IMG/VR virus record: IMGVR_UViG_3300032267_001484
Length of the DNA: 64,000 nucleotides
Direction: 5' to 3' (one strand)
DNA from: a virus
This document shows, piece by piece, positions 1 to 64,000 of the stretch. The notes under the pieces were generated by a model. That model saw only the letters and a program-made list of their open reading frames with translations, searched no databases and was not told where the DNA came from. The position numbers and the translations under genes are program-made. How positions within the stretch are numbered: the stretch's first letter is position 1; every line of letters begins with the position of its first letter.

Positions 1-777
1 GTCTGTATGTTCTAATTCAACTTTAATACCCATTCTTAATTCACTTGGGTGAATTTGATTTGGGTGAAGTGGTTGTTTTGGTTCTTTTTTCTTTCTTCCT
101 TCACTTAATCCACCTTCAAAATCATCAAATTTATACTTATCAGGACCTAATTCGTCTTCTGATCTTTTGATCATATCGTCAAACATATCATCATCCATAT
201 TGATATAGCTATCAATAAGTCTTTCAGCCATAGAACTTGGTTCAACACCATCTTTAAATGCTTTTTCTATAGCCCCATCATTTTTTCCACTATGCCATTC
301 GTTTTCGAACATTTGTTCGATTTCAGCCTCATCTAGATTATATTTTGTTCTAGCAATAGTTTCTAATTCTTCTCCTACCATTTCGTAGTAATCCCCATAT
401 GCTTCATCTCCCATAGGTTCAGAAGGACCATCATATCTTTCATACAATTCATCTTCGTATCCTTCAGTATCAACAGCATCTTGTGGGTATTGAGACATAA
501 GTACTTCTTCATCCATACCTTCTTCAGCAGCAGTTAATTTAATAGCTTCAGTATATGAATATCCTTTAATTAGATAAGATTTAATAGTATCTTTAATAGG
601 ATTACCACCCATAGCTTCATTCAATATAGCCTTATTTTTAAGAATACGAACAGCATCCTTAAATGAGGTTACATTAGTAATATATTGAGGCATACTCATA
701 CGTAAATTACGCATGAAGTTATGTTGTGACATTCTGCCTTCTTTTAAATCAATGTACTGGTTTTGTATACTTTTCAT
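1..777 (-). CDS. Acidic hypothetical virion/head protein, runs off the window edge
   Basis: Manual translation MKSIQNQYIDLKEG...GIKVELEHTD; ATG overlaps the upstream stop (TAATG); absent from the ORF track because truncated. Confidence 0.7.
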   Translation of the reverse strand, partial: MKSIQNQYIDLKEGRMSQHNFMRNLRMSMPQYITNVTSFKDAVRILKNKAILNEAMGGNPIKDTIKSYLIKGYSYTEAIKLTAAEEGMDEEVLMSQYPQDAVDTEGYEDELYERYDGPSEPMGDEAYGDYYEMVGEELETIARTKYNLDEAEIEQMFENEWHSGKNDGAIEKAFKDGVEPSSMAERLIDSYINMDDDMFDDMIKRSEDELGPDKYKFDDFEGGLSEGRKKKEPKQPLHPNQIHPSELRMGIKVELEHTD

Positions 778-1349
778 TATATTAATTTATATGTCCATTT
801 ATATTTAGCAGCAGTTTTATTTCTACCGCTTAAACAATTAGCTATACTTCCTCCTAAAACTTTTTGAGCTTCTGTTGTGGAATTCCATTCTTTAACAACT
901 ATATTCGTTTTAGGATCTATTTGTAGTATAGGTTTACTATTACTTATTCCTATTTTATCTTTCCATTTAATTTTTCTTCCTTTATGACTAATACTAATAG
1001 AAGGTTTAGAAATTCCTTTTTGTTTTTTAGATATTAATCTTTTACTATCTTCACTATGTTTATATCCATTTTTTCCTTCTCCTCCATTTGTTAGATTTAC
1101 TAATGTTCCTTTACCTAAATCTGCTCTACCATATAAAGTAATAAATTCAATTTCTTTTTCACATGCTTCTTCCCAAGTTAAATTATCTAATATTATTTCT
1201 ACTTCATATTGGGTTTTACTAATTATATTTTTCCAATATTTTGTTCTTCTTTTATTATTATATGCTCGATTATAATCAGTATCGTTTCCAACACCTATAT
1301 AAAAAGGTTCGTCTTTATCTAATCTAATATGTCTATATAAATAAGCCAT
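777..1349 (-). CDS. GIY-YIG homing endonuclease with NUMOD-type DNA-binding tail
   Basis: N-terminal YLYRH...FYIGVG, NLTNGGEG, HSEDSKRLIS (NUMOD3-like), C-terminal NUMOD1-like SIANCLSGRNKTA. Confidence 0.8.
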   Translation of the reverse strand: MAYLYRHIRLDKDEPFYIGVGNDTDYNRAYNNKRRTKYWKNIISKTQYEVEIILDNLTWEEACEKEIEFITLYGRADLGKGTLVNLTNGGEGKNGYKHSEDSKRLISKKQKGISKPSISISHKGRKIKWKDKIGISNSKPILQIDPKTNIVVKEWNSTTEAQKVLGGSIANCLSGRNKTAAKYKWTYKLI

Positions 1350-1480
1350 TATATTTTTCCCTGTCCTCTATATACACGAGATTTTCTATCGTGTTTGTTA
1401 AATGATTTTTTTGCTTTACCTTTTCTTTTTTTACCAAATGTAACTTTGCGAGCATCTCCGCCTTTAGATCCTTTTGCCAT
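1349..1480 (-). CDS. Small basic protein (43 aa) ending YRGQGK
   Basis: Manual translation MAKGSKGGDARKVTFGKKRKGKAKKSFNKHDRKSRVYRGQGKI; exactly fills the gap with TAATG overlaps at both ends. Confidence 0.75.
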   Translation of the reverse strand: MAKGSKGGDARKVTFGKKRKGKAKKSFNKHDRKSRVYRGQGKI

Positions 1481-2025
1481 TATTGATGCAAGTTTTTAAT
1501 TTTATTATTTAATTGATTTACCATTTCAGAAATTCTACCAATATTATTTTGGGTTGCTTTCCAATATGAAATTCCACCTTCATCTTCACTCAATTCTTGT
1601 TTCATACGAGAAGTATACTCAACAATACGATCAATTTCCATTAATTTACGCTTTACTTCACGAATTGCTTTATGTAATTGCTCAGATTTAGTTCTGTGCT
1701 TTACATCTTTTTTAAATTTAGAATAAGTTACTTCGTTAAGTAATTCTTGCTCAATTAGTTTTACTAATGATTCTTTGTACATCTTATATTTAGGTTTTTC
1801 AGCTGATTTCCAAATTGCTTTGTAATCTTTTACTTTAGAATCACTTGGTATTCCTGTAGGAACTAATTTCATTCCTTGAGACTTAGCAGCTTGAATAGCG
1901 GCATTTGATTTTTGTCCTTTTCTAGCAAATGCTAATGGAGTAGAATAAGCACCTGCATCGCCAGATGTAGACATTTCATCTAACAATTCGCGTACAAGTG
2001 ATTTAATATATTCTTTAATATCCAT
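1480..2025 (-). CDS. Hypothetical protein, putative head-associated
   Basis: ORF in head module; LLDE/LLNE motifs. Confidence 0.6.
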   Translation of the reverse strand: MDIKEYIKSLVRELLDEMSTSGDAGAYSTPLAFARKGQKSNAAIQAAKSQGMKLVPTGIPSDSKVKDYKAIWKSAEKPKYKMYKESLVKLIEQELLNEVTYSKFKKDVKHRTKSEQLHKAIREVKRKLMEIDRIVEYTSRMKQELSEDEGGISYWKATQNNIGRISEMVNQLNNKIKNLHQ

Positions 2026-2633
2026 TACTTAGTATTACGTAATTTTGCTAATACTTTATCAACGATTTCATCTAATTGATCAAATGATTCTTGTTGTGGT
2101 TGGGCTGCTGGTTTAGAAGCGTTAGGGCGTTGGTTTGGGTTTACTGCTCCTCCTTTTGCTGTTGTCTTTTCTCTTACGAATATTAAATAATTACCATATT
2201 TATCAGGTTGAGGTTGGCTTTTAAATTCAAATTGTGGACCTAATGTAGAGACGATATCTTTATATATCTGACCTGCTATTTGACTTATTTGCTTTTTTTC
2301 CTCAGTAGAAGGATAAGCAACAGATCCCATGTCAAGTTCTTGTATAGATTCTTTTCTTTGGATTGTTTGCCATATACCTCTATCATATACAGCAACAACT
2401 AAAACGTTGTCTTTAGTTAATACAATTTGTGCTCCATACCCAGTTTGTGGTGCTTTACTTGTAAATTGTTTACCATCAAAATTGTAAGTTGGGTTTAAGT
2501 TATATTTTTTTAAAATACTAAAGATTTTTTTAGCTACACTTTTTAATTCTAAAACATCTTCATTTAACTGTGATTCATTAATAACACCAGCTAATAGCTG
2601 CATTCTTTTGATTTCGTTGATTTGTGTTTTCAT
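2025..2633 (-). CDS. Hypothetical protein, putative internal head protein
   Basis: N-terminal INEIKRMQLLAGVINESQLNE leader. Confidence 0.55.
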   Translation of the reverse strand: MKTQINEIKRMQLLAGVINESQLNEDVLELKSVAKKIFSILKKYNLNPTYNFDGKQFTSKAPQTGYGAQIVLTKDNVLVVAVYDRGIWQTIQRKESIQELDMGSVAYPSTEEKKQISQIAGQIYKDIVSTLGPQFEFKSQPQPDKYGNYLIFVREKTTAKGGAVNPNQRPNASKPAAQPQQESFDQLDEIVDKVLAKLRNTK

Positions 2634-3487
2634 TACTTAACGCTTTTTAATTCTTCGATTAATTGATAGTATTGTAAAAGTGAAATAACATTTTCATCTT
2701 TTACAGTTTGAGTTTTATCTAATGGTTGAAGTAAAGTAATTACTTCAGCTAATTTAATCTGAGTTGTTTTATCAGATACTGTGGGAATTATTTTGGTAAT
2801 CTCTTCATTAATTATATTAAAGTTTTTATTAACAAAATCACGTAATTTAGTTGTATTAGTGATGTTATTAATAAATTCTTTTAATATTAATTTTTGGCGA
2901 TCAGATAAAGTAGCATATTTGCTGTTGAACTTTTCCAACAACATGCGATATGCTAATATGCGTGATCCAGTATCCATTTTATTGAATTCTTCCATTACAC
3001 GGTCTTTAACACCATCTTTATCAACTTCTTTACGAGTAATGTGTTCTAATAAAGTAATTTTATTATCAATAATATGCTGAGGGTCTGTAAACTCTAATGA
3101 ATTATGTGCTTCAATTAAATTAAATGCAGCAGCATACTCTTTATAATGGCTAATTTTTGCTTTAAAAAATTCCTCAATATCATAAGCTTCACGGATTTCC
3201 TTAATTAAGTTATATTTTTCTTTACGTAAAGCTGTTTTATTTAAACGCAAAGAAGCCTCTAACGTTGAATTAATAAACGTTTCGGCTTTAGCTTCACTTA
3301 ATGATTTAGGGGAAATAAGTGCTTGGTATAGTTTATATTCTTTGGCTAATTCAGATTTGCTAAAATATTTTTTAACTAAACCAATAGCGGAAGAATCTTT
3401 ATTAGATACGGTGTCAGATGCTATTTGTCTAACAAGTAGCTCAAACAATATACCCGTATTTTTAAATTTGCTGTGTTTAATTTTCAT
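2633..3487 (-). CDS. Hypothetical protein downstream of portal (head assembly region)
   Basis: 284 aa helical ORF next to portal, late-motif upstream. Confidence 0.6.
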   Translation of the reverse strand: MKIKHSKFKNTGILFELLVRQIASDTVSNKDSSAIGLVKKYFSKSELAKEYKLYQALISPKSLSEAKAETFINSTLEASLRLNKTALRKEKYNLIKEIREAYDIEEFFKAKISHYKEYAAAFNLIEAHNSLEFTDPQHIIDNKITLLEHITRKEVDKDGVKDRVMEEFNKMDTGSRILAYRMLLEKFNSKYATLSDRQKLILKEFINNITNTTKLRDFVNKNFNIINEEITKIIPTVSDKTTQIKLAEVITLLQPLDKTQTVKDENVISLLQYYQLIEELKSVK

Positions 3488-3523
3488 GATAGATAGTATG
3501 CACTACTAATAAATATTTAATTA

Positions 3524-5404
3524 TTATATATCTTTGATATTTTTTTCATCTAATAATGATGATTCCTGTTCATCAAATACTAGTTTTTTACGTTCTACAT
3601 TAATACTTTCAAGTAGTGATTTATTTCTTTTTAATTCAGCTAATGCAAGTGGTGAACCACCTTTTGGAGTTCCTTCACCAGTTTCGTTAGGAGTAGATCG
3701 TGTATTAGCACCAGCTCTACCTAATCGATCTTTACCTAATGGATCTTCTTGTGTATTAACAATTGATGGTGTTTCTTTAGGACGACCTGGTTCTTTTTCA
3801 TTATATCCTGCAGGTACAGGACCGTTTATATCCATTCCTGCTCTTCCTTTACCATACAATGCTGCTAAATCATGTGGAGTACCAAATGATCTACCAGTTT
3901 TTGCTGGGTCATTGCCTTCATTTTCAATTTGGGCTAAGCGGAATACGCGTTTTTTATCTTCAACTACAAGATCACGATATTCATCGTATTGATCTTCGCT
4001 GAATTGGAATACATTGTCATAAATCCAGTCTGAAGGTAGTAGGTTAGTGTCTTGGATTGATTTGGCTAAATCAACTTTTTCTTTCCATAATGCTACTTTC
4101 TCTTGTTCATAAACAACAGATGGAGTAGTTAAATTTAATTCAAAATTTGATAATGCCTCACCATCGTATCCTTGAACATATAGATGTACTAATGCTATTT
4201 TATATAGTTCAGATAGTGCTATACGCTGGATGCGCTCTACTGTGCGGGCGAAACGAATATCTTCAGCAGCTAATGTAGCTTTACCTTCAAGATCTTTTTC
4301 AAATCCAAAATATGCTTTTGGTACTTTAAGTGCAGCTAACATTTCATCACGTAAAAATGCTACGTCTTCAATTGCGTTATATTCAAGACCCTTAATAGTA
4401 TCAATCTTAGTTGTTGTATCGTTACCACGAGTCGGAATATAAAAATCTTCTAATATATTTTGTTGGTTATATTTTAAATTATATTCACCTGTTTGTTGGT
4501 CAATATATGGAGTTTTTTTCATTTTTTGCATCACCTTCTGCATATATCCATCAACCTCATGTGGTGGAATATTACCAACATTAATGGTAAATACACGTTT
4601 TTCCGGGGCGCGAGTAATACGATGCAATAACATTGCATCTTTCATTAGTACATACTGTTTGTATGTTTTACGAGCAGGTTCTATATATGATCTACCGTAT
4701 GGGAGATAGTTAGCATCAGCTAACAATCTAAAGTGTGCTATTTCGTAATTATCAAATATTACTTTACCATCTTTATCCTTAGGACGATCCATATAGCCAC
4801 CAGCTGTGATTACCATAGGATCAATTCTAAAACGAACTAAAGATGGGTTTTTAGGGTCTTGTCCTTCTTCACGAACCATATCATAAACAGATAATGGTGT
4901 TACATTATATATACCAAACTTATCTGCTATATCAAGGTGTAAATAATAATCACCATATTTACACATTGTTCTAACCCACAACCATAGATTAAATTCAATA
5001 TTTAATATATCATAAAATAAATTATATAAAATACGTTGGATATTTTCGTCCGCACTTTTAATTTGTAGTACTTCTCCCGCTTCGTTTTTTAAAGTAGATT
5101 CATCAGAAATAATATCAAGAGTAGAAGCAATAATAGATTCTGTATCCATAGCTTCGTAGTCAGTATATAATTGAATACGAAGTGTTTGATAGTTCATCGT
5201 TGGGTTAAAGGGCATATTAGCACCATAACGATGAAGTTTAGTAAATCTATCTATAAGAGCATTAGTTTTTACATTACCATATGATTGAATCTTATCAATA
5301 TCAATAACTTTCAATTGATTTCCACCAACATTTCTTATGATAACATCTGTACTAAACAGGCGTCTAAGTCTATCAAATAAGCCTAACTGATTGTTTTCAG
5401 CCAT
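3524..5404 (-). CDS. Portal protein, T4 gp20-like
   Basis: LLHRITRAPEKRVFTINVGN, EDFYIP, ALKVP, EDIRFART motifs typical of T4-like portals; adjacent to terminase. Confidence 0.92.
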   Translation of the reverse strand: MAENNQLGLFDRLRRLFSTDVIIRNVGGNQLKVIDIDKIQSYGNVKTNALIDRFTKLHRYGANMPFNPTMNYQTLRIQLYTDYEAMDTESIIASTLDIISDESTLKNEAGEVLQIKSADENIQRILYNLFYDILNIEFNLWLWVRTMCKYGDYYLHLDIADKFGIYNVTPLSVYDMVREEGQDPKNPSLVRFRIDPMVITAGGYMDRPKDKDGKVIFDNYEIAHFRLLADANYLPYGRSYIEPARKTYKQYVLMKDAMLLHRITRAPEKRVFTINVGNIPPHEVDGYMQKVMQKMKKTPYIDQQTGEYNLKYNQQNILEDFYIPTRGNDTTTKIDTIKGLEYNAIEDVAFLRDEMLAALKVPKAYFGFEKDLEGKATLAAEDIRFARTVERIQRIALSELYKIALVHLYVQGYDGEALSNFELNLTTPSVVYEQEKVALWKEKVDLAKSIQDTNLLPSDWIYDNVFQFSEDQYDEYRDLVVEDKKRVFRLAQIENEGNDPAKTGRSFGTPHDLAALYGKGRAGMDINGPVPAGYNEKEPGRPKETPSIVNTQEDPLGKDRLGRAGANTRSTPNETGEGTPKGGSPLALAELKRNKSLLESINVERKKLVFDEQESSLLDEKNIKDI

Positions 5405-5437
5405 TATTTTGTGTTTAATTATACCAATAAATATTTA

Positions 5438-7021
5438 TTAGCCAAGTACCCATGACATATCTTGAAATCCTCCATGTCCATCTGGTACAGTATATGGGTT
5501 TGGTATACCACTAGGTAACATTGGACCCATTTCTTGGTATCCTACTCTGGTGATATTAGATACTATAGCTCTATTTATATCTATTCCTTGTTCATAGAAT
5601 TTCATTGCTGTGTCACGTGTAAATAATCCGATTCCTAATGACATTACTAAATCGTCATTGTATCCATTTTGTGCTTGTGCTTTACCATTTTGCCAAATAA
5701 ATACACGCAATTCTTCTAATAAACGTTTTGAACGAAATATAAAAGCCTTTTCTCGAATATACGACTCCATTTTTGAGATAACAAGTGGTCTTGTTTTTGT
5801 TGATGTAGTAAAACCAGGAACTGTTTGTTCAGAATCCATTTTAGCCATCCATTTATCAATATTTACTTCACCATAAGTACGAGGTGAGTAGTATAATTTA
5901 GGATAATTTTTTTCTATAATTGTATTGACTACATCCCAACCTACGTTTGCGTTTTCTACTACAAGTAAAGCATTATTATATTCAGCAGCAACTGATACTA
6001 GCATATTTCCATATGTTCTTGTATCTATCTGTGATTTATATTCAGCCACCTGCTCACACGTTGTTGCATCGATGACATGGAAAGCAGAGTAGTCGCTGCC
6101 ATCTCCGCGAGCAACATCAGCACATACAATATAAGACTTATTATAATCAGGATACTGCCAAATCCAAAAATCACCACCCATGAAACGACGTTCGATAGGT
6201 TCTTGAATATAAGTTTGTTCATAAAATGATAATAAATCGGGTTCAACTACTGAGTTACCAGAACCTAAGAAGTCACAGTCATACTCTTGAGCAAATTCTC
6301 GAGTTGACATGTTTGCTCGTTCTCTTTCCTCCCAATTTGCATCTCTATCTGGATGGAGGTTCCAGGGTAATCTAATAGCTTTAAAGTCATTTTTGCCTAT
6401 TTCAGCTTCAGAATACATTCTATGGAACCAATTACCCACACCATTTGGAGAAGATAATGCAATAGCTCCACCACCAGTTGCAATTGTTGGTTTAATACTC
6501 GTGTATATTTTATCAACACCTTCAATAAACGCAGCCTCATCCATTAATAGTAAGGATACTGCGTAGGATCGACCTGCGTCTGATGCTGCTGAAGTAGCTA
6601 TTATGCGTGAATTATTAGCTAGCTGGAATGATAATTTGTTATTTGATAGTGGTTTTTGGTTACCTTTTAACCAACTAGGTAGATTATCATACATAAATTG
6701 TACTTTTTCTACCATTCCTCTTGCTGTTTCTTGTTTAGTTGCTATACAAAGTATAGTTTTGTCTTTGTTAAATATCATTAACCACAAAGAAAAACCAGCA
6801 ACTAACGTTGATATACCTAACTGTCTTGATTTATTAATAATACAGAAACGATTGTTTCTAAAATCATTTAATACATCTTCTTGGAAAGGGTAAAGATGAA
6901 ACAAAACTCTACCCTTAGTTGGGTGATTAATGTAACAGTATTTGCGAAAAAAGTGTGTTGGCGAAGTCGCGCATTTGATATACTCTTGTTTAATTATTTC
7001 TTTAATATTTACTTGACTCAT
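5438..7021 (-). CDS. terL: Terminase large subunit, T4 gp17-like
   Basis: KSRQLGIST Walker A, LLMDEAAF Walker B, FAQEYDCDF, ADVARG nuclease motif, NDDLVMS. Confidence 0.95.
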   Translation of the reverse strand: MSQVNIKEIIKQEYIKCATSPTHFFRKYCYINHPTKGRVLFHLYPFQEDVLNDFRNNRFCIINKSRQLGISTLVAGFSLWLMIFNKDKTILCIATKQETARGMVEKVQFMYDNLPSWLKGNQKPLSNNKLSFQLANNSRIIATSAASDAGRSYAVSLLLMDEAAFIEGVDKIYTSIKPTIATGGGAIALSSPNGVGNWFHRMYSEAEIGKNDFKAIRLPWNLHPDRDANWEERERANMSTREFAQEYDCDFLGSGNSVVEPDLLSFYEQTYIQEPIERRFMGGDFWIWQYPDYNKSYIVCADVARGDGSDYSAFHVIDATTCEQVAEYKSQIDTRTYGNMLVSVAAEYNNALLVVENANVGWDVVNTIIEKNYPKLYYSPRTYGEVNIDKWMAKMDSEQTVPGFTTSTKTRPLVISKMESYIREKAFIFRSKRLLEELRVFIWQNGKAQAQNGYNDDLVMSLGIGLFTRDTAMKFYEQGIDINRAIVSNITRVGYQEMGPMLPSGIPNPYTVPDGHGGFQDMSWVLG

Positions 7022-7035
7022 GTATATAAATATAT

Positions 7036-7063
7036 AAAAGAAACCCCAACTTACGTTGGGGTT
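7036..7063 (-). terminator. Intrinsic terminator
   Basis: AACCCCAAC-GTAA-GTTGGGGTT hairpin followed by TCTTTT on the minus strand; second hairpin CCTATGAT/ATCATAGG at 7067-7085. Confidence 0.75.
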
Positions 7064-7104
7064 GGTCCTATGATACTATCATAGGAGGGGTGCATGGGTG
7101 CAAG

Positions 7105-7497
7105 TTATTTAATAATAGTAAGTAATGTCATTCCAAGAGTAATAACCGTAGAAATTATTTTTGTATTTTTACCTCTTCTAATTAGTTTTTTATTTTTATT
7201 TTCTAAATCATAAACTAATTCACTTTGAGCATTAAATTTTAATTCCTCATTATGTAACATTTGTTGATAAACACTATCTTTGATTACATATTGTTTAATA
7301 ATGCTGTCTTTTAGTACAACTTTTTTCTGAGTGAGTTTAAGTTGTTGTTTAGTTAGGTCTAATACTTCCTTAGTACTATCGCATGATTGTATTATTTGAG
7401 TTAATCGTTGAGCAGCTTCAGGGGTAATAGTAATTTTTTGTTGTGCTTTAAGCGTAAAAGGTAATATAAAAGCTAATAATACTATTAATTTTTTCAT
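7105..7497 (-). CDS. Exported coiled-coil protein, spanin-like candidate
   Basis: Signal peptide MKKLIVLLAFILPFTLKAQ, coiled coil, hydrophobic C-terminus. Confidence 0.4.
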   Translation of the reverse strand: MKKLIVLLAFILPFTLKAQQKITITPEAAQRLTQIIQSCDSTKEVLDLTKQQLKLTQKKVVLKDSIIKQYVIKDSVYQQMLHNEELKFNAQSELVYDLENKNKKLIRRGKNTKIISTVITLGMTLLTIIK

Positions 7498-7844
7498 TTG
7501 AGTTTATTTAGAATGAATGAATCTAATTGTAAATTTTTAACATTACTAACTTTTTGGCTAATTTTGTTATATTTGTCACCAACATTTTTAATTTTATTTT
7601 CAATACTATCTATATCATGGTCAACACTATCAACCATATCTTTATACATTTCTATATTAGCATCAAGTTGGTTTTGATGTTGTCTTAATTGATTATTAGC
7701 ATCTATTAATGAATCAATAGAAGGACGATAATCAGGGATTGGCTGTGGTTTTGGAATAAGTAGTTTAATCATTCCAAAAGTAACAACAACATTCAATACA
7801 AATACTATTATATAGCCTTTAATTTTATTTAATAATTCCTGCAT
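7494..7844 (-). CDS. Membrane-anchored coiled-coil protein, i-spanin-like candidate
   Basis: N-terminal TM helix, Pro linker, coiled coil; overlaps the next gene. Confidence 0.4.
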   Translation of the reverse strand: MQELLNKIKGYIIVFVLNVVVTFGMIKLLIPKPQPIPDYRPSIDSLIDANNQLRQHQNQLDANIEMYKDMVDSVDHDIDSIENKIKNVGDKYNKISQKVSNVKNLQLDSFILNKLK

Positions 7845-8793
7845 AAAATTTCATTTTATTTATTGTCCATTCATCTAGTGGTTCTTCATCTGGTACTTCA
7901 ATCTCAGGAGCTTTATAATCTTTTGCAACTGATGGGAATTGAGAAACAATAGCCATCATTTTGTCTTCTAATCTTTTTTTAAGATCACGTAAATTTTCAA
8001 CTTCGTTACTTGGTCTATCAGCAATATCACCAGGTGTTGGTCTTGATTTTCTAGCTTTTAATATATTTGATTTTACATTAGCTAAACGACGTTCTAGTTC
8101 TTGATAAGCCATCCAAGCCTGGAATTCATCATCTGACATACTTTTTGCTGATGGGGTAGCGGCATCAATTTCAATTCCTTCTGCATCTTCCTCTTCACCA
8201 CCTGATATTGCTTTAGCAAATGAAGCATCAATTTCATCATCAGTCATATCACCAGCAATACCACCTTCTGGATCTTCATAGCCTGATGGTAATTCATCTT
8301 CGCCATCTTCCATATCATCTCCAACAGGTGCTGCAGCAGGTTCTGGTTGTGGGCGAGAAAAACGTGGTGCTCTTTGTTCACCTGCAGGTATAATAGCTCC
8401 AGATGTTACAAGAGCCATAAAATCAGCATTAATTGGGTTTTGTTTATCGTATCCTAATTCACCAGCAACATCTATTTTAGACATTGGTTCACCATTAGCT
8501 TGCATAGCAGCTAGAATTCTATTCTTTTTACCAGTAAAATCAGCTGCATTTGCATCTGGAGATAGTTGGTAGCGAATAGCTACATTGGCCATTTCATCCA
8601 AATCATTTTCAGATACTACTGATGTTCTGCCGGATGATAAATCAGTTTTTTTAGCTTGTAAAGCTTGGATTTGTTTATTAATTGAATTTAATTCTGCATC
8701 TTTAGCTGCCTTTTCTTGAGGAGTAATTTCAGCTTCATTCAATACTTCACTAAGTGCTTCGCGTATAATAGCTTCTAGTTGTGATCTTTTCAT
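7825..8793 (-). CDS. Acidic hypothetical protein, putative internal head protein
   Basis: Leader MKRSQLEAIIREALSEVLNE; ends MKFYAGIIK. Confidence 0.55.
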   Translation of the reverse strand: MKRSQLEAIIREALSEVLNEAEITPQEKAAKDAELNSINKQIQALQAKKTDLSSGRTSVVSENDLDEMANVAIRYQLSPDANAADFTGKKNRILAAMQANGEPMSKIDVAGELGYDKQNPINADFMALVTSGAIIPAGEQRAPRFSRPQPEPAAAPVGDDMEDGEDELPSGYEDPEGGIAGDMTDDEIDASFAKAISGGEEEDAEGIEIDAATPSAKSMSDDEFQAWMAYQELERRLANVKSNILKARKSRPTPGDIADRPSNEVENLRDLKKRLEDKMMAIVSQFPSVAKDYKAPEIEVPDEEPLDEWTINKMKFYAGIIK

Positions 8794-8817
8794 TTGTGAT
8801 TATTATGTATATAAATA

Positions 8818-9336
8818 TCAAATATTTTGTAAAATTGTAGCAATGCGTTCCTCAGTTGTACCTTCTACTTCAATTAGTTTTTTAGGTTTATATTCTTCCA
8901 ACGCCATTTTAATAGCAGTATCAATTTTTAGTCGATAAACTAAATCAGTTGTACGAATTCCATTATCTTCTACAGGTACTCCTCGTGGAGATACATAAAC
9001 TACTACATCATAATAGTCACGAAGATACATAGCTGCTTCAACAAATGCGCGTTTTTCCCAATCATTTATTGATTTTGCCGATAGAGTAAATGAACATACG
9101 TCCCAAATTGTGCGATCTGTAATTATATTATCACACAGCAATTCACTTGCACGTTCAGCTAAAAATACAAATTGACCACGCAATGTAGAATCAGTATTTA
9201 ATGGAATACCTAGACTATTAAGATATTTACTACGTTCAGTTTGTATATTGTGATCTTTAAAATAGTCAGTTTCACCTAATGCTTTTGCTAATGTAGTTTT
9301 ACCTACACTCATTGTACCAGCTAATCCTATTCTCAT
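8818..9336 (-). CDS. P-loop NTPase / nucleotide kinase (AAA_28/NadR-like)
   Basis: GTMSVGKTT Walker A, ITDRT, EDNGIR. Confidence 0.75.
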   Translation of the reverse strand: MRIGLAGTMSVGKTTLAKALGETDYFKDHNIQTERSKYLNSLGIPLNTDSTLRGQFVFLAERASELLCDNIITDRTIWDVCSFTLSAKSINDWEKRAFVEAAMYLRDYYDVVVYVSPRGVPVEDNGIRTTDLVYRLKIDTAIKMALEEYKPKKLIEVEGTTEERIATILQNI

Positions 9337-9554
9337 TTATTTTTATTGTTTATTTTTTTCATTTGACGTGCTGTCTTTTTAATTTGTTTTGTTTCTTTAG
9401 CACGTGCTTTAATTGCCTTATCTGCACCAGCTTTATATTTAATATCTACAGAAATAGGACCTTTGTCGAATAAATCCAAATCAAAGGTCCACGTTTCTAT
9501 AGTTTCATCATCTTCATATACACGAGTAAATTTTGTTTCTTTTACTTCTTTCAT
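9333..9554 (-). CDS. Hypothetical protein
   Basis: ORF track; promoter motif directly upstream. Confidence 0.6.
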   Translation of the reverse strand: MKEVKETKFTRVYEDDETIETWTFDLDLFDKGPISVDIKYKAGADKAIKARAKETKQIKKTARQMKKINNKNK

Positions 9555-9581
9555 ATTATAAAGATATAATTTTTATTTTGC

Positions 9582-9818
9582 CTACACACGAGCTCCAGCA
9601 GCTTTACCCGCTGATGTTTTATACCAAGGTTGTCCGTTACCATCTTTTTTAAAGTCTTCCCATTGTTGTTTAGTATACTTAATACCAAATAAATAATACT
9701 CTGACAGGCGCTTATTACCTTGAGGTATAAGTGCGGGACCATCCCAATTATGTATTTTACCATCTAAATAATAAACGATAGTTCCATCTGTTGTTTTCAT
9801 TCTCTTTACTTCTGACAT
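9582..9818 (-). CDS. Hypothetical protein with an HxxDGPA repeat unit
   Basis: GKIHNWDGPALI...EYYLFG motif. Confidence 0.65.
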   Translation of the reverse strand: MSEVKRMKTTDGTIVYYLDGKIHNWDGPALIPQGNKRLSEYYLFGIKYTKQQWEDFKKDGNGQPWYKTSAGKAAGARV

Positions 9819-9824
9819 ATAATT

Positions 9825-11123
9825 TTATTTTAAAAGTGATTCAGCTACATAGATTCCTTGTGCTCCTGATACTGTGATGCCACGAGCTGAAAGTGCATCA
9901 CCTACAAAGTGTACATTTGAATATTCGGTTAATGATAAATCATTGTAGTTAACTAATGGTTCAGGAGATAGATATTTTACCTCAGGCATATAAATTCCCC
10001 AATCATTATCAAATCCAAATACAATTTGCATTTCAGTAATGAAATTTTCAATATATTGAGCATATTTTTCACCTAATGCTTCGAATAAAACATCCATAGT
10101 ATCTACTTGTATAGCTGATACAGTATTACCTTCTGATGTAGATCCTGGTTGGCGTGTTTTGCTAGGTGAGTAGTAGGTACCAGTTCCATTAATTTGGAGT
10201 TTTTTAACTACATCTCTACTCCATTCAAATGGGTTATCAATACCCTTAATTTCCATTAAAATGCCAAAATTGGTCATTCTATTTTCGAATTCTTTACCTT
10301 TCTTGGCATGTCCATTGTAACTGACATCCCCATAAGTTTCTTCAACCGCCACATAAGCTGCGTTGTTATTAGTACAAAAGCTACGAAGGGATACATTATC
10401 AAATTTCTGATATAATTTAAAATCATAACTGATATCTATTAGTTTTTGGAAATATTTTTGTGGTGCCTCAAATCGAACTCCAATTTGTACTGATTTAGGT
10501 TCATTAGGTAATTTATAATCATCTGCTAATTTTTGAGCAAAATCAATACCTGATTTACCTACTGCAAATATTAATTCATCATAATGATAGTCACAATTTT
10601 TATTATCATATACTCCTACTATATAGTTATCTTTAAAATCAATTTTATTAATTTCAGTATTCCATTCAAATTTAACACCTTTATCAACTAAATATTGGTA
10701 CCATGCTTTAGCGATCTCGTGCAAGAAATTAGATCCAATATGCCATACAGGAAACATTCTTAAACCAAAGTATGGTTTAATCCATTTAGGTTCCTTTTTA
10801 GGATCAGACATGAATATTTCTTCTGGTTTAGGGTGGAAACGTCTAAAATTAGAAATAACTTGGTCCATTAATTCCATTGCTTTTTCCTCACCACAATACT
10901 TAGACAACTGACCTCCAATTTCTGTGTGGTAAGTTAATTTACCATCACTCCATCCACCAGCACCCAACATACCTGTCATTACTTCCTCAGGTAGGCGGTT
11001 AATAGGGTCGTTACCTTTATCAATAATGGTAATGTATTCACCAGGATAACCATTATCTACTAATTTAGTAGCGGCATTAATACCAGCTACACCAGCACCT
11101 ACAATAACAATTTTTTTACTCAT
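9825..11123 (-). CDS. FAD-dependent oxidoreductase
   Basis: Rossmann VGAGVAG, GAGGWSDGKL, SLRSFCTN, VHFVGD...RGI. Confidence 0.85.
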   Translation of the reverse strand: MSKKIVIVGAGVAGINAATKLVDNGYPGEYITIIDKGNDPINRLPEEVMTGMLGAGGWSDGKLTYHTEIGGQLSKYCGEEKAMELMDQVISNFRRFHPKPEEIFMSDPKKEPKWIKPYFGLRMFPVWHIGSNFLHEIAKAWYQYLVDKGVKFEWNTEINKIDFKDNYIVGVYDNKNCDYHYDELIFAVGKSGIDFAQKLADDYKLPNEPKSVQIGVRFEAPQKYFQKLIDISYDFKLYQKFDNVSLRSFCTNNNAAYVAVEETYGDVSYNGHAKKGKEFENRMTNFGILMEIKGIDNPFEWSRDVVKKLQINGTGTYYSPSKTRQPGSTSEGNTVSAIQVDTMDVLFEALGEKYAQYIENFITEMQIVFGFDNDWGIYMPEVKYLSPEPLVNYNDLSLTEYSNVHFVGDALSARGITVSGAQGIYVAESLLK

Positions 11124-11350
11124 TTATTTTCTTTTTTTACTATGGAAATAGATCCAGTATTTTCTTGAATTAAATTTTCTTCTAATATTTCTTCAACTAT
11201 AATAGGTTGTTCTTCAACTATTACAGGTGGTTGTTCTACAGGAGGAGGAGTTTTTACTATTACACTTGTTTTTTTACTCATATCACCTTCAAATTGAAGT
11301 TGTTGTGAACGACGAATTGCATTTTGATGATTTTTCATATATTTACCCAA
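11120..11350 (-). CDS. Hypothetical protein
   Basis: ORF track; overlaps both neighbours. Confidence 0.5.
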   Translation of the reverse strand: MGKYMKNHQNAIRRSQQLQFEGDMSKKTSVIVKTPPPVEQPPVIVEEQPIIVEEILEENLIQENTGSISIVKKENK

Positions 11351-11808
11351 TTTGGTTTGTTATTTAATTTTTTCCAAGATAAGTTCTTTACTTTGACCTT
11401 ATCCTCAATATAGAAGGTTTTATATGCTTCTATAGTATCTTGTTTTTGATATGTCTCAGGCATACATTGTGGTGGTGGTGTAAAACCATTATCATTAATT
11501 GATGGTTCATTGTCACGAAGCCACTCAAGTACGTCTTGTGTTTTGTGGTGTTTACCATAGCGTTTGGTAAATTCACTACAAATTTCCAAACCATGATTAA
11601 TTAACCAACGATAATGTTGAATAGATTCACGTACCCATTTAGTAGATGGGTGATTAACGTGTGCTCTTTTGTATGGAGCTTGTGAACCGGATTCCCAATG
11701 TGCTGTGGAACACATTTGAGCTGATTCAATTTGCATTTTACGAATGTGGTCGTCTGCTAGTTGTTGGGCTGCTGCGATTGGGTCTGCGTTGATGTAAAAT
11801 ATGTTCAT
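11335..11808 (-). CDS. Pyrimidine-dimer DNA glycosylase-like (DenV family) protein
   Basis: MNIF...KMQIESAQM, YKRAHVNHPSTKW, PPQCMP motifs. Confidence 0.7.
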   Translation of the reverse strand: MNIFYINADPIAAAQQLADDHIRKMQIESAQMCSTAHWESGSQAPYKRAHVNHPSTKWVRESIQHYRWLINHGLEICSEFTKRYGKHHKTQDVLEWLRDNEPSINDNGFTPPPQCMPETYQKQDTIEAYKTFYIEDKVKVKNLSWKKLNNKPNWVNI

Positions 11809-11839
11809 ACTATAAATGTATGAAATTTATTTTGCCCTT

Positions 11840-12853
11840 TTATTTAAATAATTCCTCTGGGTTGATTACGAGGGCTCCTTGATTAATAGAAGTATTATCT
11901 AGTATTGTTTTATTATCAATACCTTCTAGATTAATTTCTGAATATTTTAGATTCCCATTAGAAGTAACATTGACTAGATAGCCTGTATTAGGACCCATTT
12001 TATCAGTTATTTTTTTAGCTAAAATAAGTTTCATTAAAGCACCAGCTGCATCTTCTTCATCATCAATATTAACATCTTTAATCGATTGTAGCTTAGTTAC
12101 AATATTATCTACTTTTTTATATATAAGATCTATTAAAGGATAATTAGAAGCTATATTTCTAAGAGCAGTATTATTACTAAAAGTATTAAACGTTTTGAAA
12201 GCTTGTTTTATATCGTTTTTAGAAAACCTTAATGAATTAGCTTGTTTATCTTTACCTGTAGAGGAACTTACAGAAGATAACAATGAATGTAATCCAAATA
12301 AAGTATTTAATAATTCAAGATTTTCTTTATCAGATCCTATTCTACCAAAAGTCATACTTTTAGAATCATATGCTTTTACCTCAACACCTGTATTATCAAT
12401 AATTAAATCTGCTTTTCCACGGCCCGGATTTCCAATGACTGGTACTGGGGTGGTTTGATATACAAATAACCAATATAATGCTACTTCCCCATTGCCTGCT
12501 CCTTTAGATCCAGCAGATTCTACATCTTGGTCTTTTTTAGGAGGAGTTATAGGGTATAATGCTTTAAATATTTTTGCATCTTCACCATTTACATCAACAT
12601 TTTTTCCTAACACATATTTTTCTTTTACAGAAGGTATGTCACCATTAGGAAGAAGAAGATTTGCTTTATCTAAAGCATTTTTTATAACTTCATCATATTT
12701 TACATCACCTTCATTAAGGATATCGGTTTTATCTACATTAAATTCCTTTAAAATTTCATTTAATATAGAAACTTTAGTGGGATCGTTCATATCAACAATC
12801 CCATCGTGGCAACGAAATGACCACTCATTTAATATTTGATCTATAACTGTCAT
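11840..12853 (-). CDS. Hypothetical protein with a PD-(D/E)XK-like nuclease motif
   Basis: GNGEVAL...ADL-x6-VEVK; N-terminal DQILNEW leader. Confidence 0.5.
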   Translation of the reverse strand: MTVIDQILNEWSFRCHDGIVDMNDPTKVSILNEILKEFNVDKTDILNEGDVKYDEVIKNALDKANLLLPNGDIPSVKEKYVLGKNVDVNGEDAKIFKALYPITPPKKDQDVESAGSKGAGNGEVALYWLFVYQTTPVPVIGNPGRGKADLIIDNTGVEVKAYDSKSMTFGRIGSDKENLELLNTLFGLHSLLSSVSSSTGKDKQANSLRFSKNDIKQAFKTFNTFSNNTALRNIASNYPLIDLIYKKVDNIVTKLQSIKDVNIDDEEDAAGALMKLILAKKITDKMGPNTGYLVNVTSNGNLKYSEINLEGIDNKTILDNTSINQGALVINPEELFK

Positions 12854-12856
12854 ATT

Positions 12857-13381
12857 TTAAGCTTCAGCGGGTGGAGGTGTTTCTTCAGCTGGTGCTTCAG
12901 GAGCTGGTGTTTCAGCTGGTGTTTCTGGTGATTCGGGAGCACCTGCAGCAGCACTAAATGCTTCAGCGCCTGCATCAGCAGCAGCTACATCTGCTTTTTC
13001 TTGTATAGCATAACTTAATTCTAATAAGTCAGCTATACTTTGAGAAGCACGCTCTAGTTCACTTAGTTGCTGTACATTATATTTTTTACCTGCTACTTTA
13101 GCAGTGTAATTTTTTCTGCCGTCGTAAATTATATTAAATTCTTGCTCGTTAATTAATTTAACACTAAATGTTGTTGGTTTTGGGGCAACTAATTTAACAT
13201 CAGAAACAAAACGACCAAATGATGGAGACATTAATTCTTCTATCACTTTTTTCAAACCAGGAAAACGATGTACTAAATACATTGATTTAACAGCTCGCTT
13301 TTCTTTTTCCTCTTGCTCAGCAAGAGCTTTGCGTACTGCTACCTTAATATATTTTTCTATTAATAGTTTTTTACTCATCAT
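12857..13381 (-). CDS. Hypothetical protein with Ala/Pro/Glu-rich tail
   Basis: ORF track. Confidence 0.6.
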
Positions 13382-13814
13382 CTTTTAATTCATGGAATCC
13401 TTGAGCAGCTTGTTCAATATAATTTTCTGCATTGGTAATATGGTCTTGAATCCATCCAGGAATGTCACGCTCAACACCTCCTATTTTATTAGATAATTCC
13501 ATAGCCGCTTTAGCAATAGCTTTAAGGCTATTTTGTGCCATAGCTACTTCATGATCACCACTTTCTTTAAGGTTTTTAGCTATAACGTCACGACGATGTT
13601 TAAGGTATTTATCTGTTTTATTTACTTTACCATCATTATTGATATCATCATCTTCTTTTCCTACAGGATCTAACCCTTCAGCTTTAGAAGCAGCAATAGC
13701 ATACATTGCAGGATCATTCTTTTTAAATTTACCTGTTTTCTTTAATGATTTAACTATTTTTTCTTCTTTAGCAGATAAATTTCTCTCAGCAATAAGATCG
13801 ATAAGTTTTATCAT
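13371..13814 (-). CDS. Hypothetical protein with an EF-hand/dockerin-like loop
   Basis: [12 protein letters not shown] motif; leader [10 protein letters not shown]. Confidence 0.55.
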
Positions 13815-13821
13815 TTTATTT

Positions 13822-14409
13822 TTATTTAGCTACTACTTTTTTAAGAATAGCACCAGCTACTTTTTGACCGGCTTCTTTTGAACCATATTGTTTAGCAGCA
13901 GATTTAGCTATTTTAGCAAATCCTTTACCAGGTTTACCTACATCTTCACCTTTTTCAAAGCGTGCTTCGTCTAATTCAGCTTTTTTTTTGTCGTCTTCTT
14001 TCTTATCGTCTTTTTTAGCAGCTTTTTTATCATCCTTCTTTGCAGCAGGCTTTTTAGGAGCTTTTTCGATAAGACCCATCATTTCTTTGATCTTTTCAGT
14101 TTCAGTTTTAATTCTATTATCTACTTCACTGATTTGATTATCCAACATTTCAGATAAACGAGCATGGGCTTCTTTAATTTTATTATATTCAGTAACGAAT
14201 TTTTGCATATGAGCATATTCAGCTACGAATTGTTGATCACTACCTTCAGAGATTTGGTATTGGCCTAAAGATTCTTTCATTTTCTTTAAACCTTCCATTT
14301 CTATTTTAAGATGTTTTAATTTACCACCACTTTTTGGTATTTCACCTTTTTCTGCCATTGCTTCGGCAATTGTTTGACGTATAATATTACGTACTTCGTT
14401 GATATTCAT
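13822..14409 (-). CDS. Hypothetical Lys-rich protein
   Basis: Likely start [12 protein letters not shown] downstream of the ATATTTAT motif; KKDDKK repeats. Confidence 0.6.
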
Positions 14410-14443
14410 GATTTTATTTTTGTTGTGTTTATGTGTATAAATA

Positions 14444-15466
14444 TTATAAAGTTTCATCTAGATTGTCTAATCCAGTATCGTCTTTCATTAAATCGCGTTT
14501 TATGTCGCGCATTGTATCCATTGCCCATTTGCGTTGAAGTGGTTTTAAAGTACCATTAATTGCATTTTCGATGAATGGGAAAAATTCATCATCAATTAAT
14601 TTATATACTTCAGCAAAAAACAATTCACGAACACGTGGATCATCTACATCGCTTTCATTATATAAAGCAGATATAGCATCATAAATAAATTTGCCATACT
14701 GTAAATCACGAGGTTCATTCGATAATTTGTCCACAGCACCAACAATGGCTTGGTTTTTTTCTTTATCGGCTCCAAAGCCTTCAGTTCCAACAATTTCATA
14801 TAATCCTTTTACTATTTCATGTACTAACATTGGGAAGCAAATCGCTTTAGCTTTAATAACGAATTGCTCATTTTCCTCATCATATTCCATTTCACTTTCA
14901 CCACCTGCCATTTTTTGACCTTGTGCTAATGCAGCTAACATCATTGCAATGGCGTTTTCATCATCATAAATACCAAATGCTAATTTTAATATTTCATTGT
15001 ATTTATCTATTAATGCTGGGTTGATTTCATTGAGATATTCTCTAAATAGCATAAATCCAAAAGCACCCCTAATTGAGGCACCTTGTGTGATACCGTTGAT
15101 AATACGGCGTTTTGCTTTTTCAGTTTCTTTAGTTTCAGGCATATCCTCTATGCTTACTTCACCTGGGCTTGGTTGAATATTTAAATCATTCATTCCAACT
15201 ATTTTAGCATCAATTTTGATGTTTGCATAGTCGATAATTGGATAAGCATCAGTTACCATTTGAGCAGCTACCATTTCGAGTTCATCACGATATCCATCTT
15301 CGGCTTGGATAATTTCATCTAATACCGCTTTAGACTTAACTAAGGCTTGCATTAAATTTTTATCACCAAGCATTTGACGTAATGATTGGCCTGATTTGCC
15401 TTTTAGGGCAGCCATTGTGCTAGGTGAAAATATTTTCTCGTAATCTACTTCTACTAAACGTCCCAT
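14444..15466 (-). CDS. Hypothetical protein
   Basis: 340 aa ORF; KRRIINGITQG and FPMLVHEIVKG motifs. Confidence 0.65.
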   Translation of the reverse strand: MGRLVEVDYEKIFSPSTMAALKGKSGQSLRQMLGDKNLMQALVKSKAVLDEIIQAEDGYRDELEMVAAQMVTDAYPIIDYANIKIDAKIVGMNDLNIQPSPGEVSIEDMPETKETEKAKRRIINGITQGASIRGAFGFMLFREYLNEINPALIDKYNEILKLAFGIYDDENAIAMMLAALAQGQKMAGGESEMEYDEENEQFVIKAKAICFPMLVHEIVKGLYEIVGTEGFGADKEKNQAIVGAVDKLSNEPRDLQYGKFIYDAISALYNESDVDDPRVRELFFAEVYKLIDDEFFPFIENAINGTLKPLQRKWAMDTMRDIKRDLMKDDTGLDNLDETL

Positions 15467-15729
15467 TATTTTTTAGATTTAAAGCGTGCTACTATTTTAT
15501 TAAGCATTTCTTCTTCATTCATTGCCTTAGGTGCTATTTTAGGAGCCGTAGTTGGGTTACCTAATGGGCGACGAGGTTTTGGTTTACCTGTATCAGGTTT
15601 ACCAGGTGCTACTTCAGGACCAGGTTTTTCTTTTGGTTTTGCAGGAGCCGGAGCATTTTCAGCTAATACCTTATCAACGATTTCACGAATTATTTCTTTA
15701 AGTTTATTTTTGTCCATTTTTCTTTTCAT
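15466..15729 (-). CDS. Pro/Lys-rich hypothetical protein
   Basis: Leader LKEIIREIVDKVLAE. Confidence 0.55.
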   Translation of the reverse strand: MKRKMDKNKLKEIIREIVDKVLAENAPAPAKPKEKPGPEVAPGKPDTGKPKPRRPLGNPTTAPKIAPKAMNEEEMLNKIVARFKSKK

Positions 15730-18346
15730 TTATATGTTTGCGTAATATTTGCTTAAATTCAGTTATGTGTTTAGGATTGCGATCAAAATATTCATTTGTA
15801 ATGTAACGATGAACCTCTGCCAAATTGCGTTGTTGAAGTGCTTGAAGTAACTGAGATGGGCTATCTAATGGGTACGCACCGTTATTAGTAATAAGCCAAT
15901 GGGAGTTACCCGGTTGTGCTACTACAGACGCTATTGTTTGTAGTCCTCCTGGGCCGCCATTTGGTGTTCGTATAATATATACGCTACTAGGTCCAAATTC
16001 ATAAACAGCCATTACTCGTCCAGCATTTCCTAATATATTATTACGGCGAGAAGCACCTCTGTCATTTGGTACAGGTAATTGTCTGCCATCCATTCTAAAT
16101 TTTCTAAGAATTGATGGAGGTAGAGCAGTAAACCCTGGGGTTAATCCTATTGGACCTGTTATAGCGGTTAAACGTGTTCCCTCTCCAGCAGGTTCTGCTG
16201 GTTGTGCTTGTGGTTGGCGAGGAGCATTTTGTACACCTGCTGGTCTACCTCTTCTTGCTCTAGCAGCATCGTTAGCTTGTGCTACTGCTTGACCAGGAGC
16301 TTGTTGTGGTTGACGACCTAATAATTGTGCTGCTAAAGGAGTTGATATACTTGCTTGTTTTAAATTGTTTCTACTAGAGGATAGCATTAAACTCTCTCTT
16401 GGATTTTGAGTATTAACAACATAAACATTACCTTCTCTTTCAACAACTCTATATCTGTTATCGGCATTAACTGGTGGATTATTTCTTGCAAATACTCTTT
16501 TAGATTCTATATTTACTGCGCTTCTTAAGATTTCTAATAATTCATTATCATTAAATGATTTATTTGTTTGTCTTAAATAGTTAAAGTAAGATGTCATCAT
16601 CTCATTACTAATATTACCACGCATTGTTATCCTTCCCCCTTCATCATATTTACTTACTGATGTAATATAATTGGAAAAACTATTAGGATTAGCCCACATA
16701 ATAAAGAAAGGAATAGGGCCATCAGCAGTTAATACTACTGTCGGTTGTTCTCTAGGAATTTGAATTATTCTTTTACTAGAAGGAATTGAATTAATAATAT
16801 TTTTTAATGCTCCTTTATCTATAGTAGGAGGAATATCATCATTTGTTTTAAATAAATTTAAAGCATTTTGTTGGAATGATTCATTATCTTTAGCATCATT
16901 AAATATTTGTTGTACTTCTTCATTATCAAAAGGTACAGAAGATATTTTACCACTATCATCTATCTTATATGAAGAGAATGAATTTGAATCTAATATAATT
17001 TCACCACCTTCTACTGGTTTAACTATAATAGCTGAATTTGGATCTTCTTTAGCATTATTTAATATTCTTGTAATGAAATCATTATCAATTACTTCATCTT
17101 CAGCTAATTTTAATAAATTCCTTAATGGAATTTTATCTAGTTCTGGGTATTCTAGGAGGTATTTTGCAGTGCGTTTATTTAATTTAATATTTGGATATTC
17201 ATCATCTTCAGTATACAATCCAACTTTAATATTATCTCCTAGTGTTAATAAAACAATAGCTTGATTATCTTTAGTTACATATAATCTTTGATTAGGTTGT
17301 AATTGAAATTTATCCGTTTTAACAAGATATTTTTTAAGATCAAATGATAAGTCTGATTTAAGATATTTAATATCAAATTTGTCTCTTATTTGTTTAGCTA
17401 TAGATAATTGATCTTGTTTTGAAAATTTATCTAAATATTGTATTAGTGTTGTAATTTTAATGATCCCTGATGTTCCTGCTACCATAGCAGCTATTTGGGG
17501 ATATTGAGGTAAGTATTTAGAAATAAATAATTCATCAGATATATCACTAAATAACTGGCTGCTTTGCCCTGCTCTAACATTTAGATATCGTTTTTTAATA
17601 TCAAATGGTTCTTTTATCCATTGTTTAATATCAATAGGATTTCGCTGATATAATTGGGCTGATTTTTCAGCTTTAGAAAAAGGAATATATTTTAAAATAT
17701 TTTTTAAATTAGGAATATCTCTTAACCAAGGAACTCTATTAAGTAATTCTTCCCAACTAAATGGACCTTCCATTCCTGGGTTGTTATTTCTATTGGTAAA
17801 TTTATATTGACCGTTGCTTAGGGTTTGTAAAGAAACAAAACTTAATTTATCACTATCAGGTAAATTACTATTTTTAGCTAGATAAAATGTAGGGTAGCTG
17901 TAATCAGAACCATATCTATATTGTCCCCAATAACTACCCCCAGGTCTAGTAATACACCATCTTTCTCCAGCACCATAAGTAATACAATTATCTTGTTTAG
18001 CACCATTCCAAATAGTAATACCATTATCATTATACACTACATCTGGTGTGTCATCTTCTAGTTCTTCTTCATCAGGTAATTCAGCTCCGGGTGATGAAGT
18101 AACTAATTTAATTAGTTTTGATAAAGAATATTTACGTAAATCTTTATCTGTTACTTTAGGAGAATTTTTTAATACATCAAAACGTTCAATATATTTTTTT
18201 AATTGTGCATCACTAACCTGGATATTTAGGTCTTCAGCTTCTTCCTTAAATTGAGCCATTAATCTTTTTATTTCCCCTTCTGAATATTCATTTAGAGGAA
18301 ATAAATTATGTACAACGTGTAATATAAATTTATCTATTGCTCTCAT
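15704..18346 (-). CDS. Large hypothetical protein (880 aa)
   Basis: Long ORF; YGAGERWCIT motif and a single RRGRP AT-hook-like motif. Confidence 0.7.
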   Translation of the reverse strand: MRAIDKFILHVVHNLFPLNEYSEGEIKRLMAQFKEEAEDLNIQVSDAQLKKYIERFDVLKNSPKVTDKDLRKYSLSKLIKLVTSSPGAELPDEEELEDDTPDVVYNDNGITIWNGAKQDNCITYGAGERWCITRPGGSYWGQYRYGSDYSYPTFYLAKNSNLPDSDKLSFVSLQTLSNGQYKFTNRNNNPGMEGPFSWEELLNRVPWLRDIPNLKNILKYIPFSKAEKSAQLYQRNPIDIKQWIKEPFDIKKRYLNVRAGQSSQLFSDISDELFISKYLPQYPQIAAMVAGTSGIIKITTLIQYLDKFSKQDQLSIAKQIRDKFDIKYLKSDLSFDLKKYLVKTDKFQLQPNQRLYVTKDNQAIVLLTLGDNIKVGLYTEDDEYPNIKLNKRTAKYLLEYPELDKIPLRNLLKLAEDEVIDNDFITRILNNAKEDPNSAIIVKPVEGGEIILDSNSFSSYKIDDSGKISSVPFDNEEVQQIFNDAKDNESFQQNALNLFKTNDDIPPTIDKGALKNIINSIPSSKRIIQIPREQPTVVLTADGPIPFFIMWANPNSFSNYITSVSKYDEGGRITMRGNISNEMMTSYFNYLRQTNKSFNDNELLEILRSAVNIESKRVFARNNPPVNADNRYRVVEREGNVYVVNTQNPRESLMLSSSRNNLKQASISTPLAAQLLGRQPQQAPGQAVAQANDAARARRGRPAGVQNAPRQPQAQPAEPAGEGTRLTAITGPIGLTPGFTALPPSILRKFRMDGRQLPVPNDRGASRRNNILGNAGRVMAVYEFGPSSVYIIRTPNGGPGGLQTIASVVAQPGNSHWLITNNGAYPLDSPSQLLQALQQRNLAEVHRYITNEYFDRNPKHITEFKQILRKHINEKKNGQK

Positions 18347-18349
18347 ATT

Positions 18350-18952
18350 TTACCATTTTCTACAAGACCAGTATCTAGCTTTAGTACGTGGTCCTGGGTT
18401 AGCACAATTATGTCTTGCTCTGAATGCTTTACGGCGTTTAGGATTATTTTTCTTTATATTCATCCCCTTAGCACCAAAGTTTACTTTTACAACTTTATCT
18501 GTTTTAGGATTTTTAACATATACTTTAAATTTCTTACTGTCACCGCGCATTGGTTTACCTAATGGTACTGTACGACCTTGGTACTTGGTCTCCAACATAC
18601 AATCACAAGTAGCTTCGTTTAATTGTTGTTGATATTCTTTCATGAATTCAATGAATTCTCTTAAATCATCTTCATTTTCAACATCATATTCATCTACTTG
18701 AATACTACTATTTTGATTGCTATTATCCTGATCGCATATATGGCAAAGATAAGGATTTTGTCCTCCCGTTGCTAGATCCCATGTATGTCCACATTTTTCA
18801 CATTTAATTTCACCGTCTATAATATCTTCATTAACAGGAACACAATTATTTACACGTTCACCTGTTCTAGATGATATTTTAGTTTTAGGATTACCTTTTT
18901 TGTAACCCGGCCAACATTTCATTTCTTCTATAAGGTCTAATAATTTAACCAT
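18350..18952 (-). CDS. Hypothetical protein with Zn ribbon and basic C-terminal domain
   Basis: CEKC...CHIC; VKVNFG...FRARHNC...ARYWSCRKW. Confidence 0.65.
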   Translation of the reverse strand: MVKLLDLIEEMKCWPGYKKGNPKTKISSRTGERVNNCVPVNEDIIDGEIKCEKCGHTWDLATGGQNPYLCHICDQDNSNQNSSIQVDEYDVENEDDLREFIEFMKEYQQQLNEATCDCMLETKYQGRTVPLGKPMRGDSKKFKVYVKNPKTDKVVKVNFGAKGMNIKKNNPKRRKAFRARHNCANPGPRTKARYWSCRKW

Positions 18953-19058
18953 TTGAAAACTTTTTTAATACTTCCAAATTTTGTTTAATTCTCTTAGCAT
19001 GTTTAAGACCATTTTTTCTTGATTTCATTGGTCTTGGTTTAGGTGCTGCATTTGCCAT
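18945..19058 (-). CDS. Small basic protein (37 aa)
   Basis: Manual translation MANAAPKPRPMKSRKNGLKHAKRIKQNLEVLKKFSNG; fills the intergenic gap. Confidence 0.55.
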   Translation of the reverse strand: MANAAPKPRPMKSRKNGLKHAKRIKQNLEVLKKFSNG

Positions 19059-19067
19059 ATTATTAAT

Positions 19068-19301
19068 TTATTTTTCGTGCCACCAATTACAACAGTATTC
19101 ATCTGGATTTTCAGGTATTTCTGCTTTACCATCATGCCATTTGAGCCAATATTTGTTATTGCATTCATTACCTTTCTCAATCCAATATTCACAATTTTTA
19201 CACATTGAACCACCTTTAGTTACCTTCATACCTGGCTGATGATTAGCTGGGTATTCTGCTATTCCTTCTTGGAGTTTAAGTAGTTCAAGTAAGCTATACA
19301 T
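19068..19301 (-). CDS. Small Cys-rich, putative metal-binding protein
   Basis: CKNCEYW...C...YCCNWW. Confidence 0.55.
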   Translation of the reverse strand: MYSLLELLKLQEGIAEYPANHQPGMKVTKGGSMCKNCEYWIEKGNECNNKYWLKWHDGKAEIPENPDEYCCNWWHEK

Positions 19302-19696
19302 TATTTAAGGAATTTAAGTTTATATATAGTACTAGCAATTAATGCTACTACTTCATCAATTTGATTCTGAATATAGGAGTCTTGAGGCATAGTTTGGCGA
19401 GCTCTTTCTACATACACGTCTAGTGCTCTAAAATATTTAATTACCTCATTACAATCATTTCCTTCTAGTAAGTCAACATTACTATAGCCAGTAATAATAC
19501 CATATTTACCTTGTACAGATTCAGCAATACCATCTGCTAACCCTATAATTTCATCATAATATTCATTTAATGCTTTGTGAGCAGCAAATGAATTTGTTTG
19601 AAGATGAAATATGTGTGCTTGTGTTCTAGAAGCAAACAAAGTTGAAATAAATTGACCTAATATTGGTGAAGGTCCGGCCAGTGGAGATATGTTCAT
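19301..19696 (-). CDS. Ferritin/Dps-like four-helix protein
   Basis: QAHIFHLQT..FAAHKALNEYYD...IAE, IDE...YKL. Confidence 0.7.
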   Translation of the reverse strand: MNISPLAGPSPILGQFISTLFASRTQAHIFHLQTNSFAAHKALNEYYDEIIGLADGIAESVQGKYGIITGYSNVDLLEGNDCNEVIKYFRALDVYVERARQTMPQDSYIQNQIDEVVALIASTIYKLKFLK

Positions 19697-19698
19697 AA

Positions 19699-19989
19699 TT
19701 ATCCTTTTAATTTAGTATTTTCATGAGTAAGAAATTCAACTTTAGTACGTAATTCAGCTACTTCAGCTGTTAATCTTAAAATGAGGGATCTCATTTCTTC
19801 TTTTTCACGGGATGATTCTTCCAATAATGCTTCTAATTTAGTAATGCGATCTTTACAATCATGGCGAATAAAATCTTCATCTTTTTCACGATGCATCGCT
19901 CTTCTTTCATAATAACGAAAGGCGGTAGTTCCGCCTAAAATTGTTATTGCTGTGACGAGGACCGTCCACATATTGTTTGTTTCTTCCAT
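19699..19989 (-). CDS. Membrane protein with coiled coil (possible holin)
   Basis: Single N-terminal TM plus heptad repeat. Confidence 0.45.
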   Translation of the reverse strand: MEETNNMWTVLVTAITILGGTTAFRYYERRAMHREKDEDFIRHDCKDRITKLEALLEESSREKEEMRSLILRLTAEVAELRTKVEFLTHENTKLKG

Positions 19990-20033
19990 TTACTTATAGA
20001 TTGATTTAATTAGTAAATCATTACCTATAAATA

Positions 20034-20618
20034 TTAGTCTCCAATATGTTCTTTAAGTTTTTGTATGTATTCTTGTATTTCTGTGGTGATTTTTTGTTTA
20101 TCTATGCCTTTACCAGCCCATTTTTCAATATCACCTGCTTCAGTAACAAAACCTTCATTTGTTTCTTCCAATGCAATTTCTAGTATAATATTTTCAAGAT
20201 CTTTAATATAGGCTTTAACACCACGAGTTGTTAAACTGCGAGCATATTCTTCAAATTGTCCTGTGCGTTTTAATTCAGTTTCCATTATAACAACACAATC
20301 AAAGCACATTTTGTGGATAGACCACATTTTTTTATTTAAAGTATGGTTTTTCATTGCATTACCACAATTAGGACAAGAAAGTGGCAAATGAATATATTCT
20401 TTTAATTTATCTAAGCGCGTAACTGTTTGTTTAATACCATTTTTAATGGTCCACTTTTTACCAGCCTCCTCCCACACATCACCCTCTTTATGGTTAATTT
20501 GCGCTTTAGAATAACCTATCTGCGTTGTTGTTTTAGCGGTGTAATCCTTAGTGATAATATTACGCATACGTTGAACATCACGCTCACGAAATTCACGCTG
20601 CAACATTGATTCACTCAT
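20034..20618 (-). CDS. Hypothetical Zn-finger protein
   Basis: CPNC...CFDC. Confidence 0.6.
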   Translation of the reverse strand: MSESMLQREFRERDVQRMRNIITKDYTAKTTTQIGYSKAQINHKEGDVWEEAGKKWTIKNGIKQTVTRLDKLKEYIHLPLSCPNCGNAMKNHTLNKKMWSIHKMCFDCVVIMETELKRTGQFEEYARSLTTRGVKAYIKDLENIILEIALEETNEGFVTEAGDIEKWAGKGIDKQKITTEIQEYIQKLKEHIGD

Positions 20619-21187
20619 AACTTTTGTATTTTGTTATATTTAACTCTATTTTCATAAATGGATAAAGGACGTGTATTAGTATAATGGAATGATCCACCTT
20701 TAGATAAAGGATATATATGGTCTATTTCCCAATATGTTCCGTAGTTATCCCAATTCATTTCTGGTGTGAATTGTTGTTCTAAATATTGTTTATATTCTTT
20801 AATATTGCATCCTAGGTGTTCAATTGTACTAATTGATGTTTCTTTTTTTAAATTAGTATTAATACACACTTTTATACTTTCATATAATTTAATATCAATT
20901 TTACTTCTTCTATTTTTAGCCCATTTATTTCTAAAAGACTTTATACATGTTTTACATCTATTAGCAAATATAATAGATCCATTTTTTCGTTTATGACCAC
21001 TATTTAATCCGTTTTCTATAGTAAGAGGCAATTTACACTCTTTACATAATTTTTTATTAGGAGTAGGAGTATAGTGTCTTTTTAAAAAACATTTTTTACA
21101 TATAATAGTATAACCATCTTTACATGTTTTAGATTTATAGAACTGATCTAAATTTTTTTCTTGATTGCACTTACTGCATATTTTCAT
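20615..21187 (-). CDS. HNH homing endonuclease
   Basis: Zn fingers CSKC/CKKC, MNWDNYG..WEIDHIYP...HYTNTRPL...N. Confidence 0.8.
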   Translation of the reverse strand: MKICSKCNQEKNLDQFYKSKTCKDGYTIICKKCFLKRHYTPTPNKKLCKECKLPLTIENGLNSGHKRKNGSIIFANRCKTCIKSFRNKWAKNRRSKIDIKLYESIKVCINTNLKKETSISTIEHLGCNIKEYKQYLEQQFTPEMNWDNYGTYWEIDHIYPLSKGGSFHYTNTRPLSIYENRVKYNKIQKL

Positions 21188-21217
21188 GTAATATTATTTC
21201 CAATAAATATATAAACT

Positions 21218-21685
21218 CTATAGACCTAATTCTTTAAGTTGTTTAATTGTATTAGCAGTAGATGTATGGTGTATACCTATTCCTCCTGCCTCATTCCATT
21301 CATCAATTGTTTTCTTAAGATCATCAATCAATATTCTATTTTCACCAGCGAATTTTTGTTTTTCATGTCTGGGATAAAGCAGTAGATTATTAAATTGATT
21401 TTTAAGATTCATTATTACCCAAGCTTGTTTGCCAGCGCGAGATGATGCACTTTTAGAAGGAGATGAAAGTATATTTGGTTTATATTTTTTAATATAATTC
21501 CATAATTCTCTTCCATCAGGCATCCATTCTAGATTAGCCCACCATTCAGCACCACGTTCATCTACAGGTTGCCAAAATTCAGGGGTACTATTAACATAAT
21601 TGGTAGTGTCAACACCTGTTAACTCTTTATAACCTTTATTAAAATCAACGAGAACCCCATCCATATCTGAGTAAATAGTATACAT
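21218..21685 (-). CDS. HAD-family 5'(3')-deoxyribonucleotidase
   Basis: DMDGVLVDF motif I, ILSSP, LIDD...WNEAGGIGI. Confidence 0.85.
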   Translation of the reverse strand: MYTIYSDMDGVLVDFNKGYKELTGVDTTNYVNSTPEFWQPVDERGAEWWANLEWMPDGRELWNYIKKYKPNILSSPSKSASSRAGKQAWVIMNLKNQFNNLLLYPRHEKQKFAGENRILIDDLKKTIDEWNEAGGIGIHHTSTANTIKQLKELGL

Positions 21686-21694
21686 AACGTTTTT

Positions 21695-23491
21695 TTATTT
21701 TTTCTTTACTTCGTAGATTCCGTTATCTACCTTTCCATAATCACGTAATAACACACCCGCCTGCGCATTTGCTTCGTTCTCAATATCAGATCCGGTTTCT
21801 CCACTCTCATAATCTATGCGGCCGTCTTCATCTTGTTTACGGTGGACTAATTCATGAGCTAATGTTCTTAGAATGTCGGCCATATTTCGATTTTTTACGT
21901 ACACCCATATTTGATTGTTATTGGGGTCGAAATAACCAAAACTACGTTTTTCTCTAGCAGCATCTGTATCGTACGATAAGGTCAATCTACTGGGGAGTTT
22001 TTGAATTCCCAAGTCTTTGCAAGCATATTTTATAAATTCACCTATAGTTGCTGTTTGACTTTCGTCTAAACGTTGTAATTTAGATTCATTAATAGGGTTG
22101 CTCAATATTGTTAAAACATCATCTACACTAATCCCAGTAGGTATAAATTCTTTAATTTTTTCTTTATCTTGACTTAATAATGCTTGTCTAAAGTTAGTAG
22201 CACTTATATTTTCTTTATTCTCAAATGCAGTAGATCCGGCATCAAATACTTTTGCATTTGGATATTTTTTTAAATTTTTATACCTATCCTCTTCACCCTT
22301 ACCATAAGTAGCATATACTGTCTGTTCAGGATTAGCTTCTATATAATCATATACATCTCTAACAGGAGTAACCTCAGATATTTTTAATTTAATTTTATTA
22401 CCATCTGGTAGTAATGATTTATATAAATTCCATATTTTAGCACTTTCTTGGGCTGTTATGCCTTCGTGTGTTTTTGGAGAAATTAAAACAATTACTTCAT
22501 CTACAGTATTCAATAATTTATATACTACTTCAAAATGTCCTTTATGTGGTGGTTTAAATTTGCCTGGGTATAGAGCAACTGTTGGTTGGTCTTGTTCAAG
22601 TAAAAGAGAAACTAAGTAACGACCTAAATTAGTTTCGTTTAGCATATTGTTTACTTTATCTAATGATTTTTGTTTATTATCACCTTTAGGTGTACCTACT
22701 TCACCACTTTTAATAGATACCATCGAGTTAAAAACGCCTTTAATGCGGTTTTTAGAACGTGGATTTTTTACCTTAGATGATATATCATTTAATAAATCTT
22801 CGAAGCTACCGTCTATTTTGTAATTAGTAAATAGTTTTTTGATATTAGACCAATTACTAGTTTTCCACACATCTGTTCTGTCTACTTCTTTAAAATTATC
22901 TAATGTTACGATACGTAATGTTAACCTAGCGCTTGATAAATTAAATTCATATTCTTGATTTGCTTCAAGTTCAGGTATATTATTAATACCCATACGAGCA
23001 AATATTGATTTAGGATCTTCTTCTAAACATATTACTTTAGCTAATCCTAATAGTAATCCTTGTACCTCAGCAGGATAATCTAAAAATTCTTTTTTAAATT
23101 CAGCTTCATCATCACTAATAGAAACAATATTATCTATTTGAACGTATTGATCAGGTTGTCCTTCTATAGGATATAATATAGTAATTATTTCACCTGTGTT
23201 AAGGTATTTTTTACCTTTATATTTTTCACTTTTAAAAGGAACAATAACATCATCTGGTAGAGCAGATAGGAATTTGGCTAATTCTAGCTTAATATTTTTC
23301 TTATCTGTAGATTTTAGATTAACAATTAAGTCAATATCACCAAAATCTTCTTTAGCACTTGTATTATATGAACCCGAAATTTTAGCGCTTTTAAAAGCAG
23401 GAAATTTCTTTAATATTCTATTAATATAATTGTCTGTTGTGTTAGCAACAGATGCTCTAGTAATTCTATTTCCACCGGCTGAACCTGACAT
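21695..23491 (-). CDS. Multidomain protein: Pol-beta-like nucleotidyltransferase + HIGH-class cytidylyltransferase-like domain + HExxH metallopeptidase-like domain
   Basis: ISGS-x9-GDIDL and VQIDN; YPGKFKPPHKGH and ISATNFR; TLAHELVH. Confidence 0.75.
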   Translation of the reverse strand: MSGSAGGNRITRASVANTTDNYINRILKKFPAFKSAKISGSYNTSAKEDFGDIDLIVNLKSTDKKNIKLELAKFLSALPDDVIVPFKSEKYKGKKYLNTGEIITILYPIEGQPDQYVQIDNIVSISDDEAEFKKEFLDYPAEVQGLLLGLAKVICLEEDPKSIFARMGINNIPELEANQEYEFNLSSARLTLRIVTLDNFKEVDRTDVWKTSNWSNIKKLFTNYKIDGSFEDLLNDISSKVKNPRSKNRIKGVFNSMVSIKSGEVGTPKGDNKQKSLDKVNNMLNETNLGRYLVSLLLEQDQPTVALYPGKFKPPHKGHFEVVYKLLNTVDEVIVLISPKTHEGITAQESAKIWNLYKSLLPDGNKIKLKISEVTPVRDVYDYIEANPEQTVYATYGKGEEDRYKNLKKYPNAKVFDAGSTAFENKENISATNFRQALLSQDKEKIKEFIPTGISVDDVLTILSNPINESKLQRLDESQTATIGEFIKYACKDLGIQKLPSRLTLSYDTDAAREKRSFGYFDPNNNQIWVYVKNRNMADILRTLAHELVHRKQDEDGRIDYESGETGSDIENEANAQAGVLLRDYGKVDNGIYEVKKK

Positions 23492-24462
23492 TATGCTTTT
23501 TCTTTTTGGTAAGGAATTAATTTAGAATTATCAGGTAAAAATTTACCTTTTAATCCTAATCTGTCTTGATTATCAATCCAATATTTTTGGAGATTATCTG
23601 GGATGTCTGCTCTAGTTGAATCAAGTATTTTAAGATATTGATCCATAATAGAATTATATTCTTCTTTAGATATGTTTTTTCTTATGAAATCTTCTAATTT
23701 AAAATAATCATCTAAAATATCTTGAGTTAAATTAAAATTATATAATTTATTTAATAAAGCAATAGCTTCTTTAGGATTAGATGCTTCTTGACTACCACTT
23801 TCTTTATCAACTACGCCTGTAGAATGACCAAATGTTCTACCTTTATTAGAGAATAAAGCTAACATTAATTGGGTACGATGTAAACCTTTAACATTACCCT
23901 CATACGATTGAGAATAATAACTAAAACGTAACCATTCAGGATTACCTACATTAATATCTGTTTGAACTGCTTTACCTACTTTTTCACCATTAGGTCCGTA
24001 TTGAGGAACAGCGCAAAATATAGAGCCAGCACCAGATGCTTTAAGATCTACTTCAACATCGGGTAATGAATCATTAATTTTATCTCCAATTAATACAATC
24101 ATAGCACGTAGCTGAAGTTTCTCAGGTGTTGCTGTTCTGGCTTTTTTAGTAAATTGTGCTAAAAGTTCGTTGTATTTATTTTCATCTACACTCCAACCTT
24201 TAAAGTCAGGTTTACCACCCGGAAATATATTTTTAATGTCATATGATAAATCAATATCACCTGATACTGCTTTTTTACCGGCTGACCCTAATTTTTCAAA
24301 TGATTTAAATGTAGATGCTTTAGCAGGAAATATTTTAGATAATTGCTCTACAAATTTTTCAATAGTAGGTTCAATATTATCTTTTTCAATTGAGTCTGTA
24401 GTACCGAATACGTTACCACCTTCTTTTAGTATTTGTTTAGCAATTTTTAGTAGATGTATCAT
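23491..24462 (-). CDS. Pol-beta superfamily nucleotidyltransferase-like protein
   Basis: LGSAGKKAVSGDIDL and VQTDIN motifs. Confidence 0.7.
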   Translation of the reverse strand: MIHLLKIAKQILKEGGNVFGTTDSIEKDNIEPTIEKFVEQLSKIFPAKASTFKSFEKLGSAGKKAVSGDIDLSYDIKNIFPGGKPDFKGWSVDENKYNELLAQFTKKARTATPEKLQLRAMIVLIGDKINDSLPDVEVDLKASGAGSIFCAVPQYGPNGEKVGKAVQTDINVGNPEWLRFSYYSQSYEGNVKGLHRTQLMLALFSNKGRTFGHSTGVVDKESGSQEASNPKEAIALLNKLYNFNLTQDILDDYFKLEDFIRKNISKEEYNSIMDQYLKILDSTRADIPDNLQKYWIDNQDRLGLKGKFLPDNSKLIPYQKEKA

Positions 24463-24474
24463 AATTAAACATAA

Positions 24475-24505
24475 ATAGGTAACTTGGACAGTCCAAGCTA
24501 CCTAT
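24475..24505 (-). terminator. Long hairpin (terminator or leader) overlapping a late-promoter motif
   Basis: ATAGGTAGCTTGGAC-T-GTCCAAGTTACCTAT near-perfect inverted repeat. Confidence 0.55.
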
Positions 24506-24541
24506 AAATATTTAATATTTATTTTAATTAATATATATATG

Positions 24542-24826
24542 TTATTTTTTGAATAATTTTTTCCAAATTTGGTTACGAGGATTTCCAAACTGCATACCTA
24601 AATATTTTCCTAAAACAGATCCTATTATATAAAATATTACAATAGTAAATTTACCTTTTAATAAATCATCAATTGCATAATATGTAGATGCTAATGCTAC
24701 TAAATTTATCCAAACGGAATTTAATAGAAGTGCTCCTATTTTATTTTGATATGTATATTTTATTTCTAAAACTTTAAAAATATTATATAAAGTTTGTGCA
24801 AATAAAACAATTAATTCTTTATACAT
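24542..24826 (-). CDS. Small multi-pass membrane protein
   Basis: Three hydrophobic segments. Confidence 0.65.
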   Translation of the reverse strand: MYKELIVLFAQTLYNIFKVLEIKYTYQNKIGALLLNSVWINLVALASTYYAIDDLLKGKFTIVIFYIIGSVLGKYLGMQFGNPRNQIWKKLFKK

Positions 24827-25614
24827 TACTCAGCAGATAATTTAATACTTGTAGGTAACAATTCTGTAATAGGCTTAAATTCTGGGTTTTCTAGTTTGTA
24901 AATGTCATATATTTTTTTAAACATTTCAAAATTAGTAGCAATACCATCTGATGGTTTTAATTGCCATCCTTTACCTTGAATTGCATCTTTTTTACCTTCT
25001 CCACGAGTAGATGCTTTTAACCACAAAATACCAGTACGTTCAATTAAAGTATTGTGTGTTTCATTCCAAGCAACAGCATATGCTGCTAATTGTAAATCAT
25101 AAGAAGTATGGAGTGAATTTGATGTTTTAATATCAAGTAACCAAACTTGATTATTTAATTTAACAATTATATCAGTTGTACCTGCATATTCGTGAGTATC
25201 TGAGAATAAGTGGTATTCTGAAGCTATTAATTCTGGTTTATGTGTATTCCAAAAATCAGCAAACTTTAAAATCATTTTCCAAACCTCTAAACTATATTCT
25301 GCTCTTCCATTATCATCAATCCATTTAATTTCTTCACCGTTTAAAAAACGATCAATAGCGTTGTGTACTTGAGTGCCTTCAGATGCTGCTTTGGAAGCGA
25401 TAATATCAGCATTATGACCTACATCTTTAAGCCACTCATGAAAGAATTTATTTTTAGGAAAATAATTTAATACTGAAGTTACAGATGGGTAGTATTTATC
25501 ATTTCGTTTATAAAACCTACTATCTAGTACATTAACTTGCTTATCACCCTCACTGTACTCAATAATGCGCTTAATTTTAGGATCTTTAATAATATTAACA
25601 TGTCTGTCGATCAT
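24826..25614 (-). CDS. PD-(D/E)XK exonuclease
   Basis: YPSVTSVL, GTQVH, YAGTTD...LDIKTS, QLAAYA. Confidence 0.85.
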   Translation of the reverse strand: MIDRHVNIIKDPKIKRIIEYSEGDKQVNVLDSRFYKRNDKYYPSVTSVLNYFPKNKFFHEWLKDVGHNADIIASKAASEGTQVHNAIDRFLNGEEIKWIDDNGRAEYSLEVWKMILKFADFWNTHKPELIASEYHLFSDTHEYAGTTDIIVKLNNQVWLLDIKTSNSLHTSYDLQLAAYAVAWNETHNTLIERTGILWLKASTRGEGKKDAIQGKGWQLKPSDGIATNFEMFKKIYDIYKLENPEFKPITELLPTSIKLSAE

Positions 25615-26552
25615 AATAGTTGTAATTTTTTTTCAAGCAAGCTCTGAAAATTCAGTGGTTGTGTTTGCTCAATTGTGTTAAGAAAATTTTCAAAACCTAT
25701 TTCATTTGCATCTTTACCTTCCATTTCTACCAAGTATACTTCTTTACCGTATGACATAAGTTTTTCTGCTTGTCTTAAAGCATCCTTCCTTGCATCAGCA
25801 TCCAAAGCAATATAAACACGATTAACAGAAGATTTAACTAATTTTTCCATTAGTTTGCCATGTAATTCTTTACCAAATAAAGGTATTACATTACGTTTAA
25901 TAGTAAGAGCATCAAATATACCTTCAACAAGTATAATTGGTGCGTTCCAATTTATGTATAACTCCCACCCAATAACATCTTTAGCGGATACAGGAGGATT
26001 TTTATATTTTTGTAGTGATGGTTCTTTATAGTCTCTAGCTATAAAATAATTTAAACGTTTGTTGTTATCATAAGAAGGAATAATAACACGACCTTCATAT
26101 TTACCTTCTTTACAAAACCCAATATTATATTTAATTATATCGTCTTGTGTAACACTACGTTTTTTAAGAAATTTTAAAGCATGTTTTGCTTCAATTTGAG
26201 CAATTTTATCTTCGATTGTATTTGAAAGAGATATAAATTCTTTAGGTAATTCAAGTACATCTAAAGGTATACGATCTTCCTTTTTATCAGGTATAATTAA
26301 TATATTTAATTCATTAATTTTATCTGCTGGTGCTTTGACTTTTTTGAATAGGTTAAGTAATGATTTACCTTTAGCACCACATATCCAACAATGCCAAAAG
26401 TTTTCACGTTTGGATGTTGTTTGTAAATTAATTTCTAATTTTGGTTTATGATGAGTACAGAAGGGACACTTAAAAGCATAGTTACCTTTGCTTGTAGCTT
26501 GTCCCTTACCCAATACGGATTCAACTATAAATAATAGAGCTGTATTTTCCAT
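25611..26552 (-). CDS. DNA primase (Zn finger + TOPRIM)
   Basis: CPFC...HCWIC, RVIIP, LVEGIFDA, IALDAD, KDAN. Confidence 0.9.
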   Translation of the reverse strand: MENTALLFIVESVLGKGQATSKGNYAFKCPFCTHHKPKLEINLQTTSKRENFWHCWICGAKGKSLLNLFKKVKAPADKINELNILIIPDKKEDRIPLDVLELPKEFISLSNTIEDKIAQIEAKHALKFLKKRSVTQDDIIKYNIGFCKEGKYEGRVIIPSYDNNKRLNYFIARDYKEPSLQKYKNPPVSAKDVIGWELYINWNAPIILVEGIFDALTIKRNVIPLFGKELHGKLMEKLVKSSVNRVYIALDADARKDALRQAEKLMSYGKEVYLVEMEGKDANEIGFENFLNTIEQTQPLNFQSLLEKKLQLL

Positions 26553-26579
26553 GAACTTGAATATAAGTTCTTGTTTTGC

Positions 26580-27032
26580 CTAAGCAAAGTCTTTACGAAA
26601 ATATTTCCCAGATATATTATCATTATAACTATTATCAGTAAATAATACGTTGTATACTATTTGTTCCTGGAGTTCTAGAAATGTAAGCTGTTTTTTATTT
26701 TTGGCGAAATGTATTATAACACGTTCAAATTTATCTTCACCTAATAATTTGACGTCAGCTAATAATTCTTTAGATGAACCATAATATGATTTCCATCCAC
26801 TATCTACTTTATCAACTCGAGTAGTTGGTTTGCGACCAGCGCCTGTATGTTCAGCAATTTCTTTTTTAGTAAGTTTTTTCTTTTTATTATGGATAAATGC
26901 TTTTTTACCTATATAAAACCTATTTGTTTCCAAATTAGTAATTATATAAACAAAACCATAATATCCATTAGCATGTTCTTCAGGAAATATTTCTAGACTT
27001 CCATCATCGAGACGCCATAACCAATTATTCAT
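26580..27032 (-). CDS. GIY-YIG endonuclease (T4 EndoII/Seg-like)
   Basis: GFVYIITN...YIGKK, WKSYYGSS, YNDNI. Confidence 0.8.
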   Translation of the reverse strand: MNNWLWRLDDGSLEIFPEEHANGYYGFVYIITNLETNRFYIGKKAFIHNKKKKLTKKEIAEHTGAGRKPTTRVDKVDSGWKSYYGSSKELLADVKLLGEDKFERVIIHFAKNKKQLTFLELQEQIVYNVLFTDNSYNDNISGKYFRKDFA

Positions 27033-27035
27033 AAA

Positions 27036-27884
27036 TTATGTATCGTATTTAACTACAAATGTCATATCAGTATCAGGTGATATTAACATTGGTTTACCAA
27101 ATTTAGCAACAGCTACTAATTCATTATTATCATTATATAATCCAAGTCCAGTTGCATAAGTATAAAAACTAGAACTAGTAGCAAATCCTTTTACAGATCC
27201 ACTAGCATAATTAGTTACTAATGTTGGATTATATGATAGATTAAAATCACTTTCTTTTACTAAACAACGTACTTCATTTTCATATATAATATGATCATTT
27301 TTAAATTCTAAAGTAAAAGTGGGTTCTGAAAATACTGTTTGGTAGGATTGATTTGTTATTATTATTAATCCTTGGGCATATATTATATTGCCTATATGAA
27401 TTGCATCATCATACAAATTTCCAAATCCATCGTCAAATATATTATATGCTCCTGAAGTGAGGGTAAAAGAATTTGGTAATATTTTACCACCAAATACTAT
27501 TTGGTTAACAGCTAAAACTTTAATTGTTTGTCCAACAGTAGTAGGGAAATTTGATATTAAATTATCATTATCATTAAACACAAAGTACGATGCAGTAGGA
27601 CGTTGTTGAGAAACAGATTCATAATATAATGAACTTGCTAATGAAGATGTATTTAAAAGATTAGGATATGCTTGATAAAATAATTGATTTATTTGAGCAT
27701 AAATTAGTCTATTATATTGGTTAGAAGAAGAAGCTTCACTTAAGCTAAAAACTCCAGCTATATTGGTTCCAGTATAAAGAGTAGAATATGTTGTGTAAGT
27801 AGATTGATTAAAGGTCCATTGCTTATTAGCATGGTAAGGTACAACGGAAACGTCTGATTTGCTTAGTTTTTTGAATGAAGACAT
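27036..27884 (-). CDS. Tail/baseplate structural protein
   Basis: C-terminal GLYNDNNELVAVAK collar motif; tail module. Confidence 0.65.
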   Translation of the reverse strand: MSSFKKLSKSDVSVVPYHANKQWTFNQSTYTTYSTLYTGTNIAGVFSLSEASSSNQYNRLIYAQINQLFYQAYPNLLNTSSLASSLYYESVSQQRPTASYFVFNDNDNLISNFPTTVGQTIKVLAVNQIVFGGKILPNSFTLTSGAYNIFDDGFGNLYDDAIHIGNIIYAQGLIIITNQSYQTVFSEPTFTLEFKNDHIIYENEVRCLVKESDFNLSYNPTLVTNYASGSVKGFATSSSFYTYATGLGLYNDNNELVAVAKFGKPMLISPDTDMTFVVKYDT

Positions 27885-27891
27885 ACATAAA

Positions 27892-28794
27892 TTAGTAATC
27901 TATCTTAACTCGAATTAATGCTTCCTTAGTAAAGTCTTTTGTTAAAGGTCTACTCATTTTAGCTACTGCTAGTAATTCATTATTGTCATTATATAATCCT
28001 ACTGATGTTGGGAATGTTTGAGGATTATTAATTAATGTAGTATATAATAAATTACCATTATCATCTATAATAGATGGATTAGTAGTATAATTAAATTCAC
28101 TATTTTTTACACGTGTAAAGAAATAGGTTGAAGATACTGTTTCAGCTGATTGTAATTTAAAGTTATTACCTGCTTTAATAGCATCAAACAACTTAATATT
28201 ATTTCCTGATGATCCTAGAGATATTCCGGTCGTAGATAAAGGCATAATAATTGCTCCTAAATCAGGAAATAAAAATCCATATGTAGCAGTACTTGCAGAT
28301 CCACTTTGTATAAGATTATAATATCTATTTTCTCCTATAAAACGGGATACACTAGTAGTACTGCTATCATCAATTAATACTTTACTATTAATAGTTAATT
28401 CAATAGAACCAGGTTTAATTGATTCTTTATAACGAGAACGGGCAATACTAACTACAAATATATCAGCAGATACTGTTGAACCAGTAAATACAAAATTATT
28501 TGATTCAGTCCCATAAATTAAATTTCTCCACTCACCATAAACAACACGAGAAGCACTACTTCCTGAAACTAGAGGATTAATAAGGGGAGAATTAGATCCA
28601 CTTAAATTACCATATTGTACACTAAACTGTATATTAGCTGGTGTACTAGTATCTACTACATTTACATAATATTCACTTCCTCCACTTGCTGTGACAATAG
28701 TAGGTAATATATTACTGTCTCCACTCCATAATCCACGTACTACGGTTTCTGAACTTACTACTTGATCTTCTGGGTTATATCTTGAAAATGACAT
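27892..28794 (-). CDS. Tail/baseplate structural protein (paralog of its neighbour)
   Basis: C-terminal GLYNDNNELLAVAK motif; Ser/Thr/Gly-rich. Confidence 0.65.
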   Translation of the reverse strand: MSFSRYNPEDQVVSSETVVRGLWSGDSNILPTIVTASGGSEYYVNVVDTSTPANIQFSVQYGNLSGSNSPLINPLVSGSSASRVVYGEWRNLIYGTESNNFVFTGSTVSADIFVVSIARSRYKESIKPGSIELTINSKVLIDDSSTTSVSRFIGENRYYNLIQSGSASTATYGFLFPDLGAIIMPLSTTGISLGSSGNNIKLFDAIKAGNNFKLQSAETVSSTYFFTRVKNSEFNYTTNPSIIDDNGNLLYTTLINNPQTFPTSVGLYNDNNELLAVAKMSRPLTKDFTKEALIRVKIDY

Positions 28795-28802
28795 ATTTTA
28801 TA

Positions 28803-29465
28803 TTATATTGTTGATACTTTTTGAATATTGAGAGGAATAGTAATTCTTGCACCACTATCTCTACCAATAACGGTAATAGTAGTTGTTAAAGTAGACAAGC
28901 TAGATCCAAATAAAGTATTGACTGTAGTTCCAGTTAATGTAAATGAAGTACCTACTTGTGTTACGGATAATACAGCTCCCGTTGTTGTATTTAATCCTTG
29001 AACTGGGGTTGTTGTAGTAATACCAGTTCCAGTAAAGGTAGATATTAGACGAGAATCAGCAATAGTGGCAACATATCCATTAGCTTCAAATGTACTTGTA
29101 CTACCAACATAATTTAATGTTTGTGGAGTAATAGTTAATGAAGCACCTTGTTTAAGTGTAATACTAGTATATCCAAGATTAATAACAGGTAATTTAGAAG
29201 TTCCACGAGGTAAAGTTACTAGTTTATAGCGCATTACTTGTGAATCTTCAGGGAAAGCTTCTAATACAGGAGTATTTTCAATAGCTTGTCCATAAAATGC
29301 AGAACCAGATGGGTGGGTTGGATTATATAAGGTATAATCAATCTCATCATCAGCTAATGCAAATTGTGTAATTTTAAATGAACCATCGTTACGTGCTAAT
29401 AATTCACGACCTTTTGTGGTTAATATTGCATCTACTGTTATTACTGTAGGGTTTAAAATTGCCAT
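28803..29465 (-). CDS. Tail/baseplate structural protein
   Basis: DAILTTKGRELLA...ITQFALADDEIDY N-terminus; Thr-rich. Confidence 0.65.
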   Translation of the reverse strand: MAILNPTVITVDAILTTKGRELLARNDGSFKITQFALADDEIDYTLYNPTHPSGSAFYGQAIENTPVLEAFPEDSQVMRYKLVTLPRGTSKLPVINLGYTSITLKQGASLTITPQTLNYVGSTSTFEANGYVATIADSRLISTFTGTGITTTTPVQGLNTTTGAVLSVTQVGTSFTLTGTTVNTLFGSSLSTLTTTITVIGRDSGARITIPLNIQKVSTI

Positions 29466-29500
29466 ATTGTCTTATTGTATATATTATAAATATATTAAAT

Positions 29501-30232
29501 TTAAAAAGTATTTATTGTTACTTGTGATTGATCTGATAGTAGTTTTTGTTTTACTTCTCTGGTAATAGTGTCTATATTTTCTAACACATCTGCTGATAGA
29601 TTTGAAGGAATAATAAATCCATATGAAGTGGCACCTTCACGTTTTCTAAAAGTTAAATAAGCATTAGTTTCATCTTCTTTTCTAGATAATACTAGAAAAC
29701 GTTGATAAGATCCGGATAATATATCCCTTTTATATAAAGTAGATAAAGTTCCATCTAGTGTAAATTGTAATAAACTCCCAGAATAAGATGAACTTAATAT
29801 TCTAGATTCAACATAAGTATTATCTGAGAGATAAGTTATGGCTATATCAAATGGTTTTACTACAAATTCATAATCTACATTCCCATATGTATTATACAAA
29901 CTATTTTGAGATCCTGTTAAAGGATTAGGGGCAAAAATATAATTACCTCCATAAAAATTACTAATTCCTGGGTTGAAAGTTATAGTACTAGTACTTCCAC
30001 TTCCTGCAACTATAGAGGCAGATACTGAGGCTGAATCAAAATAATTGCAAGCAGTAGTTGCATATCCGGTAGATGCAGCTAGTGAAGATACATTTAAAGA
30101 TCCTTCAGATAAAGAAGCAGTAAAATTATTAGTAGTGGTTCCTTTTAATACAAATTTAAAAGTTAACACATCACCTGTATTTAATACTATAGGACTTTGA
30201 TTTATGCTAAATGTTTTTGTTTCTACTGCCAT
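29501..30232 (-). CDS. Virion structural protein
   Basis: Ser/Thr-rich beta-strand ORF in the tail module. Confidence 0.55.
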   Translation of the reverse strand: MAVETKTFSINQSPIVLNTGDVLTFKFVLKGTTTNNFTASLSEGSLNVSSLAASTGYATTACNYFDSASVSASIVAGSGSTSTITFNPGISNFYGGNYIFAPNPLTGSQNSLYNTYGNVDYEFVVKPFDIAITYLSDNTYVESRILSSSYSGSLLQFTLDGTLSTLYKRDILSGSYQRFLVLSRKEDETNAYLTFRKREGATSYGFIIPSNLSADVLENIDTITREVKQKLLSDQSQVTINTF

Positions 30233-30234
30233 AT

Positions 30235-33200
30235 TTATCCTTCTATTATTTCTATTTTAACAGTATCATATCTATTTATATTTCCTGTAAGTGTGCCAGA
30301 AAGCGATTGACCAATATTTCTATTATATGAATCTACTTGAACTGAATTAACAATTAATGAAACAGAGGTTACATCACCAACATTACTACTAGGTGATATT
30401 TTGTCAATATTAAATCCAACAGATATTGAAGATCCATCATCAGGTAAAGTTGTTGTTAAATAGTTAACTACTTCAGTAGAACCATTAGCTGTTATATCTA
30501 CTGTAGAACCATTAGTAGAACTTCCTACTCTTACTATATGTCCAAAGAAAGCACCGGTGTATCCAACAGTAGTGGAAATATTAACATTTCCGCCACCACC
30601 GCCACCACCACCGCTAGTAGTGAATGTTTGTTCATTCTCACTTAATAAAACACCATTTTTATATAATTGAAGAGACCAAGTAGTACTCTGATTACTGCCT
30701 GATATATCTACTGTTAAGTCAAAACTTGCTTGTACTCTATGATCTCCTGTTTCTTGAGCTGAATAACTAGGGAATGAAGTTAAGGTTCCAGCGGCAAAAT
30801 ATTGTGATCCTTCAATTACAGTATTAAATATATTAGGAATATAACTTGCTGATAAAGGATATCCTAAAGGAGAAGATCCACTAATTGTTAAAGGAGTAAC
30901 TCCATTTTTAGCTGTTGATAAATAACTACCTCCTCCTAATAAATTTTCAAAATATATTTTTGGATCTGTTGAACACTTTCCAAAATACAATATTGGATAA
31001 TAAGTATACCCACTTTCAAAAATAAGTTTGTTTCCGTCTGTAGTTTTTTGATTACTAGATTTTTGATTATCAAATTGAGAAACGTTTAAATAATCCCCAG
31101 CAATAAAAGTTCTTTGTATTTCTTCCCAATATTTATTGCGCTGATTTAATTCAGTTAAGCTGCCATATTCATCTACAAGATATTTTAATGCTATTCTATT
31201 TCTACCAGGTAAAAATGAAGACTCAGCAATATCTGTAAATAGACCTATTTTTCTTACATTTTTATTTATAACAGCTGTTTTACCAAATGATATATCACCA
31301 CCATAAGTTAATGAAGCGCTAGTATAATTGTTATAGAGAAGACTACTTATTTTAACACCATCATGACGAGATAATCTATATGATTCCAAAGATAAATTAG
31401 AATCTTGTAATTCAGCATAATAGCTAGAAGAATATCCAGCTAAACCTAAAGTTCCACTTACTATAGAATATATTGGTTGTAATAATTTTCTAGTAACAGA
31501 TAATATACTTGATGATACATTATTTAATAATATATTAAAATTTGAGTGATTAAAAAAATCAACATCTATACTAGAAGTAGGTAATAAATAAGGATTAAAA
31601 TTTCTAGATGTCCAACTGCTATAATAATTAATTACACTTCCACTTATTTCTCCATTGTAGTAAGCTACTTTGCTACCAGTTAAGTAAGTATATAAACTAG
31701 TATATGATGTACTAGCTGTAGGGCCATTTAATCCTAGATCTAATACTGATATTTTGGAAGTATAGGTTGGTCTAGCGTATGATACTTTATTTCTTTCTAG
31801 TACTGGTGAATTAATTGTAACTCCTGTTGATAGATTTGCTCTTGCAGGAATAAAATCCTTTATCATTTTAAATAAAGAACTATCAAAATACTGGATTAAG
31901 CGAATAAAACCAGCATAATCTAAATACTGGGAATTAAAGTTATAGTATATTTTTCTTTCATTATCTAATGAGGCATAAGAACTACTATATAAATAACCAG
32001 GATCCCCAATATAATTATCTATATTCCATGTTGGGTCAGAAGATGCTATAGATGCAGAAGCATAAGTATCTATTTGAGTTTCAGGAGAAAATGATATATC
32101 TACATAATGTAAATCGTTTGTTCTAAATAAATTAGATGATGTAGGTTGTTGTTGTAAACTAGTATATGGTGATAAAGTATTACCCGTTACTATATTATTA
32201 GATACTATTCTTACTTTATCATCATTATATTCTTGTAGTGTATCACTTTTTAAACCACCACCATATTCTTTAACATTTAATATACTACTAGTAATACCAA
32301 AAGTAGATATTAGTGTTTGTAAACCATAAGTTGTACCTTTAGTTTTTAATAGTAAAGGTAGATTATGATAAATACGTTTATAAGTTTCAGCTAATAAATC
32401 TTTACGAGGTATATTGTTTAAATAAGACCCAGTAGGGGTAAAATTATTATCAAAATTAGCACTACCACTGTTTTTACCTACTAAGAAAAGATCGTTAGAT
32501 GAATCTCCATATCTATTATATAATTTAGTTCCTAATGATTGTAATACAGTATATACTAAATCTTTAGAAACACCTTTTTCTAAATTATTATTTGCTAAAT
32601 TAATATCGGTAACTGCTTGGAGATAGATCCATATATTATCAAAATAATGACCAACCATATTAACAAAAGTAATATATGGTGCATTATTTTCGTCATCCTT
32701 TATAAAGTTAGGAATAGTATATAGTAAATTATTTTGATTATATTCATCATAATTATTAGCACTAGCTGTAGAGTAAGCTAACCAAAGAGAAGCAGAACTA
32801 GATCCAGTAGAAAATAAAGTATAAGGTAATGTTGAAGTAGATTTGGGGTAAGGAGTTATACCATATTCAGTAGAAGTAGTTACAGATCCACTTTCAAAAT
32901 ATAAATAATATTCAAAGCCATCAAAATTAGTTATAGTATCATTAAGACTAGCTGTTGCTAAATTTAAATCATATTTTAGATTAGGGTAACTAGAAGTTAA
33001 AGCAGTATAAGTAGATATACTATTATTTAAATCTTCTATTTGTTTTATTTTATTATAAAAGTTTAATACTCTTTGTTCTGCTGAACTAAAAAAGACAAAA
33101 TTGGTAAAATTACTATAATCTGTATTAATGTCAATACTTTGTGAAGTAATTAAACTTAAAAGTTGTCTATATGAAGAAGATACACTTTGAAAACTATTTA

Positions 33201-33981
33201 ATAAAGTATTATAATTTTGGTAAGAAGTAGCAATATTATTCCTATTAGGAATTTCTATATCAAAATTAGGACCCCTTAATTGAGGACCAGGAAGAGGAAT
33301 AATTAATTTATCTAAATTAATATCAAAAATATATGGATTAACTTTTTCTTTTACAATCCATAAGGTTGATTTTTCTGGGATAGAAATGGAAAGTGGTTGG
33401 TATAATTTAAGAAATATTTCATACCCTGATTCAATCTTGTTTAGAGCAACATTTACTACTATTGCTTGTTGGTTATCTCCAAAATTAGCTAAATAATCAA
33501 CAAAATAAGAAGATCCACTGTATTCATTAATAATAGATAATACAGAATCTTCAATTTGTTGATTAGTTAAAATTGTAGATCCTACTCTTAATTCTGTTCT
33601 ATCTGATGAAATTTCTTTTAGAAATAATTCAGCATTTGGATTTGATATTTTATTTCCAAAAAAATTATATTGAACTTTAAATTCACCTGATGAATATCCT
33701 AGACTTTGTAAATCTTTAACAGGATCTATTTCAATTATTGGAAGAGAACCACTAGTAGGATCAAGATATGAGTTAGGAGCTAATTTAAAATCTTTATAAT
33801 TATAATTTAAATCTAAAAGATTACCTGCAATATCGTATACAAAGTATTCAATATAATCATTAGAAACACCAAAATCTTCCTTAATTAGTTGGGAAGGAAG
33901 TATATTAAGGTCCTCTTCAGTATAACGAGGTACTTGTTGGGTATCTAAAATTTCACCTACTATTTTTATATTATCTGCCAT
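30235..33981 (-). CDS. Large baseplate/tail protein
   Basis: 1248 aa; LPLLLKTKGT..GL motif resembling baseplate wedge proteins; context. Confidence 0.65.
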   Translation of the reverse strand: MADNIKIVGEILDTQQVPRYTEEDLNILPSQLIKEDFGVSNDYIEYFVYDIAGNLLDLNYNYKDFKLAPNSYLDPTSGSLPIIEIDPVKDLQSLGYSSGEFKVQYNFFGNKISNPNAELFLKEISSDRTELRVGSTILTNQQIEDSVLSIINEYSGSSYFVDYLANFGDNQQAIVVNVALNKIESGYEIFLKLYQPLSISIPEKSTLWIVKEKVNPYIFDINLDKLIIPLPGPQLRGPNFDIEIPNRNNIATSYQNYNTLLNSFQSVSSSYRQLLSLITSQSIDINTDYSNFTNFVFFSSAEQRVLNFYNKIKQIEDLNNSISTYTALTSSYPNLKYDLNLATASLNDTITNFDGFEYYLYFESGSVTTSTEYGITPYPKSTSTLPYTLFSTGSSSASLWLAYSTASANNYDEYNQNNLLYTIPNFIKDDENNAPYITFVNMVGHYFDNIWIYLQAVTDINLANNNLEKGVSKDLVYTVLQSLGTKLYNRYGDSSNDLFLVGKNSGSANFDNNFTPTGSYLNNIPRKDLLAETYKRIYHNLPLLLKTKGTTYGLQTLISTFGITSSILNVKEYGGGLKSDTLQEYNDDKVRIVSNNIVTGNTLSPYTSLQQQPTSSNLFRTNDLHYVDISFSPETQIDTYASASIASSDPTWNIDNYIGDPGYLYSSSYASLDNERKIYYNFNSQYLDYAGFIRLIQYFDSSLFKMIKDFIPARANLSTGVTINSPVLERNKVSYARPTYTSKISVLDLGLNGPTASTSYTSLYTYLTGSKVAYYNGEISGSVINYYSSWTSRNFNPYLLPTSSIDVDFFNHSNFNILLNNVSSSILSVTRKLLQPIYSIVSGTLGLAGYSSSYYAELQDSNLSLESYRLSRHDGVKISSLLYNNYTSASLTYGGDISFGKTAVINKNVRKIGLFTDIAESSFLPGRNRIALKYLVDEYGSLTELNQRNKYWEEIQRTFIAGDYLNVSQFDNQKSSNQKTTDGNKLIFESGYTYYPILYFGKCSTDPKIYFENLLGGGSYLSTAKNGVTPLTISGSSPLGYPLSASYIPNIFNTVIEGSQYFAAGTLTSFPSYSAQETGDHRVQASFDLTVDISGSNQSTTWSLQLYKNGVLLSENEQTFTTSGGGGGGGGNVNISTTVGYTGAFFGHIVRVGSSTNGSTVDITANGSTEVVNYLTTTLPDDGSSISVGFNIDKISPSSNVGDVTSVSLIVNSVQVDSYNRNIGQSLSGTLTGNINRYDTVKIEIIEG

Positions 33982-34313
33982 TATTGTTTGGTCAATTCAT
34001 TTATTATAGTTTGATTATCAAGTACCTGTTGTCTTAAAGATGTAATTTCATCTAATAAAGCTTGTACATCATCTTGACTAATACTAATACCTAAATAATC
34101 TGCTTCTTTTTGTAAAATATATTGATGAGAATTAGTATCTCCTTCTCTTGGAATTTGATAAAATAATTGTTCATATAATATAAAAAAATCATCAACTGTA
34201 AATGATAAGGTTTCTTCTGTTTCTTGAGTAATCAATTGATGAAATTGAGTATCAATTACTCTACCATAAGCATCCTTATTAAATACTATTTTTTGTACTG
34301 GTATTTGAGACAT
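33981..34313 (-). CDS. Hypothetical structural protein
   Basis: Translationally coupled ORF in the tail module. Confidence 0.6.
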   Translation of the reverse strand: MSQIPVQKIVFNKDAYGRVIDTQFHQLITQETEETLSFTVDDFFILYEQLFYQIPREGDTNSHQYILQKEADYLGISISQDDVQALLDEITSLRQQVLDNQTIINELTKQ

Positions 34314-35413
34314 TATCTAATAACTTTAAAATAATTATTACCATTATCTAAAATAACAGTTTCACCACTTGGTAAAATTGTTTTAATTAGTACCTTATAA
34401 TATCGTTCAGGTTCTAATCCATTCATGTATATATCAAAATAATTACCATTGGAATCACAGCTTACTTTAGTATATGATGTATCATAATCTACGACAATTT
34501 CTTCAGTATCCAAATCTTTTATTGACCAATATGAAGAAGAAGGTAATGCCTTATTAATTAGATAACCAGAAGTAGTTGAAAATGTTCTAGTAGGATATTT
34601 ATCTCTTACATTTACTTTAAAGCGTTGTATTGAATCTTGTTGAAATTTACCTTTATTATTTCCTAAAGTAACAACAAATAAACTAGAAGTAACTACAGCT
34701 AAAGAGCCAGTATTGTATAATGAATCATCCCATCTAATTTCTAAACATGGAGGATAAATGGTATGGGTATTACCTGAAAAATATTTAGTTTCAAATTTAG
34801 AAGCTGAAGTAAATTCAAGTGAAGAGGCGTGTTTTAAAATAAATCCTTCATTAGTTATTGAGCTACTATACCAAGCATTTACTGTACTTGTTACTTTTAA
34901 TTCTATATCTTTTGAAGTAGAATTAGTAAAAGATTGAGTTGATTGGTAAGCAGATGAGGTATACCATAATCCACCCCCTGCTGTACTTCCTGATCTATAA
35001 GAACCTGTTGTATTAGCAGGAAAAGTACTAAACCAATTACTACCACTAAGTATATCTCTAAATTGCCAACTAGCTCCATCTGTAGTGATAGGTACGTTAC
35101 CTAACTTACCCGTTCCCATATTCCAACTCCCTGATATAGGGTGACAATATAATGTATAATTTAAGGGAAGAGACGAAGCATTGGCTAAATAAAGTTTTAA
35201 GTAAACATCAAATGTTTTATTTGTTACTTTATTAGTAAATGTATCCGTTATTTGATTGGTAGGGAATTTAATTAATCCACGAGATACTTCATTAGTACCA
35301 GCTACTGAGTAGTAGGTACTTAGCTCAATAATTTCATCTAATCCTGTATTGGTTGTAGGGTAGTATGAATAAAGAGTAGCAGTCTTTTCAGGAAATATTT
35401 TATAAATGGCCAT
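34313..35413 (-). CDS. Virion structural protein (DNRLRE-like beta domain)
   Basis: NTGLDEIIE, SRGLIKF, NEGFILK, YPPCLEIRWDD. Confidence 0.55.
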   Translation of the reverse strand: MAIYKIFPEKTATLYSYYPTTNTGLDEIIELSTYYSVAGTNEVSRGLIKFPTNQITDTFTNKVTNKTFDVYLKLYLANASSLPLNYTLYCHPISGSWNMGTGKLGNVPITTDGASWQFRDILSGSNWFSTFPANTTGSYRSGSTAGGGLWYTSSAYQSTQSFTNSTSKDIELKVTSTVNAWYSSSITNEGFILKHASSLEFTSASKFETKYFSGNTHTIYPPCLEIRWDDSLYNTGSLAVVTSSLFVVTLGNNKGKFQQDSIQRFKVNVRDKYPTRTFSTTSGYLINKALPSSSYWSIKDLDTEEIVVDYDTSYTKVSCDSNGNYFDIYMNGLEPERYYKVLIKTILPSGETVILDNGNNYFKVIR

Positions 35414-35456
35414 AATTAGTGATTACTACATATAAATATGGCGACTGTAGACTATT

Positions 35457-36278
35457 TTAAGACAATAAGTTGTAATATTCTTTAAAATGTTTTGTCCTAT
35501 CTACTAAACCATTAGTACCACCATTAACACATTTAGTAACAGCAGTAATAACTTCATCAGAAGCTCCAGTATCACATTTTTTTAAACAACGTTGAAAAAA
35601 CCAAGCTGCGGATAATAATGGGTATTTAGTAGCAACTAGGTCAGGATTAGATACAATATCTACTCCTATTGAATCACCAAATGCTTTATAATTAGATTTA
35701 CCTGTTAGTTGAATATACCCACGGCCTCTAAATTTATATCCCTCACCTGAATTTTTATCTCCATTGCCCATTCTATCAGCGTATACTATGTTAGCTATTT
35801 TTTCAGGTTTTTTTTCATATGCTTCCGCTAATCCTTGAGTTGGAAAATATTTTTTAAATACTGCTAATAATGATTTAGCACTATAATTTAGATTTTCAGT
35901 AGTTAATTTAAATCCACCTGATTCATGACCACATTGTGATAAAAAATGAGCTAAACGTAAAGGTGTATTGATTTGAAATTTAACAGCAACATCTGGGATT
36001 TGGGAAATTACATTATCAGGAATATGTCCTTTTAACTTATCTAATTTTAAACCTCCTACATTAGCAAGAGGCAAAGGCACAGGAGTTGACATTGATTTTT
36101 TCATAATTAATTCCCATAATTTATCTTTAACAATTCCATCAGGTTCTAGACCATGTTGGATTTGAAATTCTTTTACAGCTTTTTCTGTTTTAGGTCCAAA
36201 ATTACCTATAGGCTCTATTCCTAATTTTTCTTGTAAAAGTTTTACATTAATATTATTATCGCCTCTTTCTAATTTCAT
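35457..36278 (-). CDS. Endolysin: peptidoglycan-binding domain + GH19 catalytic domain
   Basis: FGPKTEKAVKEFQ...GLEPDGIV; AHFLSQCGHES, FRGRGYIQLTG, VNGGTNGL. Confidence 0.9.
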   Translation of the reverse strand: MKLERGDNNINVKLLQEKLGIEPIGNFGPKTEKAVKEFQIQHGLEPDGIVKDKLWELIMKKSMSTPVPLPLANVGGLKLDKLKGHIPDNVISQIPDVAVKFQINTPLRLAHFLSQCGHESGGFKLTTENLNYSAKSLLAVFKKYFPTQGLAEAYEKKPEKIANIVYADRMGNGDKNSGEGYKFRGRGYIQLTGKSNYKAFGDSIGVDIVSNPDLVATKYPLLSAAWFFQRCLKKCDTGASDEVITAVTKCVNGGTNGLVDRTKHFKEYYNLLS

Positions 36279-36287
36279 ACTTTAATT

Positions 36288-38120
36288 TTATAGAGTGACT
36301 ACTCTACCTTGAATATCTGTGTTAGGATATCTAACTTCAAAAATAGCAGGATCCATGGATGGATACACATTTCCATTTCTTGTAGCACCTGCTATATCAT
36401 ATCCATATTGTGAATATGTAACACCTGTACTATCTTGTTTATTTGTTATTTCTAATTTAGATACTGATTGTACTCCTCTTACTTGTAATAATTTAGCTAT
36501 TACATCTGAAATTATTATAGGTTGATTTATTTGCCATTTATCTATATTGAAATAGTCTTGAAGAGAGGTAACACAACTAGTTAATACATCTTTATTTGAA
36601 AATCCACTTAATATAGTAATATCAAAATTTACTGTTATATTAATATAAAAGGCATCTCTAATATTGATAGCATCAGATACCATTCTATATTGATTAATAT
36701 AGGTTACTAAATTTTGTTTTAATGTTGTAGAGGCTTGAGTTATTTGTTTATTTGAATTATATGATAAAATATATAAATCTAAAGACAATGGATTATTAGG
36801 TTGAGTATATGTTACTGTTTGTTGAGGATTGTCACTTATATTTTGAGAAATATAAGCTTTAGCTATTACACCATAATCTGAGGGCATCGATAAGGCTCTT
36901 ACTATATAATCATCTTTAGTTACTGCTCTTAATTGAGTTGAATAAGAATATAAAGCATTTTGTCTAATTTCATCAATAGTATCTCCATTTCTTCCTCCAG
37001 TTGATGGAACAGGATTATTAGAAACAACACTATTTAAAACAGTAGTTGCTAATCCTCCAGGAGTATTTTTAAAATATATTTTAGAAGTATCTAAAATAGT
37101 CAAATTATTAGCAGGTACATTAGATGTAATTCCTCCCCCAACTAAATAAGTAACATTAATATCACCAGAAGGAGCTAATCCATATTCTTGAGTGAACATT
37201 ACTGAGGCTTGATTGTAATTATTAGTCAATAGTGAAATTCCTGGTACTAAACCTAACTGAATATTATCTGGGGTTGGGATAATTTGGGAATCAGTTTTAT
37301 TTTGAGATAGACCGGCTCCAAATTCTAACTGTAATGTATTATCGGAAAGTATTCTAGATACAAAACGTCTAGGCACTCTTTGTAGCTGTAATAAATAGGG
37401 AATTTGATCTGTTGAATAAGAAGGATTAGTTACTTTTTGAAATATTGATGATTGAGCTAAATATGGTACTTCATACCACACATTTCCATCACTTCCTGTT
37501 ACATTTAGTATTTGTAATGTTTTAGTATCATTAATAGTAGATGTTGCAAATTTTTCATTACCAGAAAAAGTTAAGGTAGCTGATTTGATTTCAGCAGATA
37601 TAGCAGAAACTGATTTTTTAAATAAAAAATAATTAGAATCAACATAAGTTATTTCAGCACTACTTGTATTTGTAAAATCTATTTGTTGTGTAGTTAAAAA
37701 TTTAATTCCTGTACTGGTTGAAGTTAAAGTAGTGTTTGTTGGTATTATTAAGCCATAAGTATCATAGTCAGGAGTTATAGTTCCCCCATTATTAATAGAA
37801 GGAACTAATTGATATATATCAACAATAGTAGTTGAAGCATATGATGCTTTGGGTCTATAACCCATTACATATGCCATAGCATATAAATTTTCCTTTTCTT
37901 TAGCATATAAAAGAAAATTTTCTTGTGTTTGAGTATCAAGATAAAACGACATAACATCACCTACATATGATGCCATCTCAATAAACATATTACCTGGGGT
38001 AGCCTCAGAAAAATCATTATAGGTTGTAGGAAAATAAGTTTTAGCATACTGTTGTAAAGCTGCTTTAAAATCTGTAAATCCTTTATTTAAGTATGATATA
38101 TTTTTATCTTCGTTAGCCAT
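36288..38120 (-). CDS. Baseplate wedge protein, T4 gp6-like
   Basis: YNDFSE..PG..FIE..SYVGD, RAVTKDDY motif. Confidence 0.85.
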   Translation of the reverse strand: MANEDKNISYLNKGFTDFKAALQQYAKTYFPTTYNDFSEATPGNMFIEMASYVGDVMSFYLDTQTQENFLLYAKEKENLYAMAYVMGYRPKASYASTTIVDIYQLVPSINNGGTITPDYDTYGLIIPTNTTLTSTSTGIKFLTTQQIDFTNTSSAEITYVDSNYFLFKKSVSAISAEIKSATLTFSGNEKFATSTINDTKTLQILNVTGSDGNVWYEVPYLAQSSIFQKVTNPSYSTDQIPYLLQLQRVPRRFVSRILSDNTLQLEFGAGLSQNKTDSQIIPTPDNIQLGLVPGISLLTNNYNQASVMFTQEYGLAPSGDINVTYLVGGGITSNVPANNLTILDTSKIYFKNTPGGLATTVLNSVVSNNPVPSTGGRNGDTIDEIRQNALYSYSTQLRAVTKDDYIVRALSMPSDYGVIAKAYISQNISDNPQQTVTYTQPNNPLSLDLYILSYNSNKQITQASTTLKQNLVTYINQYRMVSDAINIRDAFYINITVNFDITILSGFSNKDVLTSCVTSLQDYFNIDKWQINQPIIISDVIAKLLQVRGVQSVSKLEITNKQDSTGVTYSQYGYDIAGATRNGNVYPSMDPAIFEVRYPNTDIQGRVVTL

Positions 38121-38122
38121 TA

Positions 38123-38527
38123 TTATTGAAATTGTACTGTTACTTGGTCAGGTGTATTTGAAATATTTAATACATAATTAATACTTAATTCCATTAAATT
38201 ATAATCAGCATCAGGGTTAATTACTATTTCAATTACTGTTATCTCAGGGATGTAAGTATAAATACTATTTAATATATTACTTTTTAAATTTTCTAAATTA
38301 TTATCAGTTATATTACTAAATAAAAATTTTTTTAGATTAGTGCCAAAAGAAGGATTCATTACTCTTTCTCCTATATCTGTTAATAATAAATTAAGTAAAT
38401 TAGATTTAATTTGATCTTTGGTAGTATATGTACTAGTAAAAGGCTTATCAAAAGGTAAAGATACCCCAATAGCAATATTTTTCTGTAAATCTAATGGATT
38501 TACTCGTATCGTTTGAGGTATTGGCAT
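38123..38527 (-). CDS. Baseplate wedge subunit, gp25-like
   Basis: IKSNLLNLLLT..GERVMNPSFG. Confidence 0.88.
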   Translation of the reverse strand: MPIPQTIRVNPLDLQKNIAIGVSLPFDKPFTSTYTTKDQIKSNLLNLLLTDIGERVMNPSFGTNLKKFLFSNITDNNLENLKSNILNSIYTYIPEITVIEIVINPDADYNLMELSINYVLNISNTPDQVTVQFQ

Positions 38528-38528
38528 A

Positions 38529-38888
38529 TTATCCTAAATTTTTAAGTCCTGCTCTTTCTTGCGGTGTCATGTTAGCAGCAGAATCTGCTAAAAATGCTAA
38601 ATATGGATTTACAGGTTCACCTGTATTTTCATTAATGGCATTAATTACTTCTAATTTAGGAGTAGGTTGTTGAAAACCAAATGCTTCACCCATTTTAGTA
38701 CGCAAAGATTCCCTAATACCAGAATTACCAGGCACTATGTCATTACTAGTAAAATTTATTGTTTTATTTTCACGCAATGCTTTTTTTTCTTGTTTAGCCA
38801 TGTGCTCTTCAAGAATGAATGGTAATTCTTCATGAATAGCATCAATTACTGCTTCTTTAATTAATCTTTTAAATGCTTTAGTATTCAT
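38529..38888 (-). CDS. Hypothetical protein
   Basis: Leader FKRLIKEAV; late motif upstream. Confidence 0.6.
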   Translation of the reverse strand: MNTKAFKRLIKEAVIDAIHEELPFILEEHMAKQEKKALRENKTINFTSNDIVPGNSGIRESLRTKMGEAFGFQQPTPKLEVINAINENTGEPVNPYLAFLADSAANMTPQERAGLKNLG

Positions 38889-38900
38889 AATTATAAATAT

Positions 38901-40154
38901 TTAACCTTGTAAGTTTTGTTGATCAATAACTAGTTTTAATTGTTCCACTAGATCGTTAGGATCTAATGTAAATGAATATTCACTTTTTAATATTTCTACA
39001 TTATATCTATCAATAGCTACAGCGTAACGGCGTTTATTTCCTTTAACAACAAATTTTGGATTTTGTTCTTCTTTTATTTTAAAATTAAATCCTTTATATG
39101 ATGGAAATTGATTGATACCACTACTAGTTGTTCCTACTGGGAGGAAAGTATTAGATAGGTCTGATAATTGTTGTTCATTTAGATTTTCTAGTGTTTTATT
39201 ATCTAATTTTAAACTAATTTGTTTTAAACGATCTCTTAGTTCTTCTAGCTCTATTATTTCATTAGACAACAATACAGTAATAATTGCCAATAATGCACTT
39301 AGTCCTGAAACAAGTTTTTCAGCTATAGTTAAAATTTTTAATATTAATGGGCTTAAAGGAACAGGAATTAAATATATTAATTTAATAGCAAGTGAAGTTA
39401 TTACTAATATTTTAGCAATTTTTTCTAATAATTTTTTTAATTTTTCTAATTTTTTAATACTATTATTGATTAAAGTAACAGCATTGTTTCTTAAATTAGT
39501 TGCAATTTCAACAGTTTGTTGATCTTTAACTTTGGTATCAATGTATTCATTTACATTATCAACTAATTCTTCTAATTTTTTTCTTTGATCTACTATAATT
39601 AAAAAACTGTTTGCTATTTGTAAACTAATAATAGGGACTAATCCTTTAACAGCATTAGATATAATTTGTTTTACTAAATCTTTTTTAGATTTACTATCTA
39701 ATTTTTGAATATATTTTTCTGTATTTTTAAGACTTATACTAAATGTTGTTTGAGCTTGTTTTATTTTTGTAGAAAAATTATTAACAATATTATTTATATC
39801 CTGTTGTAACTTCTGTCTATTAATAGTATTAATAGTTTGGATTGCAACTAAAGAAAGAGAAGCGGCTTCTACTAATCTATTATATTGTTCTTGAGTTATT
39901 TGTTTTGTATTAAGTTTATATAAAGCATCTTGTTCTACCCTACTTTTTTCAATTCCAGCTTTTTGCTCCTTTTGAACTAATAAATCAATTTCAGCTTTTA
40001 TATTAGCTATCTTTGTTTGGTCACCTATTATAAGAATTTCTTTAGCTTTATCTTTTAATTGAGCTCCAAACGATTCAATAGGAAGTGAATCAGATATAGT
40101 TGATACAATATCTGTGGGGAGGATAGGGGCTATATTTATATTTTTTTTACCCAT
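38901..40154 (-). CDS. Hypothetical helical virion protein
   Basis: Coiled coil plus hydrophobic segment; baseplate context. Confidence 0.55.
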   Translation of the reverse strand: MGKKNINIAPILPTDIVSTISDSLPIESFGAQLKDKAKEILIIGDQTKIANIKAEIDLLVQKEQKAGIEKSRVEQDALYKLNTKQITQEQYNRLVEAASLSLVAIQTINTINRQKLQQDINNIVNNFSTKIKQAQTTFSISLKNTEKYIQKLDSKSKKDLVKQIISNAVKGLVPIISLQIANSFLIIVDQRKKLEELVDNVNEYIDTKVKDQQTVEIATNLRNNAVTLINNSIKKLEKLKKLLEKIAKILVITSLAIKLIYLIPVPLSPLILKILTIAEKLVSGLSALLAIITVLLSNEIIELEELRDRLKQISLKLDNKTLENLNEQQLSDLSNTFLPVGTTSSGINQFPSYKGFNFKIKEEQNPKFVVKGNKRRYAVAIDRYNVEILKSEYSFTLDPNDLVEQLKLVIDQQNLQG

Positions 40155-41317
40155 TATGAAGTAAATACTTTTTTAGACGGAATATTTTTTAATAACTTAT
40201 TTAGTTGTTTCATATTACTTGATAATTCCTTTCCAGCAATTTGTAAACTCATTATTGCACTTCCTTCTTGGGTACTAACAGCACTAGATAATTGAGAAGA
40301 GAGTTTACTTAGTGTTTTAACTAAATGCTCGAATACTTTATAAGTTTCCCACCCTAATAATACAGGTTGGGGTGCTGTTGTAGTATAGGGGCCTAAAAAT
40401 ACAGCATTAGCATTTAAATGTACTCGTTCATCCGCATTCAAATTAATAACATATTTAGTATTTAATTCAATATTTGTTTTAGCAAATATCATTACTTCAT
40501 CTTTTTTAGAATTTAATACTACCCTATCACTATTTAATATAATTTGAGAATTTATATAATCAGGAACATTTAGTGGATTAGTAAGATTATTTAATATTCC
40601 TGTTTTATCTGTTATTAATGGGATTTTTTGGGCTGAGGTTAAATATATTGATGATGAATCCTTATTTATTTGTTCAACATAATAATTTTTATCTGCATCA
40701 TAATTTAATCCATTAGTTAATATTGTAATAGGATCATATTCTCCTCCTATTTCACTCCATTCATTAGCAGGAGTTACTCCTCTTGTTGTGCTGGAAAATC
40801 TTAGAGAGGAACCTTGTCGTCCTCCTAATATATTATCTCCTTCGTATGGGACTAAAGGTCTAACATTTGGATTTTCATAGAATGTAATTCCTAAACTAGC
40901 ATTATCATTTGCTGGCTGTGAATTTTGTTGTGGGTTATTCCAAAGATTAATTAAGGAATAATATTTTTGTTGAGAATTTTTATCTACCTGAGATAGAGGG
41001 GATGGTCCGTCCTCTAAAATGACTAATTCTCCTAGTACGGGGTAATATTGATCTTGTGGGTTTAAAGGTTTTGCCTTATCGCAGCTTCTTAGAAAATCAT
41101 TATCTATACTTCCTGTATATTTTTTCCCTTGTTCATAACTTAAATAAAAAATAGTTCCTACTCCTAGATACCCACCAACACTATTAAACATTTCCTCAGT
41201 AGGAGTATTTTCTGTAGTTACTACTCCATATACTCTTCCAACTTGTTTTTTTACAGTAGGAGTAAAGTTATTTTGTCCTATTGACGTTATTATAGATGAT
41301 AAATTATATCTTATCAT
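40154..41317 (-). CDS. Baseplate hub/spike protein (gp5/gpV-like)
   Basis: YPVLGELV OB-fold-like motif, GRQGSSLRF, beta-repeat QIILNSDRVVLNSK. Confidence 0.6.
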   Translation of the reverse strand: MIRYNLSSIITSIGQNNFTPTVKKQVGRVYGVVTTENTPTEEMFNSVGGYLGVGTIFYLSYEQGKKYTGSIDNDFLRSCDKAKPLNPQDQYYPVLGELVILEDGPSPLSQVDKNSQQKYYSLINLWNNPQQNSQPANDNASLGITFYENPNVRPLVPYEGDNILGGRQGSSLRFSSTTRGVTPANEWSEIGGEYDPITILTNGLNYDADKNYYVEQINKDSSSIYLTSAQKIPLITDKTGILNNLTNPLNVPDYINSQIILNSDRVVLNSKKDEVMIFAKTNIELNTKYVINLNADERVHLNANAVFLGPYTTTAPQPVLLGWETYKVFEHLVKTLSKLSSQLSSAVSTQEGSAIMSLQIAGKELSSNMKQLNKLLKNIPSKKVFTS

Positions 41318-41712
41318 TTTTGTTCAAGTTGGGGTTGTTGAGGAACTTGTTCAAGTAGTTTTTGACCTTGCTCTTGTATTGCTTTTTGTTCTTCTAAAAG
41401 AGCACTAATTTCATCCATATCTATAAAGCTAGCATCATTAGTAACGTTCATAGTTGCTGCTCGTTGCGCAATACCTGCCATTTTAATTAATTGTTCATTG
41501 TTTTTAACGTTAACATCAATTAAATCTTTAACAGTAGGCATTAACATCACTGCGGAACCTGCATTAGAAGTAGCAATAGGTTTGAGAGTATCTATGAGTT
41601 CGTTGATTTGTTTGTCAACATCTTTATTATTCCTATGGATCTGCTTAAACAGGTCAGCTAGTGATGTGTTTCCAAATATTGTAACATCATCAAAATTAGA
41701 CATAATTTGCAT
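41314..41712 (-). CDS. Hypothetical helical protein
   Basis: ORF track; late motif upstream. Confidence 0.6.
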   Translation of the reverse strand: MQIMSNFDDVTIFGNTSLADLFKQIHRNNKDVDKQINELIDTLKPIATSNAGSAVMLMPTVKDLIDVNVKNNEQLIKMAGIAQRAATMNVTNDASFIDMDEISALLEEQKAIQEQGQKLLEQVPQQPQLEQK

Positions 41713-41732
41713 TTACGTATAAATATAAATAA

Positions 41733-42533
41733 TTAAATCTTTATATACCCATGTTGATAATAATCGTTATATAGCTGGATGTATAATGCTTTAAGTTTTT
41801 TAATTATTTTGGTAATTTGAGGAGTAGATACATCTGTTATTTCACGTATATAAATGTATAATGCCTTTTTATTAAATATCTCCAGCGTTTCACGTTTGCG
41901 AAATAATTCAACTATAGCGTCTGCTGTTTGGGCATCTTGTTTTTTAGGGAACAATTTAAATATATTAGTATCAATATATTTGACATATTGATCCATAAAG
42001 TTATTTTCATTAAATAGATTTTCTAAACTCCTATCATTTTCATAAAGTTGCATCTGATCATCATCAGATTCATCTACGTCAGCTCGTTCTTGAAGTTTTT
42101 TATAGTTATTTTCGTTATATACGATTAAATAACGTTTAGCAATAGTACCAAAGTAAGAAAAGGCCTTACCTTTCTCCGGTTTGTAAAGGTGAAGCTTTTC
42201 AAGTAAAAATGTAATAACCTCGTGCTTGAGTTCTTCTATCGTATCAGTATCTGTATAGTAGAATTTAAACGTATGAATAATATTTTCGGCTAATTTATAG
42301 AAACCATATTCAATACGTTCATTATAAATGCGATTGCGTTCATCTTGATCTATGCAAGCAAGATATTCCACAATAGCGTCTTCAGTATCTTGAGTAAAGT
42401 AAATACGAGGTTCTTTTGGTTTGCGCTTACGTGGTTTACCTCGTTTAGTCAAAGCTAACTTATCATCTTCAAAGATGTCGGCTCCATAGTTTTCAAAGTA
42501 TGATGACATATATGATTCTCTTTTTAATCCCAA
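41733..42533 (-). CDS. Phage late-transcription sigma factor, T4 gp55-like
   Basis: KLAENII, YKPEKGKAFSYFGTIAKRYLI resembling sigma region 2 of gp55; probable start at MSSYF. Confidence 0.72.
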   Translation of the reverse strand: MGLKRESYMSSYFENYGADIFEDDKLALTKRGKPRKRKPKEPRIYFTQDTEDAIVEYLACIDQDERNRIYNERIEYGFYKLAENIIHTFKFYYTDTDTIEELKHEVITFLLEKLHLYKPEKGKAFSYFGTIAKRYLIVYNENNYKKLQERADVDESDDDQMQLYENDRSLENLFNENNFMDQYVKYIDTNIFKLFPKKQDAQTADAIVELFRKRETLEIFNKKALYIYIREITDVSTPQITKIIKKLKALYIQLYNDYYQHGYIKI

Positions 42534-42562
42534 TATAATAAGAGAAAATCACATAACCAAAT
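42532..42562 (-). promoter_or_regulatory. Bacteroidota-type sigma-A promoter for the sigma gene
   Basis: TTTG-N20-TATATTGG on the minus strand, close to the established TTTG / TAnnTTTG consensus. Confidence 0.55.
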
Positions 42563-42565
42563 TGC

Positions 42566-42838
42566 TTATCGGCGGTTATTAACTTCGCTCAATATGTCTT
42601 GAATTTCCTTTAGGTTAGTAAAGAAAGTTCCAACTTCATCGTCTGCTTGAAAAGCACCCATTACATCTAATTCTTTTAATTTAGCATCAGAATTAGCAAC
42701 AATAATACTAATAGCATCCATATATTGTTGTTGGTCTTTAACTGCTTTTTCAAGAGCAGAGTTACGTCTAATTAATAAAAAAATACCTATTACTGCTAAT
42801 TCAACTAAATGAATCCCTAATATCCAAAGCCACATCAT
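42566..42838 (-). CDS. Membrane-anchored hypothetical protein
   Basis: N-terminal TM; GAFQADDEVG. Confidence 0.6.
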   Translation of the reverse strand: MMWLWILGIHLVELAVIGIFLLIRRNSALEKAVKDQQQYMDAISIIVANSDAKLKELDVMGAFQADDEVGTFFTNLKEIQDILSEVNNRR

Positions 42839-43038
42839 TGTCTAGGAGCAAATTGTTGTTCAAAATCATCAGGCTCAATAGAGATAGTTCCACGAATTTT
42901 CTCTACTTGTTCTTTTAATAGCTCGGTAGTTTCCGAAATCCTTTCTTGATCCATTCCTCTACCTACTTCAAATTGAACCCTATTTACTAGCGATTCTAAA
43001 TGTACTAACTGGTCTAAAACATTGTTTTTATAACGCAT
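42835..43038 (-). CDS. Hypothetical protein
   Basis: ORF track. Confidence 0.6.
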   Translation of the reverse strand: MRYKNNVLDQLVHLESLVNRVQFEVGRGMDQERISETTELLKEQVEKIRGTISIEPDDFEQQFAPRQ

Positions 43039-43156
43039 AATTTCTATTTTTGTTTCCTACCGCCGGCGCCGTTTCTTCCATTCCCCTAATCTACCAACCG
43101 AACCGTAGGCTCAATATACCAAAAAAACTTTAACCTTCCAAATATTTTTTTAATAA

Positions 43157-43684
43157 TTACAAACCACCACTCATCTTACCACTAATTGCTTTCTTCAAAT
43201 CATTTTTAATTTGAGCTTTTTCTTCTGGTGATTTAGCTGATTTTAAAGCCTTAATAAATGGGGTTAAAATAGCAGTACCAACACCTAAAAGTGCAGCTAC
43301 ACCAGCAATAAAGTTAGGATCATCAAGACCACCTACAGCTTCATCTAGTGTTTTCTTTTTGTCTTCAACTTTCTTTTTTTCTTTTAATTCTTGAAGAATC
43401 ATTTCTTTCAATTCGCTTTTAGTTAAGTTATTGTTTTTCATTTTTTTAGTTGTATTTGTTTTTAATTCTTTTAATTTAGTAATTGCAGGTGACTGACGTA
43501 ACATAGCTTTTATTTGTTTAACATCGTCCGGATTAGGTACATCGAATGTAAACCATTTTATTGTTTTACCTCCACGGGTATCAGTCCCATTTTTCATATT
43601 TTGGGTATCAACCTTTATCCCTAATTTTTCCAGCTTATTAATGAATGCTGCTTTATCTTCTGCTTTGATTTTAAATGTTGCCAT
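43157..43684 (-). CDS. Hypothetical protein
   Basis: Likely start MATFKIKAE just downstream of ATATTTAT; internal LTKSELKEMILQELKE segment. Confidence 0.55.
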   Translation of the reverse strand: MATFKIKAEDKAAFINKLEKLGIKVDTQNMKNGTDTRGGKTIKWFTFDVPNPDDVKQIKAMLRQSPAITKLKELKTNTTKKMKNNNLTKSELKEMILQELKEKKKVEDKKKTLDEAVGGLDDPNFIAGVAALLGVGTAILTPFIKALKSAKSPEEKAQIKNDLKKAISGKMSGGL

Positions 43685-43776
43685 ACCAATAAATATTGCC
43701 AATGCATTGCCTCCTACAATTCTCCTTCTATACGTATATACTTCTTTTGGCAGAAAAAATATTTTATATTTCCTCT

Positions 43777-44325
43777 ATGAGCGAGTTTATAAGAATTCCT
43801 GTTGAGGAAATGCAATATTATATCAAACTAAAGCCAGGTGAGTATAAGAGGGCAACGCACTATACGCTTGTACCTTCATCCGACATGCCCGAAGGTTGGG
43901 AAGATGTTATTTATTTAGCTCAACCATTAACCGATTCATCCGGGGGTATTCGCCCACGAGAATACATCTATATTTTAGTTAATCGTTCAATTCCCAATAT
44001 GGTTAAAATTGGGATGACTACCCGTACTGTAGAAGAACGCGCTCGTGAAATTAGTAAAGCGACTGGTGTTCCTACACCGTGGATTCCTGTTTACTCATTC
44101 CCGTGTTATGCATCTGGAATTCTTGAGCGTCGTATTCATGAGCACCTGAGACAATACCGTGTAAATGAAGATAAAGAAATGTTTAGTGTTACATCAAATA
44201 TTGCTCAAGCTATAATTGAGGATTTGGGTAGGGATTTCACTAATATTTTGTTGGCGGAATCGATTGAACGCAACTCCCACTTAGAATCGCCTGTTGATAC
44301 TGTTCCAACGTCAAACCGTAGCTAG
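43777..44325 (+). CDS. GIY-YIG (T5orf172-type) domain protein
   Basis: YIYILVN...MVKIGMT...ERARE...TGVPTP...LERRIH...EMF; own promoter motif on the + strand at 43749-43772. Confidence 0.8.
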   Translation: MSEFIRIPVEEMQYYIKLKPGEYKRATHYTLVPSSDMPEGWEDVIYLAQPLTDSSGGIRPREYIYILVNRSIPNMVKIGMTTRTVEERAREISKATGVPTPWIPVYSFPCYASGILERRIHEHLRQYRVNEDKEMFSVTSNIAQAIIEDLGRDFTNILLAESIERNSHLESPVDTVPTSNRS

Positions 44326-44410
44326 TTGCTTCGGCCTGACGTTGTTTTAATATATATTCTTCAAACGCCTCTTTTGTTAGAAGTAAATCGTCTTGTATAT
44401 ACTTTTTCAT
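44240..44410 (-). CDS. Small hypothetical protein (56 aa) overlapping the 3' end of the opposite-strand gene
   Basis: Manual translation MKKYIQDDLLLTKEAFEEYILKQRQAEATSYGLTLEQYQQAILSG... Confidence 0.4.
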   Translation of the reverse strand: MKKYIQDDLLLTKEAFEEYILKQRQAEATSYGLTLEQYQQAILSGSCVQSIPPTKY

Positions 44411-44474
44411 ACGCAAAAGAGGTTGTTAAAAAAGATCTTTGACATATTGCAAAGTTTCTCAAAAAGGGGTTAAA

Positions 44475-44777
44475 CTATTTTTCGTTATCGCGTTTTGGGA
44501 ACGTACGAATAGGAGACTGGGATGATTTAGGTCTTGGTGCAGACGGAGGTGCAGTAGGACCGAATGCGTTTCTTCTTGGTTCCTGGATGACACGCACCTT
44601 TGGTTGACGAGGCACAACAATAATAGTTTGTGGGCGTGTATAATAGTAATGGGGGTAGCCATATATGGGGTCCCAATAAAAACGCGGTTGAGGCGCCGAA
44701 TTAACGCGTACTTCGTCATACACATAGCAGCTACTGAATCCAATTGCTAGTAGAAGAGTGAGCAGATATCGTTTCAT
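44475..44777 (-). CDS. Lipoprotein
   Basis: MKRYLLTLLLAIGFSS-C lipobox; Pro/Arg-rich tail. Confidence 0.7.
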   Translation of the reverse strand: MKRYLLTLLLAIGFSSCYVYDEVRVNSAPQPRFYWDPIYGYPHYYYTRPQTIIVVPRQPKVRVIQEPRRNAFGPTAPPSAPRPKSSQSPIRTFPKRDNEK

Positions 44778-44884
44778 ATTTGTGTTATTTGTAATAAATA
44801 TTGTGGATTTGGGTAAGATATATGCGTATATATTGTCGATGGGTAAAAATTGTGTGTGAGTTGTGAATACATATCCCTTTTTTT

Positions 44885-45003
44885 ACGCCGACACCGGCCC
44901 GTCGATGGACCGCGGTTGGCGTGGGAGCAGATCGCGATCATCCCGCTATCGGATCGCTATCGACCGCGGGCGGTCCGCCATCAACCGATGGCACCCCGCG
45001 ATC
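44885..45003. other. GC-rich, palindrome-dense non-coding element
   Basis: GATCGCGATC, CCGCGG x2, GCCATC/GATGGC and GACCGC/GCGGTC inverted repeats in an AT-rich genome. Confidence 0.6.
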
Positions 45004-45011
45004 AACATAAT

Positions 45012-45257
45012 CTACTCATCCTCAAACAACCGCCCGTTTACCACCTGGTACTGGTTTCCGTCCTCATCTTCCCACACATCATCAGTTACATTCATTATCT
45101 CACTGGTTGCCTGGTTATCCAGCTCACTTACCCAGCACTCGAACATCTCCTTGAATGTGAGATCTGATTGCCACATACGGGTAATGATAGTCCACTTAGC
45201 GAACTCGATTGCCATCTGCTTACTTGCCTCGTTGTTGATCATATAATTCATACTCAT
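45012..45257 (-). CDS. Small acidic early protein
   Basis: ORF track; own promoter at 45271-45294. Confidence 0.7.
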   Translation of the reverse strand: MSMNYMINNEASKQMAIEFAKWTIITRMWQSDLTFKEMFECWVSELDNQATSEIMNVTDDVWEDEDGNQYQVVNGRLFEDE

Positions 45258-45329
45258 TAATTTTATAACGTGAATATAAGGACGGGGCGTTGCCCCGTCA
45301 CATTAATTACTCGATATGGTGTTTATATT

Positions 45330-45566
45330 CTAATAATGCAGTTTAACATATTGGTCTAACCAGTTATCATGGTCTTCCATCTCGTAGACATCGTCTGTCA
45401 TCTCTAATATGGCGCTCACACTCATCACTTCCTCGATCGCCCACCCATTATCGTCTGCAATGGTGTAGAATGTGGCTTCGGCATCGAGGTGATCTTCACC
45501 TATAACGGTAATCATTCCGAATTCATTGTCTGCTGTCTTGTAACTGATAACATAATTGTTGTTCAT
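45330..45566 (-). CDS. Small acidic early protein
   Basis: Likely start MNNNYVIS after an A-rich leader and promoter motif. Confidence 0.65.
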   Translation of the reverse strand: MNNNYVISYKTADNEFGMITVIGEDHLDAEATFYTIADDNGWAIEEVMSVSAILEMTDDVYEMEDHDNWLDQYVKLHY

Positions 45567-45615
45567 ATTTTTAATTTTTATTATAATTAAATTTACGGTT
45601 GGGATTCTGATCGGC

Positions 45616-45753
45616 CTAATAATCGTCGCCTCCATTCTCATAACAGCGCTCACACATACCTCTAACTACGGTACCCGCGCCTACGTTCCTACAATTACGT
45701 CCGCACACTTTACATCTCACATAACTCACTAACTGTCTAACTAACTTAATCAT
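45616..45753 (-). CDS. Small Zn-finger protein (45 aa)
   Basis: Manual translation MIKLVRQLVSYVRCKVCGRNCRNVGAGTVVRGMCERCYENGGDDY; own promoter. Confidence 0.65.
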   Translation of the reverse strand: MIKLVRQLVSYVRCKVCGRNCRNVGAGTVVRGMCERCYENGGDDY

Positions 45754-45809
45754 ACTATCTAATTTTATAGGGTGAATATACGAGGCCGGTTTTGACCGGC
45801 CCCGTTTTA

Positions 45810-45932
45810 CTATCTGAATAATTTATTCTTTTTAGGTAATATGGATTCAACTATTATTACTATAGCTCCCATATACACTACTACTGCACCTACGATCTGG
45901 ATTGTCTGGATTACTGATTCAAATGTTGTCAT
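45810..45932 (-). CDS. Small membrane protein (40 aa)
   Basis: Manual translation MTTFESVIQTIQIVGAVVVYMGAIVIIVESILPKKNKLFR; own promoter. Confidence 0.55.
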   Translation of the reverse strand: MTTFESVIQTIQIVGAVVVYMGAIVIIVESILPKKNKLFR

Positions 45933-45969
45933 GTGTTTTGATTTTTAATTGTGAGATGAAAGTAGGCGA

Positions 45970-46140
45970 TCAATTCTGATCGCCCACTTCCGCTTCATTA
46001 TTTATTTTTACTATTTCATCCCAAATTCTATCACTCAATCTATCCAACTCCTCATTACTCATAAACTTCACTCCCTCATCCATCCTTACCCTACCAACAC
46101 AATAATATAAATCATTTAATTCCTTAATACTTAAATTCAT
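45970..46140 (-). CDS. Small acidic protein; C-free coding sequence except the last codons
   Basis: MNLSIKELND...; promoter at about 46155-46178. Confidence 0.7.
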   Translation of the reverse strand: MNLSIKELNDLYYCVGRVRMDEGVKFMSNEELDRLSDRIWDEIVKINNEAEVGDQN

Positions 46141-46188
46141 AATCTTAATTTTTATAAATATACACAATTAATTATAACAAAACAAATA

Positions 46189-46380
46189 TTAAACATATAA
46201 TATTCCCCACTTTATTATTCTTCCTCCCTCTAATTCAACTTCTCCACTATCACCACAAGTCTCATACTCACCAAAATCTAAATCTTTATCCTCACTCAAA
46301 AACATTCCAACTCCATCATCATTAAACTCAATAAATATACCTTCAAAATCTAATACTTCCTTACCATCTAATATTCTCAT
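46189..46380 (-). CDS. Small acidic protein; one C in the coding strand
   Basis: ORF track; own promoter. Confidence 0.7.
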   Translation of the reverse strand: MRILDGKEVLDFEGIFIEFNDDGVGMFLSEDKDLDFGEYETCGDSGEVELEGGRIIKWGILYV

Positions 46381-46441
46381 ATAATTTAATTTATATAAAT
46401 ATACATAATTAATTCTAACAATTAAAATTTATTTTAAATTT

Positions 46442-46591
46442 CTACCTCACTATTACTTCACAATCCTCATAAATTTTAATCATCCCCTCCTCTAAACTTA
46501 TTTCTCCTCCATACCATTCACTCACAAATTTCTCTAAATTATCTACTTCATAATAATCTCCATAACAATCAATAACAATAAATTTACTCAT
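46442..46591 (-). CDS. Small acidic protein (49 aa); C-free
   Basis: Manual translation MSKFIVIDCYGDYYEVDNLEKFVSEWYGGEISLEEGMIKIYEDCEVIVR; own promoter. Confidence 0.7.
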   Translation of the reverse strand: MSKFIVIDCYGDYYEVDNLEKFVSEWYGGEISLEEGMIKIYEDCEVIVR

Positions 46592-46634
46592 AATTTTTAA
46601 TTTGGATGAATATACATAATTAATTTTAACTAAA

Positions 46635-46817
46635 CTAATTATTTATTATATAATTATATATTTCATCTACTTCTTTACCACTTAACATCCACAATTTTTC
46701 ATCTAATCTACTTCTTTTCATTTTAAATTCTTCACCATCAACTTCAACTACTCTTTCAACTTCATTCAACACATTTTCATCATCACTAATAATCACTTTC
46801 ATTTTTACTTTAATCAT
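46635..46817 (-). CDS. Small protein; C-free
   Basis: ORF track; own promoter. Confidence 0.7.
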   Translation of the reverse strand: MIKVKMKVIISDDENVLNEVERVVEVDGEEFKMKRSRLDEKLWMLSGKEVDEIYNYIINN

Positions 46818-46876
46818 AATTTATAATTTTTAATTAATTAAATATACATGTTTAATTCTGACTAATCAAATTTAAC

Positions 46877-47173
46877 TTATAAATTAAATAAAATCATATA
46901 ACATTCTTTATCTTTAATCTTTATTTTCTTATATACTTCATCTTCTTTTATTCTACTTTTATCTTCAACAATACTATATCCTAATTCAACACCACCATCT
47001 TCACCAACTCCATAATAACCTCCAAAACCATCACTTTCAAACTTATAAATACTATTAATCTCATCTCTTAATTCATCTTCTTCATCTTCTTCTTCATCAA
47101 CAAATCTTTTTATTAAAATATTCTTAATTTCACTAACATTTTCTTTCAAAAAACTTTTAAACATTTTATTCAT
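46877..47173 (-). CDS. Acidic protein; C-free
   Basis: ORF track; VDEEEDEEDELRDE tract; own promoter. Confidence 0.72.
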   Translation of the reverse strand: MNKMFKSFLKENVSEIKNILIKRFVDEEEDEEDELRDEINSIYKFESDGFGGYYGVGEDGGVELGYSIVEDKSRIKEDEVYKKIKIKDKECYMILFNL

Positions 47174-47292
47174 ATCTTTTAATTTAAATAAATATACACA
47201 ATTAATTATAACAATAAAAATTTATTTTAAATTATTTTATATTATTTTTTAAATTTTAAAGTGTGGAGGAGGAGGAAGGAGGGGGTCCCAGA

Positions 47293-47322
47293 TAAAAGAG
47301 CCCCGGGTAGAAACCCAGGGCG
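47293..47322 (-). terminator. Intrinsic terminator upstream of the C-free block
   Basis: GCCCTGGGT-TTCT-ACCCGGGGC followed by TCTTTT. Confidence 0.7.
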
Positions 47323-47347
47323 TAACCATTAAAAATTAAAAGTATGA

Positions 47348-47542
47348 CTAGCTCATTGAAATATATTTGAAATGTTCTGATATTAATTTTGGAGTAAAAT
47401 TCAACTCAGTCCCACTACACCACCCAAAAATACCCTCCAGGTAAATCATTCCTTCCTCTACATCAACTATCTTTACTACATCACCCTGGAGTAATACTAA
47501 ATTCTCATTTGTTGCGTAACCTTTAATACATTCTAATCTCAT
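47348..47542 (-). CDS. Small SH3-like beta protein
   Basis: LVLLQGDVVKIVD...GWCSG pattern. Confidence 0.55.
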   Translation of the reverse strand: MRLECIKGYATNENLVLLQGDVVKIVDVEEGMIYLEGIFGWCSGTELNFTPKLISEHFKYISMS

Positions 47543-47575
47543 ACGTTTTAATTTTATAGGTTGAATATATGAAAA

Positions 47576-47797
47576 TTATTTTGACAATCCCATACTTGGT
47601 GTCATATAAATTCCATATCTGGTGCCTGCGGAGAAAATCTCAAGTATATCAAATGGGCTAGAAACAGTCATTTCGAATTTAACAAACACCTCATCTCGTT
47701 CATCTACCTCTCTGGAAATCACCTTAATCTTCTTCTCATCATAATACTTAAGCAGGCTCTCAAACCGATCAGCTAACATCATTACTGTGTGTGTCAT
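47576..47797 (-). CDS. Hypothetical protein
   Basis: ORF track; own promoter. Confidence 0.6.
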   Translation of the reverse strand: MTHTVMMLADRFESLLKYYDEKKIKVISREVDERDEVFVKFEMTVSSPFDILEIFSAGTRYGIYMTPSMGLSK

Positions 47798-47837
47798 ATA
47801 CTTTAATTTTTAATTATACCTAAATGTATGTAAAAAA

Positions 47838-48017
47838 CTATGACCAAAAAACAGCTCTATTAGTCAATCGTCTACCGAAATTCACTGACGAAAACCAGAT
47901 AGAAAAATCTGGCTGGTTCTCTGGAGTAGTGGTCTTGAATGATGGAAGAGGAATAGACTCACCTTTAACTCGAACACCGAATAAAAACTCAATCATGTAA
48001 TTAATAAGTAAATTCAT
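47838..48017 (-). CDS. Hypothetical protein
   Basis: Likely start MNLLINY. Confidence 0.5.
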   Translation of the reverse strand: MNLLINYMIEFLFGVRVKGESIPLPSFKTTTPENQPDFSIWFSSVNFGRRLTNRAVFWS

Positions 48018-48044
48018 AGCTTTTAATTTGGATAAATGTACTGT

Positions 48045-48080
48045 AAAAAAAACCGCCATCCAAAAAACTCTGGATGGCGG
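48045..48080 (-). terminator. Intrinsic terminator
   Basis: CCGCCATCCA...TGGATGGCGG followed by a T8 run. Confidence 0.8.
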
Positions 48081-48088
48081 CTCTAGGC

Positions 48089-48373
48089 TCAGGCTTCAGC
48101 AGCTACTTCGGTAGCCACTTTCTCTACCTTCGGGCGACCTCTCTTGATAGACTCACCAGCTGCAATCTTAGCTGCTTGCGCTGCAAGCTTAGCTTGACGA
48201 GCACTGGTTTCTACTGCTGGACGACCCCTTTTAACTTCACCACCTGCTGCTACACGAGCTGCTCTGGCTGCAAGGCGCATCTGGCGAGCTGAATTCTCTA
48301 CTACTGGACGGCCTTTAGACTTTACTACTTCTACTGTCTCAACTGTCTCAACTGAATTGTTTTGTTTTTTCAT
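48089..48373 (-). CDS. Basic DNA-binding protein with three AT-hook-like motifs
   Basis: KGRP, KRGRP, KRGRP separated by SARQ..LAA helical repeats; likely start MKKQNN. Confidence 0.7.
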   Translation of the reverse strand: MKKQNNSVETVETVEVVKSKGRPVVENSARQMRLAARAARVAAGGEVKRGRPAVETSARQAKLAAQAAKIAAGESIKRGRPKVEKVATEVAAEA

Positions 48374-48653
48374 AACCTGTTTTTTATTATTTGTGTGATG
48401 TGAATGTACGACTTTATTTTGCCCGGACTCCGCCTGTTTTTGATTAGAAAAAATTTTATTTGTGTTCATGCGTTTTAATTTTATAGCGTAAATATACTAT
48501 AAAAAACCCGGACTAACAAAAAAACTATGGTGTTGTTGGGGCAAGTTAGACGCGTACATTCACGTTGTCACTTGCGAGAGCGGTTAAGACGGGCTGGAAT
48601 GTATTCCTGGAGCTGAATCAGAGGTAGGTTCCTCCACCCCCCCCCCCCGGTAT

Positions 48654-48690
48654 AAAAAAAAAGAGGCGGAACCTAGACAGATCCCACCTC
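48654..48690 (-). terminator. Intrinsic terminator
   Basis: GAGGTGGGATCT-GTCT-AGGTTCCGCCTC followed by a T9 run. Confidence 0.75.
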
Positions 48691-48708
48691 ACCATACACT
48701 ATTATTTT

Positions 48709-48915
48709 CTAATTCGCTGGGGCAAACATTTGTCTCATCCCATTAACATAATTATTATACTCATCTCTACCCATATCACCCATCAATTCTTCCTTCACCT
48801 TCCAATACTGCTCCACAAGGGCGTTCTTAACCACCTGATTATAATCACCCTTATCTATTTCCCAATTCAAATTAACTAAATCACTAAATAACTGATGTTG
48901 GTAACCTGTTAACAT
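48709..48915 (-). CDS. Hypothetical protein
   Basis: Likely start MLTGYQHQLF; own promoter. Confidence 0.6.
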   Translation of the reverse strand: MLTGYQHQLFSDLVNLNWEIDKGDYNQVVKNALVEQYWKVKEELMGDMGRDEYNNYVNGMRQMFAPAN

Positions 48916-48948
48916 ACGTTTTAATTTTATAGTGTGAATATAAAACAC

Positions 48949-49581
48949 TTACTTTGCTCGTTTCGGCCTACCTCGCTTACCACCCGATCGTTTGGTTTGA
49001 GCCGCCTTAGCTGCCTCACGGGCTGCCTTCTGATCCTCACTCAACGCCGGACGCCCCCTTCGTCCACCAGTGCTGGCTGGTTTAACAACCACCACTTTGT
49101 TTGGGTTAGCCGGACGCCCCCGCCTACCACCGGAACGAACCTTCGATTCCGCTTTGGCTGTGTCTCTGAGAGCCTTCTCAGCAGGATCAAGCGCTGGGCG
49201 TCCGCGTCTACCAGTTGTTGGTTTATTCTCCTTACCTATCTTCTTCATATTACGCTCACGCTTCTTCGCTTGCTTCTCCGCTCTACGAGCCATCTTATCC
49301 AACATCTTCTTGTGATGGAGTACCTGGGGGTGGATAATAACCTGATCCAGATCATACGAACGAATACCTCCATTTATGTCGACAACCTCGTACCCACCGT
49401 TGGGAAATGTTCGTTTATCACCTGGGGCGTATGCTGCCTTCAACTCAAAATATAACTTCTTGTCGTAAAAAAATGGTGCTGGGAGCACACGCATACCCTT
49501 CTCCGTCGGTATAAAAATCTCCTCCACCTCGTCGTATACGAGGTATTTACCATATTGCCAATCTTTTTCTATTACTTTCAT
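48949..49581 (-). CDS. Protein with an N-terminal domain and four AT-hook-like (RGRP) repeats
   Basis: GRRGRPAL, GRRGRPAN, GRRGRPAL, GKRGRPK. Confidence 0.75.
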   Translation of the reverse strand: MKVIEKDWQYGKYLVYDEVEEIFIPTEKGMRVLPAPFFYDKKLYFELKAAYAPGDKRTFPNGGYEVVDINGGIRSYDLDQVIIHPQVLHHKKMLDKMARRAEKQAKKRERNMKKIGKENKPTTGRRGRPALDPAEKALRDTAKAESKVRSGGRRGRPANPNKVVVVKPASTGGRRGRPALSEDQKAAREAAKAAQTKRSGGKRGRPKRAK

Positions 49582-50145
49582 AACCTTTAATTTGAATGAA
49601 TATACGAAAAAAATTATGACAAAAAAACTACTTACGTGCGTTGTGGGAGCGGATGATATTTTCGTTGATGGCCCAAAGCATGATGATGATGACGATGAAA
49701 AAAACCATGTTATTTATTTTGATTGAATGTAGAAAAAAAACCTCGCCTACCCAAAATCTCCAGCGAGTAAAGCAAGACCAATCTTAACGATAAGAATCAA
49801 TACAAAAAATGCTACGACTAATTTAGCTAAATCCCAAACAAATTCGATGATGTATTTCATATCAATAAAAATTTATTGCTAATCAATAAACGTATATAGT
49901 CTATCAATAAAAAAAAAGTGGTGATCGGGCGGAGTTTTTCACCTAAATCACAACACCACATATCACATACTATACCTTATTCCACATACACGACTAATAC
50001 ATAACAAAACATTAATTACATTCACCATGTTTAATATCATATTACGTTTGTTTTCCACACTTGTGATTTAAAGCTAACAAAAAAACTTTGACATTCCTAG
50101 CGAAAAAAATACGCTTATTTGCGCAAAAAAAACTATAAACAACGA

Positions 50146-50343
50146 CTACTTACCCGATAATACAACAATCAATATAGCAAAAAGTAGCGCAGTAAAAACG
50201 CCGCTACTAAAAAAAAGCAACGCCGATGCTAAAAAATCTCGCTTCTCACCCGTTATACTACGTGTGAATATCCTATTATTATACAGTAGCATTCCAATTA
50301 ACCACGTCGTCCATCCAATTATACTCAATATCGTTACTATCAT
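50146..50343 (-). CDS. Small two-TM membrane protein
   Basis: Two hydrophobic helices. Confidence 0.55.
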   Translation of the reverse strand: MIVTILSIIGWTTWLIGMLLYNNRIFTRSITGEKRDFLASALLFFSSGVFTALLFAILIVVLSGK

Positions 50344-50495
50344 ATATGTTTATTTGCTGGGTTTATTTATTAAGTAAATCTACTAACTTAATTATGCCAA
50401 CTACAATAGCCATTCCAATTACAATTGATGTTATAGATATTGCTATAAAAAAACCTATTTCCTCCACTTTGTGGATGTTTATTTTATTTTTCATA

Positions 50496-50705
50496 TTATT
50501 TACTTAATTCTGCCTCACACATTTCAATTAACATTTCAGCTAACGGATCATCATTATCAATCACATCACCATTCTCATCTATTACCTCCCAACTATCATG
50601 CCAGTCATGTTCAGTCATTCTAACACGACATTCCCTACCATCTTCACGTTCAATCAAAAACTGTACTGTGGTGTAATCTACTTTGTCTACAATTTCGTAT
50701 TTCAT
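50496..50705 (-). CDS. Small acidic protein
   Basis: ORF track; own promoter. Confidence 0.65.
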   Translation of the reverse strand: MKYEIVDKVDYTTVQFLIEREDGRECRVRMTEHDWHDSWEVIDENGDVIDNDDPLAEMLIEMCEAELSK

Positions 50706-50744
50706 AACTTATTTATTTATATGAATGTATGAAGAAAACTTTGC

Positions 50745-50936
50745 CTACTCATCTTCACCTTCAAACTCATCATCAATATTATTACAATATTCTTGATAAA
50801 TATCCCAACACAACTCAATCATTTGTTTACGTGCGTTGAATTCTGATTCGCTTAAATCATCACTATCCATGTTGCTGTAACAATCCCTAAGATCTCTAAG
50901 TGTGTTTTCAAATCTGCTATAAGACATATTAGCCAT
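50745..50936 (-). CDS. Small acidic protein
   Basis: MANMSYSRFENTLRDLRDC; own promoter. Confidence 0.7.
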   Translation of the reverse strand: MANMSYSRFENTLRDLRDCYSNMDSDDLSESEFNARKQMIELCWDIYQEYCNNIDDEFEGEDE

Positions 50937-50962
50937 AATTTTTTATTTGAGGTGAATATAAA

Positions 50963-51097
50963 CTAATTACTCTGCCTAGCCCATGTTTTATTGGCTTGTT
51001 TCTTTTTATCTGTTACTACACGTTGCTTGTAACGTCCATCATAAGCACCAGCAGCAACCATTTCTTTGCGTTTGATTTTCAATTCAATATTTTTCAT
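50963..51097 (-). CDS. Small basic protein (44 aa)
   Basis: Manual translation MKNIELKIKRKEMVAAGAYDGRYKQRVVTDKKKQANKTWARQSN; own promoter. Confidence 0.65.
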   Translation of the reverse strand: MKNIELKIKRKEMVAAGAYDGRYKQRVVTDKKKQANKTWARQSN

Positions 51098-51136
51098 AAC
51101 CTTTTATTTGAAATGAATGTATAATTATTACTCTGC

Positions 51137-51421
51137 CTAATCAACCATCTCTTTCACTTTATTTATCCAAGCAGTAATATCCTCAATAAATTGCTTTGCT
51201 CGGTCTGCTGTTTTAGTATAAGCATAAAACTGACAATATTCAGAGTCAAAGTCAATATCTGAACAATCAATATGCTTCTGAATATATTCTTCCAAATCAT
51301 AAGCACTACCAAAATCTCTAAATCGATATGCTTTAGATGGGTAGCCAGTAACAGTGTATTGTTCTCTGTCTTCATCTAACTTGAAAATAGTGAACCCAAT
51401 TGGATAATTAATGTCTTGCAT
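51137..51421 (-). CDS. Hypothetical protein
   Basis: ORF track; own promoter. Confidence 0.65.
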   Translation of the reverse strand: MQDINYPIGFTIFKLDEDREQYTVTGYPSKAYRFRDFGSAYDLEEYIQKHIDCSDIDFDSEYCQFYAYTKTADRAKQFIEDITAWINKVKEMVD

Positions 51422-51468
51422 AACCTTTATTTTTTATTTATATGAATATATAACCTTAACTTTGCCTA

Positions 51469-51900
51469 TCAAATACCATCACTTGCTGTGTTGTGTATAA
51501 ACATAGTATAAAGATTTATATCGCGCTCCAAATTACCCGCATCAAAACATTCCCAATAATCACCATCAAACACGTATATATAATCTACACTATCATCCTT
51601 AAGCAAATCAGCAAACTGAGTCGTTGTAACACTAGTATTAGGTTCATTCCTATCACGTCCATAAGCTAAACACCAATTTTGGTTGTGAGTAGACCTATCA
51701 TAAAAATCCTGCTTCTCACCAATTTCAGCCCCTAATATACTCAATTCACCCAATTTCATCAACGCATTTACCTTATCCATATCAGTATAGTGGTCAATAA
51801 GAATTTTCCCGTTGTGACTAGGATATCCATCAAAATGACAATAAATGTAATCAACTGTTCCGTCTGTGTTTCTAACGCCGATGTGTGATCTTGTAGCCAT
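51469..51900 (-). CDS. Phage hypothetical protein (MxTRS...YCHxDGYP type)
   Basis: MATRSHIG...IYCHFDGYP, AYGRDR, DYIYVF. Confidence 0.7.
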   Translation of the reverse strand: MATRSHIGVRNTDGTVDYIYCHFDGYPSHNGKILIDHYTDMDKVNALMKLGELSILGAEIGEKQDFYDRSTHNQNWCLAYGRDRNEPNTSVTTTQFADLLKDDSVDYIYVFDGDYWECFDAGNLERDINLYTMFIHNTASDGI

Positions 51901-51942
51901 AATTTTTTATTTGAAATGAATATAATAAGTGAACTTTGCCTC

Positions 51943-52302
51943 TTACATCTTACAATCAAATCTACTCTTAGCTGTGTGGTTTTTACTTCGCTTAACAGCC
52001 CAATTCACCATCATTGCTCCTACTACACCACCAGCAGCTGTAGATATAATATCATACCATTGCCCATATTGATTACCCCTACTTATATCATATCTTTCCT
52101 TAACATAACCAACTAACGCACCTGACGTTAATCCAAATAAAACACGTTGTGTTGGAGTTTTGCCAAATATACCTGATGTATTACCTGTACCTATTCCAAC
52201 ACTGAAATGGACCATTGTGTTGTTATCTACTCTATCCCATCTCATTTGCGCTCTAGAACTGAATGTAAGCAGTAATGCTGCCAATACAAAATACTTTTTC
52301 AT
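51943..52302 (-). CDS. Exported/membrane protein (YfiM-like)
   Basis: Signal peptide; HF...GYVKERYD...DIISTAAG. Confidence 0.5.
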   Translation of the reverse strand: MKKYFVLAALLLTFSSRAQMRWDRVDNNTMVHFSVGIGTGNTSGIFGKTPTQRVLFGLTSGALVGYVKERYDISRGNQYGQWYDIISTAAGGVVGAMMVNWAVKRSKNHTAKSRFDCKM

Positions 52303-52320
52303 TGTTTAGTTTTGATTATC

Positions 52321-52638
52321 TTAAAATTCCAAATCCTTAATCAGATAATTCACAGCATCATCATTCAGTACTTCCCTAAACTTATTATCAATAGCCGTAC
52401 TAAAGTCAATTCCCATTTCCTTATGAAACTTAGTAAATTTCCTCCAACCTTCATATGCATCAATTGGTATACCCATATAGGTAATATCACAAATATCAGC
52501 AAAATCTACCTCGGCTACATTATGTCCTTCCTTATTCTTATTTACAAAAATCATCGCCTCGGCAATGAGTCTCAATTCACCAATTTCAATTGGAAATGAA
52601 GCGGTCAAATGTAAACACTTACTAGTAATTGTAATCAT
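52321..52638 (-). CDS. Hypothetical protein
   Basis: ORF track; own promoter. Confidence 0.6.
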   Translation of the reverse strand: MITITSKCLHLTASFPIEIGELRLIAEAMIFVNKNKEGHNVAEVDFADICDITYMGIPIDAYEGWRKFTKFHKEMGIDFSTAIDNKFREVLNDDAVNYLIKDLEF

Positions 52639-52691
52639 AACTTTATTTTTTTATTTGAATTAAATATACGACTTTTACTTTGCCTGCCTAA

Positions 52692-52891
52692 CTAACTTTG
52701 CTTAATAACAATTGTGTTTAAAGCGGGGAATATTGCTGATATGAATGTCCTATTTCTAATTTGATCAATGGTAATGAATTGAATTATTCCATTGATTATT
52801 TCAAATTTATCTGCTTCGATGTCATAATTAATTAGATTATATTGACCATTTGCAACACTATTAGTTAGGACTTGTACTTTGTATTTATTCA
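52692..52891 (-). CDS. Hypothetical protein
   Basis: Likely start MNKYKVQV (start coordinate approximate). Confidence 0.45.
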
Positions 52892-52935
52892 TGTATATAC
52901 GTATTAAGGGGGTGGTGGTGAATGCCACTTGCTTT

Positions 52936-52967
52936 AAAATAAAGGTAAGCAGCTTACGCTGCCTACC
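52936..52967 (-). terminator. Intrinsic terminator
   Basis: GGTAGGCAGC-GTAA-GCTGCTTACC followed by TTTATTTT. Confidence 0.75.
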
Positions 52968-52978
52968 CTATTCTTTAT

Positions 52979-53317
52979 TTAACAACCACAATCGTCTTTT
53001 TTATTCCAATTCTCATCAATCCAATTATCAAGTACATTTTCAATAACATTTTTAATTGAATGAGTATCAAAATCAATATCATCTATTTCTACTTCTTTAT
53101 AGTTCATAGATAAATCGTAATCAGATACTGCATCCATTCCCAAACCAGCAATTTCATCAGCAATAGTATCAACTAATTCACTTCGCTGCTCATCAGTAAA
53201 TCCAAGAGGTACTGTAGCGCTTTCTTCAATTCCCTCAATAAGTGCAATTACTTGTTCCAATGAATAGAAACTAGGAATCTGTGATTTCAGTGTGTCAATG
53301 GTTTGTTTTTTTGTCAT
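52979..53317 (-). CDS. Acidic hypothetical protein
   Basis: ORF track; own promoter. Confidence 0.65.
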   Translation of the reverse strand: MTKKQTIDTLKSQIPSFYSLEQVIALIEGIEESATVPLGFTDEQRSELVDTIADEIAGLGMDAVSDYDLSMNYKEVEIDDIDFDTHSIKNVIENVLDNWIDENWNKKDDCGC

Positions 53318-53359
53318 GACCTTTGATTTTATTTTTTGTGTGAGTTAAATGTATAATTT

Positions 53360-53893
53360 TTATTCTGCCAACCCAATTCGCTCGTGATTGTACTTAGCTA
53401 TCTCATTTCGCTCTGCTAACCAACCATAATCCTTTTTGAGTTGAGTATATACCTTATTTAGGGAACTATTAATAACAGAACCAAGCATAAATGCAAATGT
53501 GTTATTTGATTCGTCAATTAATTTTTTATCACCTCTTAATTGATATAACAATGCTTCACCTACTTCACTTACAAACATTCCACTATATAATCCTTTCAAG
53601 TTGTGTTCATTTACAAATCGATCAGCATGACACCAAATGAATATACATTCTTTATCTTGAAGTAAATCTGCCTGATCGTCACCAATAACATAATTGCGTT
53701 TAAAATTAACTCCAAATAAACCTCTAGATGAACCATGGCCCAACATTATTATTTGATCATGGCTACATATCAATTTATTTACTTCATCTGTGAATAAACC
53801 GCCAGTAATAATGGTTTTATTGGGGATATTCTCATATATCGGCTTTAAAAAATGTGTTGACTCGTCGTGTGGATGTATAACTAATGTTCTCAT
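53360..53893 (-). CDS. Hypothetical protein with a caspase-fold-like His-Gly/Cys motif pair
   Basis: IIMLGHGS and IFIWCHA; likely start MRTLVIHP. Confidence 0.5.
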   Translation of the reverse strand: MRTLVIHPHDESTHFLKPIYENIPNKTIITGGLFTDEVNKLICSHDQIIMLGHGSSRGLFGVNFKRNYVIGDDQADLLQDKECIFIWCHADRFVNEHNLKGLYSGMFVSEVGEALLYQLRGDKKLIDESNNTFAFMLGSVINSSLNKVYTQLKKDYGWLAERNEIAKYNHERIGLAE

Positions 53894-53943
53894 AACCTTT
53901 TTATTTGAAATAAAGATAGGCACTTTTATTGTGCCTACCAAAT

Positions 53944-54159
53944 TTAATTTTCATAATCACTAAAGTAACTATCATCATCATCATTCCATTCATCATCGTT
54001 ACCTTCATAATAAAACTCTCCGGCTTCATCTAATTCCTGATGATATCCTTCCATTTGATATATAAAATCTTCCAAATCGAAGTTTTCAGGTTGGCCTTTC
54101 TCATTAAGTAAATTCTGTGCTACTAGAATTAATTCACTGAGGATTTCTTTAATTTCCAT
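53944..54159 (-). CDS. Acidic hypothetical protein
   Basis: ORF track. Confidence 0.55.
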   Translation of the reverse strand: MEIKEILSELILVAQNLLNEKGQPENFDLEDFIYQMEGYHQELDEAGEFYYEGNDDEWNDDDDSYFSDYEN

Positions 54160-54343
54160 AATAATTGTAAATGTTTAGGTTATTGTTTTCTGGTGATTTG
54201 ATTGTTTTTTGCCATTTAGGTTTAGGGAAAACACTTTCTATGAAACTTCTATGTAATCTTAGATATTCTTCATAAGCAGCTTGTTTATCCGTTATGTTAT
54301 CTTTATTTTTTTCATAAAATTTATCCCAAGTAATAAATTGCAT
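54149..54343 (-). CDS. Hypothetical protein
   Basis: Likely start MQFITWD. Confidence 0.5.
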   Translation of the reverse strand: MQFITWDKFYEKNKDNITDKQAAYEEYLRLHRSFIESVFPKPKWQKTIKSPENNNLNIYNYYGN

Positions 54344-54371
54344 ACTAATTATCTTTATGCACATAAATATA

Positions 54372-54396
54372 GGAAAGGGGGCTTTGACACCCCCTT
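54372..54396 (-). terminator. Hairpin terminator
   Basis: AAGGGGGT...GCCCCCTTT inverted repeat after the DUF932 gene. Confidence 0.6.
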
Positions 54397-54409
54397 ATTT
54401 TATACCAAA

Positions 54410-55195
54410 CTAAAGGTATGCTTCAGCAAGTTCGAACAATTTCTCATTCAACTCAATATCTTTTTGGAAGTTCTTAACGGAACGTGCCTTACGCTTACCT
54501 GCTCTATATGAACCACCAAGCAATTTCTCCTGTACCCTGTTGAAAACAACCCACAAATCATTACCTGAGTCTTGAGGGCGGTCAGGCGTAAGCACATCCA
54601 TGATGTTAACTCGCTCCTTAGTTCTCAGTTGCATTGCTTTAGTAGCGAAATCAGCCATTTGGTCTTCAGTCAGTGTAGTTGATTTAAATAAGTTAATTTT
54701 CTGAACCAGGTTAGGTAATTTAGAAATCATTTCTGCTACTTTAGATTGTAATGATTCAAAGGTATAGTTAATATGCCTAATCGATACATTACTGAAATCA
54801 GCATCGCTAATAACTAATCCATTTGAACATACAAGGCGGAATATACCTACCCTAAAGTTGAATGCTGCTTTACCATCATGTGAATTGGTAAGGAGGATTT
54901 GTGGAAATGAATCATCACCATCTTTACCCTTAATCATAATTTCGGGGTTGCGAAACACAATTATGTGTTTTTGGAATCCTTGACCTTTACGTGCTTTAAC
55001 CTCTTGTGCTTTAGTTACTTGCCAACCCAAGCTCATCAGATCCTCTACAACGCGTGACGTTGGAGTTTGAATATACTTGTCTGTGAGGTGAGGTGCTTTT
55101 TCAGTTGTGAATACTGATGGAGCGATTTTCTTGATTTGCTCGAGCGAGTAAGTGTTACCGCTCATCATTGCTGTTGTGTTTAATTCGTTTGACAT
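54410..55195 (-). CDS. DUF932-family protein
   Basis: APSVF, YIQTPT, LTNSHDG, FRLVCSNGLV, DLWVVFNRVQE. Confidence 0.8.
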   Translation of the reverse strand: MSNELNTTAMMSGNTYSLEQIKKIAPSVFTTEKAPHLTDKYIQTPTSRVVEDLMSLGWQVTKAQEVKARKGQGFQKHIIVFRNPEIMIKGKDGDDSFPQILLTNSHDGKAAFNFRVGIFRLVCSNGLVISDADFSNVSIRHINYTFESLQSKVAEMISKLPNLVQKINLFKSTTLTEDQMADFATKAMQLRTKERVNIMDVLTPDRPQDSGNDLWVVFNRVQEKLLGGSYRAGKRKARSVKNFQKDIELNEKLFELAEAYL

Positions 55196-55252
55196 AACCT
55201 TTGATTTTTTAATTATTTAATGATTGAATCTACAATTATTACCTTGCCCAAT

Positions 55253-55447
55253 CTAATTTAGAATGGCATACTTAGCATAAATAATTGCTTCACTATACAT
55301 TTCCTGTTCCCATTCAGTTACGGGATGAAATTGTTTATCAACAGCCTCTGTTAGTTTACGATTATCATTAATACCTGAGAGTACCATTGATGACACTAGT
55401 GCTTCAATTTGCATGCATTTGAGATACATTTCGGCATTTGTAACCAT
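55253..55447 (-). CDS. Hypothetical protein
   Basis: ORF track. Confidence 0.55.
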   Translation of the reverse strand: MVTNAEMYLKCMQIEALVSSMVLSGINDNRKLTEAVDKQFHPVTEWEQEMYSEAIIYAKYAILN

Positions 55448-55448
55448 A

Positions 55449-55634
55449 TTATTTATATTGTTGTTTTTCTTTTTGCTGTTTCTTTAATTTAAGCCATTCA
55501 AATTGCTCAGCCAAAGTATATAACTCACTAAATTCACGTTCAATAAGTGGTTTTTGTTTTGGTTTTCTAAAGAATGAATTATCTACTCTACGGTCTGCTT
55601 TACTTTGAGCATCATCTTTTGTTTGAATAGCCAT
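55449..55634 (-). CDS. Hypothetical protein
   Basis: ORF track. Confidence 0.55.
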   Translation of the reverse strand: MAIQTKDDAQSKADRRVDNSFFRKPKQKPLIEREFSELYTLAEQFEWLKLKKQQKEKQQYK

Positions 55635-55638
55635 ATTT

Positions 55639-56283
55639 TTATTTTATTTTAAATTTATAACCTGAAACTTGCTCGATCACCTTGACTGTTACTTTATTAT
55701 CATTAATTCCGTTTGGTTTGGAATTATTGTTATTAAAAAGAAAAGCAAACCATTCATTTGTTTTCTTAATATATAATACTTTCCAACATTGAGTTGGAAT
55801 TGATAGCGCTCCTATTTTTTTAGCTTCACCTACTGACCCAGTCCAAACATAAACAGAATCATATTGTGATGCTTCAAGGCGAGTTAATTCTTCAACCATT
55901 TTCCAATCACCCCTATTCAATTGAGGTGTTTGGGGAGTCATATTTGAGAAATAAAACGACTCAGTCATACTAACAACATCACAAGCACCATCGGCAGCAG
56001 GGAAATTATGACCACGATCATAACCTGATTTTTCATAGTACTGCTGCACGTTGGTACTTGCTATTTGTTTTGGATCAGGTCCAAAATTATCTGTTCGCTT
56101 TACTTTAGTAGGACAACTTATCATTGCTTTGGTTAACCACCATTCTACCTTAACAGGGTAGTTTTTGGATTTACTGTAGGTTGTCTTGTACGCTTTGTGC
56201 TGAATTGTTACTAAGTCTTGAGCTGGAACTGTGAAACTAATTAGTAACAAAAAGGATATTAGGTATGTTTTTATCATACCCAT
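55639..56283 (-). CDS. DNA/RNA non-specific endonuclease (NucA/EndoG family) with signal peptide
   Basis: SGYDRGH, ESFYFSNMTPQ...LNRG.W..E; hydrophobic N-terminus. Confidence 0.88.
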   Translation of the reverse strand: MGMIKTYLISFLLLISFTVPAQDLVTIQHKAYKTTYSKSKNYPVKVEWWLTKAMISCPTKVKRTDNFGPDPKQIASTNVQQYYEKSGYDRGHNFPAADGACDVVSMTESFYFSNMTPQTPQLNRGDWKMVEELTRLEASQYDSVYVWTGSVGEAKKIGALSIPTQCWKVLYIKKTNEWFAFLFNNNNSKPNGINDNKVTVKVIEQVSGYKFKIK

Positions 56284-56288
56284 AAATA

Positions 56289-56498
56289 TTATCCTTCGTC
56301 ATTAACTGATTTAGATATAGTTTCGTAATATTCTTCTCTCAAACGCCTAACAGCTGCTTCAGCACTTGCTACACCTGCTTTAAACATTTGTTCATCAGCA
56401 GTATATCCACGCTCATTGATTACTTTAAAAATTTCTTCAAAAATTTCAAATCCAAAAATATTATTACCTAATGCTTCATACTTGTTACTCATGCCCAA
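56289..56498 (-). CDS. Hypothetical protein
   Basis: ORF track. Confidence 0.55.
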   Translation of the reverse strand: MGMSNKYEALGNNIFGFEIFEEIFKVINERGYTADEQMFKAGVASAEAAVRRLREEYYETISKSVNDEG

Positions 56499-56695
56499 TT
56501 GTATTTAGATTGTTTTTGTAATGCTGCTTGACGTTCACCCGCTGTACGTGGTTTAGATTCAATTCTCTCTGTTACTTTAGCTTTACGACCACGTCTTTTA
56601 TAGGTACACACCTCAGGTTCATCCCACTTCCATTTCTTTACCTTTTCAAGAAATGCTGCTCTATAACTTGCTAAACGTTCTGTTTCTGTTCTCAT
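56489..56695 (-). CDS. Basic hypothetical protein
   Basis: ORF track. Confidence 0.55.
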   Translation of the reverse strand: MRTETERLASYRAAFLEKVKKWKWDEPEVCTYKRRGRKAKVTERIESKPRTAGERQAALQKQSKYNWA

Positions 56696-56886
56696 ACAAA
56701 TTCATATATTAATTCTAAACCGTGAGATACACTTTGTAATGTATAAAACTTATTTAGGTGATTAAGTGGTTTAGCGTCATTTTCTTTCATTGACCATTGT
56801 GGTTCACCACCAAATGCTAGTCCACAAAAGTAACCATAATCACTCATTACAATGAATTCTGATAGTTTTTCTTTTTTCTTCTTCAT
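56692..56886 (-). CDS. Hypothetical protein
   Basis: ORF track; own promoter. Confidence 0.55.
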   Translation of the reverse strand: MKKKKEKLSEFIVMSDYGYFCGLAFGGEPQWSMKENDAKPLNHLNKFYTLQSVSHGLELIYEFV

Positions 56887-57005
56887 TAAGATGAAGATAA
56901 GAAATTTATTTTGCCCTAATTTAAAATTTACCCCATTGAGAATTTTTCTTAAGTTCTTCTGCTATTTTAAAACCTAAGAAAATATCCTTAAAGAATTTTT
57001 TTATT

Positions 57006-57557
57006 CTACCCATCATGTTTTTTTACCCATTTTGAATTAGCCATCAAATCATCCCAATCCTTATAACCTTGACTTACTGCAAACTCATCGTTTTTCTTCT
57101 TACGATATGCTTTTACTTTTTCAGGATCTCTCATCTCTTCAGCATCTTTAAATCCTAATGACTTAGCACATTCATCTGCGCACCATTCATGTGAACCTAT
57201 TTTTATTTCAATTGGTAGATCTGTTTCTATTGATTCAATAAAGTCTTCAAACTGAGATGCTGCTTCAAATGGTAATGAATAATCACCTTCATGTACTTGA
57301 TATCCTGATTCATTTTTGCTATCAAATACTTCTATCCTACCCATTCTATATTTTTCACCAAATAAGCTCATTATACCATAACCTACTGTATGATAACTAA
57401 ATCTACCACGTCGTGCTTTACCGTTTACATCTATACAATCGGGATTGAGTTCAATGTAGTTAGCAAGGTGATCAGCAAATTCTTCTTCTGTTGCTTCAGG
57501 GAAGCGTCGTTTGACATTATATATAAAATATTTGATATCGTCTCTATTTACTTTCAT
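57006..57557 (-). CDS. Hypothetical protein
   Basis: ORF track. Confidence 0.6.
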   Translation of the reverse strand: MKVNRDDIKYFIYNVKRRFPEATEEEFADHLANYIELNPDCIDVNGKARRGRFSYHTVGYGIMSLFGEKYRMGRIEVFDSKNESGYQVHEGDYSLPFEAASQFEDFIESIETDLPIEIKIGSHEWCADECAKSLGFKDAEEMRDPEKVKAYRKKKNDEFAVSQGYKDWDDLMANSKWVKKHDG

Positions 57558-57834
57558 TATTATTTATTTTAAGCCCACAATATAAGTCAAGCATTGCCAT
57601 TTCACGAGAAGCTATTTTTGAATAGTAACGTTTCTTCTTTTTAATATGTTTAACACCCCAATCTCTCCATTCCTTATTTTGAGCCTCAGTCATGGTATAT
57701 TGTTGATACCAATTATCAGTTCTACCTTCTACGTCTTCAAATTTAACGTCGTGACCTGCTATCTCAAACATCTTGTCAATAAGTTCTTTAAGAAACATTC
57801 TTTCCTTGTTTGTTTTTTGTTCTGCTCGTGTCAT
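57544..57834 (-). CDS. Hypothetical protein
   Basis: ORF track. Confidence 0.6.
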   Translation of the reverse strand: MTRAEQKTNKERMFLKELIDKMFEIAGHDVKFEDVEGRTDNWYQQYTMTEAQNKEWRDWGVKHIKKKKRYYSKIASREMAMLDLYCGLKINNNESK

Positions 57835-57850
57835 ATACTTTATTTTAATG

Positions 57851-58234
57851 TTATCTTACTGGGGTGAATTTAGTAGCTTCTATAATATATTGCTCTGCTA
57901 TAGAATAATTTCTACTTGTATAATACCTGCCATTAAATAGATATACTCTATGCTCATCCACTTCATTATTATGATTAGTCTTAACTATATATTGGTTATC
58001 GGGATTAAATCTAGCATGGAATTCTTGAGTATCCACTTCTTTCTCTAAACTCTCCTCATACACCCAACTCTTCTGCATCCATTCAAATATGTGGATACGT
58101 TCTCCTTCAGTCATTAAATACCAGTATTTGTCAGTTAGGCTCTGCCAGAACATAGTTCTAGCAATTGGACGTGGCGGTATACATGCTTCAGCTAAAAACG
58201 CTAATTCAAAAAAATCAATTTGAAATGTACTCAT
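57851..58234 (-). CDS. Hypothetical protein
   Basis: ORF track. Confidence 0.6.
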   Translation of the reverse strand: MSTFQIDFFELAFLAEACIPPRPIARTMFWQSLTDKYWYLMTEGERIHIFEWMQKSWVYEESLEKEVDTQEFHARFNPDNQYIVKTNHNNEVDEHRVYLFNGRYYTSRNYSIAEQYIIEATKFTPVR

Positions 58235-58409
58235 AACTTTTATTTATAGTTTTTTTCGTAAACATTATTTTCCTTCATCCACTCAATTACCATTAGTATG
58301 GTCTTTGCTTCAACTGATTGACTATCAGTTTGTATTTGTTTAATTGCTGAGTTTTCTAATTCAACAATATCATCCCAATCTAGGGCTAAATATGATTTTG
58401 GTTTATCTG

Positions 58410-59147
58410 TCATCTTATTGAGTTAACGGTAAGTTTATTATCTTGCCAAACCAAGTATTGGCCTGAGGTATCCATTGTGTCTATAAAATAATATCTGCTA
58501 CCAGTGAATTTATCTGAACCTTCTAAATCTAACTTCTGCATTTGAGTATGGCCTACAACTTGAATGTAATTATTCTTCAACCCTTTAGGATGCTTCTTAT
58601 TTACAGACATTAGTGACCTAGGTCTGATCCAAATTGGTGTTTGAGTTGTATTGTCGCCTGTAGATTCAAACCCATTAAAATCAAATGCTCTAGGTTTATA
58701 TCTAAACATTTCATTTAGGTCTACTACAATGTTTTCAATACTCCAATCATTCTCACCAAACACCTCATCCATAAACACAGGACTTACACCTGCATGAGTG
58801 AATAAATAATCTCCAAAACCATAAGCCATTTGTAGATGATTTCTATTTTCATCTACTACTTGTGTAATTGAAGGGGCTATTTTTGATTGATAACCAGTAG
58901 TTCCAGTATAACCAACTTCAGGAAAATAATGATGATCATGATTACCAATCAACATTACTACCTCAACTTGTGGATTATCTTCCTTATATTTAATAATTTC
59001 TTTGAAGTTAGCAATTTGTTCTACTCCACTAAATTCAAATGAATCAAAATAATCACCTACAAAGATAACTCTATCAGGTTTATCTTGATTAATTGCTAAT
59101 TTCCATGTTGAACGTCCGTGAGTGTCACCTAATACGATTGTTTTCAT
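58410..59147 (-). CDS. Calcineurin-like metallophosphoesterase
   Basis: GDTHG, GDYFD, GNHD, THAG, GHT motifs. Confidence 0.88.
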   Translation of the reverse strand: MKTIVLGDTHGRSTWKLAINQDKPDRVIFVGDYFDSFEFSGVEQIANFKEIIKYKEDNPQVEVVMLIGNHDHHYFPEVGYTGTTGYQSKIAPSITQVVDENRNHLQMAYGFGDYLFTHAGVSPVFMDEVFGENDWSIENIVVDLNEMFRYKPRAFDFNGFESTGDNTTQTPIWIRPRSLMSVNKKHPKGLKNNYIQVVGHTQMQKLDLEGSDKFTGSRYYFIDTMDTSGQYLVWQDNKLTVNSIR

Positions 59148-59992
59148 AGAGTAAAGGTAGAAAAATTATCTTGCCAATCCAAAAGAATGGCAGTTCTATT
59201 TTCTACCCAGTCACCTGTATTAAGGTAATGTGCATTGTTGATTAATCTATCAGCGGGTTGATGTATGTGACCACAAATAACACCATAACATCCATGTTTG
59301 TGAGCCATTTTAATAGCTGTCACTTCAAAATCATTTACATAACTTACTGCTGTTTTAACAGCGGCTTTAATGTTCTGAGATATGGATTGGTAAGGTAATT
59401 TCTTCCATGCCCTATATCTATTATACCAGTAATTACACCAAAGTGCCAAGTCATAACCTACTGAACCTATTTTAGCTAACCAAGTATATTTGGCTATAAA
59501 AATATCTATTACATCACCATGAAATATATAATAATTTCTTTGCTCAAAATTATCACCTGTTATCCATTTTTTAGTGTGTAATATATAATCTTCTCTTACT
59601 TCAATATTACCAAAATGGGCACCTATATATTCAGTTAAAAATTCATCGTGGTTACCTCTAATCCAAATTATCTTTGTTTTATTAGATAATTTAAGTAAAT
59701 AAGATATTGCTTTAGTGTGTTGTTTTTTCCACTTAGAACCTCTATTTAATGCCCAACCATCAATTATATCACCATTCAGTATAAGTAATTCAGTCGGGTG
59801 TGCCTCTAAAAATTCTATAAATTCTTTAGCTTGAGAATCTCTAGTACCTAAGTGTAAATCAGAGGCGATTATTGCTTTATATGGTCTCATAATAGAGTTG
59901 CTAGTTTTAACAGTAGCATCGTTGATATCGATGTTGTCAAAACTATTAACTCGAGATTGATCTTCTTTTTCATTTCCAATAATTGTGGTCAT
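59144..59992 (-). CDS. UDP-2,3-diacylglucosamine diphosphatase (LpxH)-like metallophosphoesterase
   Basis: SDLHLG, GDIIDGW, GNHD, HGD, CGHIH, NTGDW. Confidence 0.8.
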   Translation of the reverse strand: MTTIIGNEKEDQSRVNSFDNIDINDATVKTSNSIMRPYKAIIASDLHLGTRDSQAKEFIEFLEAHPTELLILNGDIIDGWALNRGSKWKKQHTKAISYLLKLSNKTKIIWIRGNHDEFLTEYIGAHFGNIEVREDYILHTKKWITGDNFEQRNYYIFHGDVIDIFIAKYTWLAKIGSVGYDLALWCNYWYNRYRAWKKLPYQSISQNIKAAVKTAVSYVNDFEVTAIKMAHKHGCYGVICGHIHQPADRLINNAHYLNTGDWVENRTAILLDWQDNFSTFTL

Positions 59993-60668
59993 CTTTAAAA
60001 AACTCTGGATTATTTCTATTTAGGAAACTTTGCAAAGCTATTTTTATCATATACCATACACCTTTCTTCTTAAATCGTCTATCTGTAGTATAAACGTTAT
60101 AGCTTGCGATCTTAAATTTATCAGGTTTAACTTTGGAGCTGAGATGGTAATCTTCAGCAAGTTTATCTTCTTCATTAAATCCTCCTAATTGGTTAAAGGT
60201 TTCAGTTTTAAACAACATAAAACCCCCTATTGCTATTGGATGAACCTTAGACAAAAGTATTTGTACGATACTAAATATTTTGTAAACCCAATTATATTCA
60301 TCAGTTAATGTTCTTATATGGCATGTCATTAAAGAGTAATCTTTACTCTTCATATCACTTAAACAATGGCTTAATAAATCAGGTTTAAGTAAATATATGT
60401 CAGCATCAAGAAAAAGAACATAAGGTGTTTTTACTAATTTAGCCCCATTATTACGAGCTACAGATGGTAATCCACCTTTTACTAAGGTTACCAGTTGAGG
60501 AGAACGAGAAACATGATGGTGTAAATAAGCTATATCTTCTTCCCTGTCTGAGGAATCGGCAATTATTATTTGACAATCAATTTTTTGTAAACTAATTAAA
60601 TTGAGAACTTTAATAATATCTCTACCTTCGTTTTTACAGGGTATTACTATGGTAAGTTCTTTATTCAT
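59970..60668 (-). CDS. Glycosyltransferase family 2
   Basis: IVIPCKNE, ARNNGA, FLDAD, GGFNE...ED. Confidence 0.88.
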   Translation of the reverse strand: MNKELTIVIPCKNEGRDIIKVLNLISLQKIDCQIIIADSSDREEDIAYLHHHVSRSPQLVTLVKGGLPSVARNNGAKLVKTPYVLFLDADIYLLKPDLLSHCLSDMKSKDYSLMTCHIRTLTDEYNWVYKIFSIVQILLSKVHPIAIGGFMLFKTETFNQLGGFNEEDKLAEDYHLSSKVKPDKFKIASYNVYTTDRRFKKKGVWYMIKIALQSFLNRNNPEFFKDDHNYWK

Positions 60669-60688
60669 CCCCTATAAATATAGTTTAC

Positions 60689-61459
60689 TTATTCTTTACT
60701 AAACCATCCGAATCGTTTCTTCTTAGGTTCTTCTAATGAATAACCATTTCCAAATTGTTTTGATTTCCTACCATTCCAGTTCTTACCCATTTCATCTACA
60801 GTAGCATTCTCACTATCAAGATGAATACCAATTATCTCAGGTATCAAAACACGATTAACGCGAGACCATTTCTTAGCAAACTGTACATCAGTACGATCAG
60901 CAGCACCGTGTGTTTCAGGATAACGTTTTACTCCTGAGCCATTTGGATTCCAAAGCTGGAAGTAACCTATTGGTTCATAACCTTCACTCATATATTCACC
61001 AATACGAACACCAAATGGGAAGGCACTACCATGAATATAGACCCAACCTGTATGAGATGGATCAGGATTAGTTAAATATTTCTGCCACGCTTCAAAATTA
61101 GGACACATCATCCTATCAATACCATAGATATTTTTATTATCAAGTGAGATACGCCCTAATATACTTCTAGTAAGTGGGGGTAAATATATGTCAGCATCAA
61201 TGTGTAACACCCAATCGTGTTTAGACATATAATCTAACGCTACATTTATACCTCTAGCTTTATTAAAAGGGTCTCCATGTTCTGTAAACTGATTAGTTTT
61301 TAAACACTCAACATTATGGTGTTGACACAAACGTTGTGTTTTAACATCTTCAGGTGTTGTAACAATGATCCAATGATCAAACAACTGTTTGTTGTGAGCG
61401 ATGGTTTGAGCTAGGAAATCGGAATAATTAACACAGACAGTGACTGCTTGTAAGTACAT
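60689..61459 (-). CDS. GT-A-fold glycosyltransferase-like protein
   Basis: FNKARGIN, WVLHIDADI DxD motif, GYFQL. Confidence 0.7.
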   Translation of the reverse strand: MYLQAVTVCVNYSDFLAQTIAHNKQLFDHWIIVTTPEDVKTQRLCQHHNVECLKTNQFTEHGDPFNKARGINVALDYMSKHDWVLHIDADIYLPPLTRSILGRISLDNKNIYGIDRMMCPNFEAWQKYLTNPDPSHTGWVYIHGSAFPFGVRIGEYMSEGYEPIGYFQLWNPNGSGVKRYPETHGAADRTDVQFAKKWSRVNRVLIPEIIGIHLDSENATVDEMGKNWNGRKSKQFGNGYSLEEPKKKRFGWFSKE

Positions 61460-61505
61460 AAACTTGTATTTTCAGATAAATATTAGATTAATTAATTTAC
61501 TAATA

Positions 61506-61859
61506 TTACTTTTGGTTTAATTGTTCAAGAAATTCCCAAGTTGATTTGTAGTCGTAGCAGATTGGGTTACCATTCTCATCTCTAGCTCCGAATGGATCAT
61601 CATTATTATCAACAAGTTTTCCATCAATAAGTTTTTTCTTATTAGTCCAAACTTTAGTTCCATAATCACTCTCCCAACAAAACCAACTATACCACTCATA
61701 TCCTTCTTTACCATATACTTCTTCTACAAGTACAGATATTATTTTATGGTAGTCATCAACAAATTCTACTAAATCTATCCTTAGTTTATAGGCAGCATTT
61801 ACTTGCTCTTCCATCATCTTTTGAGTCGTAATAACCTTGAGGAAATTTTCGTATGTCAT
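61506..61859 (-). CDS. Hypothetical protein
   Basis: ORF track. Confidence 0.6.
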   Translation of the reverse strand: MTYENFLKVITTQKMMEEQVNAAYKLRIDLVEFVDDYHKIISVLVEEVYGKEGYEWYSWFCWESDYGTKVWTNKKKLIDGKLVDNNDDPFGARDENGNPICYDYKSTWEFLEQLNQK

Positions 61860-62059
61860 AGTTTGTTTATTTCTTCTTTTACTTGAGCCAATTCAAATCC
61901 AATTGAATTTTCTTTTAATAACCCAAGTTGATTAAGTTCATTATATAGTGATATTTGTTCATCAACTGCAATGTGACAACACTGCTTTACTGTTTTAATG
62001 TACAAAGGTATATTATAAAACTTTTCATATAATAATTCAGCTTGTTCTTTTGGAGTCAT
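61856..62059 (-). CDS. Hypothetical protein (MTPKE..ELY type)
   Basis: ORF track. Confidence 0.6.
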   Translation of the reverse strand: MTPKEQAELLYEKFYNIPLYIKTVKQCCHIAVDEQISLYNELNQLGLLKENSIGFELAQVKEEINKL

Positions 62060-62060
62060 A

Positions 62061-63143
62061 TTAATTACTTAAAGGTGCTTTAATTACTGGGTGTGATTGA
62101 TAGTTTTCTACTTTAAAGGTAATATCTACATCAAAGGTATTGATAATTTCATTTACTTCTAATAAGTGCCAATTTTCATTACCAGAATTTATTATTAACT
62201 TAGGTAACTCATAAGGTGTTCTTGTGATTTGTTCTTTAGCTTGTTCAATATGGTTGTTATATAAATGCACATCACCTAAATTACCAATCAACTCATCAGG
62301 TATCATATTAACTGCTTTAGCAATGATTTCAAGTAACAATGCGTATGAAGCAATATTGAATGGTAGACCAAGAAACGTATCTACTGAACGTTGGTTCCAC
62401 ATTAATGAGATTGCCCTGGTCGGTATATTATTGTTCTCTAATTCCTTTACAGTATAATACTGTGGTAGTTTATCTTTTTCAGTTAAACCTAAATGTTTAT
62501 CCATAAGTTTAACTCGTTCTGTTTCGTCTAGTTCCCTTGTATAAACTTGAAAACCATAATGACAAGGTGGAAGAACCATTTCGTCAAGGTCTGAACAATT
62601 CCAAGCACTAACCATTAACCTTCTACTATCTGGATTTGTTTTTAGTTCAGAGATTAGGTTTGAAATTTGATCTATCTTTTTAGTAAATGTGAGGTATCTT
62701 TGATTTTCATCTATATACCATTTCTCCCAACTTCTCCACTGCTTACCATATATTGGTCCCAATTCACCAAACTTCTTAGCAAACTCATCATCGGTTTTAA
62801 ATCTTTCTAACCAAACCTCAATCGGCCATGGCTCTAATGTATTATTTTCTTCTCTATAATGCTTACACCAATTTTTATAAGCATCACCATCCCAAATATG
62901 ACAATTGTTATCAACAAGGTATTTGATATTAGTATCGCCTCTCAAGAACCATAACAATTCAGTTACCATTGTTTTAAATGCTACCTTCTTTGTAGTCAAC
63001 AATGGAAATCCTTCCTTCATGTTGTGTCTAATTTGCCAACCGAAGATTGATTTAGTACCTGTACCTGTTCTATCTGCTTTATCTACTCCAAAATGCAGAA
63101 TGTGATCCAATAGCTCTTTATACTGCCGATCTATATTATTCAT
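62061..63143 (-). CDS. thyA: Thymidylate synthase
   Basis: DRTGTGT, FPLLTTK, ELLWF, LGPIYG.QWR, LPPCH, QRSVD.FLGLPFNIASY, HLYNNH. Confidence 0.97.
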   Translation of the reverse strand: MNNIDRQYKELLDHILHFGVDKADRTGTGTKSIFGWQIRHNMKEGFPLLTTKKVAFKTMVTELLWFLRGDTNIKYLVDNNCHIWDGDAYKNWCKHYREENNTLEPWPIEVWLERFKTDDEFAKKFGELGPIYGKQWRSWEKWYIDENQRYLTFTKKIDQISNLISELKTNPDSRRLMVSAWNCSDLDEMVLPPCHYGFQVYTRELDETERVKLMDKHLGLTEKDKLPQYYTVKELENNNIPTRAISLMWNQRSVDTFLGLPFNIASYALLLEIIAKAVNMIPDELIGNLGDVHLYNNHIEQAKEQITRTPYELPKLIINSGNENWHLLEVNEIINTFDVDITFKVENYQSHPVIKAPLSN

Positions 63144-63175
63144 AACTTAATAAATTTAAGACTCTTCCTTTGCCC

Positions 63176-63703
63176 TTAAGAAATCCGATTTTTTAACCTT
63201 GACTTTCGCTTTTTTTTTGCCACTGGAACTTCGTTCACAGCTTCTACTTTTGCAACTACTATAGGTTCCATCTTAGGTGGTTCAGGTTCCGGAACAGGAT
63301 CTGGGTATTTTTGTTTTAATTGCTCATAGAATTCAGCATCGGGATCATAATCTTCTTGTAATTTTCTCTCATTTTTAATTAATTCTGAGTAGAAAAATAT
63401 TGTAATTGGAATGATAGGACTAATAACATTCATAGCAACAAACGCTTGTGTTAGTGCTGGTTCTTGCCAATAATATAATAAATTAATAGCCCAAGATATA
63501 CATCCAAAAAACAATGCTGTGTTGCGTTTACCATACATTGTGAAAACATAAATTGATGTTTCTAATGATACAGCAAATACCCAACTCATAAAATTAGCAA
63601 AATCACCCTTTTCACCTATTAAGTAAAATACATAAGCAGCGTGAGATATCTGTGTTAATAAAGCACAGATAATAACAAAGCGTATAATATTTCTTTTATC
63701 CAT
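63176..63703 (-). CDS. Multi-pass membrane protein
   Basis: Four hydrophobic segments, charged tail. Confidence 0.65.
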   Translation of the reverse strand: MDKRNIIRFVIICALLTQISHAAYVFYLIGEKGDFANFMSWVFAVSLETSIYVFTMYGKRNTALFFGCISWAINLLYYWQEPALTQAFVAMNVISPIIPITIFFYSELIKNERKLQEDYDPDAEFYEQLKQKYPDPVPEPEPPKMEPIVVAKVEAVNEVPVAKKKRKSRLKNRIS

Positions 63704-63811
63704 TTTTATCTTCTATTATATTACCATTATCATCCATAAGTGGAGCATTAACAAATTCATAAACAACCCAAGTAGTACTTAATATGAATCCAATGATTAT
63801 GGGTATAAATA

Positions 63812-63958
63812 TCATAATGTGTTTATTTTATCTTCTTCATCAAATAAATCCTTACCCATATAATCGGGATGATTTTTAGCCATATAATCAATTCCACCTG
63901 CCCAAAGCCAAGCTATTGTTCCTACCATAGCTAATCCTAAAATAATTAATCCCACCAT
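63812..63958 (-). CDS. Small membrane protein (48 aa)
   Basis: Manual translation MVGLIILGLAMVGTIAWLWAGGIDYMAKNHPDYMGKDLFDEEDKINTL. Confidence 0.5.
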   Translation of the reverse strand: MVGLIILGLAMVGTIAWLWAGGIDYMAKNHPDYMGKDLFDEEDKINTL

Positions 63959-64000
63959 CTTCTAATGTTTTGTTCTAGTATTTTAAATAATAATTTATGT

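Follow-up and report, generated by a model that had tools for sequence, protein, structure and literature searches.

Five small early genes of a phage related to Immutovirus are written almost without cytosine (C) on the coding strand, and their template strand is free of guanine (G), the base that is modified in related phages. This template face of the pattern had been missed by an earlier, sequence-only reading of the same DNA. The cassette is real, it is under selection, and it is explained by no known system. We tentatively favor the explanation that a G-free template may keep putative counter-defense genes open to transcription during an attack of a host enzyme on modified G.

Base composition of the block and its five genes

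In the window, i.e., the whole 64,000-nt stretch of DNA that was analyzed, the + strand between 45993 and 47260 contains 526 T, 463 A, 273 C and 6 G (base count, 1268 nt). As the sequence-only reading had stated, the six G are found at 46259, 46604, 46605, 46608, 46850 and 46860 only, compared with 179 expected from a background G content of 14.1% (binomial log10 p = -72.9). The longest G-free runs on this strand measure 400, 344, 266 and 241 nt in the block, and the maximum in the rest of the 64-kb window is 78 nt. The same cassette was independently assembled in JGI 3300034198 (up to gene 3) and in Logan ERR2848482 (entire block), with 99.97% identity to the window. Therefore, an assembly or conversion artifact, which had been raised as a possible refutation, is ruled out by two independent assemblies; base composition and dozens of independent samples likewise reject assembly error and bisulfite-like conversion. 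A reading of the block as a replication origin finds no support in the cumulative GC skew, which climbs steadily.

The block and its genes are the following:

45993..47260, minus strand: C-free coding strand and G-free template, 6 C in 1268 nt; reproduced in loci L145 and L146
46877..47173, minus strand: ORF1, 98 aa, pI 4.6, 0 C in 297 nt; alpha/beta model without convincing fold match
46635..46817, minus strand: ORF2, 60 aa, pI 4.7, 0 C in 183 nt; C-free ortholog in L131
46442..46591, minus strand: ORF3, 49 aa, pI 4.05, 0 C in 150 nt; family of five, 4/5 C-free
46189..46380, minus strand: ORF4, 63 aa, pI 4.05, 1 C in 192 nt (an ACT Thr codon)
45970..46140, minus strand: ORF5, 56 aa, pI 4.4, 3 C in 171 nt, all beyond 45993

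All five ORFs are intact at these coordinates and have the near-zero coding C (0, 0, 0, 1 and 3) reported earlier. The codon choice described for Ser, Arg and Leu (AGT, AGR and TTR) is found in all five, and 17 of 17 serine codons are AGT. The Thr codon of ORF4 holds the sole coding C inside the block and is invariant in three full-length homologs, while the three C in the last codons of ORF5 are due to a closing hairpin at 45958-45991. The earlier reading had asked whether homologs elsewhere also lack Ala, Pro, Thr, His and Gln, and ORF1 homologs at 72-98% identity do so across the aligned length, with the exception of one frameshifted tail. ORF5 is the most widespread cassette member and occurs both in C-free blocks and in an ordinary context.

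The five products have 49-98 aa and pI values of 4.05-4.73, and they share small size and strong net negative charge with acidic DNA-mimic inhibitors. Among C-free products in general, 93% have a pI below 5, compared with 56% for other early genes, and this acidity follows in part from the codons available. The structure model of ORF1 is alpha/beta with a pLDDT of 83, the best of five models, the others scoring 65-68. A fold search with this model gave a best Z of 5.1 to an unrelated kinase lobe and no match with E < 0.001 in BFVD. Searches of PHROGs, PADLOC, PDB sequences, ESM Atlas, BFVD and PDB folds returned no usable match for the products (fold searches with ORF1 only), and no likeness to known inhibitors was found among sequence families or in the ORF1 fold. 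This absence of matches is no proof of a new fold. The C-free gene products may have an anti-defense function.

Promoters, borders and flanking elements

Five copies of a promoter-like motif are found in the block, which agrees with the earlier suggestion that each gene has its own promoter. These copies, predicted from motif conservation, and the elements at the borders are as follows:

47329..47347, minus strand: conserved 19-nt element, one true copy per genome in close relatives, absent from immuto
47300..47321, minus strand: intrinsic-terminator-like hairpin, insulating the block from upstream genes
47261..47285, minus strand: tract rich in C and lacking G on the coding strand, adjoining the block on its upstream side; comparable tracts in L018 and L025
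47189..47214, minus strand: promoter-like box of ORF1, GTTA-N12-TATATTTA
46839..46862, minus strand: promoter-like box of ORF2, two C retained upstream of the -7 box
46604..46630, minus strand: promoter-like box of ORF3, three C retained within and just past the -7 box
46396..46419, minus strand: promoter-like box of ORF4
46155..46178, minus strand: promoter-like box of ORF5
45958..45991, minus strand: closing hairpin, 15 bp, PeSL (promoter-early stem-loop)-like, -24.6 kcal/mol, z -7.3, overlapping the end of ORF5 and the next promoter

Across the family, a predicted promoter-like motif, GTCA-N12-TAnnTTYA, precedes 483 early genes. Ordinary early genes carry this form, while promoters inside C-free blocks mostly have GTTA and TATATTTA. 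The coding strand of the block has five non-coding C, all of them within the promoters of ORF2 and ORF3. Upstream of the -7 box, C makes up 7.5% in first-in-block promoters and 1.2% in inner promoters, compared with 0.04-0.15% in coding sequence. The depletion extends to the -7 box and the next five bases, a stretch that is probably untranscribed. Since C is retained in promoters and the block is bounded by a hairpin and a terminator, the unit of C loss is the transcribed stretch.

The borders are abrupt, as had been noted, with the hairpin at 45958-45991 downstream and the C-rich tract and terminator upstream. Related hairpins end the block in L001, L007, L008, L115-L118, L125 and L126. No hairpins were found between the five genes, only at the two borders, because stem-loops cannot form without C. 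The tract at 47261-47285 consists of GGA repeats on the + strand, making it the compositional opposite of the adjoining block, and it could form a G-quadruplex.

The 19-nt element is complementary to the early-gene leader and start codon. It has about 32 true copies, 19 of which are followed within 1.8 kb by a C-free run of at least 120 nt. Together with the hairpin, it marks the slot behind which the C-free units sit, and most units of the close relatives have it ahead of them. It is the sense RNA of the element that pairs with the leader and start codon, and a terminator comes next; the element may serve as an antisense regulator, a decoy or an anchor for recombination. A purely positional gradient starting from it is unlikely, as ordinary or C-rich genes can intervene before the block.

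Distribution in the phage family

Genes for a T4-like portal and terminase, for thymidylate synthase, glycosyltransferases and DUF932 are present in the window. A conserved anchor gene at 41733-42533 lies 3.5 kb downstream of the block and has 48% identity to immuto26A_153, and the region of DUF932 and small genes has the same order as in Flavobacterium phage immuto_2-6A. Homology and synteny place the phage among the relatives of Immutovirus (a Flavobacterium myovirus), and its host is probably a freshwater Bacteroidota.

About 120 loci were collected with the anchor gene and ORF5 as queries, and many of them have C-free blocks at the same locus. Blocks can be long, with about 1.9 kb nearly C-free in L008/L104 and 1269 nt with 0 C in L122, or consist of single-gene islands (L018, L025, L119, L123). 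Of 483 distinct early genes, 49 have less than 0.5% C, while the bulk have 8-20%. The C-free genes make up 25 families in changing combinations at one locus, with no universal member. Hence non-homologous genes at the syntenic locus are C-free as well, a comparison the sequence-only reading had proposed. Among eight near-complete genomes, a C-free unit is found in five (immuto, G004, G006, G012, and G014 with a 28-codon unit) and was not found in G003, G015 and G016 (in G015 and G016 within the 40 kb early region examined). G005, which is 77% complete, gave no C-free gene. In the cultured phage immuto_2-6A, the syntenic gene immuto26A_128 is C-poor, with 5 C in 357 nt (log10 p -19.8). Searched as DNA against cultured phages, the block itself gave no match. 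A scan of IMG/VR for C-free acidic coding was dominated by poly-Asp/Glu tracts, and the 80 loci examined held short C-free runs and no whole C-free gene.

Some smaller observations accompany this distribution. The smallest units are a mildly charged 72-aa gene with a single C in L575 (G012, 33285-33503 of the joined 40 kb) and a 137-nt run in G014, where the 28-codon C-free ORF lies between the 19-nt element and the closing hairpin. C-poor genes (3-9%) flank the C-free core, mostly upstream (L007 3525-4211, L008 4043-4810, L065 4500-5655, L030 5734-7894), and may be recent arrivals or leavers. In G003, C is almost absent from the 3' half of one otherwise ordinary early gene (L027 5948-6192 = G003 9778-10022). 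This gene has a homolog at 51469-51900 of the window, all members of its family are poor in C past codon 40, and it may be a mosaic with a C-free allele. The window also encodes two basic early proteins (48089-48469 and 48949-49581, minus strand) whose recurrent Gly-Arg-Pro motifs look like AT-hooks; both are candidate binders of AT-rich DNA. In Microcystis phage Mel-JY01 (L196), a non-coding region at 123.4-124.7 kb switches from G-rich/C-poor to C-rich/G-poor over two inverted G/C boxes and looks origin- or packaging-like.

Selection on the C-free state

Among 20 disjoint pairs of C-free homologs, 326 conserved NNY codons show 0 T/C differences, compared with about 48 predicted from ordinary pairs, while 239 NNR codons in the same pairs show 30 A/G differences. 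The pairs were selected as C-free, and the test thus measures persistence. The C-free genes have a dN/dS of about 0.28. When ordinary early genes are converted from C to T in silico, stop codons reach 4.9%, T makes up 46% of codon position 2 and Ser amounts to 2.3%; the real C-free genes have open frames, with T at 33% in that position and Ser, always AGT, at 6.2%. At codon positions 1-2, their composition matches removal of C followed by renormalization. These results show that selection, and not plain C-to-T conversion, keeps the units C-free from the -7 box to the stop codon. Conservation, dN/dS and the small acidic products support the core of the earlier proposal, a cassette that selection holds C-free, probably in answer to a host defense.

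The loss is independent of context, with synonymous C at 0.079 after T and 0.080 after purines. On the coding strand, synonymous G shows no such reduction (GAG share 0.27 vs 0.30, AAG 0.28 vs 0.28), and ordinary early genes that share these promoters are not short of synonymous C compared with core genes (0.21-0.41 vs about 0.20). The responsible agent must therefore act on one strand and on every base regardless of its neighbors, tolerate coding-strand G and spare ordinary early genes. As the loss is context-free, strand-specific and gene-specific, simple motif explanations are out, and template G or message C remain. In ordinary early genes, we also observed that G-ending synonymous codons are about 2.5 times as frequent as in core genes (0.3 vs 0.12) and that C-ending codons fall from 5' to 3' (0.41 to 0.21).

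Guanine modification and the proposed mechanism

DpdA3 is encoded in G003-G006, G012-G016 and immuto, including all eight near-complete relatives (8/8), and the relatives' proteins are 29-36% identical to the DNA guanine transglycosylase DpdA3 of immuto. FolE, QueE and QueC accompany DpdA3 wherever checked, and QueD is present in G004-G006 and G014, with no QueD match in G003. The dpdA3/folE/queD/queE/queC cluster was not found within the 64-kb window. QueF and DpdN are absent from the relatives checked, and therefore their base is not fdPreQ1. In QueC (L092 9891-10739; homologs in G003, G005, G006 and the chemically characterized immuto), a four-cysteine zinc motif is missing from the last 95 residues. 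In immuto_2-6A, CP220 and phiST, DpdA3 gives complete replacement of G by a 7-deazaguanine, as shown by mass spectrometry for immuto (10.1101/2023.04.13.536721). Dag glycosylases excise 7-deazaguanines, cut the backbone and have homologs in Bacteroidota (10.1101/2025.10.29.685425).

The mechanism we propose would work as follows. The five small early promoter-gene units stand in a row and are shuffled between phages like PeSL cassettes, and the strand that the host RNA polymerase reads has no guanine. Incoming DNA would carry the 7-deazaguanine made via the DpdA3 pathway that eight relatives encode, and in some hosts an enzyme, either a Dag-type glycosylase/lyase or another G-directed enzyme, may attack the modified guanines base by base. 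Such lesions would block transcription only if located on the template strand, and double-strand breaks would require G on both strands; C-free units would thus stay readable and repairable while ordinary genes fail. The acidic products may then blunt the attack or other early defenses. Ugi similarly protects the uracil-DNA phages PBS1/PBS2 against a base-specific host enzyme. The cost, i.e., the loss of Ala, Pro, Thr, His and Gln, would be borne only by the genes expressed during the attack.

The observations we count in favor of a template free of modified G are the context-free, strand-specific and all-or-none loss of C, the ongoing selection, DpdA3, the syntenic immuto26A_128 and the Dag glycosylases, together with the acidic products and a low density of pairs of G that lie on opposite strands no more than 10 nt apart (3.9 per kb in the block, compared with 132 per kb for the window). 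Several points stand against it. C in the mRNA and G in the template are the same letters, and the sequence tests fit an RNA-level cause equally well. DpdA3 is near-universal in the family, and therefore its link with C-free genes is not an independent correlation or test. The fully modified phages CP220, phiST and NCTC12673 gave no C-free genes, nor did the relatives G003, G005, G015 and G016. Ten other modified-base phages (T4, RB69, S-B43, SPO1, nt-1, CAjan, phiSM, phiW-14, Xp12 and YuA) show no mirror pattern, i.e., no gene without the matching base, and no TC-free genes were found in CAjan or 9g. Among 13 other cultured phages with modified bases, a general rule that templates avoid the modified base was not seen. 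Heavy nicking would be expected to harm the G-rich coding strand too, but coding-strand G is not reduced, and the products resemble no known inhibitor.

Alternative explanations

As the main rival, the cause may instead lie in the RNA, although we consider this rather unlikely: the host would remove CTP, flood the cell with a CTP analog (ddhCTP) or damage C in RNA, so that messages requiring only ATP, GTP and UTP are completed and yield counter-defense proteins. This explains the strand specificity, the context independence and the all-or-none pattern equally well, and it fits the C retained upstream of the -7 box of first-in-block promoters (7.5% vs 0.15% in coding sequence). However, the -7 box and the five bases after it, probably untranscribed, are poor in C as well, although stronger promoters could account for that. 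Viperins are mainly known to stop phage polymerases. A search of five complete relatives for a multisubunit phage RNA polymerase gave no hit, which weakens the viperin version of this idea; lack of CTP or a CTP analog, as the earlier reading had proposed, stays a rival. Viperins do make ddhCTP chain terminators (10.1101/2023.09.13.557418), but the literature searched held no CTP-depleting defense, and the Chp phosphatase spares CTP (PMC12715507). Without any host attack, 7-substituted guanines in the template might slow or stall the host RNA polymerase, making the C-free units a fast lane or bootstrap set, which we regard as improbable. Bulky 7-substituted 7-deazaguanines block bacterial RNA polymerases in vitro and plain 7-deazaguanine is tolerated, in line with phiST having that base and no cassette, but the block occurs at initiation and no elongation pauses were seen (PMC4838386). 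Additionally, synonymous C is not depleted in ordinary early genes that have promoters of this type, no gene is common to all cassettes (25 families), and three of the eight near-complete DpdA3 relatives have none.

The remaining explanations are still weaker. Rho loads on C-rich unstructured RNA, and weakly folded messages might escape it by dropping C; Rho targets RNA with C over G and shapes coding-strand composition in some bacteria (PMC13323073), and C-free messages do fold weakly (-0.075 vs -0.160 kcal/mol/nt). However, Rho reads several spaced CC/UC steps and would leave AC and GC, which are lost too; U, another Rho feature (PMC13323073), stays at 36%; and a graded bias would suffice, leaving unpredicted the removal of the last C at the cost of five amino acids. 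Escape from Rho is thus very unlikely. We give equally little credence to mutation, in which a deaminase or long single-stranded exposure turns C of the non-template strand into T faster than selection retains it. In close homolog pairs, T stands opposite C at codon positions 1-2 in 23/33 cases compared with 36% in ordinary pairs, the units sit behind a conserved single-copy element, and G003 has its half-stripped gene. Yet this T share agrees with the mutation spectrum normally seen at synonymous sites (79%), single C-free genes lie among ordinary genes with the same promoter type, and the invariant Thr codon of ORF4 is retained. The stops, T share and Ser content predicted by in silico conversion disagree with those observed, and the history of deamination once offered as an option is not supported. 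Avoidance of motifs, i.e., G/C restriction palindromes or C-containing toxin RNase sites, as in first-injected T5/T7 regions, appears least probable of all. The block has one G/C 4-mer palindrome where 25.6 are expected, and the suggested lack of palindromes is therefore true as a by-product; it fails as a cause, since sites can be avoided without removing a base. The suggested MazF-type sites are opposed by the equal loss of C in all contexts. Moreover, 7-deazaguanine DNA already resists G/C-site enzymes, and there is no sign that the block enters the cell first.

Implications

What is new in this work is the survey across the family, the tests for selection and the presence of the trait in a cultured phage that has been chemically characterized. 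No description of natural genes written without one base was found in the open literature, subscription journals being largely outside the search. Whatever the mechanism, some activity in the infected cell targets each G of the template or each C of the message, and such a signature has so far been tied neither to an attack on modified G that spares DNA with G on one strand nor to a CTP-directed defense. It offers a composition-only route to candidate anti-defense genes and also to natural folded proteins made from 15 amino acids. If the preferred reading is right, which we hold possible at somewhat less than even confidence, entire phage genes can evolve with a three-letter alphabet, which leaves the strand that is read without the base attacked by a host defense, here the phage's own modified guanine. 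Counter-defense would then be written in base composition, the missing letter pointing to an unknown host defense chemistry and marking its inhibitors. The cultured pair of immuto_2-6A (gene 128) and Flavobacterium sp. LMO8 makes the question testable.

Comparison with known systems

Ugi (PBS1/PBS2), Ocr and Arn are small acidic DNA-mimic proteins. The C-free products are likewise small and very acidic, without a sequence match to these proteins and, for ORF1, without a fold match; the genes of Ugi, Ocr and Arn do not, to our knowledge, exclude a base. In immuto_2-6A the gene order around the block is alike and one C-poor gene is found there, and relatives of the window share its pathway and DpdA3. 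The parts available to us of the study on immuto_2-6A, CP220 and phiST mention no C-free genes (10.1101/2023.04.13.536721).

The PeSL cassettes of the T4-type phages RB49 and phi1 are likewise small early ORFs with repeated host-type promoters, shuffled in a hyperplastic region. As far as their description was accessible, the stem-loop is often joined to the promoter and no missing base is mentioned, while the C-free block has hairpins only at its borders and does exclude a base (PMC2839356). The first-transferred DNA of T5-like phages is also early DNA composed to escape host activity, but in the accessible part of that account motifs are avoided and not a base (PMC10644984). The purine bias that avoids Rho also depletes the coding strand of C relative to G, but it is genome-wide and graded, and it lowers U (PMC13323073). 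The C loss described here is absolute, gene-specific, bimodal between genes and context-free, and it spares U. A footprint of hypermutation by deamination would show C-to-T changes at all codon positions and nonsense damage, which the C-free genes do not have. Synthetic G-less and C-less cassettes, which can be transcribed with three nucleotides, are man-made, non-coding templates.
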